Below are positions 1-64,000 of a DNA stretch of 64,000 nt, piece by piece. The notes below the pieces were generated by a model. The model did no database searches, was not told the origin of the DNA, and worked only from the letters and a program-made list of their open reading frames with translations. The first letter of the stretch is position 1, and every line of letters begins with the position of its first letter. Made by a program: the position numbers and the translations under genes. Source of the DNA: Kofleriaceae bacterium (GTDB taxonomy: Bacteria > Myxococcota_A > Polyangia > Haliangiales > Haliangiaceae); NCBI GenBank assembly GCA_965215005.1, contig CBDCCZ010000001.1, positions 96,001-160,000 on the forward strand, read 5' to 3'.

Positions 1-40
1 CGGCTTGAGCCGCGCCGTCTTTGCGAGACTGAAGGTCTCG

Positions 41-238
41 CTACATCGTTTTCATCCAATCATCAACCTCGCGTTCAGCCTTGTCCTTTTCGATGCCATA
101 TCGCTGCTGAATCCGGCCGACGAAGCGGTCGCGGTCGCCAGCTGCCTGCTGCAGATCGTCGTCCGTGAGCTTGCCCCACTTCGTACGCGCTTGGCCCTGC
201 AGCTCTTTCCACTTACCTTTAGCGATGTCCCAATTCAT
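41..238 (-). CDS. CsbD family general stress protein
   Basis: 65-aa MNWDIAKGKWKELQGQARTKWGKLTDDDL...IQQRYG matches the CsbD/YjbJ pattern; AAGGAG RBS at 245-250; true start is ATG at 238, not the long ORF start. Confidence 0.92.
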   Translation of the reverse strand: MNWDIAKGKWKELQGQARTKWGKLTDDDLQQAAGDRDRFVGRIQQRYGIEKDKAEREVDDWMKTM

Positions 239-269
239 GAGAATCTCCTTTCGAATGCTCATAGCTTCA

Positions 270-285
270 AGCAGATGACGTGCCA
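270..285 (-). promoter_or_regulatory. sigma54 -24/-12 promoter upstream of the CsbD gene
   Basis: TGGCACGTCATCTGCT on the minus strand (GG-N10-GC), about 30 nt upstream of ATG. Confidence 0.65.
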
Positions 286-509
286 ATCCCCGTCCCCTGT
301 CCGCGCGGCTCGGCTCCAGCCTGGGATCGGCAGGAGTGTCCCTTTGCGCCGATTCGACACACCTGCGCGACATCGGTGCACCGAGGCTGCGCCGAATCTG
401 CGCAGCGAGCGCTCCCTCAGCTATCGAAGTTCTTGAGATGACTGGATTGGCCGTGACATGGCGGCGGGCCTCGTAGCTGCAATTCGCCGCCTCCTCGAAG
501 GAGGCGCTC

Positions 510-896
510 ATGGAGCTTGGTCTTGTTGTGATGCCGCTATTGCCCTCGCCCCAGGGGGAGCTCGTCGAGGAACCGGTCGAGTTCGAGTGCCGCGACGGCC
601 AGCGGCTGCGACTGCCGCCGGCGCTGGCGCTGGCAATCCGTCGCTGGCTCGAACATGCATCCACTGTTGCACCGGCAGCGGTTGAGCCACTGCCGGTTCC
701 GCCGCGCATGAGTAAGCGGGAGCGCGATGTTCTTGCGGGCCTGGTCGACGGCCAGTCCTACAAACAAATCGCCTACGAGCTCGATATCAGCATGGATACG
801 GTGCGAACGTACATTCGCCGGCTATACCGCAAACTCGGTGTTCACAGCGCCGTCGAAGCCGTGACACTGGCGCATCGCACCGGCCTGGCGCGCTAG
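510..896 (+). CDS. LuxR/NarL-type HTH transcriptional regulator without a clear receiver domain
   Basis: C-terminal MSKRERDVLAGLVDGQSYKQIAYELDISMDTVRTYIRRLYRKLGV; AAGGAGG RBS. Confidence 0.85.
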   Translation: MELGLVVMPLLPSPQGELVEEPVEFECRDGQRLRLPPALALAIRRWLEHASTVAPAAVEPLPVPPRMSKRERDVLAGLVDGQSYKQIAYELDISMDTVRTYIRRLYRKLGVHSAVEAVTLAHRTGLAR

Positions 897-973
897 CCTG
901 CAGCTGCGTTCCCGCATCGCTCCTGTCGCGATTTAGTGTTGCGTTGCCCTCGTTGTGAGCTCAAAGCACGCAC

Positions 974-2713
974 TCAAAGGCCGTACTTCTTTAGCTTGGT
1001 CAAGAACGTGCGACGCGGCATGCTGATGAGCCGGGCGGCTTGCGACTGCACGCCGGCACTTGCCTCGAGCGCTTCTTGCATACGACGACGCTCGAGCTCG
1101 GCGACCTCGTCCGCGATGGGAACGAACTTGGTTGGGGCCTCTTCTGCAGGATTCAATGCGCGCGTGGAAACGCTGCGACGTCCAAGCTCCGCGGGGAGAT
1201 GCCATGGCTCAGCCACCTCGCCGACGACGGTGGCGGCCAGGTAATCGGCGATATTGGCCAGCTCGCGCACATTGCCGGGGAACGGGTATCTGGCAAGTGC
1301 GTGCATGGTGGCGTCGCTCAGCGTCAACTCTTCTCGCTGCTGCCGCGCGCACGCCCTCTCCAGGAGCGCCCGGCTCAGCAGCGGAATGTCTCGCGGACGG
1401 TCGCGAAGCGGCGGAAGCTCAACAGTAGCAGCGCCGAGACGATAATACAGATCTTCGCGGAATCGGCCCGCGGCAACCTCTTGGCGCAGGTCGCGGTGGG
1501 TAGCTGCGACCACGCGGAAGTCGGCGGCGATTGGCTGTATGTCGCCAAGTCGCTGCACCTGCTTAGTGTCCAGGACGCGGAGTAGCTTGGCTTGCAGCGG
1601 CAAAGGCAGCTCTCCGATCTCGTCAAAGAACACCGTGCCGCGGTTGGCGGCTTCGAGAAAACCGAGTTTGTCGCGTTCAGCGCCGGAGAATGCGCCGCGG
1701 CGATAGCCGAAGAGCTCGCTTTCGATCAGTGCTGCGGGCAACGCGGCCGCATTGACGGCGATAAACGGGCCACTCGCACGGCTGGAGCCAGCGTGAACTG
1801 CATGGGCGGCGGCTTCCTTGCCAACTCCAGTTTCGCCGAGGATCAACACCGCGAGCTCGCTTTTAGCTAGCCGCTCGAGCAGCGCATAGATGCGGCTCAT
1901 CGCAGGATCTGCAATGAGGATGGCGGTGTTGCCGAGCGTCAAACGTTGAGCTGCAGCAGCTGCATCGCGCACGCGCTCAGCTGAGGGTAGCTCCGCCGCG
2001 GCTCGAGCGGCGCCGAGTAATGCGTCACCGTCGCCGCCATCGCCGGGACAGACTGCCAAGCCCGCCGCGGCGTTCGGCGCGATCGGCGCCAGCGCATCGA
2101 GAATGGCGAGCAATCGCTGCCGCGCCGTGCTGCGCCGAAGCTCGGGCAGAAGCACGACGAGCAGGCCCCGCTGCAGCCAGCCCGCAACTTCGCAGCGCGA
2201 GAGGCAATGCCCGAGACGAGCCTGCACGCGCCGCTCGTCGCTCGCGTGCAGGTCGATCATAGCAACAGCGAGGGGGCGGCCATACCGCAGCGAACGCTCG
2301 ACCTCTTCGTCCAGCCGCGCCCGTAATGACTCTTCCGACAGCGCATCGCCTCGCCGACCTCTGCGTTCGACTCGGACCACCAGCACTGCTTCCCCGAGGC
2401 GAAGCACGTCGCCAGAGGCTAGTGTTCGAGCACCGTCGGCGAGTCGTTGGCCGTTGACGCAGGTCCCGTTGTGACTTTCGAGATCGCGAATGGTGACGGC
2501 GTCGTCAATGGACAATCGCGCGTGTCGTCGCGATACCGAAGGATGATCGATGGAGATGTCGGCATCTTCAGCGCGACCGATCTCGAGAATCCCTTGGCTA
2601 GGCATCGAGACTCGCCAGGAGCGATCAGCGACGATGACCAGCAGATGCGCGTCACTCGCTGCCGCAGGGCGCTCGAGACTGACGGTGGGTGGCGGTTGCA
2701 CCCTCGCGCTCAC
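974..2713 (-). CDS. sigma54-dependent enhancer-binding protein with FHA, degenerate GGDEF-like, AAA+ and Fis HTH domains
   Basis: FHA (IGR...SVSRRHA...SHNGT), GETGVGKE, ESELFG, GAFSGA, FFDEIGE, FREDLYYRL, FPGNVREL, C-terminal HTH. Confidence 0.92.
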   Translation of the reverse strand: MSARVQPPPTVSLERPAAASDAHLLVIVADRSWRVSMPSQGILEIGRAEDADISIDHPSVSRRHARLSIDDAVTIRDLESHNGTCVNGQRLADGARTLASGDVLRLGEAVLVVRVERRGRRGDALSEESLRARLDEEVERSLRYGRPLAVAMIDLHASDERRVQARLGHCLSRCEVAGWLQRGLLVVLLPELRRSTARQRLLAILDALAPIAPNAAAGLAVCPGDGGDGDALLGAARAAAELPSAERVRDAAAAAQRLTLGNTAILIADPAMSRIYALLERLAKSELAVLILGETGVGKEAAAHAVHAGSSRASGPFIAVNAAALPAALIESELFGYRRGAFSGAERDKLGFLEAANRGTVFFDEIGELPLPLQAKLLRVLDTKQVQRLGDIQPIAADFRVVAATHRDLRQEVAAGRFREDLYYRLGAATVELPPLRDRPRDIPLLSRALLERACARQQREELTLSDATMHALARYPFPGNVRELANIADYLAATVVGEVAEPWHLPAELGRRSVSTRALNPAEEAPTKFVPIADEVAELERRRMQEALEASAGVQSQAARLISMPRRTFLTKLKKYGL

Positions 2714-4368
2714 GGCCGTCTATGAAGGAACTCGCGCACGAAGTCACGGAGCGAGTCGACGGAAAGCGGTTTGTCCAGCACCGGCTTCGAGATGGTGGAC
2801 AAGAAGGCGCGCGCTTGCGAGGTAAATGCACCGCCGGTCAGGAAAGCCAGTTTGTCAGCCTGGGCCGGCCAGCGCCGCTGCAGCTGTTGAAAGACCTCCA
2901 TCCCGGAGGTGTCCGGCATCATCAGGTCGCACAAGATCAAGTCGAAGCGCTCGCCATTGGCCAATCGCGCCAACGCGTCATCGCCGCGACTCTCGAATAC
3001 CACCTCGTGGTCGCCGCCGAGGATGCGCTCGATGCTGCGGCCAACGAATTGCTCATCGTCGATGACCAGAATGCGAGCCCGCGAGGGCGCCGGCCCCGCC
3101 ACTTCCGCCGCGGCAGGCTCGGCGCTCACCAACTCGTATCGCGGCAAGCGAATCTCGAAGCTCGAGCCGCGGCCGAGCTCGCTCGTGACCGTGAGCTCAC
3201 CGCAATGCGCGTGGACGATGTCGCGCGCCATGGTGAGACCTAGCCCCGTGCCTTCGCCGACGGCGCGAGTGGTAAAGAATGGGTCGAACAAGCGCGGAAG
3301 GTTCTCGGGTGGGATCCCCTCGCCGGTATCGCTCACCGCTAGCACGGCTGTTTCGTCTACCTGACGCAGGCGTACGGTGATCTGATGCTTCGGTGCGGCA
3401 CCCTCTCGTATTGCTTGCGCCGCGTTGAGGAGCAGGTTCAGTACCACTCGGCTCAGCTGCGAGGCGCAGCCATAAATTGGCGGCAATGGCTCGTAGTCTT
3501 TCACGAGTCGCGCTCGATGACGGATCTGATTGAAGGCCATATTTACGGCCGCATCGGTGATACGGGTGAGGTCAACGCTGTCCCAGGTGCCGCCGACGCG
3601 AGATATCGTTCGCAAGTCGCGGATGATTCCCGAGATGCGCTCGGTGCCCTCCCGGGCCTCGTACAGCGCTACCTGAAGGTCATCGACCATCTTGACCGCT
3701 GCACCGCGCTGCTCATCATCGGCCCCGCTGGTCAGCGCGCGGGCGATGACCTGAAGATCACGTCTCACGATGTCGATGTTGCCGCCGATGTAGGTCAGCG
3801 GGTTGTTGATCTCGTGGCCGACTCCTGAGGCCAGAGTGCCGACGGCGACCATTCGGTCGAGCTCCATCATCTTGGCGACCAGCTTTTGCTGGCTGGTGGT
3901 GTCGCGTAAGACGCACATCACCTCGTCGGCTGCACTCGGCGCGCTGGCGACTTGAAAGTGGCGCGCGCCGCCGTCGAGCTCGATTTCCAGCTCGAGAGAG
4001 TGCGTGGTTTGAGTGGCCAACGTCGTGGCAACCAGCTCGCCGAGCTCTCGGCAGATCGCTTTCGGCAGGTTCAGCTCGTCAATGCAACTGCTTTCAACAC
4101 CGTCAACGGACACCCCGAGCATTTCCAGACCGCTGCCGTCGCGCGCTTTGATGCTCACGAACGTGCCGTCGCCGCGAATGCAGAGCACCGCGTCGGCCAA
4201 GGCTTCACCGAGCGCTCGCGCGCGGCGCTGTGCCTCCTGTGCGCGACTCTGCGCGCTCTCGAGCTCCGGGCCGGGATCAGCGGCGCCAGCCGTGCTCTGT
4301 TGGTGTTGCATGGGGCGGCGATGATGATAACGCACGCCAGCACGTGTGGGTGGATGACGTCGTGTCAC
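2710..4368 (-). CDS. hybrid sensor histidine kinase (PAS-like, HisKA, HATPase, receiver)
   Basis: GHEINNPL H-box, NLLLNAAQA, DTGEGI, FFTT...GTGLGL, receiver ILVIDDE...CDLMMP; start uncertain. Confidence 0.9.
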   Translation of the reverse strand: MTRRHPPTRAGVRYHHRRPMQHQQSTAGAADPGPELESAQSRAQEAQRRARALGEALADAVLCIRGDGTFVSIKARDGSGLEMLGVSVDGVESSCIDELNLPKAICRELGELVATTLATQTTHSLELEIELDGGARHFQVASAPSAADEVMCVLRDTTSQQKLVAKMMELDRMVAVGTLASGVGHEINNPLTYIGGNIDIVRRDLQVIARALTSGADDEQRGAAVKMVDDLQVALYEAREGTERISGIIRDLRTISRVGGTWDSVDLTRITDAAVNMAFNQIRHRARLVKDYEPLPPIYGCASQLSRVVLNLLLNAAQAIREGAAPKHQITVRLRQVDETAVLAVSDTGEGIPPENLPRLFDPFFTTRAVGEGTGLGLTMARDIVHAHCGELTVTSELGRGSSFEIRLPRYELVSAEPAAAEVAGPAPSRARILVIDDEQFVGRSIERILGGDHEVVFESRGDDALARLANGERFDLILCDLMMPDTSGMEVFQQLQRRWPAQADKLAFLTGGAFTSQARAFLSTISKPVLDKPLSVDSLRDFVREFLHRRP

Positions 4369-5594
4369 CCCCGCGGTGCGAACAGCTCAGGCAGGACTTG
4401 TCCGCTGTCCACGGCGCTTATTGGCCGCCCAGCGCGCGACATTCGCCGGCGATCCCCGTCGATCCCGAGGGACGCCGCGACGGACGCGTAGACATCAGCC
4501 ACCGAAGCCGGGCTGCCGACGACGTTGCTGCCGTCTGCGGTCGTGGCGCCGAGCGCGATGCCGCCGCGTACTCCGCCGCCGGCCAGCACCAGCGGCGTGA
4601 CTTTGGGATAGTGATCGCGTCCGCCGCGAGCGTTGAGGTGCGGGGTCCTGCCGAACTCGCCGGCCCAGACGAGCAGCGTACTTTCGAGCTGTCCACGGGC
4701 CGACAGATCGTCGAGCAGCGCCGAAAATCCCAGATCGAGCTCGCCGAGCAGCGGCTGGGTGCGCGCCTGATGATCGGTGTGCGTGTCCCAGCCGCTCTGA
4801 GTGACGGTGACAAACGTCGCGCCCGCCTCGATGAGCCGTCGCGCCATTAGGCAGCCGCGGCCAAATTTGTTGTCGCCGTAGCGACTGCGAACCTCGAGCG
4901 GCTCGACGTCGATGTCGAAGGCGGCCGCTTCAGCGGCGCGGGCGAGGGCGATGGCGCGCTCGTGGGCGGTGCGGTGCGCGGTGACCACCGAGTCGTCGTG
5001 TTGCCGCGCAAAGTCGCGCTCGAGACTCCGCCAGAGCTGTTCGCGATCCGCGACGCGGGCAGCGGCTAGACCGCCAGCTGGAGCCAGATTTTCAGCCCCT
5101 CGGCGGGCATCGGGAACCTGAAAGGGCGCTTGTGCAGGGCCGAGGAACCCCGGGCCGGGCCCCGGCTCGCCGATCTCGATGAATCCCGGCAACGCACTCG
5201 CTTGGCGCTCGGAGGCGACCAGTGCGCCGAACGCCGGATGTTCGACCCCGGCCGCTGACGCATGGCCGGTGAGCATGAGGTGCCGAGCCCGCTGATGGTT
5301 GCCTTCGCCGCTCGCCAGCGAACGCACGATGGCCAGATGATGCGCTCGCTCCGCCAGCTGCGGCAGCCGCGCGCCGAGCTCGATGCCTGCGACACTGCTG
5401 GCTAGCGCGGCCGATGCGTTTGGCAGGTCGGGTTTGGGATCAAAGGTGTCCAAGGCGCAAGGGCCGCCGGCCATGAAGAGGAAGATGCAGCGCTTGCGAG
5501 CGGGTGAGGCCGCGGCCGCCTGCTCGAGTCGTAGCGGCAGCGCGGCCATTCCGAGCGCGCCAAGCCCCACCTGTAAGAACTGTCGCCGTTTCAT
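4365..5594 (-). CDS. DUF1501 family protein with Tat signal
   Basis: MKRRQFLQ; FMAGGP..LDTFDPKP; ARRLIEAGATFV; GWDTH; GEFGRTP; GRDHYP. Confidence 0.9.
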   Translation of the reverse strand: MKRRQFLQVGLGALGMAALPLRLEQAAAASPARKRCIFLFMAGGPCALDTFDPKPDLPNASAALASSVAGIELGARLPQLAERAHHLAIVRSLASGEGNHQRARHLMLTGHASAAGVEHPAFGALVASERQASALPGFIEIGEPGPGPGFLGPAQAPFQVPDARRGAENLAPAGGLAAARVADREQLWRSLERDFARQHDDSVVTAHRTAHERAIALARAAEAAAFDIDVEPLEVRSRYGDNKFGRGCLMARRLIEAGATFVTVTQSGWDTHTDHQARTQPLLGELDLGFSALLDDLSARGQLESTLLVWAGEFGRTPHLNARGGRDHYPKVTPLVLAGGGVRGGIALGATTADGSNVVGSPASVADVYASVAASLGIDGDRRRMSRAGRPISAVDSGQVLPELFAPRG

Positions 5595-5602
5595 ACATTC
5601 CC

Positions 5603-7120
5603 TCAGTGGTTGGTGGTGAACTCGGTGGAGGTGAGAAGCGCATGAAAAAGATCTTCGTAGGCGCTGCGGGCATCGCCTCGCACTTGCAGAAACTCCAGAA
5701 GTCGCTCTGATTCAGCCGCCGTTGGCTGGCGCGTGAGAGCTGTCAAGAACAGCCAATCGAGGCGCAGTGCCGGATCGGTGGTGCGTTCATAGATGCGCGC
5801 CAGGACGCTGCCCCGGTGAGCTCGTGCGCCGATGCTGGTGAGCACGCCATTTCGCTCCAGCAGCGCGCGAGGCATGCTGCCGGCGTCCTCCGCACCTTCG
5901 CCGAGCACCGTGCGCAGCTCGCGGAGCCAGCGATTGCGGCGATTGTTGGTTCGATCGGCGGGATCGCGCTCTTGCGCGTCGCGGTCGAATCCGGTCGCCC
6001 ACAGCAGTGACTCGAGGAGCTGCTCGGGACTCAGCACGCGAACGCGAGCCGCCGCGAAGTGCTGTCGCTGCTTCGCAGTGGTGTTTCGCGAGGTGCGCTG
6101 ATACGTCCTCGAGGTGACCAGCCCCTTGAGGAGCGCCCGCCGATCAAAGCCGCTCTTGCCGAACGCGCGGGCAAGCCGCACGAGCAGGCGCGGCGGCGCA
6201 TCTTCCAGATCGTCCCACGCATCGACGGGTGCGGCGCCAAACAGCTGCTGCCAGTGAAACGCTACGGTCACCTGCGCAAAGCGTCGCGTGCCGACGATGG
6301 CCCTGGCCAGAGCTGCGCGGCGCTGCGTGGCGTCGCTAGGACGGGCGCCGAAGAACGCCGGTTCCAGGTCGCGGAAGTCGCTCTTCTTGCCGCTGCCGTC
6401 GACGAGCACGCGGTCGCCGGTGGTGTGGTCTGGGCGAACCGCGGAGTCGCCAAAGAAGGCGGCAAAGCGGCGGAAATCGTCCTGCTTGAAGCGGCGATCA
6501 TATGGATGGTCGTGGCACTGGGCGCACTGGAGCTGGAGGCCGAGAAAGACTCTGGCGGTGGTGCCGGCGAGGTCTTCGATGCCGCCGCTGCCGGTTAGCC
6601 GCGAAGCGACGAAGAACGCCGGTCCTTCATTGATTGTGCCGGTGGCGGTGAGGAGTGCCGTGACGAGGGCGCTCATGTCGATGTTGGCGGCGAGCTGCTC
6701 GATGAGCCAACGGCGCGAGCCCGAGCGCTCGATCGACGCGCGCTGCTGTGCAGGCACCAGCAGCCCGAGGTAGATGTCGGCCCAGCGCGCCGGGTGCGCC
6801 GGTGAGTCGAGCAGCCGGTCCACCAAGCGCTCGCGCTTGTGCTCATCCCGATCGGTGAGAAATTCTAGCGCTTCGCCAGTGGTCGGTGTGCGCCCTACCA
6901 AATCGAGGGTAACGCGCCGCAAGTACTCGCCATCGCCTGCTCGGGGAGCGGGCTCGATATCGGCGCGTTGCCAGCTGGCGTGGGATTCCTCGTCAACGAG
7001 GCGCGCGAAGGCACGCCACGAGGTGTCAGCGTCATTGGGGGCGGCCTGCACGTGCGCAGCCGAGGCGGCTACGAGAAGCATCGCGGCAACACGAACCAAT
7101 CTGGCGCAGGACATGCTCAT
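5603..7120 (-). CDS. DUF1549/DUF1553 domain secreted protein
   Basis: YLRRVTLDLVGRTPT, LQCAQCHDHP, RVLSPEQLLESL, SSTEF-like C-terminus; start at 7120 chosen from the signal peptide. Confidence 0.85.
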   Translation of the reverse strand: MSMSCARLVRVAAMLLVAASAAHVQAAPNDADTSWRAFARLVDEESHASWQRADIEPAPRAGDGEYLRRVTLDLVGRTPTTGEALEFLTDRDEHKRERLVDRLLDSPAHPARWADIYLGLLVPAQQRASIERSGSRRWLIEQLAANIDMSALVTALLTATGTINEGPAFFVASRLTGSGGIEDLAGTTARVFLGLQLQCAQCHDHPYDRRFKQDDFRRFAAFFGDSAVRPDHTTGDRVLVDGSGKKSDFRDLEPAFFGARPSDATQRRAALARAIVGTRRFAQVTVAFHWQQLFGAAPVDAWDDLEDAPPRLLVRLARAFGKSGFDRRALLKGLVTSRTYQRTSRNTTAKQRQHFAAARVRVLSPEQLLESLLWATGFDRDAQERDPADRTNNRRNRWLRELRTVLGEGAEDAGSMPRALLERNGVLTSIGARAHRGSVLARIYERTTDPALRLDWLFLTALTRQPTAAESERLLEFLQVRGDARSAYEDLFHALLTSTEFTTNH

Positions 7121-7391
7121 GAGACGTTCGGACCCCGCAGCAGCCGCAAGGTTAACCGCTCGAGTCGGAGCGAATCCTGAAGCAGGCATCGGACTCGGCG
7201 GAGCGCGGGTGCGAAAACGTCGCGCAGGTGGCGGTGAAATGCCCGCTGCTCCATCGACTGGTGTAACCTCCGCGCGCCTTTGCGACTGCAACGAAACAGT
7301 GGGTGCGAGCTTCCAACGCAGCTAGAGCGACGGCAGGCGCGTTTGACGCGCGTGAAGTAAATGTGATTACAGTCCGCGGCCGGAGTTATCG

Positions 7392-8081
7392 ATGAGCTGG
7401 TTCAGCAAGTATGTACGTTCCTCGGTGGGTGCCAAGCACCTCATGGCGGTCACCGGTATCGCGCTGGTGATGTTCGTGGTCGCCCACATGCTCGGCAACC
7501 TGCTCGTGTTTGCGGGACCGAACGCGCTCAACGGGTATGCGCAGAATCTGCACGATACCGGTGGACTGCTGTGGGTAGCCCGCGCCGGGCTGTTGCTCGC
7601 TGTGGTCCTCCACATCGCCGCCTCGGTTCGGCTCACGGCGCTCAACAAGGCGGCTCGGCCGGACGGTTACGTTCGCTACAAACCGCGGCGCTCGCCGTTC
7701 TATTCGCGCGTCATGCCGTGGACTGGCCTGCTCCTGCTGCTCTTCATCATCTTTCATCTCTTGCACTTCACCTTTGGCGTGGTGCTGCCTGATGCCTATG
7801 GCCACACCGATGCGCTGGGGCGGCACGATGTATACGGGATGGTGGTGCGCGGCTTTCAGCAGCCCATCGTCACCATCACGTACATCATTGCGATGGTGTT
7901 TCTGTGCATGCACCTGGCGCATGGCGTCTCCAGCATGTTTCAGTCGCTTGGCATCAATCATCCCAAATACAACCCCATCATCATGAAGCTCGGGCCGATC
8001 ACCGGCATCGTTCTCTTCCTTGGCAACGCAGCGATGCCCCTCGCGGTTCTCGCCGGCCTCGTCACTCTGCCCGGAGCGTAG
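7392..8081 (+). CDS. sdhC: succinate dehydrogenase cytochrome b558 subunit
   Basis: [19 protein letters not shown], five TM helices with heme His residues (FHLLHF, HLAHG); precedes sdhA. Confidence 0.93.
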
Positions 8082-8086
8082 TTCTC

Positions 8087-10003
8087 ATGGACCTCGACGC
8101 ACGCATTCCCAGTGGTCCCATCGAGCAAAAATGGGACAACGCCAAGTTCGAGCTCAAGCTCGTCAATCCGGCCAACAAGCGCAAGTTCGACATCATCGTG
8201 GTGGGTTCGGGTCTGGCGGGTGGTGGCGCGGCCGCCACGCTCGCTGAGCTTGGCTACAATGTTGCCTGCTTTTGCTATCAAGACAGTCCGCGGCGCGCGC
8301 ACTCGATCGCCGCACAAGGCGGCATCAATGCCGCCAAGAACTATCAGAACGACGGAGATAGCGTCTTTCGACTGTTCTACGACACAGTGAAAGGCGGGGA
8401 CTTCCGGTCGCGTGAGGCCAACGTATATCGGTTGGCGCAGGTGAGTGTCGACATCATCGATCAAGCCACGGCGCAGGGCGTGCCATTTGCGCGCGAGTAC
8501 GGCGGTACGCTGGCCAATCGCTCGTTTGGCGGCGCGCAAGTTTCCAGGACGTTCTATGCGCGCGGCCAAACCGGCCAACAGCTGCTGCTCGGGGTCTACG
8601 CGGCGCTGAGCCGGCAAATCGCTGCTGGCAAGGTCACGATGTTCCCGCGCAGCGAGATGCTCGAGCTGGTGGTGGTCGATGGTCGTGCCGCCGGCGTGAT
8701 CATCCGCAATTTGGTCACTGGAAAGGTCGAGTCGTTCTCTGGGCACGCGGTGCTACTGGCCACCGGCGGCTACTCCAACGCGTTCTTCTTGTCGACCAAC
8801 GCTATGGGCTGCAATGTCACAGCGGCTTGGCGCGCTTACAAGAAGGGCGCAGGCTTCGCCAATCCTTGCTACACGCAGATTCATCCAACCTGCATCCCGC
8901 AAAGCGGCGACTACCAGTCCAAGCTTACCTTGATGAGCGAGTCCCTGCGCAACGACGGCCGGGTCTGGGTTCCGAAGAACAAGGATGATCTCGACAAGAA
9001 CGCAACTGACATCCCCGACGATCGCCGCGATTACTACCTCGAGCGCAAGTACCCGAGCTTTGGCAATCTAGCGCCGCGCGACATCGCGTCGCGTAGCGCC
9101 AAAGAGGTGTGCGATGCGGGGCACGGCGTTGGGCCTGGCGGCCGCGGGGTTTATCTCGACTTTCGCGACTCAATCAAGCGGCTCGGGGCGGATATGATCA
9201 GCGCCCGCTACGGCAACTTGTTCGACATGTACGCCAAGATCACGGATGAGAATCCGTATCGCGCGCCTATGCGAATCTATCCAGCGCCTCACTACACCAT
9301 GGGTGGGCTATGGGTGGATTATCACCTGCAAAGCACGATTCCTGGCTTGTTCGTGCTCGGCGAGGCCAACTTCTCGGACCATGGTGCCAATCGTCTCGGT
9401 GCATCAGCGCTCATGCAGGGACTAGCCGATGGATACTTCGTCATCCCCTACACGCTCGGCCATTACCTCGCAACTGCCAAGCCGCAGAAGGTAGCAACGG
9501 ATCATCCCGAGTTTCGCCGCGCCGAAGAGGAGATTCGCGGCAAAGTCAATCGCTTCTTATCGATAAATGGCAAACGCACGGTAGATTCCTTCCACCGTGA
9601 GCTCGGAACGCTTCTTTGGGACCATTGCGGCATGGCGCGCAATCGGGTTGGCCTCGAGAAAGCAATCGCTACGATTCCGGCACTGCGCGCGGAGTTCTGG
9701 GAGAACGTGCGCGTTCTCGGCGACGGCGACACGTTCAATCAGAGTCTGGAGAAGGCAGGCCGAGTTGCCGACTTTCTCGAGTTTGGCGAGCTGATGTGCC
9801 GCGATGCTCTGGCTCGTGAAGAGAGCTGTGGCGGCCATTTTCGTGAAGAACATCAGACCGCCGAGGGTGAGGCCGAGCGCGATGATGAGAACTTTGCTCA
9901 TGCCGCCGTCTGGGAGTACACGGGCGCGCAACGTGATCCCGTACGTCACAAGGAAGAACTGACGTTCGAAAACGTCAAGCTCGCTATCAGGAGTTATAAA
10001 TAA
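8087..10003 (+). CDS. sdhA: succinate dehydrogenase/fumarate reductase flavoprotein subunit
   Basis: GSGLAG FAD motif, [40 protein letters not shown]; start ATG 8087. Confidence 0.96.
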
Positions 10004-10752
10004 TGCGACTGACGCTGCACATCTGGCGACAGAAGGGCCCGAAGGCTCCTGGCAAGATGGTCAAATACGTCCTTGATGACGTAAGCGAGCACATGTCTTT
10101 TCTTGAGATGCTCGATGTCCTCAATGAGCAACTCACCGTGAAAGGCGAGGAGCCGGTCGCGTTCGACAGCGACTGTCGCGAAGGCATTTGCGGCACCTGT
10201 TCTATGGTGATCGACGGTCGCACCCACGGTCCGGAGAAGGGCACCACCGTCTGCCAGCTCCATATGCGCCGTTTCAAAGACGGTGATGAGATCTACATTG
10301 AGCCGTGGCGGTCGCGGGCGTTCCCAGTGCTGCGCGACCTGTGCGTCGACCGCTCCGCGTTCGACAAGATCATTCAAGCCGGCGGATACATCAGCTCGAA
10401 TGTCGGCTCAGCGCCAGACGCCAATGCCGTACCGATTCCCAAGGAAGAAGCCGATCGCGCTTTCGACGCCGCCACCTGCATTGGCTGCGGCGCGTGCGTG
10501 GCAGCGTGTCCCAACGGTTCGGCGATGCTGTTCACCGCCGCCAAGCTAGCCCATCTCCATCAGCTGCCGCAGGGGCAGGCGGAGCGCAAGCGGCGCACCA
10601 AAGACATGGTCGAGGCTATGGACGCCGCGGGATTTGGCAACTGCACCAATCTCTACGAGTGCGAAGCGGCTTGTCCAAAGGAGATCAAGCGCGAGGTCAT
10701 GGCGCTGATGTACCGGGATTACGCGAAGTCCGCGCTCACGTACCGCGACTGA
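10003..10752 (+). CDS. sdhB: succinate dehydrogenase iron-sulfur subunit
   Basis: [33 protein letters not shown]. Confidence 0.96.
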
Positions 10753-10873
10753 GGGTTTCTGCTGCACACGCCACTCAGGCGTATTTCACCCGCGCTTTGG
10801 GCACGGTGGGTTTCTCGACTTTCTGCAGCTCCGGCCGGGCTCTCCTGGATTTGCGATGACCGCGACACGTTGG

Positions 10874-10889
10874 CGGCATGTGCTTTGCA
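10874..10889 (+). promoter_or_regulatory. sigma54 -24/-12 promoter upstream of the general stress protein gene
   Basis: CGGCATGTGCTTTGCA (GG-N10-GC), about 53 nt upstream of ATG 10942. Confidence 0.55.
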
Positions 10890-10941
10890 AACTGGCGTTT
10901 ATGCGCCCACGGCGCAGGACTCGTCCAAAGGAGAACCCCGC

Positions 10942-11475
10942 ATGCAGAAACGTGTCGCTATTGCCTCCTATGAGGATCCTCAGGTCGCCCGCGACGTGAT
11001 CGCGGACCTGCGCGAATGCGGCTACGCCGATGAGCACGTGGGGGTGATTGTCCGCGATGCCGACGGCGAAGCGCGCGTCAAGACGGTCGATGAGGCTCGC
11101 GAGAGCCAGGTAGGTGCGGGCGCTGCCGCTGGTGCTGCGGCAGGCGCGGGTCTTGGCGGATTGTGGGCCCTGGCCGTGGCTGCCGGCGTGTTGCCCGCTA
11201 TCGGACCGGTGCTCGCGGGCGGCTTGCTCACCGCGATCGTTGCGAGCGCCGCTGCTGGCGCAACTGCAGGAGGGGCCACGGGGGCGCTGTTGGGTCTCGG
11301 CGCGGAGAAGGACGAGGCGGAGTTTTTCGCCGATGAGCTGAAGCGGGGACGCACGGTGGTCTTGGTGACCGCGGAAGACGATCTCACGCGGGCTTCAGCG
11401 ATACTGCGGCAGCATCGTGGCATTGACCAAGCGCGCTCGCTGGCGCGACTAGACGAGCAGGGCGCACCTATTTGA
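10942..11475 (+). CDS. general stress membrane protein (YflT/17M-like, glycine zipper)
   Basis: GAAAGAAAGAGLGGL...PAIGPVLAGG...LKRGRTVVLV; AAGGAG RBS. Confidence 0.8.
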   Translation: MQKRVAIASYEDPQVARDVIADLRECGYADEHVGVIVRDADGEARVKTVDEARESQVGAGAAAGAAAGAGLGGLWALAVAAGVLPAIGPVLAGGLLTAIVASAAAGATAGGATGALLGLGAEKDEAEFFADELKRGRTVVLVTAEDDLTRASAILRQHRGIDQARSLARLDEQGAPI

Positions 11476-11742
11476 CACACGGTGGCGGGACAACCCGCTC
11501 GATGTCGACGTGCCTCCCTGCCACGATGTGTCGCGACTCCGCACCCATCTCCTAGGGATCGTCGTGGCTCTAGCAGTAGGTGGTGCAGCAGGCTTGTGCG
11601 AGACGGTTTGGTACACGGACGCCCTCGTGACCAGGGACTAACCCGAAGCTCACCTCGGGTAACACGTAAAACCTCAGAGAACACGCGTTAACGACTCGGA
11701 TCTCCCCGCCATCACAGCCGTTTCTGGCCAGAGACTTGCAAA

Positions 11743-12690
11743 ATGGCCGCACCCATGGACACCGCGGTGCTCAATCGCATCTGGGAAAAAGTCGTTGGCT
11801 GGGGGGAGACACTGGTGGTGATGCTGCCGAACTTGGCAGTTGCCACTGTCGTCATCGTTCTCGCGTGGTTCTTCTCGCGTCTCGTCGCCAACGGCATCTG
11901 CCGGCTCATCCGTCGTTTCTCGAACCACGAGAGCCTCATCGAGCTGGTTCGCAAGCTCATTCGAGTCATCGTTCTCGGTATCGGTTTCGTGGTGGCGCTG
12001 CAGATTCTCGAGCTGGATAAGGCTGCCACGACGTTTCTCGCCGGCGCCGGTATCATTGGATTGGCTCTTGGTTTCGCATTTCAAGACTTGAGCGCCAACT
12101 TCATCTCTGGCGTGTTCCTCGCAGCTCGGCGGCCCATGCAAATCGGCGATATCGTCGAGACCAACGACTATATCGGTGTCGTGCAGGCGATTGAGCTGCG
12201 GTCTTCTCTCATCCGCACGTTTCAAGGCCAGATGGTGATGATGCCCAATCGTAAGATCTTCGAGGAGCCGTTGGTCAACTACTCGCAGCTCGGGCGCCGG
12301 CGAGTGGATCTGCCCGTGGGAGTCTCTTATGGAGACGATCTGCCAAGGGCCGCCGAAATTGCTGTGGAGGCGGTGCGCAGCGAGGTGGGGGGGGCCGAGC
12401 AGGTCGAAGCGTTCTACGAGGCGTTTGGCGATTCTTCGATCAACTTTCAGCTGCGATTTTGGGTATCGTTTCGCCGCCAGCCCGACTATCTCGAGGCGCG
12501 CAGCAAAGCGATCATGGCGATCAAGGCAGCATTCGATGCCAATGATGTAACTATCCCGTTCCCGATCCGCACGCTCGACTTCAGCGCTGTTGGTGGTGAG
12601 CAACTCGATGCGCAACTTTCGACGATCACCAACGATGCGCGACTCGCCCCGGCCGCATCGGCGCAATCGAGCGAACGCAGCAGGTCATGA
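11743..12690 (+). CDS. mscS: small-conductance mechanosensitive channel
   Basis: GAGIIGLALGFAFQDLSANFISG, IGDIVE, PN..IF, FGDSSINF, IPFPIR. Confidence 0.92.
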   Translation: MAAPMDTAVLNRIWEKVVGWGETLVVMLPNLAVATVVIVLAWFFSRLVANGICRLIRRFSNHESLIELVRKLIRVIVLGIGFVVALQILELDKAATTFLAGAGIIGLALGFAFQDLSANFISGVFLAARRPMQIGDIVETNDYIGVVQAIELRSSLIRTFQGQMVMMPNRKIFEEPLVNYSQLGRRRVDLPVGVSYGDDLPRAAEIAVEAVRSEVGGAEQVEAFYEAFGDSSINFQLRFWVSFRRQPDYLEARSKAIMAIKAAFDANDVTIPFPIRTLDFSAVGGEQLDAQLSTITNDARLAPAASAQSSERSRS

Positions 12691-12801
12691 TGGGCTCGGC
12701 AACAGCCGTTCATCACCTACTAGTGAAGCGACCAGCGAGCACGGCTCACGCGGTGTCGCACGAGGATGGACTCGGTATTCCAATTGCAGACTGGAGAGAG
12801 C

Positions 12802-13401
12802 ATGAGCAAGGACGAAGGCTACAAAAAGCAGAACGAAGGCGAAGGCAGCAAGTCCGGCGCTCGCGCCTACAATAAAGGCGCAAAGGACTTTGCAGAGGAG
12901 GGACGTGTCGACTCCGCGGCTCGTGAAGCGGCCGAGAGCCTCGAGCGAGACCAGAAGGAGCTGAACGAGGCGGAACGAATCGGTCGTGCGCGCGCAGCGG
13001 AGGAAGACCCGCTGCTACGCGGCAAACGCGAAGATTTGAGCGCCACGCCGGAAACCTGGCGGCAAGCGATTTCGATCGCCAATAAGCTGGTCGAAAAGGG
13101 CTGTTCGGAGATGGACGCGCTGCGGCAGGCAATCGACGAGGTCGAGGCCGGAGGCAGCGATTCGAAATCTACTAAGGCCAAGAGCGGTGCTGCTCAGCAC
13201 GTGCTCTTCGAGCAAAATGCGTGGGTCATTCGTGCCGAAGGTGCCGATAGTCCCGCGGCACGATTCGACCATCTCGAAGATGCTTTGCGTCGCGCTCGCG
13301 ACCTCGCCATGGAGCAGAGCGCCACGCTCTGCGTGCATGATCCGGACGGCGCGATCATCGGCACGTATCGGCCCGGGCAGGGAGACGCGGTCCGGCACTG
13401 A
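12802..13401 (+). CDS. stress-associated protein with C-terminal DUF2188-like domain
   Basis: N-terminal NEGEGSKSGARAYN motif; C-terminal WVIRAEGA...ARDLA...LCVHDPDGAI. Confidence 0.7.
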   Translation: MSKDEGYKKQNEGEGSKSGARAYNKGAKDFAEEGRVDSAAREAAESLERDQKELNEAERIGRARAAEEDPLLRGKREDLSATPETWRQAISIANKLVEKGCSEMDALRQAIDEVEAGGSDSKSTKAKSGAAQHVLFEQNAWVIRAEGADSPAARFDHLEDALRRARDLAMEQSATLCVHDPDGAIIGTYRPGQGDAVRH

Positions 13402-13492
13402 GCCCAGGGTCGGACCGGTGCGGTTGGCGCTGCGTTGATTGACCAACCGCACCCTCGTGCGCCCGCGCAGGGCTCCGCGCTAAGCTGTCGGC

Positions 13493-16063
13493 GTGGGCAT
13501 CTCACGTCGCAGCCCGAAGTGGCAGGTTCCCAGCCGTGCGACCGGCGGTGTGGTGCCCTATATCGTTCTCGTCGTCAGTCTGACGGCGACGCTGTTGGTG
13601 GTTGTCGGCTTTCGTCATGCAGCCGACGAGCGCGACTTCAGCCGCTTCCGTGCCGCTGTGCAGAGCACGCGGTACCTAATCAAGAACCGAATCGATACCT
13701 ATAGCGCCGTGCTGCTGGCGACTCGCGGCATGCTCGAGACGCGCGAGCGAGTAAGCCGCCAGGAGTTTAGCGACTTCGTCGAGCGCCTAGAGCTCGCAAG
13801 ACTGTATCCCGGGCTTCAAGGCGTGGGGGTGACGAGGCGTGTCTCTGCTACCGAGCGAGAGGCTCTGGAACAGCAGATGCGCAGCGAGGGGCTCGAGGGA
13901 TTCGCCGTTTGGCCCCTTGATGACCGTTCTGAGCTATTCCCTATCACGTATATTGAGCCGCTAGACAGACGAAATCGAGCCGCCCTCGGCTACGACATGT
14001 CTACTGAGCCTGTTCGGCGAGAAGCGATGGCTCGGGCGCGCGACACCGGTTTACCCGCGGCGTCGGGGCCGGTGACCCTGGTGCAGGAAATCGACGGTGA
14101 CCTGCAGGCCGGATTTCTGATTTACGCGCCGTTGTACAGCGATGGTCCTGAGCCTACTACTGTGGCCGAGCGACGCGAGCGCCATGTTGGATTCGTCTAT
14201 AGTCCATTTCGCGTAGGAGACTTGCTAGCCGGCATCTTCGGTACAGAAAACCAGACGCGAGTAAGCTTTGCCATCTACGATCGAGTAGATGATGGCTCCG
14301 AACAGCTTCTATTTCAGTCCCCGCAGCGCTCGCCTGACCCGCAATTTCAGTACCGGCAGCCGCTCGAGGTAGGAGGACGAACGTGGAGCCTTTCCTTTGC
14401 TTCTCAGCCGGTCTTCGAGCAGGCGTCCGACGAAAGGCTACTGCCGTACATAAGCTGTGCTGGGTTTCTAGTCAGCCTCATGCTCTTTCTACTATCTCGT
14501 CGGCAAGTTCGTGCGCAGGAGAGCTTGCGGCTGCACGCGCGGGTGGTGGAAAGCATGGCAGAAGGCGTGAGCGTCTCGGATGAGCACGGCACCATCCTCT
14601 ACACGAATCCCGCAGAAGACGACATATTCGGCTACCAACGCGGAGAGCTGGTGGGCCAGTCGGTGATGGTGCAGAACAACTACTCTCCCGAAGAGAACCT
14701 GCGCGTCGTGGAGGAGGTCATGACAGTACTGCGTGAGCAGGGGAGCTGGAGCGGCGAATTCCTCAACGTCAAGAAGGACGGTACGCCGCTAGTCACCGCA
14801 GCCCGCATCAGCGCACTGGAGATCGGTGGCCGACCGCATTGGATTTGTGTGCAGGAAGACATCAGCGAGCGCAAGCGCGGGGAGCAAGAGCGAGCAGCTC
14901 TTTTGGAGCGCGAGCATCAAGCGCGTGCCGCTGCCGAGGCCGCGAGCCGGGCCAAGGACGAGTTCCTCGCTATGCTAGGGCATGAGCTGCGTAATCCACT
15001 TGCGCCCATCGTCACCGCTCTCCAGTTGATAGAGCTCAAGAGCGATGGTCAGCTCGATCGCGAGCATTTGGTGATAGAGCGCCAGGTGAGCCATTTGAGT
15101 CAACTCGTCGACGACCTGCTCGACGTATCGCGAATAACTCGCGGTCGCGTCGAGTTAGCTCGTCGCCCGCTGGACGTTCGTTCGGTGCTATCGCGGGCGA
15201 TCGAGATGGCCAGTCCGCTCGTCGAGCAGCGCGAGCACGAGCTGATAGTGGACGTGGCGGATGATGCGCTGCAGGTCGAAGGCGACGAGCTGCGGCTGGC
15301 GCAGGTATTCTCCAACCTGCTCACCAATGCTGCAAAGTACACTGAGCCGGGAGGTCGAATCCGAGTCCGTGCGAGGCGCGAAGGAGCAGAGATTTGCGTC
15401 GCTGTTCGAGACAGCGGGCTGGGCATTCCCGCTGAGTTACTGCCGCGCATCTTCGACCTCTTTACCCAAGGAGAGCGCACCATCGATCGCTCACAAGGCG
15501 GTCTCGGCATCGGGCTCACCCTGGTGAAACAACTCGTCGAAGCCCACGGAGGACGCATAGAAGCGCATAGTGACGGCCTCGGTGAAGGAAGCGAGTTCGT
15601 CGCGTGCTTACCAGCGCTCGAAGAAACTACCGCGCCCGCCGAGCCACCCCGCGCAGATGCCGCCGCAGCCGACCGCGGAGAGGGTCGTCGCATCCTCGTC
15701 GTCGATGACAACGAAGACGCCGCCGAGCTACTCGCGGAACTGTTCCGCGTCGCCGGTTACGATGTCCAGACTGCCCACGATGGCCCTAGCGCACTTGAAT
15801 TGGCGCTAGAGTTCAAGCCAGAGCTCGCCGTCCTCGACATTGGGTTGCCGGTCATGGATGGAATCGAGCTGGCGGCAAAGCTCAGGGAGCTGGGTCCGAT
15901 CGCGCTCATCGCGTTGTCGGGCTACGGGCAACCTGGCGATCGCGAGCGCACCAGCGCCGCCGGATTCGCCAGTCACTTCGTAAAGCCAGTCAACGCCAGC
16001 GTCCTCATCGCCGACCTCAGTACGCTGCTATCGACGCCTCCACCTCCCCCCGAGCCCGCCTAG
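13493..16063 (+). CDS. CHASE-PAS hybrid histidine kinase with receiver
   Basis: CHASE (YIEPLDRRNRAALGYDM...LVQE), PAS, GHELRNPL, NLLTNAAKYT, GGLGIGL, receiver LDIGLPVMDG. Confidence 0.92.
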   Translation: MGISRRSPKWQVPSRATGGVVPYIVLVVSLTATLLVVVGFRHAADERDFSRFRAAVQSTRYLIKNRIDTYSAVLLATRGMLETRERVSRQEFSDFVERLELARLYPGLQGVGVTRRVSATEREALEQQMRSEGLEGFAVWPLDDRSELFPITYIEPLDRRNRAALGYDMSTEPVRREAMARARDTGLPAASGPVTLVQEIDGDLQAGFLIYAPLYSDGPEPTTVAERRERHVGFVYSPFRVGDLLAGIFGTENQTRVSFAIYDRVDDGSEQLLFQSPQRSPDPQFQYRQPLEVGGRTWSLSFASQPVFEQASDERLLPYISCAGFLVSLMLFLLSRRQVRAQESLRLHARVVESMAEGVSVSDEHGTILYTNPAEDDIFGYQRGELVGQSVMVQNNYSPEENLRVVEEVMTVLREQGSWSGEFLNVKKDGTPLVTAARISALEIGGRPHWICVQEDISERKRGEQERAALLEREHQARAAAEAASRAKDEFLAMLGHELRNPLAPIVTALQLIELKSDGQLDREHLVIERQVSHLSQLVDDLLDVSRITRGRVELARRPLDVRSVLSRAIEMASPLVEQREHELIVDVADDALQVEGDELRLAQVFSNLLTNAAKYTEPGGRIRVRARREGAEICVAVRDSGLGIPAELLPRIFDLFTQGERTIDRSQGGLGIGLTLVKQLVEAHGGRIEAHSDGLGEGSEFVACLPALEETTAPAEPPRADAAAADRGEGRRILVVDDNEDAAELLAELFRVAGYDVQTAHDGPSALELALEFKPELAVLDIGLPVMDGIELAAKLRELGPIALIALSGYGQPGDRERTSAAGFASHFVKPVNASVLIADLSTLLSTPPPPPEPA

Positions 16064-16170
16064 CCCCTCAACTTCTACCGCCGCACCGCCGCTCGTGGCC
16101 CTCCACGGCGACGCCGCCACGCCGCGCGGGGCTTTCGCGCCGCCAAGGCTCATGCTAGGTTCTGCCTCCT

Positions 16171-16252
<82 letters not shown>

Positions 16253-16289
16253 CGCATATTCCCTGCGGTTGAGGCACGATGAGTCGGTA

Positions 16290-16460
16290 CCCCGGGGGGG
16301 ATTGGCTCACGTTGATCTCGAGGTCGAGCGTATTTGCGAGGCCTTGGAGCTGCGTCTTATAGACGCGTGAGCGATAGCTGTTGCTGCCGTCTGCATCAGC
16401 GTCGATGAAGCTCTCTCGTGCGTTGGGATATCGCTTTGATGCCACTCTCACTTCCAACAC
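16290..16460 (-). pseudogene. ISAzo13-family (Rhodopirellula-type DDE) transposase fragment
   Basis: RYPNARESFIDADADGSNSYRSRVYKTQLQGLANTLDLEINVSQSPPG resembles the family core YP.A..LLITAD.GGSN..R...WK..LQ.LA...GL.I.V.H.PPG. Confidence 0.7.
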
Positions 16461-16680
16461 GCCACAATTGATATCGGCGCGAGCCAGTCACCTCGAACGC
16501 GTTCCTTATGCAAAGACTCTAAAGGAGTTGCCTTCAACCGTGAAGCGGCAGCCATCGTGTGGTGTGGGTGGTATGCGTGCGATGGTGCAGCTTGAGCTAC
16601 CCGCGCGTTCACTGACGCGCGCTCGGGCTATCTCGAGATGTTCGCCGCTACCAAAACCGCGTTACCATGAACAGGGGGGC

Positions 16681-17958
16681 ATGAGGATTAGCTATCGCTA
16701 TCTAGTTTTGTCGCTGGTCGCAGCGCAGCTGGCCAGTCTGTCGGCAGCGGCGGAGGCATCGCCGCCGCCGTCACACGTGGTGGCCGAGGCCGAGCGTCGC
16801 AACGACCGTGCTTCGCTGCTATACCGCCAGGGGCGTTTTGAGGACGCCCTTCGCCTGTATCAAGCGGCCTATGATCTGAGCCCGGACCCGCGCTTCTTGT
16901 TCAACATTGGATTGGCTCGCGAGAAGGTCTTCGATTTCGAGCAATGCGCGCTGGCGTTCGAAGCGGTGATAGGGGACGAGCGCGTCACAGGAGAGGTTCG
17001 CGCTCAGGCCCGCGTGCGGCTGGCGTCCTGCCGGGACCGAGCGAAAATTGCGGTCCTGTTCACCTCGGCGCCGCCGAACGCCGCTGTGTCGATCGTCGAG
17101 GGTGACGATGCCCGCCTGGTGGGGCGCACGCCGATGACGCTCGAGCTGTCGCCTCGGAGCTATACGGTTCGAATGGAGCTCGACGGCTATCGCCCGCGCT
17201 CCGATGCGCTCGTCGTAGATCTCGGAACACGCCCGAAGGTCGACTTCGTGCTCGAAAAGCTGTCCTCGCTCCAGGTCGAGGTCGATCCTGCGGGTGCCAA
17301 GGTCAAGATCGGTGAACTGCCATGGGAGGCGGCCCCGATCAGGCGTGAGGTGGTCGCCGGTCTCTACACGGTCCGCGTGGAGCGCGCGGGATACGAGCCC
17401 GTATCGCGCGAGGTGCGGATCGCCGCGGGGCAAGAAGTATCTCTCGTGCTGCCGCTGCGCCACGTTATTCCCACGCGCAAGGTCGAGCTGCGGGCTGGTC
17501 GCCACCTCGGAGAGATGCACCTGCGTATCGACGGCGACCCGATACCGCTGCCGCGACCCGGCAATCTGCAACTGCGCGCCGGGCCGCATCGCGTCCAAGC
17601 GCGTGCGCCGGGACATCTTCCCCTCGACGCCGAGGTGGTGATTCCTCAGGAGCGGGACGTTGCGCTCGAGCTCACGCTCGCCGCGACGCGAACGCCGATA
17701 GAGCGCACGGCGCTGTGGACTGTTGCTGGTAGCGCGCTGGCCTTTGCCGGCGGGGGCGCGTACTTCGGAGGGCTGGCGCTCCGCGATCAGGCCGAGCTCG
17801 GACGCGCTCCTAGCCCGGCGCTTCGCGATCGAGGTGAGGACAGGGCCGCATATGCCGATTGGGCGTTTACGACGGCGGCAGTACTGGGAGGAGCAACCAT
17901 TGTCTACTACTTCATCACCAAACCCGGATCGTCGAGAGCGCAGGTCGCCTATGAGTAA
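16681..17958 (+). CDS. secreted TPR + PEGA domain protein with C-terminal membrane segment
   Basis: signal peptide; LYRQGRFEDAL..YQAAY...FLFNIG; PEGA repeats (TSAPPNAAV...GRTP; VDPAGAKV). Confidence 0.85.
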   Translation: MRISYRYLVLSLVAAQLASLSAAAEASPPPSHVVAEAERRNDRASLLYRQGRFEDALRLYQAAYDLSPDPRFLFNIGLAREKVFDFEQCALAFEAVIGDERVTGEVRAQARVRLASCRDRAKIAVLFTSAPPNAAVSIVEGDDARLVGRTPMTLELSPRSYTVRMELDGYRPRSDALVVDLGTRPKVDFVLEKLSSLQVEVDPAGAKVKIGELPWEAAPIRREVVAGLYTVRVERAGYEPVSREVRIAAGQEVSLVLPLRHVIPTRKVELRAGRHLGEMHLRIDGDPIPLPRPGNLQLRAGPHRVQARAPGHLPLDAEVVIPQERDVALELTLAATRTPIERTALWTVAGSALAFAGGGAYFGGLALRDQAELGRAPSPALRDRGEDRAAYADWAFTTAAVLGGATIVYYFITKPGSSRAQVAYE

Positions 17959-18889
17959 TACCTTTCGTGCAGCGCTCGCTGCGATCGGCGGCCTTCTGGT
18001 CGCCGCGTGCGGCAGCGGTGGTGCTGCCGAGGCCGTGGACGCCGCCCCCTCGATCGACGCGTATACAGGGCTGTGTCCGATTCCTCCCGGTGCCCAGTTC
18101 GTCTTCCGCACCATGGAAATATCCGCTTACGAGGAGGGACGAGATCTCACCGGCGATGATGTGATCGATAACGAGTTGGGGAACCTTCCCTCGTTCGTGC
18201 GCGACGAGCTCGCGCGCTCCATCGATTTGGGAATATCCCGCGGCGAGATCATGATTGGCCTGCTGTTCGAGGGGTGGGAGCTGCCCGCACCGCCGCCCGC
18301 AGCGCTCACGGCGCACATTTTCATTTTACTCGATGCTGACTCCCCGCAGGACCCCAGTGACAACATCGGTGGTCACGGTCGGTTCGAGATCGATGCGTCG
18401 CGAAGCTTCGATCTGTCGTGCAACTCGCTCAATAGATTCTCTCTGGCAGTCTCCGATGATGGCGTCGCGGTCTCGCCGGAGACATCACTCACCTTCCCCC
18501 TCGGCGTGGGAGAGGGTGTTCTCGATTACCAGCGCGCCGTCTTCACGTTGGCACTCGACGCCACTGCGCAGCCGATGCCGGGCAAGTTCACGGCAATGGT
18601 CCCGATCTGCGCCGCCTCGAAAGTCATCTTCCCTGGCCTCGACGGCACTCTGCTGCAGAACCTCGCCGCCAACCCGCTGCTCGCGCCCTATGTCTCAATC
18701 GACATCGACCTCGACGACGACGGTCTGGAGCAGATTCTCGCCGATGAGGACGGGATCTCTGGCTGCGTTGACGGCGACAGCACCGCGTACGACCAAGCGG
18801 ATTGTCCGTGCTTGCCGATGATCGTCGACGGCTATTCGATGGCCCAGAGTTTCGATCTGGTGAGCGCAACCTTCGTAACCGTGCGGTGA
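17951..18889 (+). CDS. Cys/Asp-rich lipoprotein
   Basis: lipobox LVAAC; DLTGDDVIDN and DIDLDDDGLE Ca-binding-like motifs; overlaps the upstream stop. Confidence 0.7.
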   Translation: MSNTFRAALAAIGGLLVAACGSGGAAEAVDAAPSIDAYTGLCPIPPGAQFVFRTMEISAYEEGRDLTGDDVIDNELGNLPSFVRDELARSIDLGISRGEIMIGLLFEGWELPAPPPAALTAHIFILLDADSPQDPSDNIGGHGRFEIDASRSFDLSCNSLNRFSLAVSDDGVAVSPETSLTFPLGVGEGVLDYQRAVFTLALDATAQPMPGKFTAMVPICAASKVIFPGLDGTLLQNLAANPLLAPYVSIDIDLDDDGLEQILADEDGISGCVDGDSTAYDQADCPCLPMIVDGYSMAQSFDLVSATFVTVR

Positions 18890-18938
18890 CGAACTCGCGC
18901 GCGGTGTGCAGAGCATTGATGACGATGGCAAGTGGGCG

Positions 18939-20762
18939 ATGAACCAGCCAGACGAACATGGCTGGACGCGGAGCGGCAGCCGCAGACTGCGACTGGGCGT
19001 GGTGGTTGCCGTCGCCCTGCTATCCGGCTCGTGCCAATGGCTGACCAACTTCGAGCTCGATCCGGAAGCCGAGCTCACGCAGGCGCTGTGCGAAGACGGG
19101 CGCGACAACGACTTCGACGGGTTCGTCGATTGTCAGGAATCCAGCTGCGCTCGCTTTTCGCGCTGCTGCGACATCCCCGAGGTTCTGCTCGAGGACGACT
19201 TCGACGGTCCGTCGTGCGCTGATGCCGAGTGCGCGGGGGCAACCTGTGGCGCCCTTGAGTGTGGACCCTCGGAGGAGCGCTGGGTCACGTGGCCGTGTCC
19301 GTTCCCGAAAGTGTGTGATGGAGCGCTACGCCTCGACAAGCAAGCGTGCTACGCGCAGGGTGTCCTCAGTAGGGAGCTGCTTCCGATTCGGCCCGGCCTG
19401 TCGGTTGAGGTCGATTTGCTGCATGCTCCCGAAGCGCGCGGATACCTCGAAGTCGCGCTTACCCTGCAGGGGCCGGACGAGTTCCAGGGAGCCCTCGACG
19501 AATGCAGCGCCTATCAATACGTGCGCGGGTTCGCGGCGTTACGCCAGGAGCGCCGCGATGACGGATATGAGCTGGTAGCAATCTTTCAGTCGACGGAGAT
19601 AGGTCGCTCATCGCCGGTAACGGATCCGGAGGTGCCCCACCGGGCAACCCTGCGGATCGACGTCGAGGGGAGGCTGTTCTTCGAGCTCGATGGTGCGCCC
19701 ATCGCCTCGGCGACCGTGCCGGTCCCGGAGGAGGGAAACGTGGCGGCACACCTGGCCATTTCCGGCCTAACCCAGACGGCGGCGGTGAGCCACGTGCGCG
19801 TCGAGGCAGGGTTGCGCTGCGAAGCGCCAGGCCAGTGGCAGCCGGCAGGGCAAACGATCGAGGAATCGGTTGCGCTCGCGCCTACAGGGTCGGATACGTT
19901 CGATGCTTCAGAGGTGTTTTATCCGAGCGTTGCGGCGACCCCCGCCGGCTACGAGCTCCTTTACTCCGGGTGTACGTGGACGCAAAACGACGATCGCTGC
20001 AGGGTTGCAGAGGTGGGGCTCGGGCGCGCGGTCGGACGCAGCGGTCGCGACTTTGATCGTCTGGCGAGCACACCGGCGTTGTCTGCGCGAGACGTGTTTC
20101 CGTCCTCAGCGTTTTACGAGCAGGATGTTTGGGCGGGCGAGCTTTCGCGCGACGGCGTGAAGACAGTCCTCGTTGGCGGACCAGGGATCCTCGGCAGCAT
20201 CGGGTTGGATCCTCCGCAGCTCACTGAAATTCTCGCCAAGTCCGGCTCTGGGTGGGACTACCGCATGTGTTGCCCAAGCGCCGCCGTCGGCTCCGACGGC
20301 AGCACGTACCTGTACTACGCGGGCCGGGGCCAAAACGACTCGCAGTCGGCTATTGGCCTCGCCACACTCGGCACCGACGGCAAGGCCGTGCGCCACCCTA
20401 GCAATCCCATTTTTCTCGGGAGCACGTCATTCGACGCGGCAGGCAGCGGCCATCCCTCAGTGTTGTACGATGTAGAGCGCCAGCTGTTTCGGATGTGGTA
20501 CGAGACCACCGACTTCTTCGGCCGCGTCGGCATCGGCTACGCGACCTCGGTGGATGGTATCGATTGGCAGCCGTTCGAGGGCAACCCGGTACTTCGCGCC
20601 GAGGATGTCGGACTGGTGAGTATGGGAGCGCCAAGCGTTCTCCTCACGCCCGATCGCCGCCTGTTGATGTGGGTCGACGGAACCACGTCGGATAACCCGC
20701 GCCGGCGAATCTTCATGCTCGAGAACGCGGGCACACGCATCGAGGATTTCCCGGACGAATGA
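18939..20762 (+). CDS. lipoprotein with Cys-rich repeat and C-terminal five-bladed beta-propeller (GH43/32/130-like)
   Basis: LLSGSC lipobox; CEDGRDNDFDGFVDC; FYPSV, GHPSVLYD...FRMWYE, IGYATSVDGIDW...NPVL. Confidence 0.7.
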   Translation: MNQPDEHGWTRSGSRRLRLGVVVAVALLSGSCQWLTNFELDPEAELTQALCEDGRDNDFDGFVDCQESSCARFSRCCDIPEVLLEDDFDGPSCADAECAGATCGALECGPSEERWVTWPCPFPKVCDGALRLDKQACYAQGVLSRELLPIRPGLSVEVDLLHAPEARGYLEVALTLQGPDEFQGALDECSAYQYVRGFAALRQERRDDGYELVAIFQSTEIGRSSPVTDPEVPHRATLRIDVEGRLFFELDGAPIASATVPVPEEGNVAAHLAISGLTQTAAVSHVRVEAGLRCEAPGQWQPAGQTIEESVALAPTGSDTFDASEVFYPSVAATPAGYELLYSGCTWTQNDDRCRVAEVGLGRAVGRSGRDFDRLASTPALSARDVFPSSAFYEQDVWAGELSRDGVKTVLVGGPGILGSIGLDPPQLTEILAKSGSGWDYRMCCPSAAVGSDGSTYLYYAGRGQNDSQSAIGLATLGTDGKAVRHPSNPIFLGSTSFDAAGSGHPSVLYDVERQLFRMWYETTDFFGRVGIGYATSVDGIDWQPFEGNPVLRAEDVGLVSMGAPSVLLTPDRRLLMWVDGTTSDNPRRRIFMLENAGTRIEDFPDE

Positions 20763-20783
20763 CCCGCAGGTGCCGCTCCACCC

Positions 20784-22427
20784 TCACAGAGGGCTGTCGG
20801 GGAGTCGGATCGGCGGCGGCTTCTTCCGCAGCCGCCGCAGCTCGAGCTTCAGCTCTCCGCTAGCGAGGGGCGTCAGCATGTGGACGAGCGGCGCATAGCC
20901 GGGTGCTGTCACTTCGACACGCACAGGAGTTCTTGATGTCGGGACACGGAGGGTCGAGGACTCGAGCGCGATGCCACCCACCTCCACAGTTGCGTTGGCG
21001 GGCACAGTGACGAGGTGAATGGTTGCGATCTCGAGCGCAGCATCGGCGTCGTCACGCGGTCCGGCGTCGACGGGCGTGGGTACCGGCGCGTTGCTGGCTG
21101 CAGGCGGCGTGGCGGCGATACCCGCGGGTGTCGCTGGTGCAATGTCGTATGCGGCCGACGTGGGCGCGCCGCTCGAGCTCCGGCTAGCCGGCCGCAGCAT
21201 CCACGCGACCAGCGCGACCGTAGCGATGCTCGCGGCGGCCAGTGCGAGCATCGCTCGCTTCGGAATGCGGCGGCGCTGCGACGCTACTATGGGCTTCGCT
21301 TGTTCGCCGGAGCTAGACGCTTCGCCTCGTCTCGCCGCGCCGGGCGCAGCGATCACGCCGGAGACCGCTGGCCCGCCGTGCAATAGCCGGGTCTCGACGC
21401 TAGCCGCGAGATCCTTTCGTCGCCGTACCGACGGCGAGGTCACCGGCGTAGAATCGTGCAGCTCGACCGACGACAGGGAGCGCGGCGTGATCTCCGCCGG
21501 GCGTGCAGCTCGCGCCGCAGCCGGGTCGAACGCCTCCAGGCACGACAGTACCTCCGCTGCGAGCTCGTCCATGGTTGGAAAACGTCGCTCCGGGTCGGGA
21601 TCGAGGGCTTGTAAAAGGAGCTGATCGAACGCCGCGGAGACCTCCCCCTCGATCCAGTGAGATGGCGGTGGTGGGAGTCCCGAAGACTTGTTCTGCAGCA
21701 GCTGAAACGGAGTCGACCCGGAATGAGGCGCGCGACCGGTGCTCATCTCGTAAAGGATGACGCCTAGTGCGTAGATATCGGCCCGCTGGTCGACGCGGGC
21801 GTCGTTGAGTGCCTGTTCCGGGGCCATGTAGCGTGGCGTGCCCACGAACTCGCCAGCGGCCGTGAGCGACAAGCTCTCCTCGGAGACCACCATCATCTTG
21901 GAGATTCCGAAATCCAGGACCTTGACGAAATCCGTCACGGGGCCGATGACGGTGAGGAGCACGTTGCCGGGCTTGAGATCTCTATGGACGATCCCGGCGC
22001 GATGGGTTGCGGCGAGGGCGTGCGCGATTCCCGCCGCGATCGACAGCGAGCGAGCTAACGAAAATGGCGCCTCCTCGGCGATCGCTTGCCTGAGGTCGAC
22101 ACCCTCGATGTACTCCATCACCATGAAGTGCGTATCGCCGTCGCGATCCACGTCGGTCACGTTGACGATGTTGGGATGGCCAATACGCGCGGCCGCGATC
22201 GCCTCCTGGATGAAGCGGACCAGCATGGCTGGGCGCTCGGCGACACTTGGCCGCAGAACCTTGACCGCCACCCGTTTGTCGAGGCGGAGATCTCGGGCCT
22301 CGAAGACGACTCCGAAGCCGCCTTGACCAATGGCGCGGGTCAGTCGGTAGCGGTCATTAAAGACGTCACCCTCGACGGCTTGCGTCGCCGATCCCGAGCT
22401 ACCTCGCCGTTCCCTACCGAGCGCCAC
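20784..22427 (-). CDS. Ser/Thr protein kinase with TM segment and PEGA-like C-terminus
   Basis: GQGGFGVV, VAVK, HRDLKPGN, DFG, GTPRYMAPEQ. Confidence 0.93.
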   Translation of the reverse strand: MALGRERRGSSGSATQAVEGDVFNDRYRLTRAIGQGGFGVVFEARDLRLDKRVAVKVLRPSVAERPAMLVRFIQEAIAAARIGHPNIVNVTDVDRDGDTHFMVMEYIEGVDLRQAIAEEAPFSLARSLSIAAGIAHALAATHRAGIVHRDLKPGNVLLTVIGPVTDFVKVLDFGISKMMVVSEESLSLTAAGEFVGTPRYMAPEQALNDARVDQRADIYALGVILYEMSTGRAPHSGSTPFQLLQNKSSGLPPPPSHWIEGEVSAAFDQLLLQALDPDPERRFPTMDELAAEVLSCLEAFDPAAARAARPAEITPRSLSSVELHDSTPVTSPSVRRRKDLAASVETRLLHGGPAVSGVIAAPGAARRGEASSSGEQAKPIVASQRRRIPKRAMLALAAASIATVALVAWMLRPASRSSSGAPTSAAYDIAPATPAGIAATPPAASNAPVPTPVDAGPRDDADAALEIATIHLVTVPANATVEVGGIALESSTLRVPTSRTPVRVEVTAPGYAPLVHMLTPLASGELKLELRRLRKKPPPIRLPDSPL

Positions 22428-22626
22428 GCCTTATCCATCATAACTCTTCTCCCTTCGCGCACGTGCCACAAATCGCTCGTAAGTACGAAGAGCGCGAGTA
22501 ACCATCAGACGTTCACCACGTACCTCCGTCGCAGACGAGGATGGGCAGATGCGTCTGTTGCCGGTGTGCCGGCTCGAGCTCACTCGATTCACTGGGCGGA
22601 GCAAGCGATGGCGAACATTTGCGCGA

Positions 22627-23661
22627 TCACGGATGCGAGTGGACGATGGTGCCGTGGGTGTGCTCGCGGCTGTTGCCGGAGGCGGCGGCTTCGAGGTGAT
22701 GGATGAAGGCTTGGGGGTGGCGTTTTGCCAAGGCTCGGAGCTCGGCTAGGGCGGTGGCGGCGATGGGTTTGGCTTCGGCGACTTTGCCTTGGCTGGTTAG
22801 GAGCTCGGCCAGGAGCACGCGCACGTCGGGGTCGGCGGTGGGCTCTGCGGCGCGAAGTAGCGCCGTTGCCTGCTCGAGCTGGCCGTCGGCTGCCTCGAGT
22901 CTTGCGAGTCGCTTGAGCGGAACGACGTAGCCGGGCAAGCGCTCGAGCGCTGCTTGGTAGTAGGCACGGGCGCGGCTCATGCGGCCGCGCGCTTCTTCGA
23001 TGCGGCCGAGCTGCGCGTAGGTCCAGGCGACTGGAAAGGGCGAGGTGCCGCGAAGGGTTGCGAGCGCCTGGCGATGGAGCGCGGCAGCTTCGCTGGTGTC
23101 GCCCGCGTCTTGCGCGATCATCGCGCGCGCGATGACGATAGCGTTGCGCGGGGCGGCGGCGAGGGCACGGCGCGCTTCTGCAGAGTGACCACTGGCGCGC
23201 AAGGCGCTGGCGCGCTCATGAGCGAGCATGGCCGCTGGGATGCCTGCTGCTTCTGCGCGCTCGTAATCGGCGAGGGCTTCCTCCCAAAGATGGAGGCGGG
23301 CCCGCGCGCGGCCGCGCGCAGCGATGATGGCTCCGGTGGCAGGGCTCGCTGCGACTGCGTCGTCGGCAATGGCCAATGCGCGGCCGTAGTCGTTCATCTC
23401 ACCAAAGAACTCAGCGCGGGTGAGAAGCAGATCGACGAGCTTGGCGGCGCCTGCAGGTCCGAGCCGCTCTTCCCTGAGTGCCCGGGTCATGCCGTCGATC
23501 TGGCCGTCGAGGTTGCGCCGCGCGAGCACGCCGGTGGTGCTGCGGGGCGCCGTCTCGACCTGCCAGCTTGCAGTTGCGAGCACCACTGGCGCCGCGGGCT
23601 CTGCTCGCGAATCACATCCGAGCAGCGTAAGCACCGCGACGCTCAGTAGGGCGAGCCGCAT
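22627..23661 (-). CDS. TPR lipoprotein associated with the DUF4331 cluster
   Basis: LLGC lipobox; helical Ala-rich TPR repeats; SPFPVAW motif. Confidence 0.75.
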   Translation of the reverse strand: MRLALLSVAVLTLLGCDSRAEPAAPVVLATASWQVETAPRSTTGVLARRNLDGQIDGMTRALREERLGPAGAAKLVDLLLTRAEFFGEMNDYGRALAIADDAVAASPATGAIIAARGRARARLHLWEEALADYERAEAAGIPAAMLAHERASALRASGHSAEARRALAAAPRNAIVIARAMIAQDAGDTSEAAALHRQALATLRGTSPFPVAWTYAQLGRIEEARGRMSRARAYYQAALERLPGYVVPLKRLARLEAADGQLEQATALLRAAEPTADPDVRVLLAELLTSQGKVAEAKPIAATALAELRALAKRHPQAFIHHLEAAASGNSREHTHGTIVHSHP

Positions 23662-23664
23662 GGG

Positions 23665-24360
23665 CTATTGCGGCGCTGCGAAGAACGGAAAGGTGTCCAT
23701 GAACTCAACGTCGTTGGCGACGATGCCATCGTCTGGGTCGTTCATTGGATCGATTCCGTAGCCGGCGCCAGAGAGCACGGCATAGCTGGTGCGGATCACG
23801 TCAGTGGTGGGCTTGCGGCCGCCGCAGTCATTGTTGGCAAGAGTGCCAGTGGCATTGGCTTCAACCGCCAGGTAGATACCGTCGCACGAGTCGGGCATGA
23901 CGTTTACCCAAAGGAGGTCGGTGGCGAGCACGCTGCCAAGCGGCGCGTATCGCGTGGGAGGAATGTTCCCGCCCATGGCCGGCATCGCCAACAGCTGATT
24001 GCCGCACGTGGTATCGAGCGCGTCGTAGATCGCAAGACTGCCGGCGATCGCCGGTGTGAACTCTGCGACCCATGTTGATGGATCACCATTCTGGTTGTAG
24101 GCGTTCTTGGTCTCGCCTTTGGCCATCATGTCGCCGGAGAAGGTGGCGATGAGCGCCGTGCTAACCGCTGGGCGTCCCATGCGGTCGAGCTGAGCGCCGA
24201 GCATGGGCATTGGAGGGCCGTCGTCCCCGCCCGCATCTGGCTGCGGGACACTGGCGTCGGGCACGCCATTGCCGCCGCTGTTGTCTTCATCGTCGCCGCA
24301 GCCCAATGGGGCAATGAGCGTAAGGGCCAAGAGGAGCTTCATTGTCGTTTGCGTTCTCAT
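23665..24360 (-). CDS. DUF4331-related lipoprotein (C-terminal-half type)
   Basis: PLGC lipobox; QLDRMGRPAVSTAL, GGRKPTTDVI, FPFFAAP. Confidence 0.75.
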   Translation of the reverse strand: MRTQTTMKLLLALTLIAPLGCGDDEDNSGGNGVPDASVPQPDAGGDDGPPMPMLGAQLDRMGRPAVSTALIATFSGDMMAKGETKNAYNQNGDPSTWVAEFTPAIAGSLAIYDALDTTCGNQLLAMPAMGGNIPPTRYAPLGSVLATDLLWVNVMPDSCDGIYLAVEANATGTLANNDCGGRKPTTDVIRTSYAVLSGAGYGIDPMNDPDDGIVANDVEFMDTFPFFAAPQ

Positions 24361-24369
24361 CGGGTCCTC

Positions 24370-25083
24370 CTAGTTGGCAACTTCGTTGGTCGAGGCCCAG
24401 ACACCGACGATGTTGCCGCCATCGTTGATGAGAGCGATGTCGAGTTGCAGCACTAGAGCCAGCACGTTGGCACCGGCGAAATCGTCGGTCGCGGGCGAGC
24501 CGTCAGGCTCTGTTTCTAGCTGCGTGAGCAGTGTTGCGGAGGTATTGCCGTCGAGCGCTGGGCATCCGGCTTCATCAAACGTGAGGTTTGGCGCAGCTTC
24601 CATCACGGCCGCCACCGTCGCTTGAAAGCCGCTCAGGTTGAAGAAGAAGGGATCATCGCGCCGGCCGGCGAACACCTTCACGCCCTCGCCCTCGAGTCCC
24701 GTAGCCGCCGATGCGTCGCCCGATGCGATCACCTTGCCATCGAGCCAGCACGTGACCGCCTGTGAGGCGTCGAACTGACAAACGATGAGGTGGTCCTCGG
24801 TCGTCGTCGGCTCGAGCAGCATGTTTTGGCTGCGGATGTGAAACGCGTAAAGCCCCGCATCGGAGAACGACGCGTCGCCGTCAGCAAACGGCGACACCAT
24901 CATGGCGAGGTTCAACCCGTCATCGTTGGTCCACGCGTACAGATCGGTGATGTCATTGGCGGCTTCATCCGTCAATGACGGCGAGTCGAGGTGGTCGGCG
25001 GCACGCAGGGCGCGCTGGCCTCCCACCATCACGAGTGCTGCGGCGAATATCGCCACTCCAGTTGCAATAGTCCACGATCGCAT
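24370..25083 (-). CDS. DUF4331 family secreted protein (N-terminal-half type)
   Basis: AADHLDSP...DITDLYAW; VFAGRRDDPFFFNL; FAGANVLALV; VWAST. Confidence 0.85.
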   Translation of the reverse strand: MRSWTIATGVAIFAAALVMVGGQRALRAADHLDSPSLTDEAANDITDLYAWTNDDGLNLAMMVSPFADGDASFSDAGLYAFHIRSQNMLLEPTTTEDHLIVCQFDASQAVTCWLDGKVIASGDASAATGLEGEGVKVFAGRRDDPFFFNLSGFQATVAAVMEAAPNLTFDEAGCPALDGNTSATLLTQLETEPDGSPATDDFAGANVLALVLQLDIALINDGGNIVGVWASTNEVAN

Positions 25084-25119
25084 AACGAAGCTCCCTCCCT
25101 TGGTTTCTGTTCTCGTAGT

Positions 25120-25518
25120 TTACGCTGCGGCGCGTGCAAAGGATCGCTGAAAAGGCACATCTTTGACGCGTGACCACAAGCGCTGGTAGATGCGAGTGTG
25201 CTCCAAGCCAGGCAGTTTGGAGATACGCTTATCCATCTTCGGCGCCACCACGTCGAGAGCGCCCTGCGGAAACACGCACTGTGTCAGGCGCGCGATGTCT
25301 GCGTCCGACTTGACTCCCGAGCCGACAGGCGACCAACGCGACAACAGCCATCGCACCATCGTCTGCGCCGTTGGAGCTCTGGCGAGGCGCTCACGTGCGG
25401 CATTGTAGTACCACGCGAAGTGGCGTCGCTCCTGCTTGGCGATGCGCCTGCAGAGCTCGGCGAGAACTGGATTTGCGGTGTGACATGCGAGAGCTTCGTA
25501 ACCCCTTAGGGTGAGGAG
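25120..25518 (-). pseudogene. 5'-truncated ferritin-like (acyl-ACP desaturase-like) gene
   Basis: translating upstream of ATG 25359 gives LLTLRGYEALA..TANPVLAELCRRIAKQERRHFAWYYNAARERL...WSPVGSGVK...KLPGL, with an ExxH motif; no start codon, in-frame stop near 25565. Confidence 0.7.
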
Positions 25519-25749
25519 CGCTTGCCCCCGCCGGGACCTGGCAAGGAGTATCAGCTGTGGTTTTTACCCAAGCAGCCGAACGCCGCACCGGTCCCCGGCG
25601 CTGTGCTGCGCCTCGAAGATGGAGTTGCCGGCCCGATCACCGTGCCCGCAGAGCTCAACGTCGCCGGCGCTGCGATTTCCATCGAAGATGCCGGAGGTGC
25701 GCAGGTGCCAACCGACATCCGCATGGTGGAGATGTTTGGACCGCTGTAG
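25510..25749 (+). pseudogene. 5'-truncated anti-sigma-K (RskA-like) C-terminal domain
   Basis: LPPPGPGKEYQLWFL...PVPGAV...AAISIEDAGGAQVPT; in-frame TAG at 25507-25509; no TM or N-terminal part. Confidence 0.7.
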
Positions 25750-25768
25750 CTCGCACAAACTTCTAACT

Positions 25769-27451
25769 TCAACGCTCTTGGTGCGCGAGCGCCTTGTCCC
25801 AGACTGCCGTGATGGCTTTGAGCGTCTCGCGCACCGGCTCCGGGCTCACCTCACCACCGCCGGGTGGCGCCTTGGCCACGACGAATAAACGATCGAGAGC
25901 CATCACGCCACTAGCATCTCGATACGTGGCCGCCCATGCGGTGATGTTGTCATCTGCGTGATTATCCTCGAGCTGATCCGCCACCGCGCGATACGCGAGC
26001 ATGCGAGTGATCAATGCGGTACATACCTGCGCCGAGGCGCTCGCGCCTTGCCAGCTCGCGATGGTTTTCTGCGCCTGCTCGAGCGCAGGGATGGCCGCCG
26101 CTGATTCTGCATCGAGCTGGCAATAGCCGACGACGTTGAGAACGTTGCTGAGGATGCGCATCTCGACGACCAGCGCGAAACGGAGCACCGCGGCAACGGC
26201 TGCGGCGGTGTCAGGGTCGCGTCCGCTGGCGAGCTCTCCGGCGCGATCGCACAGCGTCAAGAGCAGGCGCCGATCTTGTACCAAGAACTCTCTGAGCGAC
26301 GTGCTCGACAGCTCACCAGCCAGCAGCTGCCGCGCAAACGGATGCGCTGCCACGGCACGCCACTCGTCTTCACATCCTTTCGGAGGCCAGCCCTCGCGCG
26401 GGGCGCCTTTCTTGGCCTGTTCGCCTCGCCGCTCGCCATGCGAGACAGGCATGCCGAGGCGCGAGAGAGTACGGGCGCCGCCGGCCGATACCGCGCTGCC
26501 GAGCACGCGAGTCGTTTTCTGCAAAAGCGAAAAAGCGGGGCGCGAGACCGCATGGTCACTCGGCTCGATGGCGCGGCCGCACGCGCGCGCGTAAGCCTGG
26601 GTGAACTCTGCCCCGAGAAACAAGATGAACGAGGAGTAGTAAACCCAAACCAGCAGCACCACCAGTGAGGAAGCGGCGCCGAAAGCCGATCCCACAGCGG
26701 TGCGTCCAATGTAGATAGCAATCAGCTTCTCACCCAGCGCGAACAACACGGCGGTCGCAAACGCACCCACCCAAACGTCCCGCCACGCTACCTTTGCATC
26801 CGGCAGCACGCGAAACAACAACGCGAAGAGCCCGGTGTAGAGGACGAGTGACACCAAGGCGTTGACCAACGCCCAGACCACGTCCGGCCCTGGTATGCCG
26901 CCGTCGAGCCGGTCGACTAGGAAGCTGAGCGCAGCGCTGGCGCAGATCGACAGCGTGAGCAGCAGCCCAATCCCTATCACCACCGAAAGCGACAACAGCC
27001 TCTTGGCAATAAAGTCGCCAATGCTGCTACCGCGCTTGACCTCTACATTCCAGATGCGATTGAGCGCGTCTTGCAGCTGCGCAAATACGACGGTTGCGCC
27101 AAACAGCAGTGCGACGATGCCAACCACCGCTGCCCAGCCACTGCTTTCGACCTCACTGGTCTTGGCAAGTGCCGCAGCCACCGTCTCCGCCGTGTCGGGG
27201 CCGACGATCTTGGATAGCTCGGTCATCAGCGCCTGTTGCGCCGATGCGGAATCCCACACCGCACCGGCGACCGCTACGACGATGACCAGCAGCGGGGCCA
27301 TGGACAACGCGGTGTAAAAGGCAAGCGCTGCACCGAGTCGCATGGCGTCATCAGCAAGAAATCCCGTGAACGCCTGCTTGCTCACGTTCAGGAGTAACCG
27401 GCCGCGCTCTTTGAGCGTTGCGGTCGTCGAGCTCGATCCCTCATTCTGCAT
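25769..27451 (-). CDS. YihY/BrkB family membrane protein fused to a TenA-like domain
   Basis: GAALAFYTALSMAPLL, QDALNRIW, FGAASSLVVLLVWVYYSSFILFLGAEF; then WRAVAAHPF...GEL...FLVQD. Confidence 0.85.
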   Translation of the reverse strand: MQNEGSSSTTATLKERGRLLLNVSKQAFTGFLADDAMRLGAALAFYTALSMAPLLVIVVAVAGAVWDSASAQQALMTELSKIVGPDTAETVAAALAKTSEVESSGWAAVVGIVALLFGATVVFAQLQDALNRIWNVEVKRGSSIGDFIAKRLLSLSVVIGIGLLLTLSICASAALSFLVDRLDGGIPGPDVVWALVNALVSLVLYTGLFALLFRVLPDAKVAWRDVWVGAFATAVLFALGEKLIAIYIGRTAVGSAFGAASSLVVLLVWVYYSSFILFLGAEFTQAYARACGRAIEPSDHAVSRPAFSLLQKTTRVLGSAVSAGGARTLSRLGMPVSHGERRGEQAKKGAPREGWPPKGCEDEWRAVAAHPFARQLLAGELSSTSLREFLVQDRRLLLTLCDRAGELASGRDPDTAAAVAAVLRFALVVEMRILSNVLNVVGYCQLDAESAAAIPALEQAQKTIASWQGASASAQVCTALITRMLAYRAVADQLEDNHADDNITAWAATYRDASGVMALDRLFVVAKAPPGGGEVSPEPVRETLKAITAVWDKALAHQER

Positions 27452-27626
27452 GGCGCCCCCGTCTCAGTTGGAAAGGCACCATGAGCTTTGTCGGGCCCAC
27501 GGCACCTGGATCAGGAGGTGTCTGCGCCGCCTGCAACGGCGACCGACCTCTTGGCGGGATATACGCCGGTGCGAGGTCCGTTGCAATCGCTGCGACTCGG
27601 AGTAAGCGCTGCAGCGATTTCTGAAC

Positions 27627-28901
27627 TCAGTGCACGAAGACGTCGTCGATGCGCACCGCGTCCGGACCGTGGTATCGCTGGAGCCGCGCGCTTTCACTGC
27701 TATAACGAGCGCGCGCGAGCAGCTCGAAGACGTTGCCGCGCAGGCCGCCGCCGCGGATGGGGCGTGGCTGGTCATCGTGGAGCCAACCAAAGCCGAGCTC
27801 GGCGGAGAACCCGCCGGTGCGTGGATCGACCTCGAGCCACGCCAAGTCGAGAACCTCGAGCAGCGGCCGCCGCGAACGCCGCCGCTTCGCTGCCGGCTCG
27901 AGGCTGCCAGTGGCAACGACGAGATTGCGCACGCCGCCGTTGGCCGGCTGATCGAGGAGCGCGGCCTCACGTAGCGGCAAGCTCAATCCCGCGACGACGC
28001 CATCTCGCACCAGCTCAAAACGTCGTACCGGCTCGCCGAGCTCACCCATGGGCGCACTGAGAAGCTCGGCCGGTAGGGTGCCATCGCTGGTAACGCTCAG
28101 GCGGTCGCCCGTTACCTCGTGCTCGGCGTAAATCGCTTGTCCGACGCGATACAGACCGAGCCGCCGTCGCGCCAAGGTCGCGCTCGCTTGAGCAACCACC
28201 GCGTCGAGCCATCCAAAGCCAATTTTTTGGCCTACCGCTGGGGGCATCCACGCGGCGTCGACGAGCAGCAGATCGTAACGACCAGGTGTGGTCGTGGTAG
28301 CGGTTGCGCGGGCCGAGAGCTGCTCGCTGAGTTGCGCCGCGTGCTCTTGCACCCGTGCATCGCGTAGGCGCCGGCAACGTATTGCCAGTGGTGCCGTTGC
28401 GTTGCCAGCCATACGAGCCCAGAGCTGCAGCTCACTCGCTCGATAGCTGCTTGTAAAGCCACTGCTGCTGGCGATGCGCGTGGTCGTGGTTGTGATTCGT
28501 GCGGCCGGCGTTGCCGCGTTGGGCACCGCCGCCAGCACGTTGAAGAGGTCCGTTGCGGCAGGCAGCAGCTCGTTATCGAACGCAGGGTCGAACACCTCGA
28601 CGCGCGCGGGTGCGGCAGGCGGTGGTAGCCGCCACGACGGCCCAACCGCGTTCGCCGCTCGCCGCGACGTCGATCCCACGAGCGCCGCAGGATCGATGGC
28701 ATCGGTAGGCTCAATGGTCACGGTCGCCGCACCGCGTCCGCCGCGAACGTCGCGCCACAGGACTAGCTCGAGCTCACCGGCGTCACCGCTGCGATGGACA
28801 GCGCCGGTAACCTCGGCAAACTGCCGACGCACTTCCCGCACCACCCACTCGTCGACCAAGGGCGCGTACTGGAGCGCACGCACTAGGTCTTCGAGCCTCA
28901 T
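27627..28901 (-). CDS. PmbA/TldE-like protein
   Basis: SDGTLP...GEPVRRFELVRDGV, NLVVATG, DPRTGGFS, GGLRGNVFELL; ATGA overlap with the tldD-like gene. Confidence 0.75.
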   Translation of the reverse strand: MRLEDLVRALQYAPLVDEWVVREVRRQFAEVTGAVHRSGDAGELELVLWRDVRGGRGAATVTIEPTDAIDPAALVGSTSRRAANAVGPSWRLPPPAAPARVEVFDPAFDNELLPAATDLFNVLAAVPNAATPAARITTTTTRIASSSGFTSSYRASELQLWARMAGNATAPLAIRCRRLRDARVQEHAAQLSEQLSARATATTTTPGRYDLLLVDAAWMPPAVGQKIGFGWLDAVVAQASATLARRRLGLYRVGQAIYAEHEVTGDRLSVTSDGTLPAELLSAPMGELGEPVRRFELVRDGVVAGLSLPLREAALLDQPANGGVRNLVVATGSLEPAAKRRRSRRPLLEVLDLAWLEVDPRTGGFSAELGFGWLHDDQPRPIRGGGLRGNVFELLARARYSSESARLQRYHGPDAVRIDDVFVH

Positions 28902-30376
28902 CCTATGACCTCGCCACGGCCGTGTAGCGCCGGAGCGGTGACCGAGATCGCCACGTCGCCCGCTTGGTGCTCGCAGCGCGACGCGAATCGCTCGAGCTCG
29001 CGCCCCACGCCGGTGACCGACTGCAGGAATTCGGGAACCACGCCGCGAAAACCGACATTCCCGTACAGTCGACCCGACAGGCGACCATGGCGAATTTCGC
29101 GAGCCTGCGCCGCTTGCAGGCCAAAGCGCCAACTCATGTCGTCGCAGCGGGCGCCGCGTGCTCCTTGCAAGAGGAACCCGCTCTCGACTCCGGCGATTAG
29201 CCCCTCGAGATCGGATTCGCCGGGATCGAGTATGAGGTTACTGATTCGCGGGGCGACTGCGTGAGCGGCTCCGGCGCGCCGGCCATTGCCGCTTCGCTGC
29301 ATGGTGAGCGCTGCCGCCGTGGCCTCATCGGTCAGCGGCTGCGCCAGATTTCCAGCTTCGATGATGGGAGTGGATTGCGCCGGCCAGCCCTCGTCGTCAA
29401 AGAAGTACGAGCCAAAGCCGCCGCTCGTGGGGTCGTCGCGGACGCTGATGCTGGGAGCGGCAATGCGTTGACCAAGCAACGCCGCAGCGCGATTTCCGGG
29501 CGCGAGCCAGCGGCTAGCCTCGCACGGCACGCCGATGCAGCGATGGGTAAACGCGGCAACGAGTGACGGAGCGAGAATGACATCGGTCGCGCCGGTCTGC
29601 ACCGCTTGCGGAGCGGCCAGCGCCAAGGCATCGCTAGCGGCGCGTTGCAGCGCCGCGTCGGGTATCGCCAGCACTTCGAGCCCGGCGCTTGCCCCCAATG
29701 CCGCTTCTTCGAATACCGGCGCGCGCTCGAGCTTGGCGAGCATCAGCACGCCAGCGCGACTGCGAACGACCCGCTGCAGGCGATCGATGCTCGGGCTGAT
29801 GAAGAGCAGGTCGCTGTCGACGAAGGCGAGATAGGCGCCGCGATAGAGAATGCGGCTACTGCCGAATCGACGCGCTCTAACCGACAACGCTTCGAGATCC
29901 TCTAGCCACGCGCTAGGGGTGCTAGAACGCGGATCGCGCTCTAGAGTGGCTTCGTGATCGCTGCGAGCTTGTTCGAGCGGCGGTCCAGGTTCGCCACTAC
30001 CGGCGTCAGCTTGCAGCGCAAATGCCGCACGGTGCAGGCCATCGGAGGTGAGCTCGGTGGTCGCGCGTTCGAAACGACCTGCGGGCGTGGTGACCGACAA
30101 CACGACCTCGCGCTCGAACCAGCGGCTGGCGGCGCGCTCGCTGTCGTCCAGAGAGGCGACGCCGACGCGGCGGATCGCGGCCCAGGCGGAAGCGTGTTGA
30201 TAGCGCCCGCTCAAAACTCCGATCAACGCGCGCAGATCCTCGCGCACCGCCTCGATCGGCCGCGGCTCGCGGCGAAAGAAGCCATCAAAGGATGCAAAGC
30301 GGCTGGTACAGGCCGCTGCCATGGGGCTCAACGCGCAGGCACCCAAGGCTTGAAGTGCTCGTCTGCGGGTCCACAC
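28898..30376 (-). CDS. TldD-like protein with Tat-type N-terminus and degenerate zinc motif
   Basis: DDPT..GFGSYFFDDEG, GNGRR, PRISNLIL.PG; HExxGH position reads HRCIGV. Confidence 0.8.
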   Translation of the reverse strand: MWTRRRALQALGACALSPMAAACTSRFASFDGFFRREPRPIEAVREDLRALIGVLSGRYQHASAWAAIRRVGVASLDDSERAASRWFEREVVLSVTTPAGRFERATTELTSDGLHRAAFALQADAGSGEPGPPLEQARSDHEATLERDPRSSTPSAWLEDLEALSVRARRFGSSRILYRGAYLAFVDSDLLFISPSIDRLQRVVRSRAGVLMLAKLERAPVFEEAALGASAGLEVLAIPDAALQRAASDALALAAPQAVQTGATDVILAPSLVAAFTHRCIGVPCEASRWLAPGNRAAALLGQRIAAPSISVRDDPTSGGFGSYFFDDEGWPAQSTPIIEAGNLAQPLTDEATAAALTMQRSGNGRRAGAAHAVAPRISNLILDPGESDLEGLIAGVESGFLLQGARGARCDDMSWRFGLQAAQAREIRHGRLSGRLYGNVGFRGVVPEFLQSVTGVGRELERFASRCEHQAGDVAISVTAPALHGRGEVIG

Positions 30377-30400
30377 GCGGCATCACTCTAGCGGCGAGCG

Positions 30401-31369
30401 CTACAAGGTGCCAACGCCAGAGGCGTGCACACCGACCGTGACCGTAGGAATATGCGCAGGACGCGGGACCTGCGCGGGCGGCAAGGTCTCGCCGCTGGTC
30501 ATCCACTGCGCCGTGCGATTGAAATCGCCATAGCGTGTGAGGCGGCCGTTGCTCACCCCGAGAAAGACGATATAGACCTCGCGACCGAAAAACTCGACTG
30601 CCACGATGAGACAATACCCAGCGGCATCGGTGTAGCCGGTCTTGCCGCCGATGACGTGCCACTGGCTGGAATGCAGGGCTCGGTTGGTGTTGCGGTAGTG
30701 GATGGGCCGCGGTCGAGCGCTGTTGGTCGCGTAGATGCTCGCGACCTCGAGGCCGAGGAGCTCTCGCAACACCGGGTCGGCCATCGCAATTTGTAGCGCC
30801 TTGGCCATCTCGCGCGCGGTGGAGACGTTTCCGCGCAATCCGTTGGGGCTGGTGAAGTGGGTATCGATGAGCCCGAGCTCGAGCGCGAGATCGTTCATAG
30901 CCTCGATCAGCGCTTGGGCGTCGAGACCAACAGCGCGCCCCAAGGCGGTGCAGGCGCGATTGTCAGAGGCGATGAGCATGGCGGTGAGGAGGTCGCGGTT
31001 GCGGTACGCGTGGCCGAGCTGCAACTTGGTGCGGGCACCGCCGCGGGCGAAGCTGTGGTCAATGCGATTGACTTCGGTCGAAGCCTCGAGGTCGATGCCG
31101 CGCTTGCGTACCACCATTGCCACGAAGATCTTGCCAGTAGAGGCAATGTGACGTGCAGCGTCTGGGTCCTTGGCGTAGTAGATGCCGCCGGTGGCGCCGT
31201 CGAGGGCGATAGCGGAGGCCGCCTGAATGTTTGGCAAGCCATCGCTGGTCAGCGACGGAAAGGATGGCTCCGAGGGCTGCCTGCGGCGGCGTTTGCGAGC
31301 GTCGGCTGAGGCGCCGAGGAGCGCGACTACGCCGAGGACGACCAGGAGCAGCGAGAGCCGGCGAGCCAT
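30401..31369 (-). CDS. peptidase S11 D-alanyl-D-alanine endo/carboxypeptidase (PBP7-like)
   Basis: IASTGK (SxxK), ASDN (SxN), KTGYT. Confidence 0.9.
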   Translation of the reverse strand: MARRLSLLLVVLGVVALLGASADARKRRRRQPSEPSFPSLTSDGLPNIQAASAIALDGATGGIYYAKDPDAARHIASTGKIFVAMVVRKRGIDLEASTEVNRIDHSFARGGARTKLQLGHAYRNRDLLTAMLIASDNRACTALGRAVGLDAQALIEAMNDLALELGLIDTHFTSPNGLRGNVSTAREMAKALQIAMADPVLRELLGLEVASIYATNSARPRPIHYRNTNRALHSSQWHVIGGKTGYTDAAGYCLIVAVEFFGREVYIVFLGVSNGRLTRYGDFNRTAQWMTSGETLPPAQVPRPAHIPTVTVGVHASGVGTL

Positions 31370-31699
31370 GAGCTATCATTAAAGGGGCAGGTGGCGGCGG
31401 CCGTCAATGAAGGACATTCGGCTACCTGCCGGCAAATGCCGTTCTTTGCCGATCAACAGTCTTGCGGCTCGGCGGCGCGGGCGTCAGGCTGCTCGGTGTC
31501 TATCCCGCGAGCAACGGCCTCGGTATGTGTGGTGAAATTGAGCTTCCAGTGCGATTGATACACGATCATGCGATGACGCGGGCATTGCCGCCCAGCGCCG
31601 CCTATCCTTTGGGCGGCTCATGCGTATGATCGATGGTGTTTGCGGGGGCGCGGCGGAGCTGATTACCGCGAAAGCCCGTGCACTGGGGGAGATGTAGTG

Positions 31700-33295
31700 A
31701 TGGAGCAACCGGCGCCCGCAGATAGGCTCATTGGCCAAACCGTCGGCAATTATCGCGTCGTGAGCAAGCTCGGCGAAGGCGGCATGGGCGCGGTGTATCT
31801 GGCGGAGCATCCGCTCATTGGCAAGAAGGTGGCCGTTAAGGTGCTACATGCCGAGCTCACCGCCAACCAGGAGCTCACCGAGCGCTTTCTGCAGGAAGCC
31901 AAAGCCGTCAACGACATTCGTCACCGCAACATCGTCGACATCGTCGACTACGGCGTCACCGCGCACGGCGGCCAGCGGATGGTGTACTTCATCATGGAGC
32001 ATCTCGACGGGCTGTCGCTCGCCGAGGTCATTCGCCGAGAAGCACCACTGGCGCCCGCTCGCGCCTTGGGCATCGCGTTGCAGATTGCCGACGCGCTCGC
32101 TGCCTCGCACGCGAGCGGCATCGTGCATCGCGATCTCAAGCCCGACAACATCATCTTGCTCAGCCGCGGGCGCGAGCACGACTTCGTCAAGGTTCTCGAC
32201 TTCGGCATCGCCAAGCTCACCGGCGATAAACCAGGTTCCCGGCGCACTCGCACTGGCGTCGTGATGGGCACTCCTGCGTATATGTCGCCGGAGCAGTGCG
32301 AAGGGCGACCCGGCAACGTCGATCACCGCACCGACATTTACGCGTTGGGAATCGTTCTCTACGAGATGCTGACCGGATGCGTGCCGTTCTCGGGCGAAGG
32401 ATATGGCGAGGTGCTGGTTCAACATCTCACGCAGCCGCCGCTGCCACCGTCGCAGCTGCATCCGGCGGTCCCTGCGCATCTCGAGGCCATCGTGCTCAAG
32501 GCTCTCGAGAAGCGGGCAGAGCAGCGGTTTGCGGCGATGGATGAGCTGATCCGAGCGCTTACCGACCCGATCGGCTATGTCGATATGCGCGGCGGCCCCA
32601 GTGGCTTCGTCGGAACGCCCAATCCGGCGCAGCAGCCGACGCAAATCGCCCCGCGTGCTGCTTCTGTGCTGCCGGCTGGGGTCACCGCGTCGACGACGCT
32701 CAGCGGCGGCGCCACTGAGGTCAGCGATGGCGCAGGAGGCCGAAAATTTGGCCTCGTGGCCGCGGCGCTGCTCGCTTTGCTAGTAGTCGTTGGTGGCGCG
32801 GTAATCTTGAGCGGCACCTCGAAGGCGCCCGTGTCGGCCGTGTCCGCGGACGCGCCGTCTCCTACGCCGTCGCCGTCTCCTACGCCGTCGCCCGCGCAAG
32901 CAGCGGCCGAGCCTGTGGTCGAGGCGCCCGCTACCGAGCCTCGCGTCGCAGAGCCGACTCCCTCCATCGTCACGGTTCGCATCACCTCGCAGCCCACCGG
33001 CGCGGCGGTCTATCTCAACGATGACCCCGAAGCTTCAGGAACCACCCCTCTCGACCTCGAGCTAGAGAAGAGCGATCGCCCTGTGCGCGTGACGCTGGTC
33101 GCTGATGGCTATAAAAAGCGCACCGCGGAGTTCGTTCCCGCTGTCGATGGCACCCGCGAGTGGCTCATGGAGCGAGCACCGCGCGCAACCGACAGCGCGC
33201 CCCCCCGTCCCCGGCGGCAGCGCAGTCCGCGGAGCGAAACCACCGACTCGAGCGGCGTCAATGGCGTCGAAACCTTACGGCCCTCCTTCGATTGA
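31700..33295 (+). CDS. Ser/Thr protein kinase with TM segment and PEGA domain
   Basis: GEGGMGAVY, HRDLKPDN, DFGIAK, GTPAYMSPEQ; ITSQPTGA...GTTP. Confidence 0.94.
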   Translation: MEQPAPADRLIGQTVGNYRVVSKLGEGGMGAVYLAEHPLIGKKVAVKVLHAELTANQELTERFLQEAKAVNDIRHRNIVDIVDYGVTAHGGQRMVYFIMEHLDGLSLAEVIRREAPLAPARALGIALQIADALAASHASGIVHRDLKPDNIILLSRGREHDFVKVLDFGIAKLTGDKPGSRRTRTGVVMGTPAYMSPEQCEGRPGNVDHRTDIYALGIVLYEMLTGCVPFSGEGYGEVLVQHLTQPPLPPSQLHPAVPAHLEAIVLKALEKRAEQRFAAMDELIRALTDPIGYVDMRGGPSGFVGTPNPAQQPTQIAPRAASVLPAGVTASTTLSGGATEVSDGAGGRKFGLVAAALLALLVVVGGAVILSGTSKAPVSAVSADAPSPTPSPSPTPSPAQAAAEPVVEAPATEPRVAEPTPSIVTVRITSQPTGAAVYLNDDPEASGTTPLDLELEKSDRPVRVTLVADGYKKRTAEFVPAVDGTREWLMERAPRATDSAPPRPRRQRSPRSETTDSSGVNGVETLRPSFD

Positions 33296-33317
33296 TCACG
33301 TACCCAGCAGACCCGCC

Positions 33318-34415
33318 ATGAAGCGAATCCCCTATCTCATGCCCTCGCGGCTCAAGCGATTGCTCTCGAGCTTTCTCACACTACTCGTCGTGCTGGGCCT
33401 CTCTGGCGGCTTGGCGTGGGCGCAGGACAAAAAGGCCGCCGCCGATTTGTTCGAGAAGGCGGAGGCGCAGTACAACCTGGGCAACTTCGCTGGCGCGGTG
33501 GAGTCTTACAAGGCTGCCTACGAGGAGTGGCCAGATTCGGTGCTGCTCTTCAATATCGCTCAGGCCTATCGGCAACTCGGCGACTGTCGTCAGGCGCTGT
33601 TCTTCTACCGGCGCTACTTGCTTCTGCGCAAAGACGCGCCCAACAAGGCGCAGGTCGAACGGACCATCGCCGACCTCGAGGAGCAGTGTAAGAAAGAGGA
33701 AGAGGTTCGCAAGAGCGACCCTCAAGGGACCGAGAAGCCGGTCACCATACCCGCGCAAGACGCTCCTTCGCCGGCTGTCGAGGCAAATCCACCCGCCCTG
33801 GCAAGCGAGTCGCAACCTGCGGTGGCCACCTCGAGTCGTGGCGCCGCGGATGCCGTCGTAGCCGCCCAAGCGCCCAGCCGCGAGATTGTGGCCGTTCGCG
33901 CCGCGGCGGGGCCTGCGTTTCTCATCGGCATCGAAGACTCGTCGACGGAGCTATCGCTCGCGGCAAGCATCGCGCATCCGTTGGCAGTGGGCCCGGCCTC
34001 GCTCGAAGTCGGCGTATTGGGGAGCGTCACGCCCATCGACTGGGACGCGCGAGTGAACGAGCAAGACTACTCCGGCACCGCAACGCTCGTTGGCTTCCTG
34101 GGCAACGTCGGCATCGCCTATCCCGTGCTTGCCAACCTCTCGATACGCGGTGAGCTCGGCGCCGGCGTGCTCCTGTTTACCGGCCTTGACGAAAACAATA
34201 CCTTTACGGAGGGTGGCCGTCCGGCCGAGGGCGGTCCTTTGGCCATGGTTCACGGGCGCGCCGCTGTGGGCGCGGAGTTTGCCATTACCCCCAACGTTGC
34301 CGTGCAGGCGTATCCGCTGGTGTTTGCCTATAGCCCTGCCGCTGACGGACTGCGCGAGTCTATCGACTCAGTGAGCCGTTACGAGCTTCTCATCGGTGCT
34401 AGCTTTCGGATGTAG
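33318..34415 (+). CDS. secreted TPR protein with C-terminal beta-barrel-like domain
   Basis: signal peptide; YNLGNFAGAVESYKAAY...LLFNIAQAYR; amphipathic beta strands ending GASFRM. Confidence 0.75.
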   Translation: MKRIPYLMPSRLKRLLSSFLTLLVVLGLSGGLAWAQDKKAAADLFEKAEAQYNLGNFAGAVESYKAAYEEWPDSVLLFNIAQAYRQLGDCRQALFFYRRYLLLRKDAPNKAQVERTIADLEEQCKKEEEVRKSDPQGTEKPVTIPAQDAPSPAVEANPPALASESQPAVATSSRGAADAVVAAQAPSREIVAVRAAAGPAFLIGIEDSSTELSLAASIAHPLAVGPASLEVGVLGSVTPIDWDARVNEQDYSGTATLVGFLGNVGIAYPVLANLSIRGELGAGVLLFTGLDENNTFTEGGRPAEGGPLAMVHGRAAVGAEFAITPNVAVQAYPLVFAYSPAADGLRESIDSVSRYELLIGASFRM

Positions 34416-34482
34416 CTGCTTTGGCGGCGCCTCCGCATCCTGCATCCATTGCGGCGCAGTGCCCTGATATGCTGCTCGAGCG

Positions 34483-35181
34483 ATGAAAGCCTGCCCCTTT
34501 TGCGCCGAAGAAATTCAGGATCAAGCGATTAAGTGTCGCTACTGCGGCGAATTTCTGTCCACGGCAGCCGGTGGCGCGAAAGACGTCGCAGTGGCGCAAG
34601 CTCCGCACGCCGCTGCAAATCCTGCTGCGGCGCCACCTGTGCTCGCACCTGGGGTCGCGGCGCTAGCACCCACCGGACGGCGTCCACGCGAGATCCTCTA
34701 TGCCGGGTCGCCGTCGTGGCGTGCCTACCTTCGCGCCTATCTATTGTTGGCGCTGGCGGCGGTGGCGCTTCCGCTGATCGGCTGGTTCATCGCGACCCGA
34801 GCCTTTGCCGGTGACGCGGTGCCGCAGGTGCTGGCGGTGCTAGCGCCGCTAGTGCTTTGCATTCTCGGATTGGTGATTCTGCACTTTCACCGCGTCTCGA
34901 CCGTCATCCGCGTTAGCACCACCAATATCGAGGTCGAGGCCGGCATGCTCTCTAAGAAGATCGACGTCCTCGAGCTATGGCGGTGTCGCGATGTTCGCTA
35001 CCGCCAATCCCTTTCCGACCGTTTGCTTGGAATCGCGCACATCGATATCTTCACCGCGGACGTCACCAACCCGCAGCTGCATCTGGTGGGGCTGCCAGCT
35101 TCGCGCGAGCTCTTCGAGAACCTTCGCGACTCAATGGAGCTTCAGCGCCAGCAGCGCAACGTCTACGGCTTGATGCATTGA
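34483..35181 (+). CDS. zinc-ribbon + 2TM + bacterial PH (bPH_2) domain protein
   Basis: CPFCAEEI...KCRYCGE; GMLSKKIDVLEL.R..DV..RQSLSDRLLGI. Confidence 0.8.
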   Translation: MKACPFCAEEIQDQAIKCRYCGEFLSTAAGGAKDVAVAQAPHAAANPAAAPPVLAPGVAALAPTGRRPREILYAGSPSWRAYLRAYLLLALAAVALPLIGWFIATRAFAGDAVPQVLAVLAPLVLCILGLVILHFHRVSTVIRVSTTNIEVEAGMLSKKIDVLELWRCRDVRYRQSLSDRLLGIAHIDIFTADVTNPQLHLVGLPASRELFENLRDSMELQRQQRNVYGLMH

Positions 35182-35239
35182 TCGGCAGCTCGCCTGCGGG
35201 TGGTTACAGCGTTGCGGGCTGGCGGACGCGGCGCGCGCG

Positions 35240-36433
35240 TCAACGCCCGCGTGCTCGGCGGCGCATCTGCCTAACCTTGCGCTTGGCTGCGGCAACGTCT
35301 GCATCCCCTGCGGGGGCGCGCTCGACGAACGCCGCAAACGCTTCGGCGGCTTGCCGCCAGCGCTCGCTTTTCTCGTAGAGGAGAGCGAGGTTCCAGTACG
35401 GATACGGATTCTGCGGGTTGCTGCGGATCGCCGTCGTTAGCACCACCTCGGCGCGCTCGAGATCCCCCGACGAGTACAGTACGAAGCCGAGCTTGGCAGG
35501 CGCCTTTTCGTGGGTCGGCTCGAGCTCGAGAGCTTTTTCGTACGCCCCAATCGCGTCGCTGTAGCGTCCGAGCGCGCGCAAAATTTCCCCATACGCGTAC
35601 CAATGCAGCGCGTCGTCCGGGGCGAGCTCGACCGCGTGAGCCAGACTTTGCTCTGAAGCGAGATTATCGCCGTAGAGGTTCTGCGTGATGCCGAGCTCGA
35701 AAAAGTTGCTGGCGTCATCAGCTCCATAGCGAGTCGCCTTTAAATGGTGCGATAGCGCTTCATCGAGGTGCGACTGACCACGCAGCAGGCGGCCCAAACT
35801 GCGGTGCGCATCGGCGTTTTGCGGCTCGAGCTCGAGCGCGGCTCGCAGCTCCGCGACGGCTTCGCCCGGCCGCTTCATCTGGGCCAATGTCGCGGCCAGC
35901 TCAATGCGATACCGCGGCTCGTCGGCGGCCAATGCGGCCGCTTTGCGGGCATCGTCGAGAGCGGCCTCTAGTTGGTCCCCCGCGGCCAGCGCGCGGCTCC
36001 GTTGATAGAATGCCTCGGCACCACCTTCGTCGAGCTCGATGAGCTGAGTGAGCACCTCGGCGGCGCGCTCGTGCTGACCATCGGCCATGAGCGCTTCTGC
36101 GAGCAGCAAAAAGCCGAGTGTCGCGGCCGGCTCGCGATCGGAATAGGCCCGCGCAATCGTGACCGCCTCGCCCTGGCGGCGCTGCGCGATCAGTAACCGC
36201 ACGTACCCGGTCGCCGCATCAATATTGGACGGCTCCCGCTCGATTGCTTCCTGATAGTGCTGCGCCGCGCGCTTGAAGTCGCCGGCGCGTTCCGCGGCGA
36301 TGGCCTCCGCGAGCGCCGAGGAGCCCTCTGGCGCGGTATCGGCTGGGGTGGTAGCGATGACTTTGGCGCTCGAGCCGCAGCTGATCAGCGCCAGCGACAT
36401 CGCCAACACAAGTTTCGCGGGAAAGACCTTCAC
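35240..36433 (-). CDS. TPR repeat lipoprotein
   Basis: LISC lipobox; multiple TPR repeats (YEKALELEP); start uncertain. Confidence 0.8.
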   Translation of the reverse strand: MKVFPAKLVLAMSLALISCGSSAKVIATTPADTAPEGSSALAEAIAAERAGDFKRAAQHYQEAIEREPSNIDAATGYVRLLIAQRRQGEAVTIARAYSDREPAATLGFLLLAEALMADGQHERAAEVLTQLIELDEGGAEAFYQRSRALAAGDQLEAALDDARKAAALAADEPRYRIELAATLAQMKRPGEAVAELRAALELEPQNADAHRSLGRLLRGQSHLDEALSHHLKATRYGADDASNFFELGITQNLYGDNLASEQSLAHAVELAPDDALHWYAYGEILRALGRYSDAIGAYEKALELEPTHEKAPAKLGFVLYSSGDLERAEVVLTTAIRSNPQNPYPYWNLALLYEKSERWRQAAEAFAAFVERAPAGDADVAAAKRKVRQMRRRARGR

Positions 36434-36481
36434 GCGCTCACAGTAGCCAACCTGGCGGCATCTCGCCAAGCACGCGGCTCG

Positions 36482-36994
36482 CTATCGATAGCGCAGAACC
36501 GCCGCCGGGACTCCAGCGACCACCGCGCCTTCGGCAACGTCGCGGCTCACCACGGCGCCCGCTCCCACCATGGCGCCGGCGCCGACGCGAACGCCGGGCA
36601 GGATCACCGCGCCAACGCCGATATCGCAGCCATCGCCGAGCTCCACTGGCGCAAGCTCCAGGGCGCCCTCCATGATCGGTGCTCGCGGATCGGCGGGCAG
36701 CTGATGACGTGAGGTGAGAATCTTCACAGCGGGGCCGATGCCAACGCGCACCCCGATGCGCAACCCACCCGCGGCGTGAAGAAATGCTTGCTGACCGATC
36801 CACGAGCCGTCCCCAATGATCAACTCGTTGCGGAAGTAGCCTTTGAGGATCGCGTAGTGACCGATGTAAACGTCATCGCCGATGGACACGTTCTCGGGGT
36901 GAAATAGCAGCGCGCCAGGCTCGAAGACTACGCCGCGTCCGCAGTGGCGAAGCGCGGCAGGCGCGATCTCACCGGTGCCGTGCGAGCGCGTCAT
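36482..36994 (-). CDS. hexapeptide-repeat (LbH) acyltransferase
   Basis: IGDDVYIG, IGDGSWIG, ILPGVRVGAGAMVGAGAVV..DV..GAVVAGVPA. Confidence 0.9.
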   Translation of the reverse strand: MTRSHGTGEIAPAALRHCGRGVVFEPGALLFHPENVSIGDDVYIGHYAILKGYFRNELIIGDGSWIGQQAFLHAAGGLRIGVRVGIGPAVKILTSRHQLPADPRAPIMEGALELAPVELGDGCDIGVGAVILPGVRVGAGAMVGAGAVVSRDVAEGAVVAGVPAAVLRYR

Positions 36995-37115
36995 GCAGGC
37001 GGCAGCGTATCACGCACCCACTCGCGTAGCTTATGCTCTCAGAGTGGCGCGCATTCGGATCGTAGACGAGTGGCTGCGTAGCCCGGTTTCGGGCCCATCG
37101 CGATATCGATCGATC

Positions 37116-37910
37116 ATGGTGGTGGCGCAGTCGTGGGCGGAGCAGCGAGTGCTGATGCGAGCGTTTGCAGGGTGCGACGATCAAACCCGGCCGACGATCG
37201 TCTTGCATGGGTTGCAGCTGGCGATTGGCCCGGCTGGCCTCGATCCCGCTGGGCCTTGGGGCATTCACGTCGAGCCGCCGATCGACGGTCGGGCGCAAGA
37301 GCTGCGTGGGCAGCTCGAGCTCGCCGCCAGGCGGCTGGCGGGAAGCCGCGGCACGCCGCCACGACTTTTGGACGAGTCTTCTGCATTCGACAACAAGCAG
37401 ACCAACCACTGGGCACCCGGAGCGGGACGCGACGTGGCGCAGCGCCCGGAGGAGCATTGGGAGCCAGTGCAGCAAGCGTCGAATCCGCTTATAGAGGCGC
37501 GAGGCGCGAGCGGTGCACACGAGGAGCATCGTCGAGGTTGGACGCCGCCAAGGCCTACGCCGCCGGCTCGCGAAGTCGGGGCTCATACGACTTACGGCTT
37601 CGCTTCGGGTGCCGGTGCTCAGTCGCCGCAGGTGCGCTTCGGGTTGGCGCGCGAGCCAGCGAGGCGGCTCGCGGCGATGGTCGGACATACCCTTCCAGCG
37701 GGCCTGCGCCTGACCGACAGCGAGCGAGCCGTGCTCAACGCGTTGGGAAGCAAGCCGTTGACCGCTGGGCGGGTGGCAGCTCTGGCGGGAGTCGACAATG
37801 GTCCGAGGTGGATGGCCGCGCTGATGAGCAAGCTCGCCGACCATGGGCTCGACTTGATTGCGCCCGGTGACGATGACGACGGCGAGCCCACCTATCTGCT
37901 TCGCGGCTAG
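37116..37910 (+). CDS. hypothetical protein, possible C-terminal winged helix
   Basis: coding-like ORF; C-terminal LTDSERAVLNAL...WMAALMSKL; start uncertain. Confidence 0.55.
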   Translation: MVVAQSWAEQRVLMRAFAGCDDQTRPTIVLHGLQLAIGPAGLDPAGPWGIHVEPPIDGRAQELRGQLELAARRLAGSRGTPPRLLDESSAFDNKQTNHWAPGAGRDVAQRPEEHWEPVQQASNPLIEARGASGAHEEHRRGWTPPRPTPPAREVGAHTTYGFASGAGAQSPQVRFGLAREPARRLAAMVGHTLPAGLRLTDSERAVLNALGSKPLTAGRVAALAGVDNGPRWMAALMSKLADHGLDLIAPGDDDDGEPTYLLRG

Positions 37911-37999
37911 CACCGCTGATCAGTTCGACTCAGATGAGGCGAGATCGGGGCCGCGACATGTGGTAACCACCCCGTCTCGCCTCCATCGAGGAAGGAACC

Positions 38000-39421
38000 A
38001 TGGACGTTCGCATCGAAGAAGTCTCCGCTGTCGAAAAGAAGCTCGTCGTCGACGTACCGTGGGAAACGGTCTCGACCCGCCTCACCGACGCGTACAAAGA
38101 CCTGGCCAAAGGCGTTCAGCTCAAGGGCTTTCGCAAGGGCAAGGTGCCGCGCAGTGTGCTCGAACGGATGTTTGGGCCCCGGGTCCGCGCGGAAGTTACG
38201 TTTCAGCTGCTCCAGGAGTCGTTCGTAACGGCGGCCACGGAGCACGATCTCGATGCGGTGGCCGAGCCGCGCCTTGATGGTTCGCCCGACATCAAGAAGG
38301 GCCAGCCACTGCGTCTGGAAGCCATCGTCGAGGTCAAAGGCGAGGTCGTTGCGAGCGACTACGATGACATGGAGCTCAAGAAGCGGCGGCTCGAGGTAAC
38401 CGACGAACAGGTCGAGCAGGCCATCGCCGAGCTGCGGCGCGAGCACACCGAGCTGGTGCCGATCGAGGAGCGCGACGTCACCGCTTCCTCTGACGTGGTT
38501 GCGGTGAAGGTGCAGGGGGTGGTCGGAGAGCACGAGATCGATCGGCCGGCGATCATGGTGGACCTCGGCGACGACGAGCGCGAACCGCTGCCGGGTCTTG
38601 CAAAGGCTCTGACCGGGTTGCCGCTGGCTAGCGTGGATCACGTCCTCGAGCTGCCGATTCCCGAAGATCACTCCGACTCGTCCATCGCGGGTCATACCGC
38701 CAAGCTCACCATCTCGATCACCGACGCGCGCCAGAAAGACGTGCCCGAGCTCGATGATGAGTTCGCGAAAGACACCGGCAAGGGCGAGACGATCGATGAG
38801 TTGCGCGCCAAGGTGCGGGAAGATCTCGAAGGAGAGCAGCGCAAGCGAATCACTGCCGAGCTGCGAGAGGCGGCGTTGCGCGAGCTGGTGAAGCGAAACC
38901 AGATCGCGATTGCGCCCGCGTTGGTCGAGCGCGCGGTGGAGTTTCAGTGGAAGCGGCTGCAGTCGATGTTGGGGATGCAGGGGGGCAGCTCCGGCTTGGA
39001 CTCACGGATGCGTGAGTCGCTGCGACCAAGGGCGGCGGATGACGTGCGCGGGCAACTGCTGCTAGAGGCAATTGCAGACAAGGAGACCCTCACCGTTTCC
39101 GAAGAGGAGCTCGCGGCGCACATCGAGGAGCTCGCGGCGGAAGGTGGCAAGCAGGCGGCGCGTCTGCGTGCCGAGCTCGACCGCGACGGCCGCCTCGACA
39201 ATATCCGCTTTCAGCTGCGCCAAGAGCGAACGCTCGACCACATCATCGGTAAGGCCCGGGTGGAGGAAGTGGATGCAAGTGAGCTCGAGCCTGCTCATGA
39301 CCATGAGCATCATGACCATGAGCATGGTGACCATGAGCATCATGCGCACGAGCATGATCACCCACATGAGCACGAGCACGCCGACGATAGCCGTGAGGCC
39401 GGAAAAACGCCCGAAGGCTAA
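38000..39421 (+). CDS. tig: trigger factor with His-rich C-terminal tail
   Basis: GFRKGKVP ribosome-binding motif, PELDDEFAK; upstream of clpP. Confidence 0.95.
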   Translation: MDVRIEEVSAVEKKLVVDVPWETVSTRLTDAYKDLAKGVQLKGFRKGKVPRSVLERMFGPRVRAEVTFQLLQESFVTAATEHDLDAVAEPRLDGSPDIKKGQPLRLEAIVEVKGEVVASDYDDMELKKRRLEVTDEQVEQAIAELRREHTELVPIEERDVTASSDVVAVKVQGVVGEHEIDRPAIMVDLGDDEREPLPGLAKALTGLPLASVDHVLELPIPEDHSDSSIAGHTAKLTISITDARQKDVPELDDEFAKDTGKGETIDELRAKVREDLEGEQRKRITAELREAALRELVKRNQIAIAPALVERAVEFQWKRLQSMLGMQGGSSGLDSRMRESLRPRAADDVRGQLLLEAIADKETLTVSEEELAAHIEELAAEGGKQAARLRAELDRDGRLDNIRFQLRQERTLDHIIGKARVEEVDASELEPAHDHEHHDHEHGDHEHHAHEHDHPHEHEHADDSREAGKTPEG

Positions 39422-39526
39422 TCACGCCGCGGTGCGTTGCGTCGAGCTTCGCAAACGCACCGATCAGCCTCGCCGGTTGGTCGGTTGCACCGGCGCTCGG
39501 GGCCCCGTACAGTGGTGGGCAGGTCC

Positions 39527-40147
39527 ATGAAAATCAACAACTACCTGATTCCGACGGTCATCGAGCAAACCCACCGGGGCGAGCGCGGTTGGGACATTTT
39601 CTCGCGCCTTCTCAAGGACCGCATCATCTTCCTCGGCACACCGATCAATGACGAGGTCGCCAACGTCGTCATCGCGCAGCTCCTGTTCCTCGAGTCTGAG
39701 GAGCCGGAAAAAGACATCATGCTCTACATCAATTCGCCGGGCGGCCACGTCACTGCCGGGTTGGCGATCTACGACACCATGCAGTACGTGCGGTGCCCGG
39801 TCGCCACGATTTGCATGGGCCAAGCGGCATCGATGGGCGCGTTCCTATTGGGGTCCGGCGCCAAGGGCAAGCGCTACGCGTTGCCGCACTCGCGAATCAT
39901 GATCCACCAGCCCCTTGGCGGCTTCCAGGGGCAGGCCACGGACATCGACATCCACGCTAAAGAGATTCTGAAGACGCGCGATACTCTCAACGAGCTTTGG
40001 TCGGAGCATACCGGGCAACCGCTCGAACGGATTCAGGACGACACCGAGCGTGACTATTTCATGAGCCCCATGGGAGCCAAAGAATACGGCATCGTCGACG
40101 AGGTCATCACCAAGAAGAAAGTAGTCGACGAAGAGACGAACACCTGA
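39527..40147 (+). CDS. clpP: ATP-dependent Clp protease proteolytic subunit
   Basis: [32 protein letters not shown]. Confidence 0.97.
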
Positions 40148-40151
40148 GCCT

Positions 40152-41420
<1,269 letters not shown>

Positions 41421-41461
41421 CCGCCAACTCACGCCGACCGCTGGAGTCAATCCAGCAGAAG

Positions 41462-41482
41462 AGCCCGCTCGCGCGGGCTTTC
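41462..41482. terminator. hairpin terminator between convergent clpX and the outer-membrane gene
   Basis: AGCCCGC-TCGC-GCGGGCT followed by TT. Confidence 0.55.
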
Positions 41483-41499
41483 GTCGTTCAGCGTTGCAT

Positions 41500-42165
41500 C
41501 TAATACCAGTTGAACGCGACGCCGACGATCACGGAGCCGACGTTGTCTTGGATCGCGTCGTAGCTGCCGAGGCCAAGGCGTAGATTGGCGTCGAGCGCGA
41601 AGTGCGGCGCCGACAGCAATTCGTAGCCGACCGCTCCGAGGATCGCCCCGCCGTCGGCGACGTCGGAATCGAGGGCTGCGTAGCCATCGTCGTAGACCTC
41701 GGAGAGGTGAGCGAGCCCGATGCCGCCTTTGATCCACAGCCTCGGAAGCAGCCAGTACTGCGCGGCGATCAGCACCATCGCCTGGTAGAGAGAAATGTCT
41801 TCGTAGGCGGTCGAGCCGATTTGTTGATTGGTGATAGCGAGCTCGAACAGCAGCGCGAGCCGCGGGTTGAGCATGCCGCCGATGTGAAAGTCGAAGCCGC
41901 CAGCAAACGGCTCATAGCGGCAGGTTGCGCAGTCCAGCGGGCCGCTGCTGTCGTTCATCGCGCCGACGCCAATGCCAAACCCCAGCGCTAGGCCATGGCG
42001 CCAATAGTAACCGTCGTCTTCGATGTAGCTCGGGCCGCCGTAACCCGGTGGTGCCAGCCGCCCCGGCGGCGGCGGCTGGCCGGGCTGCGCGCGTGACGCT
42101 GCGGGCATTGCGGCGAGAACGCCGAGCGCTGTCACCGCCATCATTGTGATTCGTATCGTGACCAT
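41500..42165 (-). CDS. small outer-membrane beta-barrel protein
   Basis: signal peptide, Pro-rich linker, amphipathic strands, terminal VAFNWY. Confidence 0.75.
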
Positions 42166-42340
42166 GATTGACCTCCGCGCGCTGCCGCAGCGTCTGCTTG
42201 AGTTTCTGCGGCGCCTACGGCTCGTAGGAGGGCGCAACACGTTTGATAGCTCCAACGTACGGCTCAGCGCGAGGGAGATTCAAGCGACCGCCGTCACGGC
42301 GTATATGCACGTATATGCAGTTGTCGCATACGAGCCGTCA

Positions 42341-44035
42341 TCAACTCACTCGCAACAGACCATCGATCACGGCGCGGGTTCGGGTCATCGGTTGCCCCCC
42401 GACAGTCACACAAGGGACGTCACGACTGGTGAACACTTGCTCGAGCCAGTCGCCCTGCAATCCATGGCTCGACATGCTTTTGTCGATGATGGCCACGTCT
42501 GGACCACGAGGTTCGAGATCGGCGAGCCGTACCAGCACACCGGGGTCGCTGCTCGCGGTCACGGAATAGCCAACGGCGGTGAGGCCGTCGACCAACGCGT
42601 TGAGGTATTCGGCGGATGCGCCAACGACGACGCACTTGTCGGTGCGCCGACGGATGCGGTCGAGCAGCTCGCGATAACGTCGCTCGTCGCGCCCGCCGAG
42701 CTCGACGATGTGAACGCCAAACCCGCTGCGCAGGCCGCGCTCGGCTGCCGCTTCGTCATCGAGATGACGCATGATTCGGGCGCAGCCGCATATCGGAGCA
42801 TCGCCATTCTCGAGCGGCAGCCGAAATCGCAGCTCACGATCGTCGAGAACTCGCGAAGCGGCCAAGAACATGCCAGAGGCCGATAGATCCAGCGCATCGG
42901 CAGCAAAGCCGGCGGCGCCGGAGCCGACCCGTATCGGCCACAGCACCGGAAAGCGCACTGCTCCACGCGGCGGCGGCGGCTTGATGGTGACGCCGGCTTC
43001 GCGGGCTCGTCGCAGGAGCTCGATGAGCTGGCGCCGCGCCGGCGTGTCGTCCTGCGGGAAGCGCACCGCAAAGCCACTCGAGCCGGTCGTGGCCGCGTCT
43101 TCCGCCGTGGTGACGTGATGAACGAGCCCGCGCACCATTGCACCCCACTGTCCAAAGCCAAGCGCGACGTGAACCGCATCGGCCAGACGCGGCGGCGCCC
43201 CGGTTACGAGATAGGCGCCGCGCGCGCTGAGGGAACGCAAACGAGCCGGAACCCATTGTCCTCCGCGTAGAAAGCGCACATCGATCCGCCCTGGGTCACT
43301 GAAAGCAGGCGAGGGCGGCGGGCGCAGGCCATCGTCACGTCTGCCGATGAGAGTGCCAGTGCGCGCAGACGAACCCGCGGCTCCCTCGCGAGGGGGCAGG
43401 GCAGCGTCGGTTGGCGCTGCGGGAACGTTCTGTAAGAGCGATGCGTCAGGCGAGGGCTCCGACGGCGATATGGAACCGAGCCGGCGGGTTTCGCGCGTCA
43501 CAGGCGCAGGAGTGGTGGACGGAAACACCGTGTGGGTCAAAAGCGCCCCCGGCGGCTGAACCAAGACGCCAGCGGTGGGCGAGTCCGCTTCAGCCCCGAC
43601 GTCGGCTTTCAACATACGTTGGCAGGTCGAGGCGTCCTCGAGTGGGCTCACGAGGCCGAGCGCGATCCCTAGCTCCGCGAGCGCCTCGGGCGCGCTTCCG
43701 CAGTCCTGCAACCGAATGTCGTACTCGGCGAGATACAGGTCGAAGAAGGTGCGGCGGTCGTGCTCGTCGAGCTGGCTTGGCTCCAGGACGGACAGGCCGA
43801 TGCTAGAGGCGGAGCGGAGGGTCTGATGGCGCACACCGGCGGCGAACGCATCAGGATCGAAGCGCAGCCCGAGGAGGGCGACATCGGTTTCGGAGCGATA
43901 GTAGATGTCTACGCGCAAAAGCGCTGCCGTCGGCAGCTCACCCAGGGGGGCGATCGCTGCGAACACCTCATCGAACGCTGGCGAGAGCGGTTCGAGGACG
44001 AGAAATAATTCGGAGGCAGGGACCGCGAGCATCAT
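42341..44035 (-). CDS. tandem PilZ-domain protein with degenerate receiver-like C-terminus
   Basis: RSLSARGAYL and RGAVRFPV...DLSASGMFL (RxxxR, DxSxxG); GFGVHI. Confidence 0.75.
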   Translation of the reverse strand: MMLAVPASELFLVLEPLSPAFDEVFAAIAPLGELPTAALLRVDIYYRSETDVALLGLRFDPDAFAAGVRHQTLRSASSIGLSVLEPSQLDEHDRRTFFDLYLAEYDIRLQDCGSAPEALAELGIALGLVSPLEDASTCQRMLKADVGAEADSPTAGVLVQPPGALLTHTVFPSTTPAPVTRETRRLGSISPSEPSPDASLLQNVPAAPTDAALPPREGAAGSSARTGTLIGRRDDGLRPPPSPAFSDPGRIDVRFLRGGQWVPARLRSLSARGAYLVTGAPPRLADAVHVALGFGQWGAMVRGLVHHVTTAEDAATTGSSGFAVRFPQDDTPARRQLIELLRRAREAGVTIKPPPPRGAVRFPVLWPIRVGSGAAGFAADALDLSASGMFLAASRVLDDRELRFRLPLENGDAPICGCARIMRHLDDEAAAERGLRSGFGVHIVELGGRDERRYRELLDRIRRRTDKCVVVGASAEYLNALVDGLTAVGYSVTASSDPGVLVRLADLEPRGPDVAIIDKSMSSHGLQGDWLEQVFTSRDVPCVTVGGQPMTRTRAVIDGLLRVS

Positions 44036-44309
44036 CCGTGAAGTGTTGGGTTCAGCAACTGGGATACCCGCCGATGGGTTAGTAACGGTGAACGCACCTC
44101 TAGGGTATAGTTCGGCGTTGAAACGGCGAAGTACGTCACGTCCTTGGTACGTCGAGGTGGTCCTGCAACGCCCGGGAGTGCGGCCCTGAAACCCCGTCCG
44201 CTGTGAAGTTGGCGAAAACTACGGATCTTGCGAACCTCCGTCGAGACCGTAGATTATTGAGAAGCCCCTCGGCGACCGTCTTTCATTCTACCGTTGGAGC
44301 CCATCCTCC

Positions 44310-46784
<2,475 letters not shown>

Positions 46785-46820
46785 CCCTGCAGCGGCCTCC
46801 GAGTCGCCGACTTCCGCGCG

Positions 46821-46962
46821 CGCCCAGCGCGCGCGGGAGCCGGTCGAACGAGCGACTCATTGAGCAGTATCAACAGGGCTCCCAGCGCGTGCGCGGAAGC
46901 CGGTCGAACCAGCGGCTCAGTCAGCAGTATCAACGGGGCGCCCAGCGCGTGCGCGGGAGCCG
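46821..46962. repeat. imperfect 60-bp tandem repeat (about 2.4 copies)
   Basis: units at 46821, 46881 and 46941 share CCCAGCGCG.GCGCGG.AGCCG; the first two also share GTCGAAC...CAGTATCAAC. Confidence 0.85.
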
Positions 46963-47441
46963 CGGCGCGCAAACACCTTGCGTCCGCTGGTGTACACGTG
47001 TCTGCCCGCCATCGCCTCATCGTGCCAGCTCATGGCTAGACTGCGGCGATGCTCGTCACCTTTGCTGGCGACAGCGCGGCCCGCTGCTCAGAGCCTCACA
47101 CGACGACTTACGACGAGCCGGCGCTCGCCTAGCCCTCGAGCTACAGCGCCAACCACTCCACTGCCACCGCTACCCTGCCGTCATAAGCGAGTCCAGCGTC
47201 CCGACGGGGCGACGCGGGCGGCCGTGCTTCAAGCGGGAACGCCCTCCGCGTTGACCTCAACCCCCGTCCTCTCCTCCCGCCGCTTCCCGCTGTTTGCACC
47301 TGGCACCGACGGCGTAGAGCTGCGCCACTTCCGACGCGCCCCAGACAGCGAAACACGAAGAGCGTCACCCGCGTAGCTCGGGCGCATGTCGCGCGCCGCG
47401 CGGCCGAGATGCGCGCCCGAAGATTTTCCGCCACACACCGA

Positions 47442-47470
47442 TTGACAGCCTCCCGCCACTACGCTAGAAC
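47442..47470 (+). promoter_or_regulatory. sigma70-type promoter of the tRNA operon
   Basis: TTGACA-N17-TAGAAC, 25 nt upstream of tRNA-Val. Confidence 0.75.
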
Positions 47471-47494
47471 GTCCTCCGCCTCACACAGAGGTCC

Positions 47495-47569
47495 GGGCGG
47501 ATAGCTCAGTGGGAGAGCGCCGCCCTTACAAGGCGGTGGCCGTAGGTTCGACCCCTACTCCGCCCACCA
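47495..47569 (+). tRNA. tRNA-Val(TAC)
   Basis: GGGCGGA/TCCGCCC acceptor stem, CCGCC-CTTACAA-GGCGG anticodon arm, GGTTCGA T-loop, encoded CCA. Confidence 0.96.
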
Positions 47570-47600
47570 ATCCGACCCGCACATCAGCAAAAGTTCCATT

Positions 47601-48950
<1,350 letters not shown>

Positions 48951-49157
48951 TTGCCGCCCTTTATCCGTTCGATGACCGATTTAAGCTGAGCGGCCCCGTA
49001 TCCGCCTCAAGCTCGATAGCTGAGCTCGCTCAGACTTTCTGCTGCCGCGGTGCCTGGGAGGAATGGTGCACCGAGCTTCGTGCGGCGGCAACCATTCCTC
49101 GCAGACGCGCTAGGGGAGCTGTTTGTGTCGCGATCGTCCGATGCCTTTTCTGCGCCA

Positions 49158-49496
49158 TCAACCCTTCGCCGATAGCAGATCCAGCGCTCGCCGCGTCACG
49201 TCGGAGCGCGATCCTTGCTGCGGCGAAGCGTCCTCCTGCGACAATGATTGCAACGCGTCGTGTCGCACGCGCACGAGCCCTTGGAAACGGTGAGCCCTAA
49301 GTCTGCCCGTCTTAATCCAGCGACCTATGGTCTTGCTACTCACTCGGAGATAATCCGCTGCCTCTGCGATTGTGAACATTCGGTCTGCATCACATGAGGT
49401 GGCAGCGTTGTCCTGAAGCAGATGCACGTCTTGACGAAGGACTTCGCGCAGTTCTTCGCGGACGAGCGCTCGGAGAGCTTGTTCAAGTATGGACAT
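49158..49496 (-). CDS. excisionase-like HTH_17 DNA-binding protein
   Basis: MFTIAEAADYLRVSSKTIGRWIKTGRLRA....VRV; directly upstream of the integrase. Confidence 0.85.
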   Translation of the reverse strand: MSILEQALRALVREELREVLRQDVHLLQDNAATSCDADRMFTIAEAADYLRVSSKTIGRWIKTGRLRAHRFQGLVRVRHDALQSLSQEDASPQQGSRSDVTRRALDLLSAKG

Positions 49497-49610
49497 GCGA
49501 TGATTTCCTTGACGGAATATAGCGTTCCGCTGAATTGATCGCGGTAATCGGGGAGAGTGGCAGGCGCCGCAGAAGCTTCGCGGCTGCGACGCCTGCCGTT
49601 TCCTGCCGAT

Positions 49611-50081
49611 CTAGTTCTGCTGTCCGCGGTGCGGGTTGATCAGTGGGATGTAGATGGCCCACGCTCGGTCCAGGAGCGGGCGGTCTTCTTCGAAGTAGGA
49701 GTTGAGGTAGCGCTTGACGCTGCCGACGCGTCGGATGCTCTTCAGCGGGAGGTGGCCGCGGTAGTACGTGTAGATCTCCCGTACGACCTGGCCGAATGCG
49801 CTGCGGTGCTTGCGCAGCTGTCCGCGCGAGACCCCTTGCTCGCGCAGGTATTGGGTGAGGTCCAACATCCCTGGGTCTTCCGTCACTGCGACACCGGCTA
49901 TAGCGGCTACCAGGAAGTGGCGTGCCGTTCGCAGCCAGCGCGGGTCGAGTTGCACGCCGCGATCGAAGGCTTTGCTGACGTCTCGCGCGTGTCGTTGCAT
50001 GACCTCGAGCGCCTGCTGCATCGAGTAGTGGCGGTTGTATTCGCGTTGTATATCGTTGCTGGTGTAGCTGAGCATGGTCAT
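49611..50081 (-). CDS. hypothetical protein with phage antirepressor C-terminal-like domain
   Basis: SAFGQVVREIY...G..P...RRV....RYLNSYFEEDRPLLDRAW; GAGGAGG RBS. Confidence 0.55.
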   Translation of the reverse strand: MTMLSYTSNDIQREYNRHYSMQQALEVMQRHARDVSKAFDRGVQLDPRWLRTARHFLVAAIAGVAVTEDPGMLDLTQYLREQGVSRGQLRKHRSAFGQVVREIYTYYRGHLPLKSIRRVGSVKRYLNSYFEEDRPLLDRAWAIYIPLINPHRGQQN

Positions 50082-50086
50082 CCTCC

Positions 50087-50813
50087 TCAGAACGGGATCT
50101 GGTCTTGGTGTTGAGTCGCGTGGTCTTGGAGTTCCCAGGCGTGCAGAACTTGCTCTGCCGCGGTGAGCTTGGCGGCGGGCAGATCGGTGAGCTTTTGCAG
50201 GCTGAACATGTCGAGGAACATGGCGCTGCGGAGGTTGGGGAGGGCTTTGAGGCGGTTGTAAAGGCTCTCTGCGGTGGGTCTGTCGATGACGGCGGCGGCG
50301 GCGCGGGTGTGATCGCTGATCGCGGTGTCGTTGTGTGGGGCGTCGTCGTCGGTGCTGAGGATGCGCGGGAGGTCGAGAAGCTCGAGCTGGGTGATGGCCT
50401 GGCGCTCGTCGTCGGTGAGCGGGCGGTCTGGGAACATCCAGTATTTGGTGGCGGTGTCGCCGCGGGCGCCCTGGCGCTGGATTTCGATGGCCATGGCATC
50501 AAGGGAGACTCTGTCGCGGAGCTTGAGCAGGCCCTCGAAGGTTTGGCCGCTCATCTCGAAGATGCCGAGACGTTGGGTCTGCAGGTCGTAGAGCTGCACG
50601 GCGGACGCGGGTGGCGGGACGCTTGCCAACAGCGAGGCCCTCGGGGCTATCGGCCGGGACGTATTTGCTGCCGGTCCAAATCACTTCGTAGCCGTGCGGC
50701 TCGCCAACCACGGCGGCGACTAGTTTGTCTCCGTCATTGGTCAAGCGAATGAACATGCCGGGGCCGCTGTTCTTGGCGGCGAGTTCTTGGGCTTTCTTCC
50801 ATGCGTCTGTCAT
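50087..50813 (-). CDS. phage-type ssDNA-binding-like protein with a +1 frameshift near 50603
   Basis: MTDAWKKAQEL...FIRLTNDGDK...RPATRV joins AVQLYDL...EIQRQGARGDTATKY if one C is removed; ends DQIPF; AAAGGA RBS. Confidence 0.6.
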
Positions 50814-50832
50814 CTGAGTTCCTTTCATCTGG

Positions 50833-51645
50833 TCAACTGGCAAATCGGTAGGTGTCGTTTTGGTTGGCCGCGTGTTGTCGACCTCTAACGAGGTAGAGGC
50901 AGCTGGCGACGGCGATGGGGACACGCGACGTCGAAAAAATTTCGACAGCGCGTTGAAAAAGGCGCGCACGGCGACGCTTGATGCGTTGGTAGCTGCGTTC
51001 GTCGTTGCCGCAGTCACTGGCCAAGGCGCGAAGCGATCGCGCCTCGGGCTGGCCCTCGATCAACAGCTCGATGTCTTCGGCGGTGAAATGGGAGGCGAGG
51101 AGTCCTCGAACCGCGGTCGCCATGGCTTGTGGCTTTGGTGATGGCGGCGGGGCGTGGAGGCGAACCATGGAGAGTTCGACGAGGTGCTCGTGCGGCGGCG
51201 CGATCGCGTGCAGCTCGCGATGGAAGCGTCGGTCGGCGGCGCGGCAGAGGTTGCGGACGACGCAGCGGCCTTCGCCAGCGACCGGAAAGCGCGCCATGGC
51301 TTCGAGAAAGGCAAAGAGAACAATCGAATCGACCGGCTCGTTGCGCCCTCCTAAGCAGGCGGTGGAGCGCAGCCGCTTCAGATGCGGCATGAAGACGCAG
51401 ATGCCGATGGCCTGATAGACCGGCTCGCGCTCGGCTTGGCTGGCAGCGAGCAGTGCGCGCAAGAGCGGCGTGGCGTCTGTGAACGCGCGGGCGAGAAGCG
51501 AGGTCTCGAGCGTCTTGAGAAGTGAGGCGGGAGAGCGGTGCGCGGCAAGGAGCGGATGGCGGTGCTTGGTCGCCGCGAACACGGCGCGGTAGGAATCGTG
51601 TTCGAGCTCTGCGCGCAGGGCGCAATCCACCTGTTCGAGCCACAT
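50833..51645 (-). CDS. divergent sigma70/ECF-like factor of the element
   Basis: region-2-like DSIVLFAFLEAMARF...RNLCR; region-4-like FTAEDIELLI..Q..RSLRALA....SYQRIKRRRARL; GGAGAGG RBS. Confidence 0.55.
   Translation of the reverse strand: MWLEQVDCALRAELEHDSYRAVFAATKHRHPLLAAHRSPASLLKTLETSLLARAFTDATPLLRALLAASQAEREPVYQAIGICVFMPHLKRLRSTACLGGRNEPVDSIVLFAFLEAMARFPVAGEGRCVVRNLCRAADRRFHRELHAIAPPHEHLVELSMVRLHAPPPSPKPQAMATAVRGLLASHFTAEDIELLIEGQPEARSLRALASDCGNDERSYQRIKRRRARLFQRAVEIFSTSRVPIAVASCLYLVRGRQHAANQNDTYRFAS
50895..50923 (-). promoter_or_regulatory. element motif TGTCCCC-N15-TGCCTCT, copy 1
   Basis: TGTCCCCatcgccgtcgccagcTGCCTCT on the minus strand, about 80 nt upstream of the SSB-like ATG. 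Confidence 0.7.
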
Positions 51646-52004
51646 GTCGACCTCCTCTCCGCGGGGCGGAAGCCAATGGCATCGACGCCTCGCGGTGGTT
51701 GTGCAGGCGGCCTGTCCGCCTGCGTGGAAGTCACCGTAGATCTGCCTGAGGACGCGCTGAGGAATCGTGAGGATTCACGAGGATTCAGCGTGATTACAGA
51801 TGCTTACGGCTGAATATTTTTGTCGCCGAGCCTGGCGCTGCCTTGGCGGAGGGGCCCTCGCATCGGGCTGGGCGGGGACCAGAGACGTCCACGGGCCGAT
51901 CTGCACCCGCGGCTTTCGGGGCTCAAGTTGGCAGGCCGCTTCACCGATCCAGGAGGAGCCAGGTTCGAGTACCGACTCTCTACGTCAACAAGGTGGTTTT
52001 TAGG

Positions 52005-52721
52005 TTGTCCACGTCCTCGAAGTTATTGATCGCGGCGCTACCGCTACTGCTTGTTCCAGCGTGTGTCATTGAGCAACCGGAGGAACCTGCAGACCCGACG
52101 TCGCCAACTGCGCCGACCTCGCCCACTGCGCCGACGTCGCCGAATGCGCCTACTGCGCCGACGTCGCCCACTGCGCCGACGCCACCGGCGGAGCCTCAGC
52201 TGGTGACCGTGCTGATTACCGAGGTTATGGTTGGTCCTGGCACTGTTGACGGCATGGCGTGGGATGGCTCGAGGGCGATCGATCCGGCGCTCATTCGGCA
52301 GATTGCTTCAGCGCTGCTTTCCATCGACCCGTGGAGTGCCGTGATCGCGATCCTCGGCGGCGGCCTGCTCGATTACTACGAGAGCCCAGATCCGTATGGA
52401 TGGGCAGAAATCTCGGTCGGAGGCGTCTTCTATCCGGAAGCGGCGTGGTGGTTAGCGACGGAGGTAGACAATGCCGAGGACACGTACATCATGGCGACGC
52501 AAGGCGGGTGGGAAGGTGTCCCTCTTGATGAGGATGTGCGGATTGCCGTCACTCTCTACGATGAAGACCTGGTGAACGATGACTACATGGGCCGCGTCGA
52601 GCTCAACTCGCAAGACCTTCGGGCTGCGTTGAACGCGCGGCGAATTTACGCGGTTCCCGTCCACGCTCAGAGTAGCAACCAGCTTCTCTTCGTTCGGATC
52701 AGCGTCACTGAGACGCCTTAG
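52005..52721 (+). CDS. lipoprotein with Pro/Thr repeats and C2-like domain
   Basis: LVPAC lipobox; PTSPTA repeats; VTLYDEDLVNDDYMGRVEL; TTG start inferred. Confidence 0.65.
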   Translation: MSTSSKLLIAALPLLLVPACVIEQPEEPADPTSPTAPTSPTAPTSPNAPTAPTSPTAPTPPAEPQLVTVLITEVMVGPGTVDGMAWDGSRAIDPALIRQIASALLSIDPWSAVIAILGGGLLDYYESPDPYGWAEISVGGVFYPEAAWWLATEVDNAEDTYIMATQGGWEGVPLDEDVRIAVTLYDEDLVNDDYMGRVELNSQDLRAALNARRIYAVPVHAQSSNQLLFVRISVTETP

Positions 52722-52765
52722 AGCCGTGATCTTTCACAGCAGACTGCCGCGATTGGCTCGTCCTC

Positions 52766-53879
52766 CTACCGCTTCAGAAACGGCTCGTCGGGGCTCAGTA
52801 GGACCGCCCAGCGCAGGTCTGCGGGCGGTCGAAAGGTCACCGTCTTCTGGCCTTCGGCGGTGTGGAAAGAGCGCCATTGGGTGCGGCCGAGGCGGACGTC
52901 GACGGCGGGACGGCCGCGTTTGACGGGGCCGATTGGATGGCGCATGTCGTCGGGGATCGAGCGGAGTCGCCGCAGGGTTGGCTGCTCGCGGCGGCGGTAG
53001 ATGAGCTCGGCGAGGACGCGCGCTTCGATGGGTAGGATGGTGCTGGTGACCCATTCGCCATCGGCGCGCTTGCCGACGGAGACGCGGCCGGCGCGCACAG
53101 AAGCAAGGTCGATGAGGAGGTCGAGGTCGGTGGTCTCGATGATTGCGCGATATTGGTCGTGCGTAAGGGAGCGCTCGCCGTCGTGACTGATCGCCAGGCA
53201 ATGCGCCTCGGGCTTCTGCGCAACGTGCGCAGCCAGCGGCGTTGGAAGTCGCTCCGCCACCTCGCGCGCGAGCAGCACATCGCCGACGGCGACGAGCTCG
53301 CGTTCGCACACGCGCAGCTCCACGCCCTGATGGCGAGTTTTGCTGAAGTAACTCGGGCGTGAGCGAGCTGGCCGTGGGAATTGCCACGGTCATGGGTCCG
53401 CCTAACTGCAAGTGCAGCGCGCTCAGAGATGGATGCGGATCGGGACCGAGGAGCAACACCGCGGGCTGCGGAAGGCCGTCTCGACCGGCGCGCATGCCGA
53501 GCGAGCAGAGGTCGATTCGGCCGAGCACGGGGCCGCCGATTGCTCCATCGTATTGCCATGCATGCGCGATGGCGTTGGCGACGGCCGCCAAATCGAGCCG
53601 CCAGACCAGGAGCGCATCGCGCGTGAGTTGCAACGTCTCGCAGAGGCCGGCGTCGCAAACGGCCACCAGGTCATCATGGCCGTGCTGAACCACGCGCCGC
53701 GGACATCGTGAGTTCGCGCGGAGTGTGCAGGGATAGCGTTGGGCGAGCGCCTCTTCGGGAATCAGCCACGGCTCGATGACGGCGAGCTCATCGCCCAGGC
53801 GCTCACGCCAAGTTGCTTTCGTGCCGGGCGAGCGCAGATTCGAGCTCAGGTAGCGCCACAGCCTAGACAGCGATTGCAT
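52766..53879 (-). CDS. Cys-containing hypothetical protein of the element with a +1 frameshift near 53340
   Basis: YPC......CPRRVVQH..DDLVAVCD...C; LQQ joins TRHQGVELRVC if one A is removed. Confidence 0.6.
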
Positions 53880-55026
53880 GCGATGTGCCCGGAGCCGCGC
53901 AGAAACCGCGTGCGATCAGCCACGTCTCGACCAGCTCCGCATCTTCATTGCGCGTGTACGAGGCGCCGCTGGCGCCCTCGAGCTTGACGGTGCGAGGTGC
54001 TCGAGCGCCGGCGAACTTGAGACGGAACGTCGCGGAATGGATGTCTGCGTCCGGCGGGATGGCATGACCCGTTCTCGTCATGCAGCGAAACAGATCCGGG
54101 GCGCGACGGTCGACGTGCTCGATCTGCTCCCCGTGGTCGAACACGAGCCGCACGTGGATGAGCCGTGCCCATTCCAGACCAGGAATGTCGCTGCAAACGA
54201 GCGACTCGGCTCCCGCGCGCAGTGGCTTCATCGTGTACTTGGCGTGCGGCAACGCCTCGGCATCGTCGAAGAGGTGCTCGCCAAAGACCGTTCGATAGAC
54301 GCCGAGCAAACGCGGCGTGTTGGTGTTGATGGCCAGCTCGCGCGTCTCCGGATCGACCTCGATCAAATCGTAGACCTCGGGGCGGAAGCGCACGCGGCGT
54401 GAGGCGCCGTCCTCGTCGATGGCGCCCTCGACCTTGAGCGGATCGCCGCGCCGCACGATGACGACCAGGCGCTGCTCTCGCATGCGCGAGAAGACTTCCA
54501 CCGAGGCGCTTCGTTTGCGCTGGGCAAGCGTCTCGCCGAGCTGCTCCTTTAGGATGGCCCATTGCCGGCTTGAGAGCGTTGCGCGCGGCGCTGCGATGCC
54601 TTTGCGCGCGCAGAGGTAAACGAACTTTCGCCGTCGACGCACCGCCTGCTCGGCGTGAACGCGCTCGAGAAGCTGCGGAGCCCAGACGCGCGTGGCTGCC
54701 GCGACATCGGCCGGTGTCACCGCATCGGTCTCGAGCAGCCAACGCTGGAGGGGCGCGTGCTCGCCATCGATCTGCTGGAGCAGCTGGTCCATGGCGGCCG
54801 GAGTCGCCATCTCGGCGATGAAGCACAGATCTTCCGCAAGCCGTTCGGGAAGGTCGACATCCGCTGGCAGCCGGGCCAGCGCGTCGGCATCGACGAGCTC
54901 GTTGGCATCGCTGCCCAGATGCGTCGCGAAGAAGTCACGGTACGGCGCGAAGAGCGCGTGAAGGAGCTGGGGCGCTTGAACCTGGGCCACCACGCGTGCG
55001 AGGTGCGGGAAGAGAAACGAAGCCAT
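53863..55026 (-). CDS. conserved hypothetical protein of integrative elements
   Basis: 387-aa ORF with FIAEMATP..MDQLL, VRFRPEVYD, KYTMKPLR, VETWLIARGF; overlaps the downstream gene. Confidence 0.75.
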   Translation of the reverse strand: MASFLFPHLARVVAQVQAPQLLHALFAPYRDFFATHLGSDANELVDADALARLPADVDLPERLAEDLCFIAEMATPAAMDQLLQQIDGEHAPLQRWLLETDAVTPADVAAATRVWAPQLLERVHAEQAVRRRRKFVYLCARKGIAAPRATLSSRQWAILKEQLGETLAQRKRSASVEVFSRMREQRLVVIVRRGDPLKVEGAIDEDGASRRVRFRPEVYDLIEVDPETRELAINTNTPRLLGVYRTVFGEHLFDDAEALPHAKYTMKPLRAGAESLVCSDIPGLEWARLIHVRLVFDHGEQIEHVDRRAPDLFRCMTRTGHAIPPDADIHSATFRLKFAGARAPRTVKLEGASGASYTRNEDAELVETWLIARGFCAAPGTSHAIAV

Positions 55027-55189
55027 CGATCAATCCTGGGTAGGGGTGGTCGTACAGAGGTTCTACCCGGGGGGAGCGACACGTATTGCCGCTGCCTTCC
55101 TCTGAACCGCACTTTGCCAACTCCAGCCACATCGACGGAGGGATCGGCTCGAGCAGCGACAGAAAAAACGCAAAAAACGACCGCGTCGA

Positions 55190-55218
55190 TGTCCCCATGC
55201 GCTCTTGGCACTGCCTCT
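55190..55218 (+). promoter_or_regulatory. element motif TGTCCCC-N15-TGCCTCT, copy 2
   Basis: TGTCCCCatgcgctcttggcacTGCCTCT preceded by two A6 tracts; 10 nt before the helicase ATG. Confidence 0.75.
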
Positions 55219-55227
55219 CCCCCTGCT

Positions 55228-56764
55228 ATGGGGCAGAGCAGAAAAGAACTCCAACCACTTCATCCAGCACACCCGGTAGCGCTGCGCGACTATCAGCTCG
55301 AGGCACTGACGCGACTGGCCGCGCGCCGCGCCGCCGGCGTCGAGCGCATCTTGCTCGTCGCACCGACGGGCGCGGGCAAGACCACCATCGCCGCGCAGCT
55401 CGTCGCCGATGCCGTTCGAGCCGGAAAGCGCGTGCTGTTCATCGCGCATCGACGCGAGATCATCACGCAAGCCTACGAGCGCTTTGCCGACTTCGGGTTC
55501 GAGGAGCGGCAGCTCGGCGTCATCATGGGCACCGATCCGCGGACCAACGTCGGCGGCATCGTGCAAGTCGCCAGCATCGATAGCCTTCGGCGCAGGCGCA
55601 AACCTCTTGCGGATCTAGTCATCTGGGACGAGTGCCACCGCGCGATGGCGGCGACGTACCGCGAGACGCAGAAGCACTACGACCGCGCTACCCATCTAGG
55701 GCTCACCGCGACGCCTTACCGCGCCGATGGCCAGGGTTTGCGCGAAGCGTTTGACGAGCTTCTCATCGTCTCGACGCCGCGGCAGCTAATTGACGCTGGC
55801 TATCTCGTCGAGCCGCTGGTCTACACGTTGCCGCCGGAGAGGCTGCCTGACCTATCACGTGTCCGCGTGCGCGGCGGCGACTATGAAGCGGGCGCGCTGG
55901 GACGGGCAGTGAATCGAGCAGCCATCGTCGGCCAGCTCGTTACGCAGTGGCAACGACACGCAAGCGAGCTTCGCACCGTCGTCTTCGCAGTCAACATTCC
56001 CCATTCGGAGCACATCACCCTGCGCTTCCAGCAGGCTGGCATCGCCGCCGAGCATCTCGATGGCCGCACTCCCAAACCCGAGCGTGATGCGATTCTCGCG
56101 CGTCTAGATACCGGCGAGACGCAGGTGGTGTCCAACGTGGGCGTGTTGCAGGAGGGCTGGGATCAGCCGTCGGTGAAATGCGCCATTCTCGCGCGTCCAA
56201 CGCAGTCGACCGGCCTCTACATTCAGATGGCCGGCCGCATCTTGCGCCCTTGGCAGAACTCGCGGGCGGTGATCTTAGATCACGCTGGTTCCGTCTATGC
56301 CCACGGCCTGCCCCATAGCGACCGACACTTCACGCTAGAAGACGGCGAGCTCCGCGAGCGCTCTGAGGCCGTGCCGCGTCGCTGTCCCGCGTGCAGCGTC
56401 GTGATTGCGCCCGTTGCCCAGACGTGCCCTTCCTGCGGCATTGAGCTGCCGCGTCCCAGAGCTGCCAAGCGAGACCGAAGCCGAGCTCACGTTGGTAACG
56501 CCCGAGGCCTACGCCAGCGATTCTGCCGAGAAGAAGGCCCACTGGAAAGCGCTGTGCGAAACCGCCGAAGAACGCGGCTTCAAGCCGGGCTGGTGCAGCC
56601 ATCGCTTCAAAGACCGCTTTGGGCACTGGCCGCCACGCCACTTCCCACCACCGTCGACAGAGGCCGCGTGCCGCCGCGCTCGAACCGATCGCTTCCTGCT
56701 CGAATCCGCCCAGCGCGGAGCTCGCATCACCTGGGACGCCATTGATCAACTGAGGAAGGGGTAA
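55228..56764 (+). CDS. SF2 DEAD/DEAH helicase with zinc finger, +1 frameshift near 56456
   Basis: LRDYQ, PTGAGKT, DECH, LTATPYR, EGWD.P, QMAGR, CPAC...CPSC; tail ERGFKPGWCSHRF in the next frame. Confidence 0.88.
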
Positions 56765-56767
56765 CCG

Positions 56768-59702
56768 ATGCAGATCGCGGTTGCTCCCAACAAGTTCTCG
56801 CGCGGGTTCCGCTGTGGCGATTTGCAAAGCGTTCCGCATGGCTATGCAGTATTGCCGCTGCTCGAGGCCCTTGGCCACACGTACGAATCCGATGCGCACG
56901 CCGTGCAGTACGTCGTTTCGGGGTGGGAGCTGCAGCCGCGCATCAACAAGAGTGGCTTGGTCCATTGGACAGGCCCCATGCCGCTCGTGCACGTGCTCTT
57001 CGTCGATGTCGACAATGCGGGGCACGCAGCGTGGGACGAGGCGAGCTATGCAGCCTCGCTCGTAGAGGACGGCTTGCCAATCGTATCCACCGCCGGCGTC
57101 TACTACACCGCCCACGGCAAACGCTACGTACAACCACTGCCGGAGCCTGTGCCCGTGACCGAGGTCGAGCGCTTCATCGCTGGTTACTTCCTCGAGCTCG
57201 GCAGCGCCGGCATTCGCTACGAAGAGAACTGCAGCGACTGGACTCGACACTTTCGCCTGCCAAACGTGCTGCGCGATGGACATCCGTATCAATCGCCACG
57301 GATCGACCTGCAGCGCATGCAGCCGCGGCGCATCGAGCCGGTGGCGCGTGCCATCGCCGTGCCTGCGAAGGTGCGCAGCTGCCGCAAACGGGCTTCAGAG
57401 CCCGCGCTGGCGCCGGTTGATTGGCAGGCGGATGCACCCGCCCACTGGGCCGAGCGCATTCCGGTGCTGGCGGAAGCAATTGGTCAAGTCGACAGTGAAT
57501 GGCACACGCTGTTTTCTCGCGCTTTCTGGTGCGCTCTTGGCGCGTGGCGTCCTGCCGGAACAGCTGCCGGCGCTGGTGCGGGCAATCTCAAAGGCAACAG
57601 CCAACGACACGCGAACCGAGGACCGCGTGACGTGCGCCGAGTCGACCGTGGAAGCAACGCTGATGAACCGGCCGCATACGGGCTATCGAAATCTGCGCGA
57701 GCGATGGCCCGCCGTGGCCGCCGCGCTGGACGCCGTCACGGCCAAAGGCCACGCGGCGGTCGTTCATGCGCTGGCGCAGGCCAAGCCCGAGAACGATGCG
57801 CTGATGGCCAAAGAAGAGGCCGCGACTGAAGTGGAGCGCGCCATCGTCAAAGCGCCCGCCGGCGTCTCGTTCATCGCCACTGACTGTGGCTTGGGCAAGA
57901 CCCACGCCGGCATTCGGGTGGCGATCCAACGGGCCAGCAAAGTGCATGCCTCCGAAGCGATCAGCGACCGGGCGCCAGCGGACTCCAAGACGGCCATCAG
58001 CGTCGATAAGCATTCGCTGGCCATGCAAGTGGCTGAAGATATCAAGGCGCAAGGCGTGGCGGTTCTTCGCCTCTTTGGGCCGCTGTCGCTACGCGATGAA
58101 GACGACAAGCCCGTGTGCATGTACTTTAAAGAGGCCGAGCCGCTCGTTGCGGCCGGGCAGCCGCTCGACTGGCTCTTCTGCAAAGGGCAAGGTCGTCAGG
58201 AATGCCCGCTATTTGAGACGTGTCCCGCGCGCGAAGGCCAAGAGGGCGATCCGGACGCCCGCATCGTCGTTGGTCCGCACGCGCTTCTCAATCGGCTCAC
58301 GTCCCGCGTGGGGCAGAATCTCGTGCTCGTCGATGAGCCGCCAGTCGTTATCGACGTTCAATCCTTTGCTGCGGACGACCTCGAGGAGACCGAGAACCAC
58401 TTGAGCGAGTTCGTGCGCGAGACCGTGGACCTCGTGAAAGACGGCTTGGCCGAGGTCCGCGCCTGGTTCGATCGCGCCAAGCCCGGCGAGATGCTGCGCT
58501 TGCACGATCTGGTTCGCTCCGGCGAAGGACAGTCTCCTCTCTTCGTCGATCCGGACACCCCGCCCACGCCGCAGCTCACCGTCCTTGCCGGCACCAGAGC
58601 ACGCAAACAAGCATCGTTTGCCGCCGCGCTCGCGACCCCTTCGCGGATTCTCGGCATGATCTTGCGAGCCCTCACCCTTCGCGGCAACCCCGCCTTCTGC
58701 GTTGAGCGGGTCAAAGGCGAGAAGCGCCTCGTCGTGCGCGATTTGCACCGCGCCTGGGACGTCATCAGCAACCCCGAGCGCACCGGCGCCACCATCCTCC
58801 TCGACGCCAATGCTGCGCTCCATCGGCCGCTGGTGACCAAGCTCCTCGGCTATGAGCCGCCCATCACCGCCATCTCCGCCCCCGACGGCGCGCCCATCGC
58901 GCGCACCCTCCGCTACCGCAAAGGCGCCACGCGCAAAGGCTGGTTCGCCAAAGGACAGCTGCAGCTCAACCCGCACCCCATGAGCTGCGTTGCCGAGATG
59001 ATCGCGTGGCTCAAGAGCGATCCGCCGCCCACCAAGTCCGGCATCATCAGCATGCGGCCCATCGCTGTTGCCTTAGAAGCCGCCAGAGCCCCGCAGAACG
59101 ACAACCTGCCCGCGCAGTGGGTTGCGCTCGGCCAGGCGCCCGAGACGCTCACCGCCGCGCAGAACGCCCTGGGGCCGCTCATGGAGCAGATTCCCGGCGA
59201 CGTCGTCTTCGGCTACTACGGCGGCCTGCGCGGCCTCAACCACATGAAAGACGTCGACAAGCTCGTCACCCTCGGCGATGCCTATCCAAACCTCGAAGAC
59301 GTCAAAGCCGAGCTCCTCGTCCTGCGGATGGATGCCGCCAACCTATGGGAAGCGCGCCTCTCCGGCCTCTGCCGCGCCGAGCTCGAACAAGCCCACGGCC
59401 GCCTGCGAACCATCCATCGCACCAAGCCCGGCTACGCGCTGCATATCGGCCGCGAGCTGCCGAGTGGGCATGCGTGGGGTGATGGCAGCGTGACCGTGGT
59501 CGGTGACCGGGGCGGACGAGGTAGATCATCTGTTCCCACGGCCATGAAGGAGCTCGAGGACGCCGTCGCCCGTGCCGGTGGCCTCAGGCATCTCGCCGAC
59601 GCCCTCGGCATCTCTCACAGCACACTCTCGAAATGCCGAGCTCGAGGCCGGGTGACCGTCCTGGTGTCGAGGCAGCTCAGAGAGTGGTTGAAGGTAGGAT
59701 AA
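56768..59702 (+). CDS. AEP-type primase fused to a helicase-like domain and C-terminal HTH, +1 frameshift near 57514
   Basis: LFVDVDN, YYTAHG, DWTRHFRLP; after removing one T: GLGKT, LVLVDEPP, LLDA, QAHGRLR; HTH LRHLADALGISHSTLSK. Confidence 0.7.
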
Positions 59703-59724
59703 ACATGAAGTGTGAGTCAGCTTC

Positions 59725-59789
59725 GGTGACGAAACTACTTATTAGATATCTAATAAGGGGTTTCGTCACCACTTTGTGGATTTCGTCAC
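59725..59789. repeat. 46-bp near-perfect palindrome plus a third TTTCGTCAC copy, candidate origin
   Basis: GGTGACGAAAC-TA-CTTATTAGATATCTAATAAG-GG-GTTTCGTCACC (59725-59770) and TTTCGTCAC (59781-59789). Confidence 0.85.
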
Positions 59790-59899
59790 AGCCACGGCCC
59801 TTCACCCGAATCCATGGTCGGACCTTTCGACATCAACAGACGGACGCCACGAAGCCTCAACGCGTTCAGAGTTCAGGGAGGCAGGCCGATTAGATTCGT

Positions 59900-60415
59900 G
59901 TGCAGGAGAAAACACGGTCCAGATGGCGCGTCTTGACGATGATGACGATCCTGGTCGCTTATCGCATTACCCCGGCGGCGCACGCAGATGCGGGTCCCGA
60001 CGACCTCGAGTTCGCCGTGAGCACCGCGAAGTGCAAACAGGCGTTCACCGACCACTGGGAGGAGGCGCATATGGTTCGGACTGCTGATGGCGACCCGCCG
60101 TTCTTCTTCTGTAAGAGGTTCGATGGCCGCGTTGAGTGTGCCGGAGGGTTCTTCTCCGAGGCTGAGAATGCCAGGAAAGATGCTCGGAAACACACTCTTC
60201 GAGTCGTGCGACAGAACGAAGACCTAGGATTCTATGTTCTCAGGAATGAAGCACTAACTATGGTGATCACTCTTGCACTGAACCGCGCGAGTTTGATCGT
60301 ACAGAGTATCGACCCATTGGACGACCGCCTGGTTGTGAGCGTCAAGGTTTGTTCGGGATTGGCGCTCACCCGTAAAGAACTGGAGGACGCGAGGAACGAA
60401 GGTTCGGCGAGATGA
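59900..60415 (+). CDS. hypothetical secreted protein (cargo)
   Basis: signal-like N-terminus ending AHA; four Cys. Confidence 0.55.
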   Translation: MQEKTRSRWRVLTMMTILVAYRITPAAHADAGPDDLEFAVSTAKCKQAFTDHWEEAHMVRTADGDPPFFFCKRFDGRVECAGGFFSEAENARKDARKHTLRVVRQNEDLGFYVLRNEALTMVITLALNRASLIVQSIDPLDDRLVVSVKVCSGLALTRKELEDARNEGSAR

Positions 60416-60786
60416 AAAATGCGCGAATCTGATACGAGATCAGACGTTGGGTCATCATGCGTTGGCTGTTACGCAGCAGCCTACCTGACGGCGCACAGCG
60501 TTTTCCGACGTGGGCTGAACGAGGGATTCGAGCCGCGGCGAAGCCGACCGCGCTCATCGTCGGGCGCTTTTCTTGCCCCGTGGCAGGCGGCGTCGTAGAG
60601 CGCTCGTTCTCGCGGCATTCATCATACCCTTCGCGGTGGTCTGCGGAACCGATCCCAACAATCCTAGTGGTTAGCGACAGCTAGGGCGTGGAGATAGTCA
60701 AAGAGTGACTCTGCGCAAGCGTCACCTCATGCGTGCATCGCCGCCGCGCCAAGAGCGCTTAGTCGAAAGTCGTTGGAGGAAAGCCG

Positions 60787-61248
60787 ATGGAAATAGATCT
60801 CTTCGAACGCTGGAAGGAAGTCGAAGGCGTGGCCATGCACTTCAATGAGTTGATCCTTGGCTTCCGGACTCAGGCACTTGCGGCCGTGAGCGTCGCAGGC
60901 GGCATATCTACTGCTGTGCTCACGAAGGGAGAACCGGACAGGCTGCATTTCCGCCTATTGGGATGGGTGCTGGGACTTCTCCTCGCACTGTGGGCCGCAA
61001 TTTTTTTTCTGGACTCGCTCTACTACCAGAAGCTGTTGCGTGGCGCAGTTGACGAGGCTAAGCGACTCGAGGCAGAAAGTGCCGGGGCATTGCAGATGAG
61101 TACCGCTATTGAGATGCAATTCGAGGGCTGCTGGAAGGGCCATCACCTCTTCTACAGCTTGCCAGCTGTTGCTCTTCTTGTTGGACTAACCTTGTGCTTT
61201 TGGCGCGGTGGGAAGTCCAAGAACAGCGGCAGCGGGCCGCCGTCGTAA
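60787..61248 (+). CDS. small three-TM membrane protein (cargo)
   Basis: GGAGG RBS; HFNELILGFR, two TM, FLDSLYYQKLLRGAV, third TM. Confidence 0.7.
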   Translation: MEIDLFERWKEVEGVAMHFNELILGFRTQALAAVSVAGGISTAVLTKGEPDRLHFRLLGWVLGLLLALWAAIFFLDSLYYQKLLRGAVDEAKRLEAESAGALQMSTAIEMQFEGCWKGHHLFYSLPAVALLVGLTLCFWRGGKSKNSGSGPPS

Positions 61249-61261
61249 GGGAGCCCGTGAG

Positions 61262-62197
61262 TTAGCGCCAACGGCCCTCGAGCGAGGCGCCGCAGCCCGC
61301 TGAGATCCGCATCCAGCGCATCTCAGAGCCCGCGCCGCCCATCCAGCGCACGCCATCGTCATCCACGCGGCGCAACGTGCCTGAGGCCTCCAGCGGCGCG
61401 CAGACGCGCTTGATCAGCGTCTGCCCCGTGACATGCAGCCCGAGCATCTGCGCCAGATCGTGCGTCGCGTACGGCTTCTCCGGCTTCATCGACGAAACCA
61501 GCTCCGCCTGCAGCGCTAGCCAGTCGCGGCTTCGGCCGTTCGTCCGACCGGGCGACGGGCGTACCGGCCCCGGCTCGCGAGTCTCACCGCTGGCGTCGAC
61601 CTCGGCGGCATCACCATTGTCGTGATCGCCGTCGTTTTCATCTCGGAGGTACTCCTCGTCGTCATCATGGGCCCAGAGCGCCAGCTGGGGCTTCGCGCGG
61701 TTCGGCGGGAAGAACGCCCAGCCGTCGCGAGTGAACTGCGGCACCACCCAACGCACATTCTGCGTCCCTGTCCCTGGCCGCCACGGGAAGCCGTCGGCGT
61801 CGTACTTCTCCAGCTCGCCCGACTGCACCAGCGGCGCCAGGGCACGATTGATGAAGGCCGTGCGACTGGCGTCTTTCATGCCGAGCATCGCCCGGAGCTC
61901 GGCAGTGCAATACATCAGCCCCGGGTCTGCCTTCGCCAGCAGGCGCTCGCGCACCTGCCGCCAGCTGATGCGCTGCGCGCATGATCCGATGCGCTCCTGG
62001 CGCGGCCGCTTCGCCGGCAGGGCCGTCCTGCTGCTGCCGCCCATGGGAGGTGAAGCAAGGCCCACCGCAAGCGCCTCACGGGCGGCAGCGAGCGCGTGCG
62101 ACGCCTCAGCGACCACCTCGAGCTGGCGATCATAGGCGGCAGCGAGCTCAGAAACACTCCAGTCGCGGTACGCAGAAGCCATAGCGGCCGCGTTCAT
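61262..62197 (-). CDS. protein with two repeated winged-helix domains and an acidic linker
   Basis: internal duplication W....L......Y.T..L..MLG......I.R..APL..SG.L...D.DG..W..G.G....RW; start uncertain. Confidence 0.7.
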   Translation of the reverse strand: MNAAAMASAYRDWSVSELAAAYDRQLEVVAEASHALAAAREALAVGLASPPMGGSSRTALPAKRPRQERIGSCAQRISWRQVRERLLAKADPGLMYCTAELRAMLGMKDASRTAFINRALAPLVQSGELEKYDADGFPWRPGTGTQNVRWVVPQFTRDGWAFFPPNRAKPQLALWAHDDDEEYLRDENDGDHDNGDAAEVDASGETREPGPVRPSPGRTNGRSRDWLALQAELVSSMKPEKPYATHDLAQMLGLHVTGQTLIKRVCAPLEASGTLRRVDDDGVRWMGGAGSEMRWMRISAGCGASLEGRWR

Positions 62198-62788
62198 ATC
62201 GCACCAAGCCCGCCGCGCCAAGCGCTGTCTTCCTCGCCGTCGGGGAGGAGAGCTACCGCCGCGGCCGAGGAGCTCGAAATCTGGACTCGCTCGCAAGCGC
62301 CCGGTCTGGGGACACTTTGCTGCACCAATTAAGGTGACTTATTATCTCTCAACATAACACGCATCGGATCTGCAGATAAATGCGATGCGTATTTATCCAT
62401 TAATCAGTATTAGGATCTCTAAAGAGGCGCATGATTTTTTCCAGTCCACATCCGGCGATTGTCATCTGAGTGCGCGCTGCTGGTGATCCTATCGAGTGAA
62501 GCCGCGTCTCCTATGGGTATCCTGTAGAAGACAGGCAGCGAGGTCAAGTAAGAAATGGAGCCCCGAGCGTTCACCAAGGCTCGCGGGGGTCCTATCAAGC
62601 CTAGCTCCTGGACCGTCGTGGAGGACCGCACCTTCGCTCCGCCATTCCCGCCGAACGCACCACTTTGCGAGGCGCCGGACGGTCGAGTTGAGCGGCTCGT
62701 CCACCGAGCAGCCGTCGCCGACACGGGGGCCTCTTCGAGCTGCAGCCGCCGGTCACTGCAAGAAAAATGAAAAAAGTGAGCGTGCCGA

Positions 62789-62817
62789 TGTCCCCGTTCT
62801 GAGTTGGCACTGCCTCT
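62789..62817 (+). promoter_or_regulatory. element motif TGTCCCC-N15-TGCCTCT, copy 3
   Basis: TGTCCCCgttctgagttggcacTGCCTCT preceded by A5 and A6 tracts; about 48 nt before the nuclease ATG. Confidence 0.75.
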
Positions 62818-62865
62818 GTCCCCGTAGGGGCCGACAAAACGACGGCTCGAAGGAGGCAGAAGGCA

Positions 62866-64000
62866 ATGACGCAGACTCAGTCACTTACGGGCGCTCTCAG
62901 CGCCGAGACGTACAGCTACACGAAGCTCAACACGTATGAGGAATGCCCGCGGCGCTACAAGTTGCGGTATCTGGACGATGCGGAGGCGGAGCCGGGGGAG
63001 GCGCTTCGGTTTGGGAAGGCGCAGCACCAGGTTTGCGAGGGGCTGTTGCGCGAGCATGTGGCCCAGGAGCGGCTTGGGCGGCTTTCGGCGGAGCGAGCGG
63101 TGGAGCTTTGGCGGGAGGCGTGGACGGAGCATGAGCTCAGCGGGGCGGGGTTGTTTACAGAAGGGGTGCGCATGCTGCGGGGGTTCGTCGCCAGCGAGGG
63201 CGATGTGGATTACCGGCGCGTGCTGGGGATCGAAGAGGCGTTCACGGCCTCGATTGGTGGCATTGCAGTGCGGGGCGTCATCGATCGCATCAACCGCATT
63301 GATCACGAGACGGTGGAGGTTGTTGACTACAAGACGAACCGGCTGATCAACAGCCGACAAGAAGTGGACGAGAATCTACAGCTGTCGGTCTACGCAATTG
63401 CCGTTCGGCAGCTGTTTCCGTGGGTTCGCCAGGTTCGGCTCACGCTGCACTTTCTGCGGCATGGGGTCAAGATCAGCACGACGCGGACGGAGGAGGAGCT
63501 GGCCGCTGTCTCCGAGTACGTGCGGGTGCTCGTTGGGCAGATTGAAGCCGATCATGCGTTCGAGGCGCGTCTCCAGTCGAGCTGCCAGTACTGCGAGCAT
63601 CGGAAGAGCTGCGCCGCTTACCAGACGGCGCTGGCGGGCAACGTATCGATCATCGCCTCCGAACCGGAGGACCTGGAGCGGGTGGCGGTTGAGCGAGAGA
63701 CGGTGGCGGGGCTGGCCAAGCTCTATGGAAGTCGACAGCGTGAGCTCGACGGCATCCTGCGCGCCAAGCTCGACTCGGTGGAGTCGCTCGAGCTGGCAGG
63801 GCGCCGCTATCGCGTCGTGAACACAGCCCGCAAGACGTTCCCGCTGGATCGGACGGTGCAATCACTCAGCGATGCCTCCGGTCTGCCCGCGAACGAGGTG
63901 CGCGAGCAAGTGTCCACCGTCGACAAGGCGCAACTCGACAAGCTCGTGGGCACGTTGAAGCCGAGCCTGTCTAAGTCGCGGTTCAAGCTCTTGCGGCTGG
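62866..64000 (+). CDS. PD-(D/E)XK RecB/AddB/Cas4-like nuclease, runs off the window end
   Basis: manual translation: SYTKLNTYEECPRRY...FGKAQH...RGVIDRI...VVDYKT...QLSVY...CQYCEHRKSC; AAGGAGG RBS; absent from the ORF track because there is no stop. Confidence 0.88.
   Translation, partial: MTQTQSLTGALSAETYSYTKLNTYEECPRRYKLRYLDDAEAEPGEALRFGKAQHQVCEGLLREHVAQERLGRLSAERAVELWREAWTEHELSGAGLFTEGVRMLRGFVASEGDVDYRRVLGIEEAFTASIGGIAVRGVIDRINRIDHETVEVVDYKTNRLINSRQEVDENLQLSVYAIAVRQLFPWVRQVRLTLHFLRHGVKISTTRTEEELAAVSEYVRVLVGQIEADHAFEARLQSSCQYCEHRKSCAAYQTALAGNVSIIASEPEDLERVAVERETVAGLAKLYGSRQRELDGILRAKLDSVESLELAGRRYRVVNTARKTFPLDRTVQSLSDASGLPANEVREQVSTVDKAQLDKLVGTLKPSLSKSRFKLLRL

Follow-up and report, generated by a model that had tools for sequence, protein, structure and literature searches.

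Layout of the element and its genes

The window analyzed here, a stretch of 64,000 nucleotides, contains the left end of an element integrated at a tRNA-Asp gene (Table 1). Since a second copy of the att repeat lies at G000:C1:205165, the element measures about 61.5 kb and extends beyond the window. Its minus-strand block runs from an SSB-like gene, with homologs in 21 related loci, to the tyrosine integrase. The gene located between the SSB-like and excisionase-like genes had been labeled an antirepressor in the original prediction. Its product has no match in Pfam, PHROG or NCBIfam. The label retains indirect support, as an 84-aa stretch shares 33% of its residues with the C-terminal part of the Bro-N protein of the element (pairwise E 1e-13). 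The product of the large gene following the helicase is 38-44% identical to a 1025-aa protein of the related locus L067 and matched no Pfam or PHROG family, so that the name primase first given to it is not substantiated. The last block begins with the exonuclease gene and continues beyond the window with RusA, a sigma4-domain protein and the Bro-N protein.

Table 1. Coordinates of the genes and motif copies in the window.
Feature	Position	Strand	Details
Tyrosine integrase, last gene of copy-1 block	47637..48950	-	phrog_1, E 3.9e-34
att repeat, left element end	47649..47726	+	3' part of tRNA-Asp and terminator
Excisionase-like HTH_17 protein	49158..49496	-	PF12728, E 8e-12; phrog_66
Protein with C-terminal domain of the element's Bro-N antirepressor-like protein	49611..50081	-	Pairwise comparison
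SSB-like gene, first after copy 1	50087..50813	-	phrog_14578, E 1e-4; frame break at about 50603
Candidate sigma70/ECF-like factor P0001, 270 aa	50833..51645	-	Predicted structure; phrog_36246
Putative promoter, copy 1	50895..50923	-	-35 TGTCCCC, -10 TGCCTCT; within 3' end of sigma-like gene; predicted +1 at 50886
Two genes upstream of the sigma-like gene	52766..55026	-	Frame break in second gene at about 53340
Putative promoter, copy 2	55190..55218	+	Predicted +1 = helicase ATG at 55228
SF2 (ResIII/DEAD) helicase	55228..56745	+	PF04851, E 8e-30; phrog_16
Large replication-type gene, putative primase	56768..59702	+	Frame break at about 57513
Putative promoter, copy 3	62789..62817	+	Predicted +1 at 62826; GGAGG and ATG 62866 downstream
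PD-(D/E)XK exonuclease	62866..64000 (end at 64071)	+	Domain searches

The sigma-like gene was initially described as divergent. It is in fact co-directional with the SSB-to-integrase block, on the same strand and upstream of it. The two genes upstream of it, without family assignment in Pfam, PHROG or NCBIfam, occupy the same place on the same strand in several relatives. No anti-sigma gene was seen next to the sigma-like gene, its neighbors being this pair and the SSB-like gene. Scans of 37 and 24 element proteins (a subset of the ORFs) detected no terminase, portal, HK97-type head or tail gene, and one ORF of the element is single-jelly-roll-like (Z 6-7.3 to the capsid proteins of SPV1, HHIV-2 and P23-77). 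The myxobacterial LexA box gave one two-mismatch match in the element against 2.6 expected.

A bipartite motif confined to the element

The motif TGTCCCC-N15-TGCCTCT had been reported as three identical copies absent from host DNA, and both statements hold. The window contains three exact copies and, with up to two mismatches allowed, nothing beyond them; three copies were reached in 0 of 100 shuffled sequences. The scan was extended to the whole assembly (6,209,310 b, 62 contigs). With a spacer of 15, it returned 3 perfect sites, no one-mismatch site and 16 two-mismatch sites, and spacers of 12-14 and 16-19 gave no perfect site and 13-25 sites with two mismatches. All three perfect sites of this 6.2 Mb genome fall inside the element, and the 6.15 Mb of host DNA hold no exact copy. 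Host half-site frequencies predict 6e-5 copies in the element, a post hoc figure, and the motif is the top-ranked 6+6 bipartite word of the element, the att repeat set aside. The search for extra copies in the element yielded no convincing one: there were three matches with 2 mismatches, at spacers 14, 16 and 17, besides a single core with 1 mismatch. Neither the capsid-like module nor, with up to two mismatches, the minus strand of the element upstream of 51645 carries a copy. A scan of 47400-64000 for the sigma70 consensus found 1 site against 2.3 expected.

Copies 2 and 3 have the flanks CGATGTCCCC and TTGGCACTGCCTCT in common and A-tracts upstream, as originally noted, and a T-tract accompanies copy 1 on the same strand. 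The suggestion of a general UP element was rejected, as an A5/T5 tract accompanies only 14 of 96 sites in the family of related loci. The mini-hairpins predicted after the three copies can be drawn. They are present at 17 of the 96 family sites, against 20.0±3.5 in half-swapped controls (423 of 500 swaps reach 17) and 13.5±3.4 after base shuffling. We thus discarded them as a part of the promoter and regard them as a composition artefact arising from a discriminator rich in C and a start rich in purines.

The sigma-like protein and its relatives

The predicted structure of P0001 (pLDDT 85) comprises an N-terminal helical extension (about residues 1-52), a sigma2 domain (about 55-148), a linker and a sigma4-like HTH (about 172-239). 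In the VIA structural search, 22 of the top 23 rows were sigma factors or sigma-bearing complexes, with a best Z of 8.8, within a range that the tool rates as common among helical proteins. Residues 55-150 or so aligned with sigma2 of RpoS, SigK, SigI6, SigA, AlgU, SigW and SigE at an rmsd of 2.6-3.6 Å over 77-105 residues (Z 5.6-7.9, single values being middling). The top 18 rows of the Foldseek search of the PDB were all sigmas, none reaching an E of 0.001, and the ranking agreed across three structural searches. The sigma4 region consists of four helices following a low-confidence linker. Whole-sigma alignments extend to residue 239-245, and sigma4-only rows gave Z 4.7-5.6. The linker is short, as fits the absence of sigma3, yet the N-terminal helical extension spans some 50 aa.

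P0001 had no Pfam or NCBIfam match, no Pfam r4 and no PDB sequence match; the word-index homolog search returned only P0001 itself, its patterns found nothing in viral contigs, and its homolog P0014 had no match in phage and plasmid collections. P0001 belongs to the unannotated family phrog_36246, which includes MXAN_1875 of Mx alpha, and it lies on a long branch and is missing residues of the family, among them the DLDQ glutamine. The family profile matched no PDB sequence. Curated profiles detected Sigma70_r2 in 5 of 82 members at E<=0.1 and Sigma70_ECF in 1 of 82. The family profile aligned with the paralog P0123 (HHalign 97%, E 3e-11), which itself scored E 3.6e-8 against TIGR02937 sigma70-ECF (33.2 bits, cut-off 42.9). 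Taken together, the model and the structural searches support the sigma-like fold first proposed for this ORF, which models as sigma2, linker and a sigma4-like part preceded by an additional helical segment.

The pairing of motif and sigma-like gene recurs across homologous elements. Of 76 non-redundant homologs, 39 have the pattern [TC]GTCCC-N16/18-GCTTT/GCGTTT/GCCTCT at the 3' end of the gene, and the antisense control gives 1 of 76; the other 37 lack a site by this hand-built pattern, and the patterns were derived from the same loci in which sites were counted. The family motif recurs before operons 7-8 times in prophage loci of 72-80 kb, compared with 5 times across 6.15 Mb of host DNA. 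A survey of 96 family sites in 43 loci showed that they are asymmetric, with free spacers, and lie ahead of operons on the coding strand. In class A, offset 7 is a pyrimidine in 86% of sites and offsets 8-9 are purines in 81-88%; 5 of the 96 sites have an ATG at offset 7-9 downstream. Such a pyrimidine-to-purine switch 7-9 nt downstream probably marks a start site. The gene-start test was modest (72 of 96 sites, against 48% at random positions). The bipartite promoter reading is borne out as a sequence signature, namely a fixed 15-nt spacer in the three copies of the window and start-site-like composition in the family. The coincidence of ATG 55228 with the predicted +1 suggests that the helicase mRNA from copy 2 may be leaderless.

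The motif class tracks the clade of the adjacent sigma-like gene. B sites are present in 9 of the 9 loci where a class-B paralog is visible and in none of four long A-only loci, which are close kin; 9 loci have a class-A gene without a strict A site. The covariation expected between motif and sigma sequence is only suggestive at the residue level. Arg in alignment column 128 is found in 11 of 17 TTT rows, 11 of 11 class-B rows and 0 of 6 TCT rows; for Gln107, the counts are 15 of 17 TTT rows and 0 of 6 TCT rows, these six stemming from about three lineages. In the related locus G413, the helicase follows SSB behind the sigma-end site, unlike in our element, where it forms a separate operon with its own motif copy. 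The motif system is a family trait rather than unique to this element, which has its own -10 variant. Prophages with two paralogs and two motif classes, early and late, suggest a possible sigma cascade. Family members were found in 16 of 138 (family), 35 of 401 (class) and 19 of 401 (phylum) genomes searched.

Proposed function and comparison with known systems

We consider it highly probable that the motif is the -35/-10 promoter of P0001, an alternative sigma of the element switching on three operons. This reading builds on the observed uniqueness of the motif, the sigma-like fold, the family-wide co-location and the start-site-like composition. Once made, P0001 would bind host core RNA polymerase, its sigma4 reading TGTCCCC and its sigma2 TGCCTCT, and transcription would start 8-9 nt past the -10 box. 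The operons driven would be SSB to xis-int (with read-through from copy 1 as far as int), the helicase and replication gene, and the exonuclease, RusA and regulators, so that excision, replication and recombination would be switched on together and host genes left alone. Copy 1, in the 3' end of the sigma gene itself, would couple the downstream genes; it points away from this gene, and therefore no direct feedback is expected. The master switch of the original prediction would thus hold for the DNA-metabolism blocks and not for the whole element, as both the region upstream of the sigma gene and the capsid-like module are devoid of copies.

It is unlikely that the sites are promoters or operators of another factor, with P0001 degenerate or auxiliary. 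Such a factor might be a host ECF, or an activator of the element acting with the host primary sigma, e.g., the sigma4-only ORF that follows RusA. The high divergence of P0001 and the presence of a sigma4-domain protein in the element speak for it, as do 10 loci of relatives with B sites and no matching B gene in view, although most of these are truncated. A host ECF regulon would hardly leave host DNA empty of copies. Also, the sigma4-only ORF has no homolog in the related loci compared, where the sigma-like gene has 25, and the tracking of gene clade by motif class argues for the adjacent gene.

It is still less likely that the repeats are duplication remnants or signals for replication, recombination or packaging rather than promoters. 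The extra flanks common to copies 2 and 3 are what duplication would leave, but the asymmetry, free spacers and coding-strand position ahead of operons, as well as the start-site-like Y|R switch and the leaderless ATGs seen in the 43 loci, point to promoters. Chance repetition in GC-rich DNA deserves almost no weight: the motif was picked after the sequence was seen, but the window, genome, expectation and word-rank counts and the family-wide recurrence refute it.

Beyond this element, we tentatively propose, with slightly less than even confidence, that an unrecognised family of sigmas controls the lytic programme of temperate phages and islands in Myxococcota, Mx alpha among them. In this scheme, an early paralog (TGTCCCA-N17-GCGTTT) would activate a late one (TGTCCCC-N16/17-GCTTTG), and gene and promoter would diverge into orthogonal pairs (here with the TGCCTCT -10) insulating co-resident elements; the module would here be grafted onto a tailless jelly-roll-type provirus. 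The literature covered, with subscription papers largely outside it, gave no description of the sigma-like family, MXAN_1875, the consensus or the cascade, nor of an earlier two-sigma cascade for temperate phages of Gram-negative hosts. Our reading would offer a function and a promoter consensus for a hypothetical-protein family present in a few to ten percent of genomes searched. The switching-on of Mx alpha, the kin-discrimination prophage of M. xanthus, is an old question that becomes testable in a model organism, and the natural sigma/promoter variants form a ready set for work on -10 specificity and orthogonal expression parts.

An element-encoded sigma with private promoters is a known concept (SPO1, SigN, Tn916 Sig7-8). 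In the sigma cascade of phage SPO1, gp28 acts before gp33/34. SPO1 and T4 likewise use phage-encoded sigmas with private middle and late promoters, and the two-paralog relatives suggest the same order; however, those phages are lytic, whereas we deal with temperate elements of Myxococcota-type hosts and with two paralogs of one family having near-identical -35 boxes. SPO1 gp33/34 and T4 gp55/gp33 are mentioned in a preprint (bioRxiv 10.64898/2026.10.01.756105). The same preprint describes Tn916 Sig7-8 as a split two-subunit sigma from an integrative element, needed for excision and element expression, that relies on one main promoter upstream and on positive feedback. P0001, in contrast, is a single chain with three putative promoters, one in its own 3' end.

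SigN (ZpdN) of the Bacillus subtilis plasmid/prophage pBS32, an element-encoded divergent sigma, has its own consensus and a regulon confined to the element, DNA-metabolism-rich and largely outside the structural region (PMC6751061), much as proposed here. SigN is LexA-repressed and self-activating from an upstream promoter, whereas the P0001 gene has no upstream motif copy and the LexA box is not above chance in the element. Also, the host of P0001 is Gram-negative, and the likeness is not based on a sequence relationship. Group 4 (ECF) sigmas resemble P0001 in the sigma2-linker-sigma4 arrangement predicted for it and in bipartite fixed-spacer promoters, and their classification did not capture phage and divergent ECFs (PMC7826278). 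P0001 differs by its N-terminal extension and its scores below family cut-offs, and from classical ECF modules by the lack of an autoregulatory site upstream or a visible anti-sigma gene.

Mx alpha is given as MXAN_1800-1901 of Myxococcus xanthus in a preprint (bioRxiv 10.1101/2024.12.30.630742). The four supplements of PMC8844925, a possibly incomplete set, hold no MXAN_184x-188x rows. MXAN_1875, annotated as hypothetical, is 30% identical to P0001 (E 5e-16), and locus L062, 94% identical in the MXAN_1875 protein, has the two paralogs together with the two classes of sites; the comparison is based on this protein and locus rather than on Mx alpha DNA. Our element differs from the Mx alpha type in having one paralog and a different -10 box, and from G345 in having a jelly-roll-like module in place of terminase, portal and sheath genes. 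Nevertheless, related prophages, Mx alpha included, appear to use the same sigma/promoter scheme.

Motif copies and the putative promoter signature

The original prediction of three identical copies of TGTCCCC-N15-TGCCTCT holds, with an exact match for each copy, and all three lie inside the integrated element. A full-genome scan also confirmed that the host carries no complete copy, as these three are the only perfect sites in the whole assembly, where zero one-mismatch sites with spacer 15 were found and two-mismatch sites were at background level. With up to 2 mismatches allowed, the window showed no further copy; three copies were reached in 0/100 shuffles, and when repeated 6+6 words were ranked without bias, only the att repeat came before the motif.

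We then compared 96 de-duplicated sites from 43 loci. Downstream of the -10 box comes a stretch rich in C, and after it a pyrimidine-to-purine switch. In class A (about TGTCCCC-N16/17-GCTTTG), Y reaches 86% at offset 7 and R 81-88% at offsets 8-9; in class B (about TGTCCCA-N17-GCGTTT), C reaches 72% at offset 6 and R 73% at offset 7. A coding ATG falls at offset 7-9 in 5 sites, copy 2 included (ATG 55228). A same-strand start codon lay within 100 nt of 72/96 sites, against 33/95 on the other strand and 924/1920 at random, counts which rest on crude gene calls. The mini-hairpins described after the motif and the UP-element-like A-tracts upstream failed controls across the family sites.

The sigma-like protein and its family

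P0001, the 270-aa protein whose gene contains copy 1, has no Pfam or NCBIfam match, and matches phrog_36246, whose function is not annotated. A further 92 distant proteins share about 30% identity with it (82/93 rows were kept in the alignment, short and very long ones being left out). In its AlphaFold2 model (pLDDT 85), three helices at the N terminus are followed by a four-helix domain (55-148); after a disordered linker comes another helical domain (172-239). In the VIA structure search, sigma factors or sigma-bearing complexes made up 22/23 top rows (best Z 8.8), and the sigma2 part superposed at rmsd ~3 A. Sigmas also ranked first with Foldseek in the PDB and viral libraries, where E 0.001 was never reached. 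The family profile matched the paralog P0123 (97%, E 3e-11), which public sources label sigma-70 family and which matches TIGR02937 at E 3.6e-8, with a score below the cut-off; an L018 ORF, called ECF-looking from its appearance, gave a weak colinear alignment (64%). The predicted sigma-like nature of the ORF is thus supported by the model's best structural matches and by the profile bridge to TIGR02937 via P0123, which together identify P0001, from sequence and model, as a divergent sigma70-type protein with putative RNA polymerase binding.

Homologs occur in 16/138 family, 35/401 class and 19/401 phylum genomes, with differing E thresholds and our own genome counted in. Most titled records come from Myxococcota or Deltaproteobacteria, and one member, MXAN_1875, lies within the Mx alpha prophage interval of Myxococcus xanthus. 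Of 166 profile matches, 141 covered nearly the full length, and removal of redundancy at 80% identity left 76. A TGTCCC-type bipartite motif was found near the gene end (-60..+200 around the domain end) in 39/76, against 1/76 on the opposite strand; the pattern being hand-built on the same loci, the test is this antisense control and not the fraction. Many of the 37 motif-negative homologs either fall in a clade where a conserved gene comes directly next or show, by eye, different variants such as TGTCAC...ATGG. Also by eye, in the distant clade of L048, L054 and L057, TGTCAC-N16-G..ATGG, with a very different -10 box, lies at the gene's 3' end.

Every element reuses its own site variant. Class A sites number 7-8 per 72-80 kb in G190, G413 and G521, compared with 5 in the 6.15 Mb of host sequence, and the present element, with 3 sites of its own kind, lacks both class A and class B sites. 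B sites are present in 9/9 loci where a true class B paralog is in view and in none of four long A-only loci, which are close kin. Exceptions are 10 mostly truncated loci with B sites and no B gene, and 9 loci in which an A gene is present and strict A sites are absent. G161 and G040 also deviate: scored B, they are placed in other clades and have no B site. Covariation of sigma residues with site variants was only suggestive. In G345, a myovirus-type prophage (terminase, portal, sheath), B sites precede the run exonuclease-RusA-class A sigma-terminase and A sites precede portal, head, baseplate and fibre genes, a layout which suggests a putative early-to-late sigma cascade. Near the class B gene of L062-L066, the early region is flanked on each side by a tandem pair, a B site and an A-like site about 100 nt from each other, which suggests a promoter hand-over.

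The integrated element

The element is about 61.5 kb long. The following table gives its features.

Features of the element (L002-L004, element stretches beyond the window; G000:C1, the same contig in its own coordinates)
Feature	Position	Strand	Description
Borders	window 47649; G000:C1:205165		~78 bp repeat of tRNA-Asp 3' end
Motif copy 1	window 50923-50895	-	SSB...xis-int block
Motif copy 2	window 55190-55218	+	helicase-replication gene
Motif copy 3	window 62789-62817	+	exonuclease-RusA-regulators
P0001 ORF	window 50833-51645	-	sigma-like
Frame breaks	window 50603, 53340, 57513		read-derived contig ends at 50603/50604, 53340, 57514
Palindrome	window 51755-51790		imperfect; upstream of sigma gene
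Lipoprotein-like ORF	window 51843-52721	+	Pro/Thr/Ala repeat
Gene pair	window 52766-55026	-	unknown genes
Palindrome	window 62375-62397		imperfect; AT-rich gap before copy 3
Sigma4-only ORF	L002:2762-3268	+	168 aa; sigma4-like HTH only; copy-3 operon
Distal module	L002:9708-18909 (G000:C1 ~167.7-176.9 kb)		jelly-roll-like protein, SLT, transglutaminase-like protein, second tyrosine recombinase
Right-end cargo	L003-L004 (G000:C1 ~184-204.6 kb)		defence and toxin genes plus others

Very probably, P0001 loads the host core polymerase on the three predicted promoters, so that SSB-xis-int, the helicase-replication gene and the exonuclease-RusA-regulators would be switched on together. The helicase follows SSB in G413 and here forms a separate operon with its own motif copy, which indicates that the predicted promoter site travels with the genes. 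No motif copy was found upstream of the sigma gene in the element. The sigma4-only ORF has no homolog among the related loci compared, and we speculate that it could be a late regulator.

The gene pair, which may be a regulator or defence cargo, is kept immediately upstream of the sigma gene in six relatives (G413, G325, G276, L061, L111, L122); in G190, an XRE repressor occupies this slot together with a QueC-like gene. Here the lipoprotein-like ORF, without family match, is inserted between the pair and the sigma gene. Both palindromes are operator candidates.

Three element genes show frame breaks, each within a short base run. Because each break coincides with the end of a read-derived contig, they may reflect consensus errors of long reads and not gene decay; the contigs are short, shallow and probably derived from the source sample. 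The single-jelly-roll-like ORF of the distal module (226 aa, 117 homologs, model pLDDT 86) reached Z 6-7.3 against SPV1, HHIV-2 and P23-77 capsid proteins; the module, in which the search of the element found zero motif copies, could represent a tailless provirus or else an element nested within this one. The cargo includes an Rhs protein (REase-7 toxin domain), a HEAT-repeat protein next to it, a CD-NTase-like gene with Cap15, a DACNG/DACNH protein and, by eye only, IS-like and type I restriction-modification-like ORFs.

Comparison with known systems

In our literature searches, neither the P0001 family nor its consensus nor a control of Mx alpha by a sigma factor came up, and no sigma in Mx alpha is mentioned in the passages of PMC6070905 and of preprints retrieved by term. 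The ECF classification states, in the part consulted, that phage and divergent sigmas are not captured (PMC7826278). Element-encoded sigmas with private regulons are already known, according to excerpts of the respective sources, for SigN (PMC6751061) and for Tn916 Sig7-8, SPO1 and T4 (bioRxiv 10.64898/2026.10.01.756105). The motif and sigma observation is real, and the general concept of an element-encoded sigma is already known.
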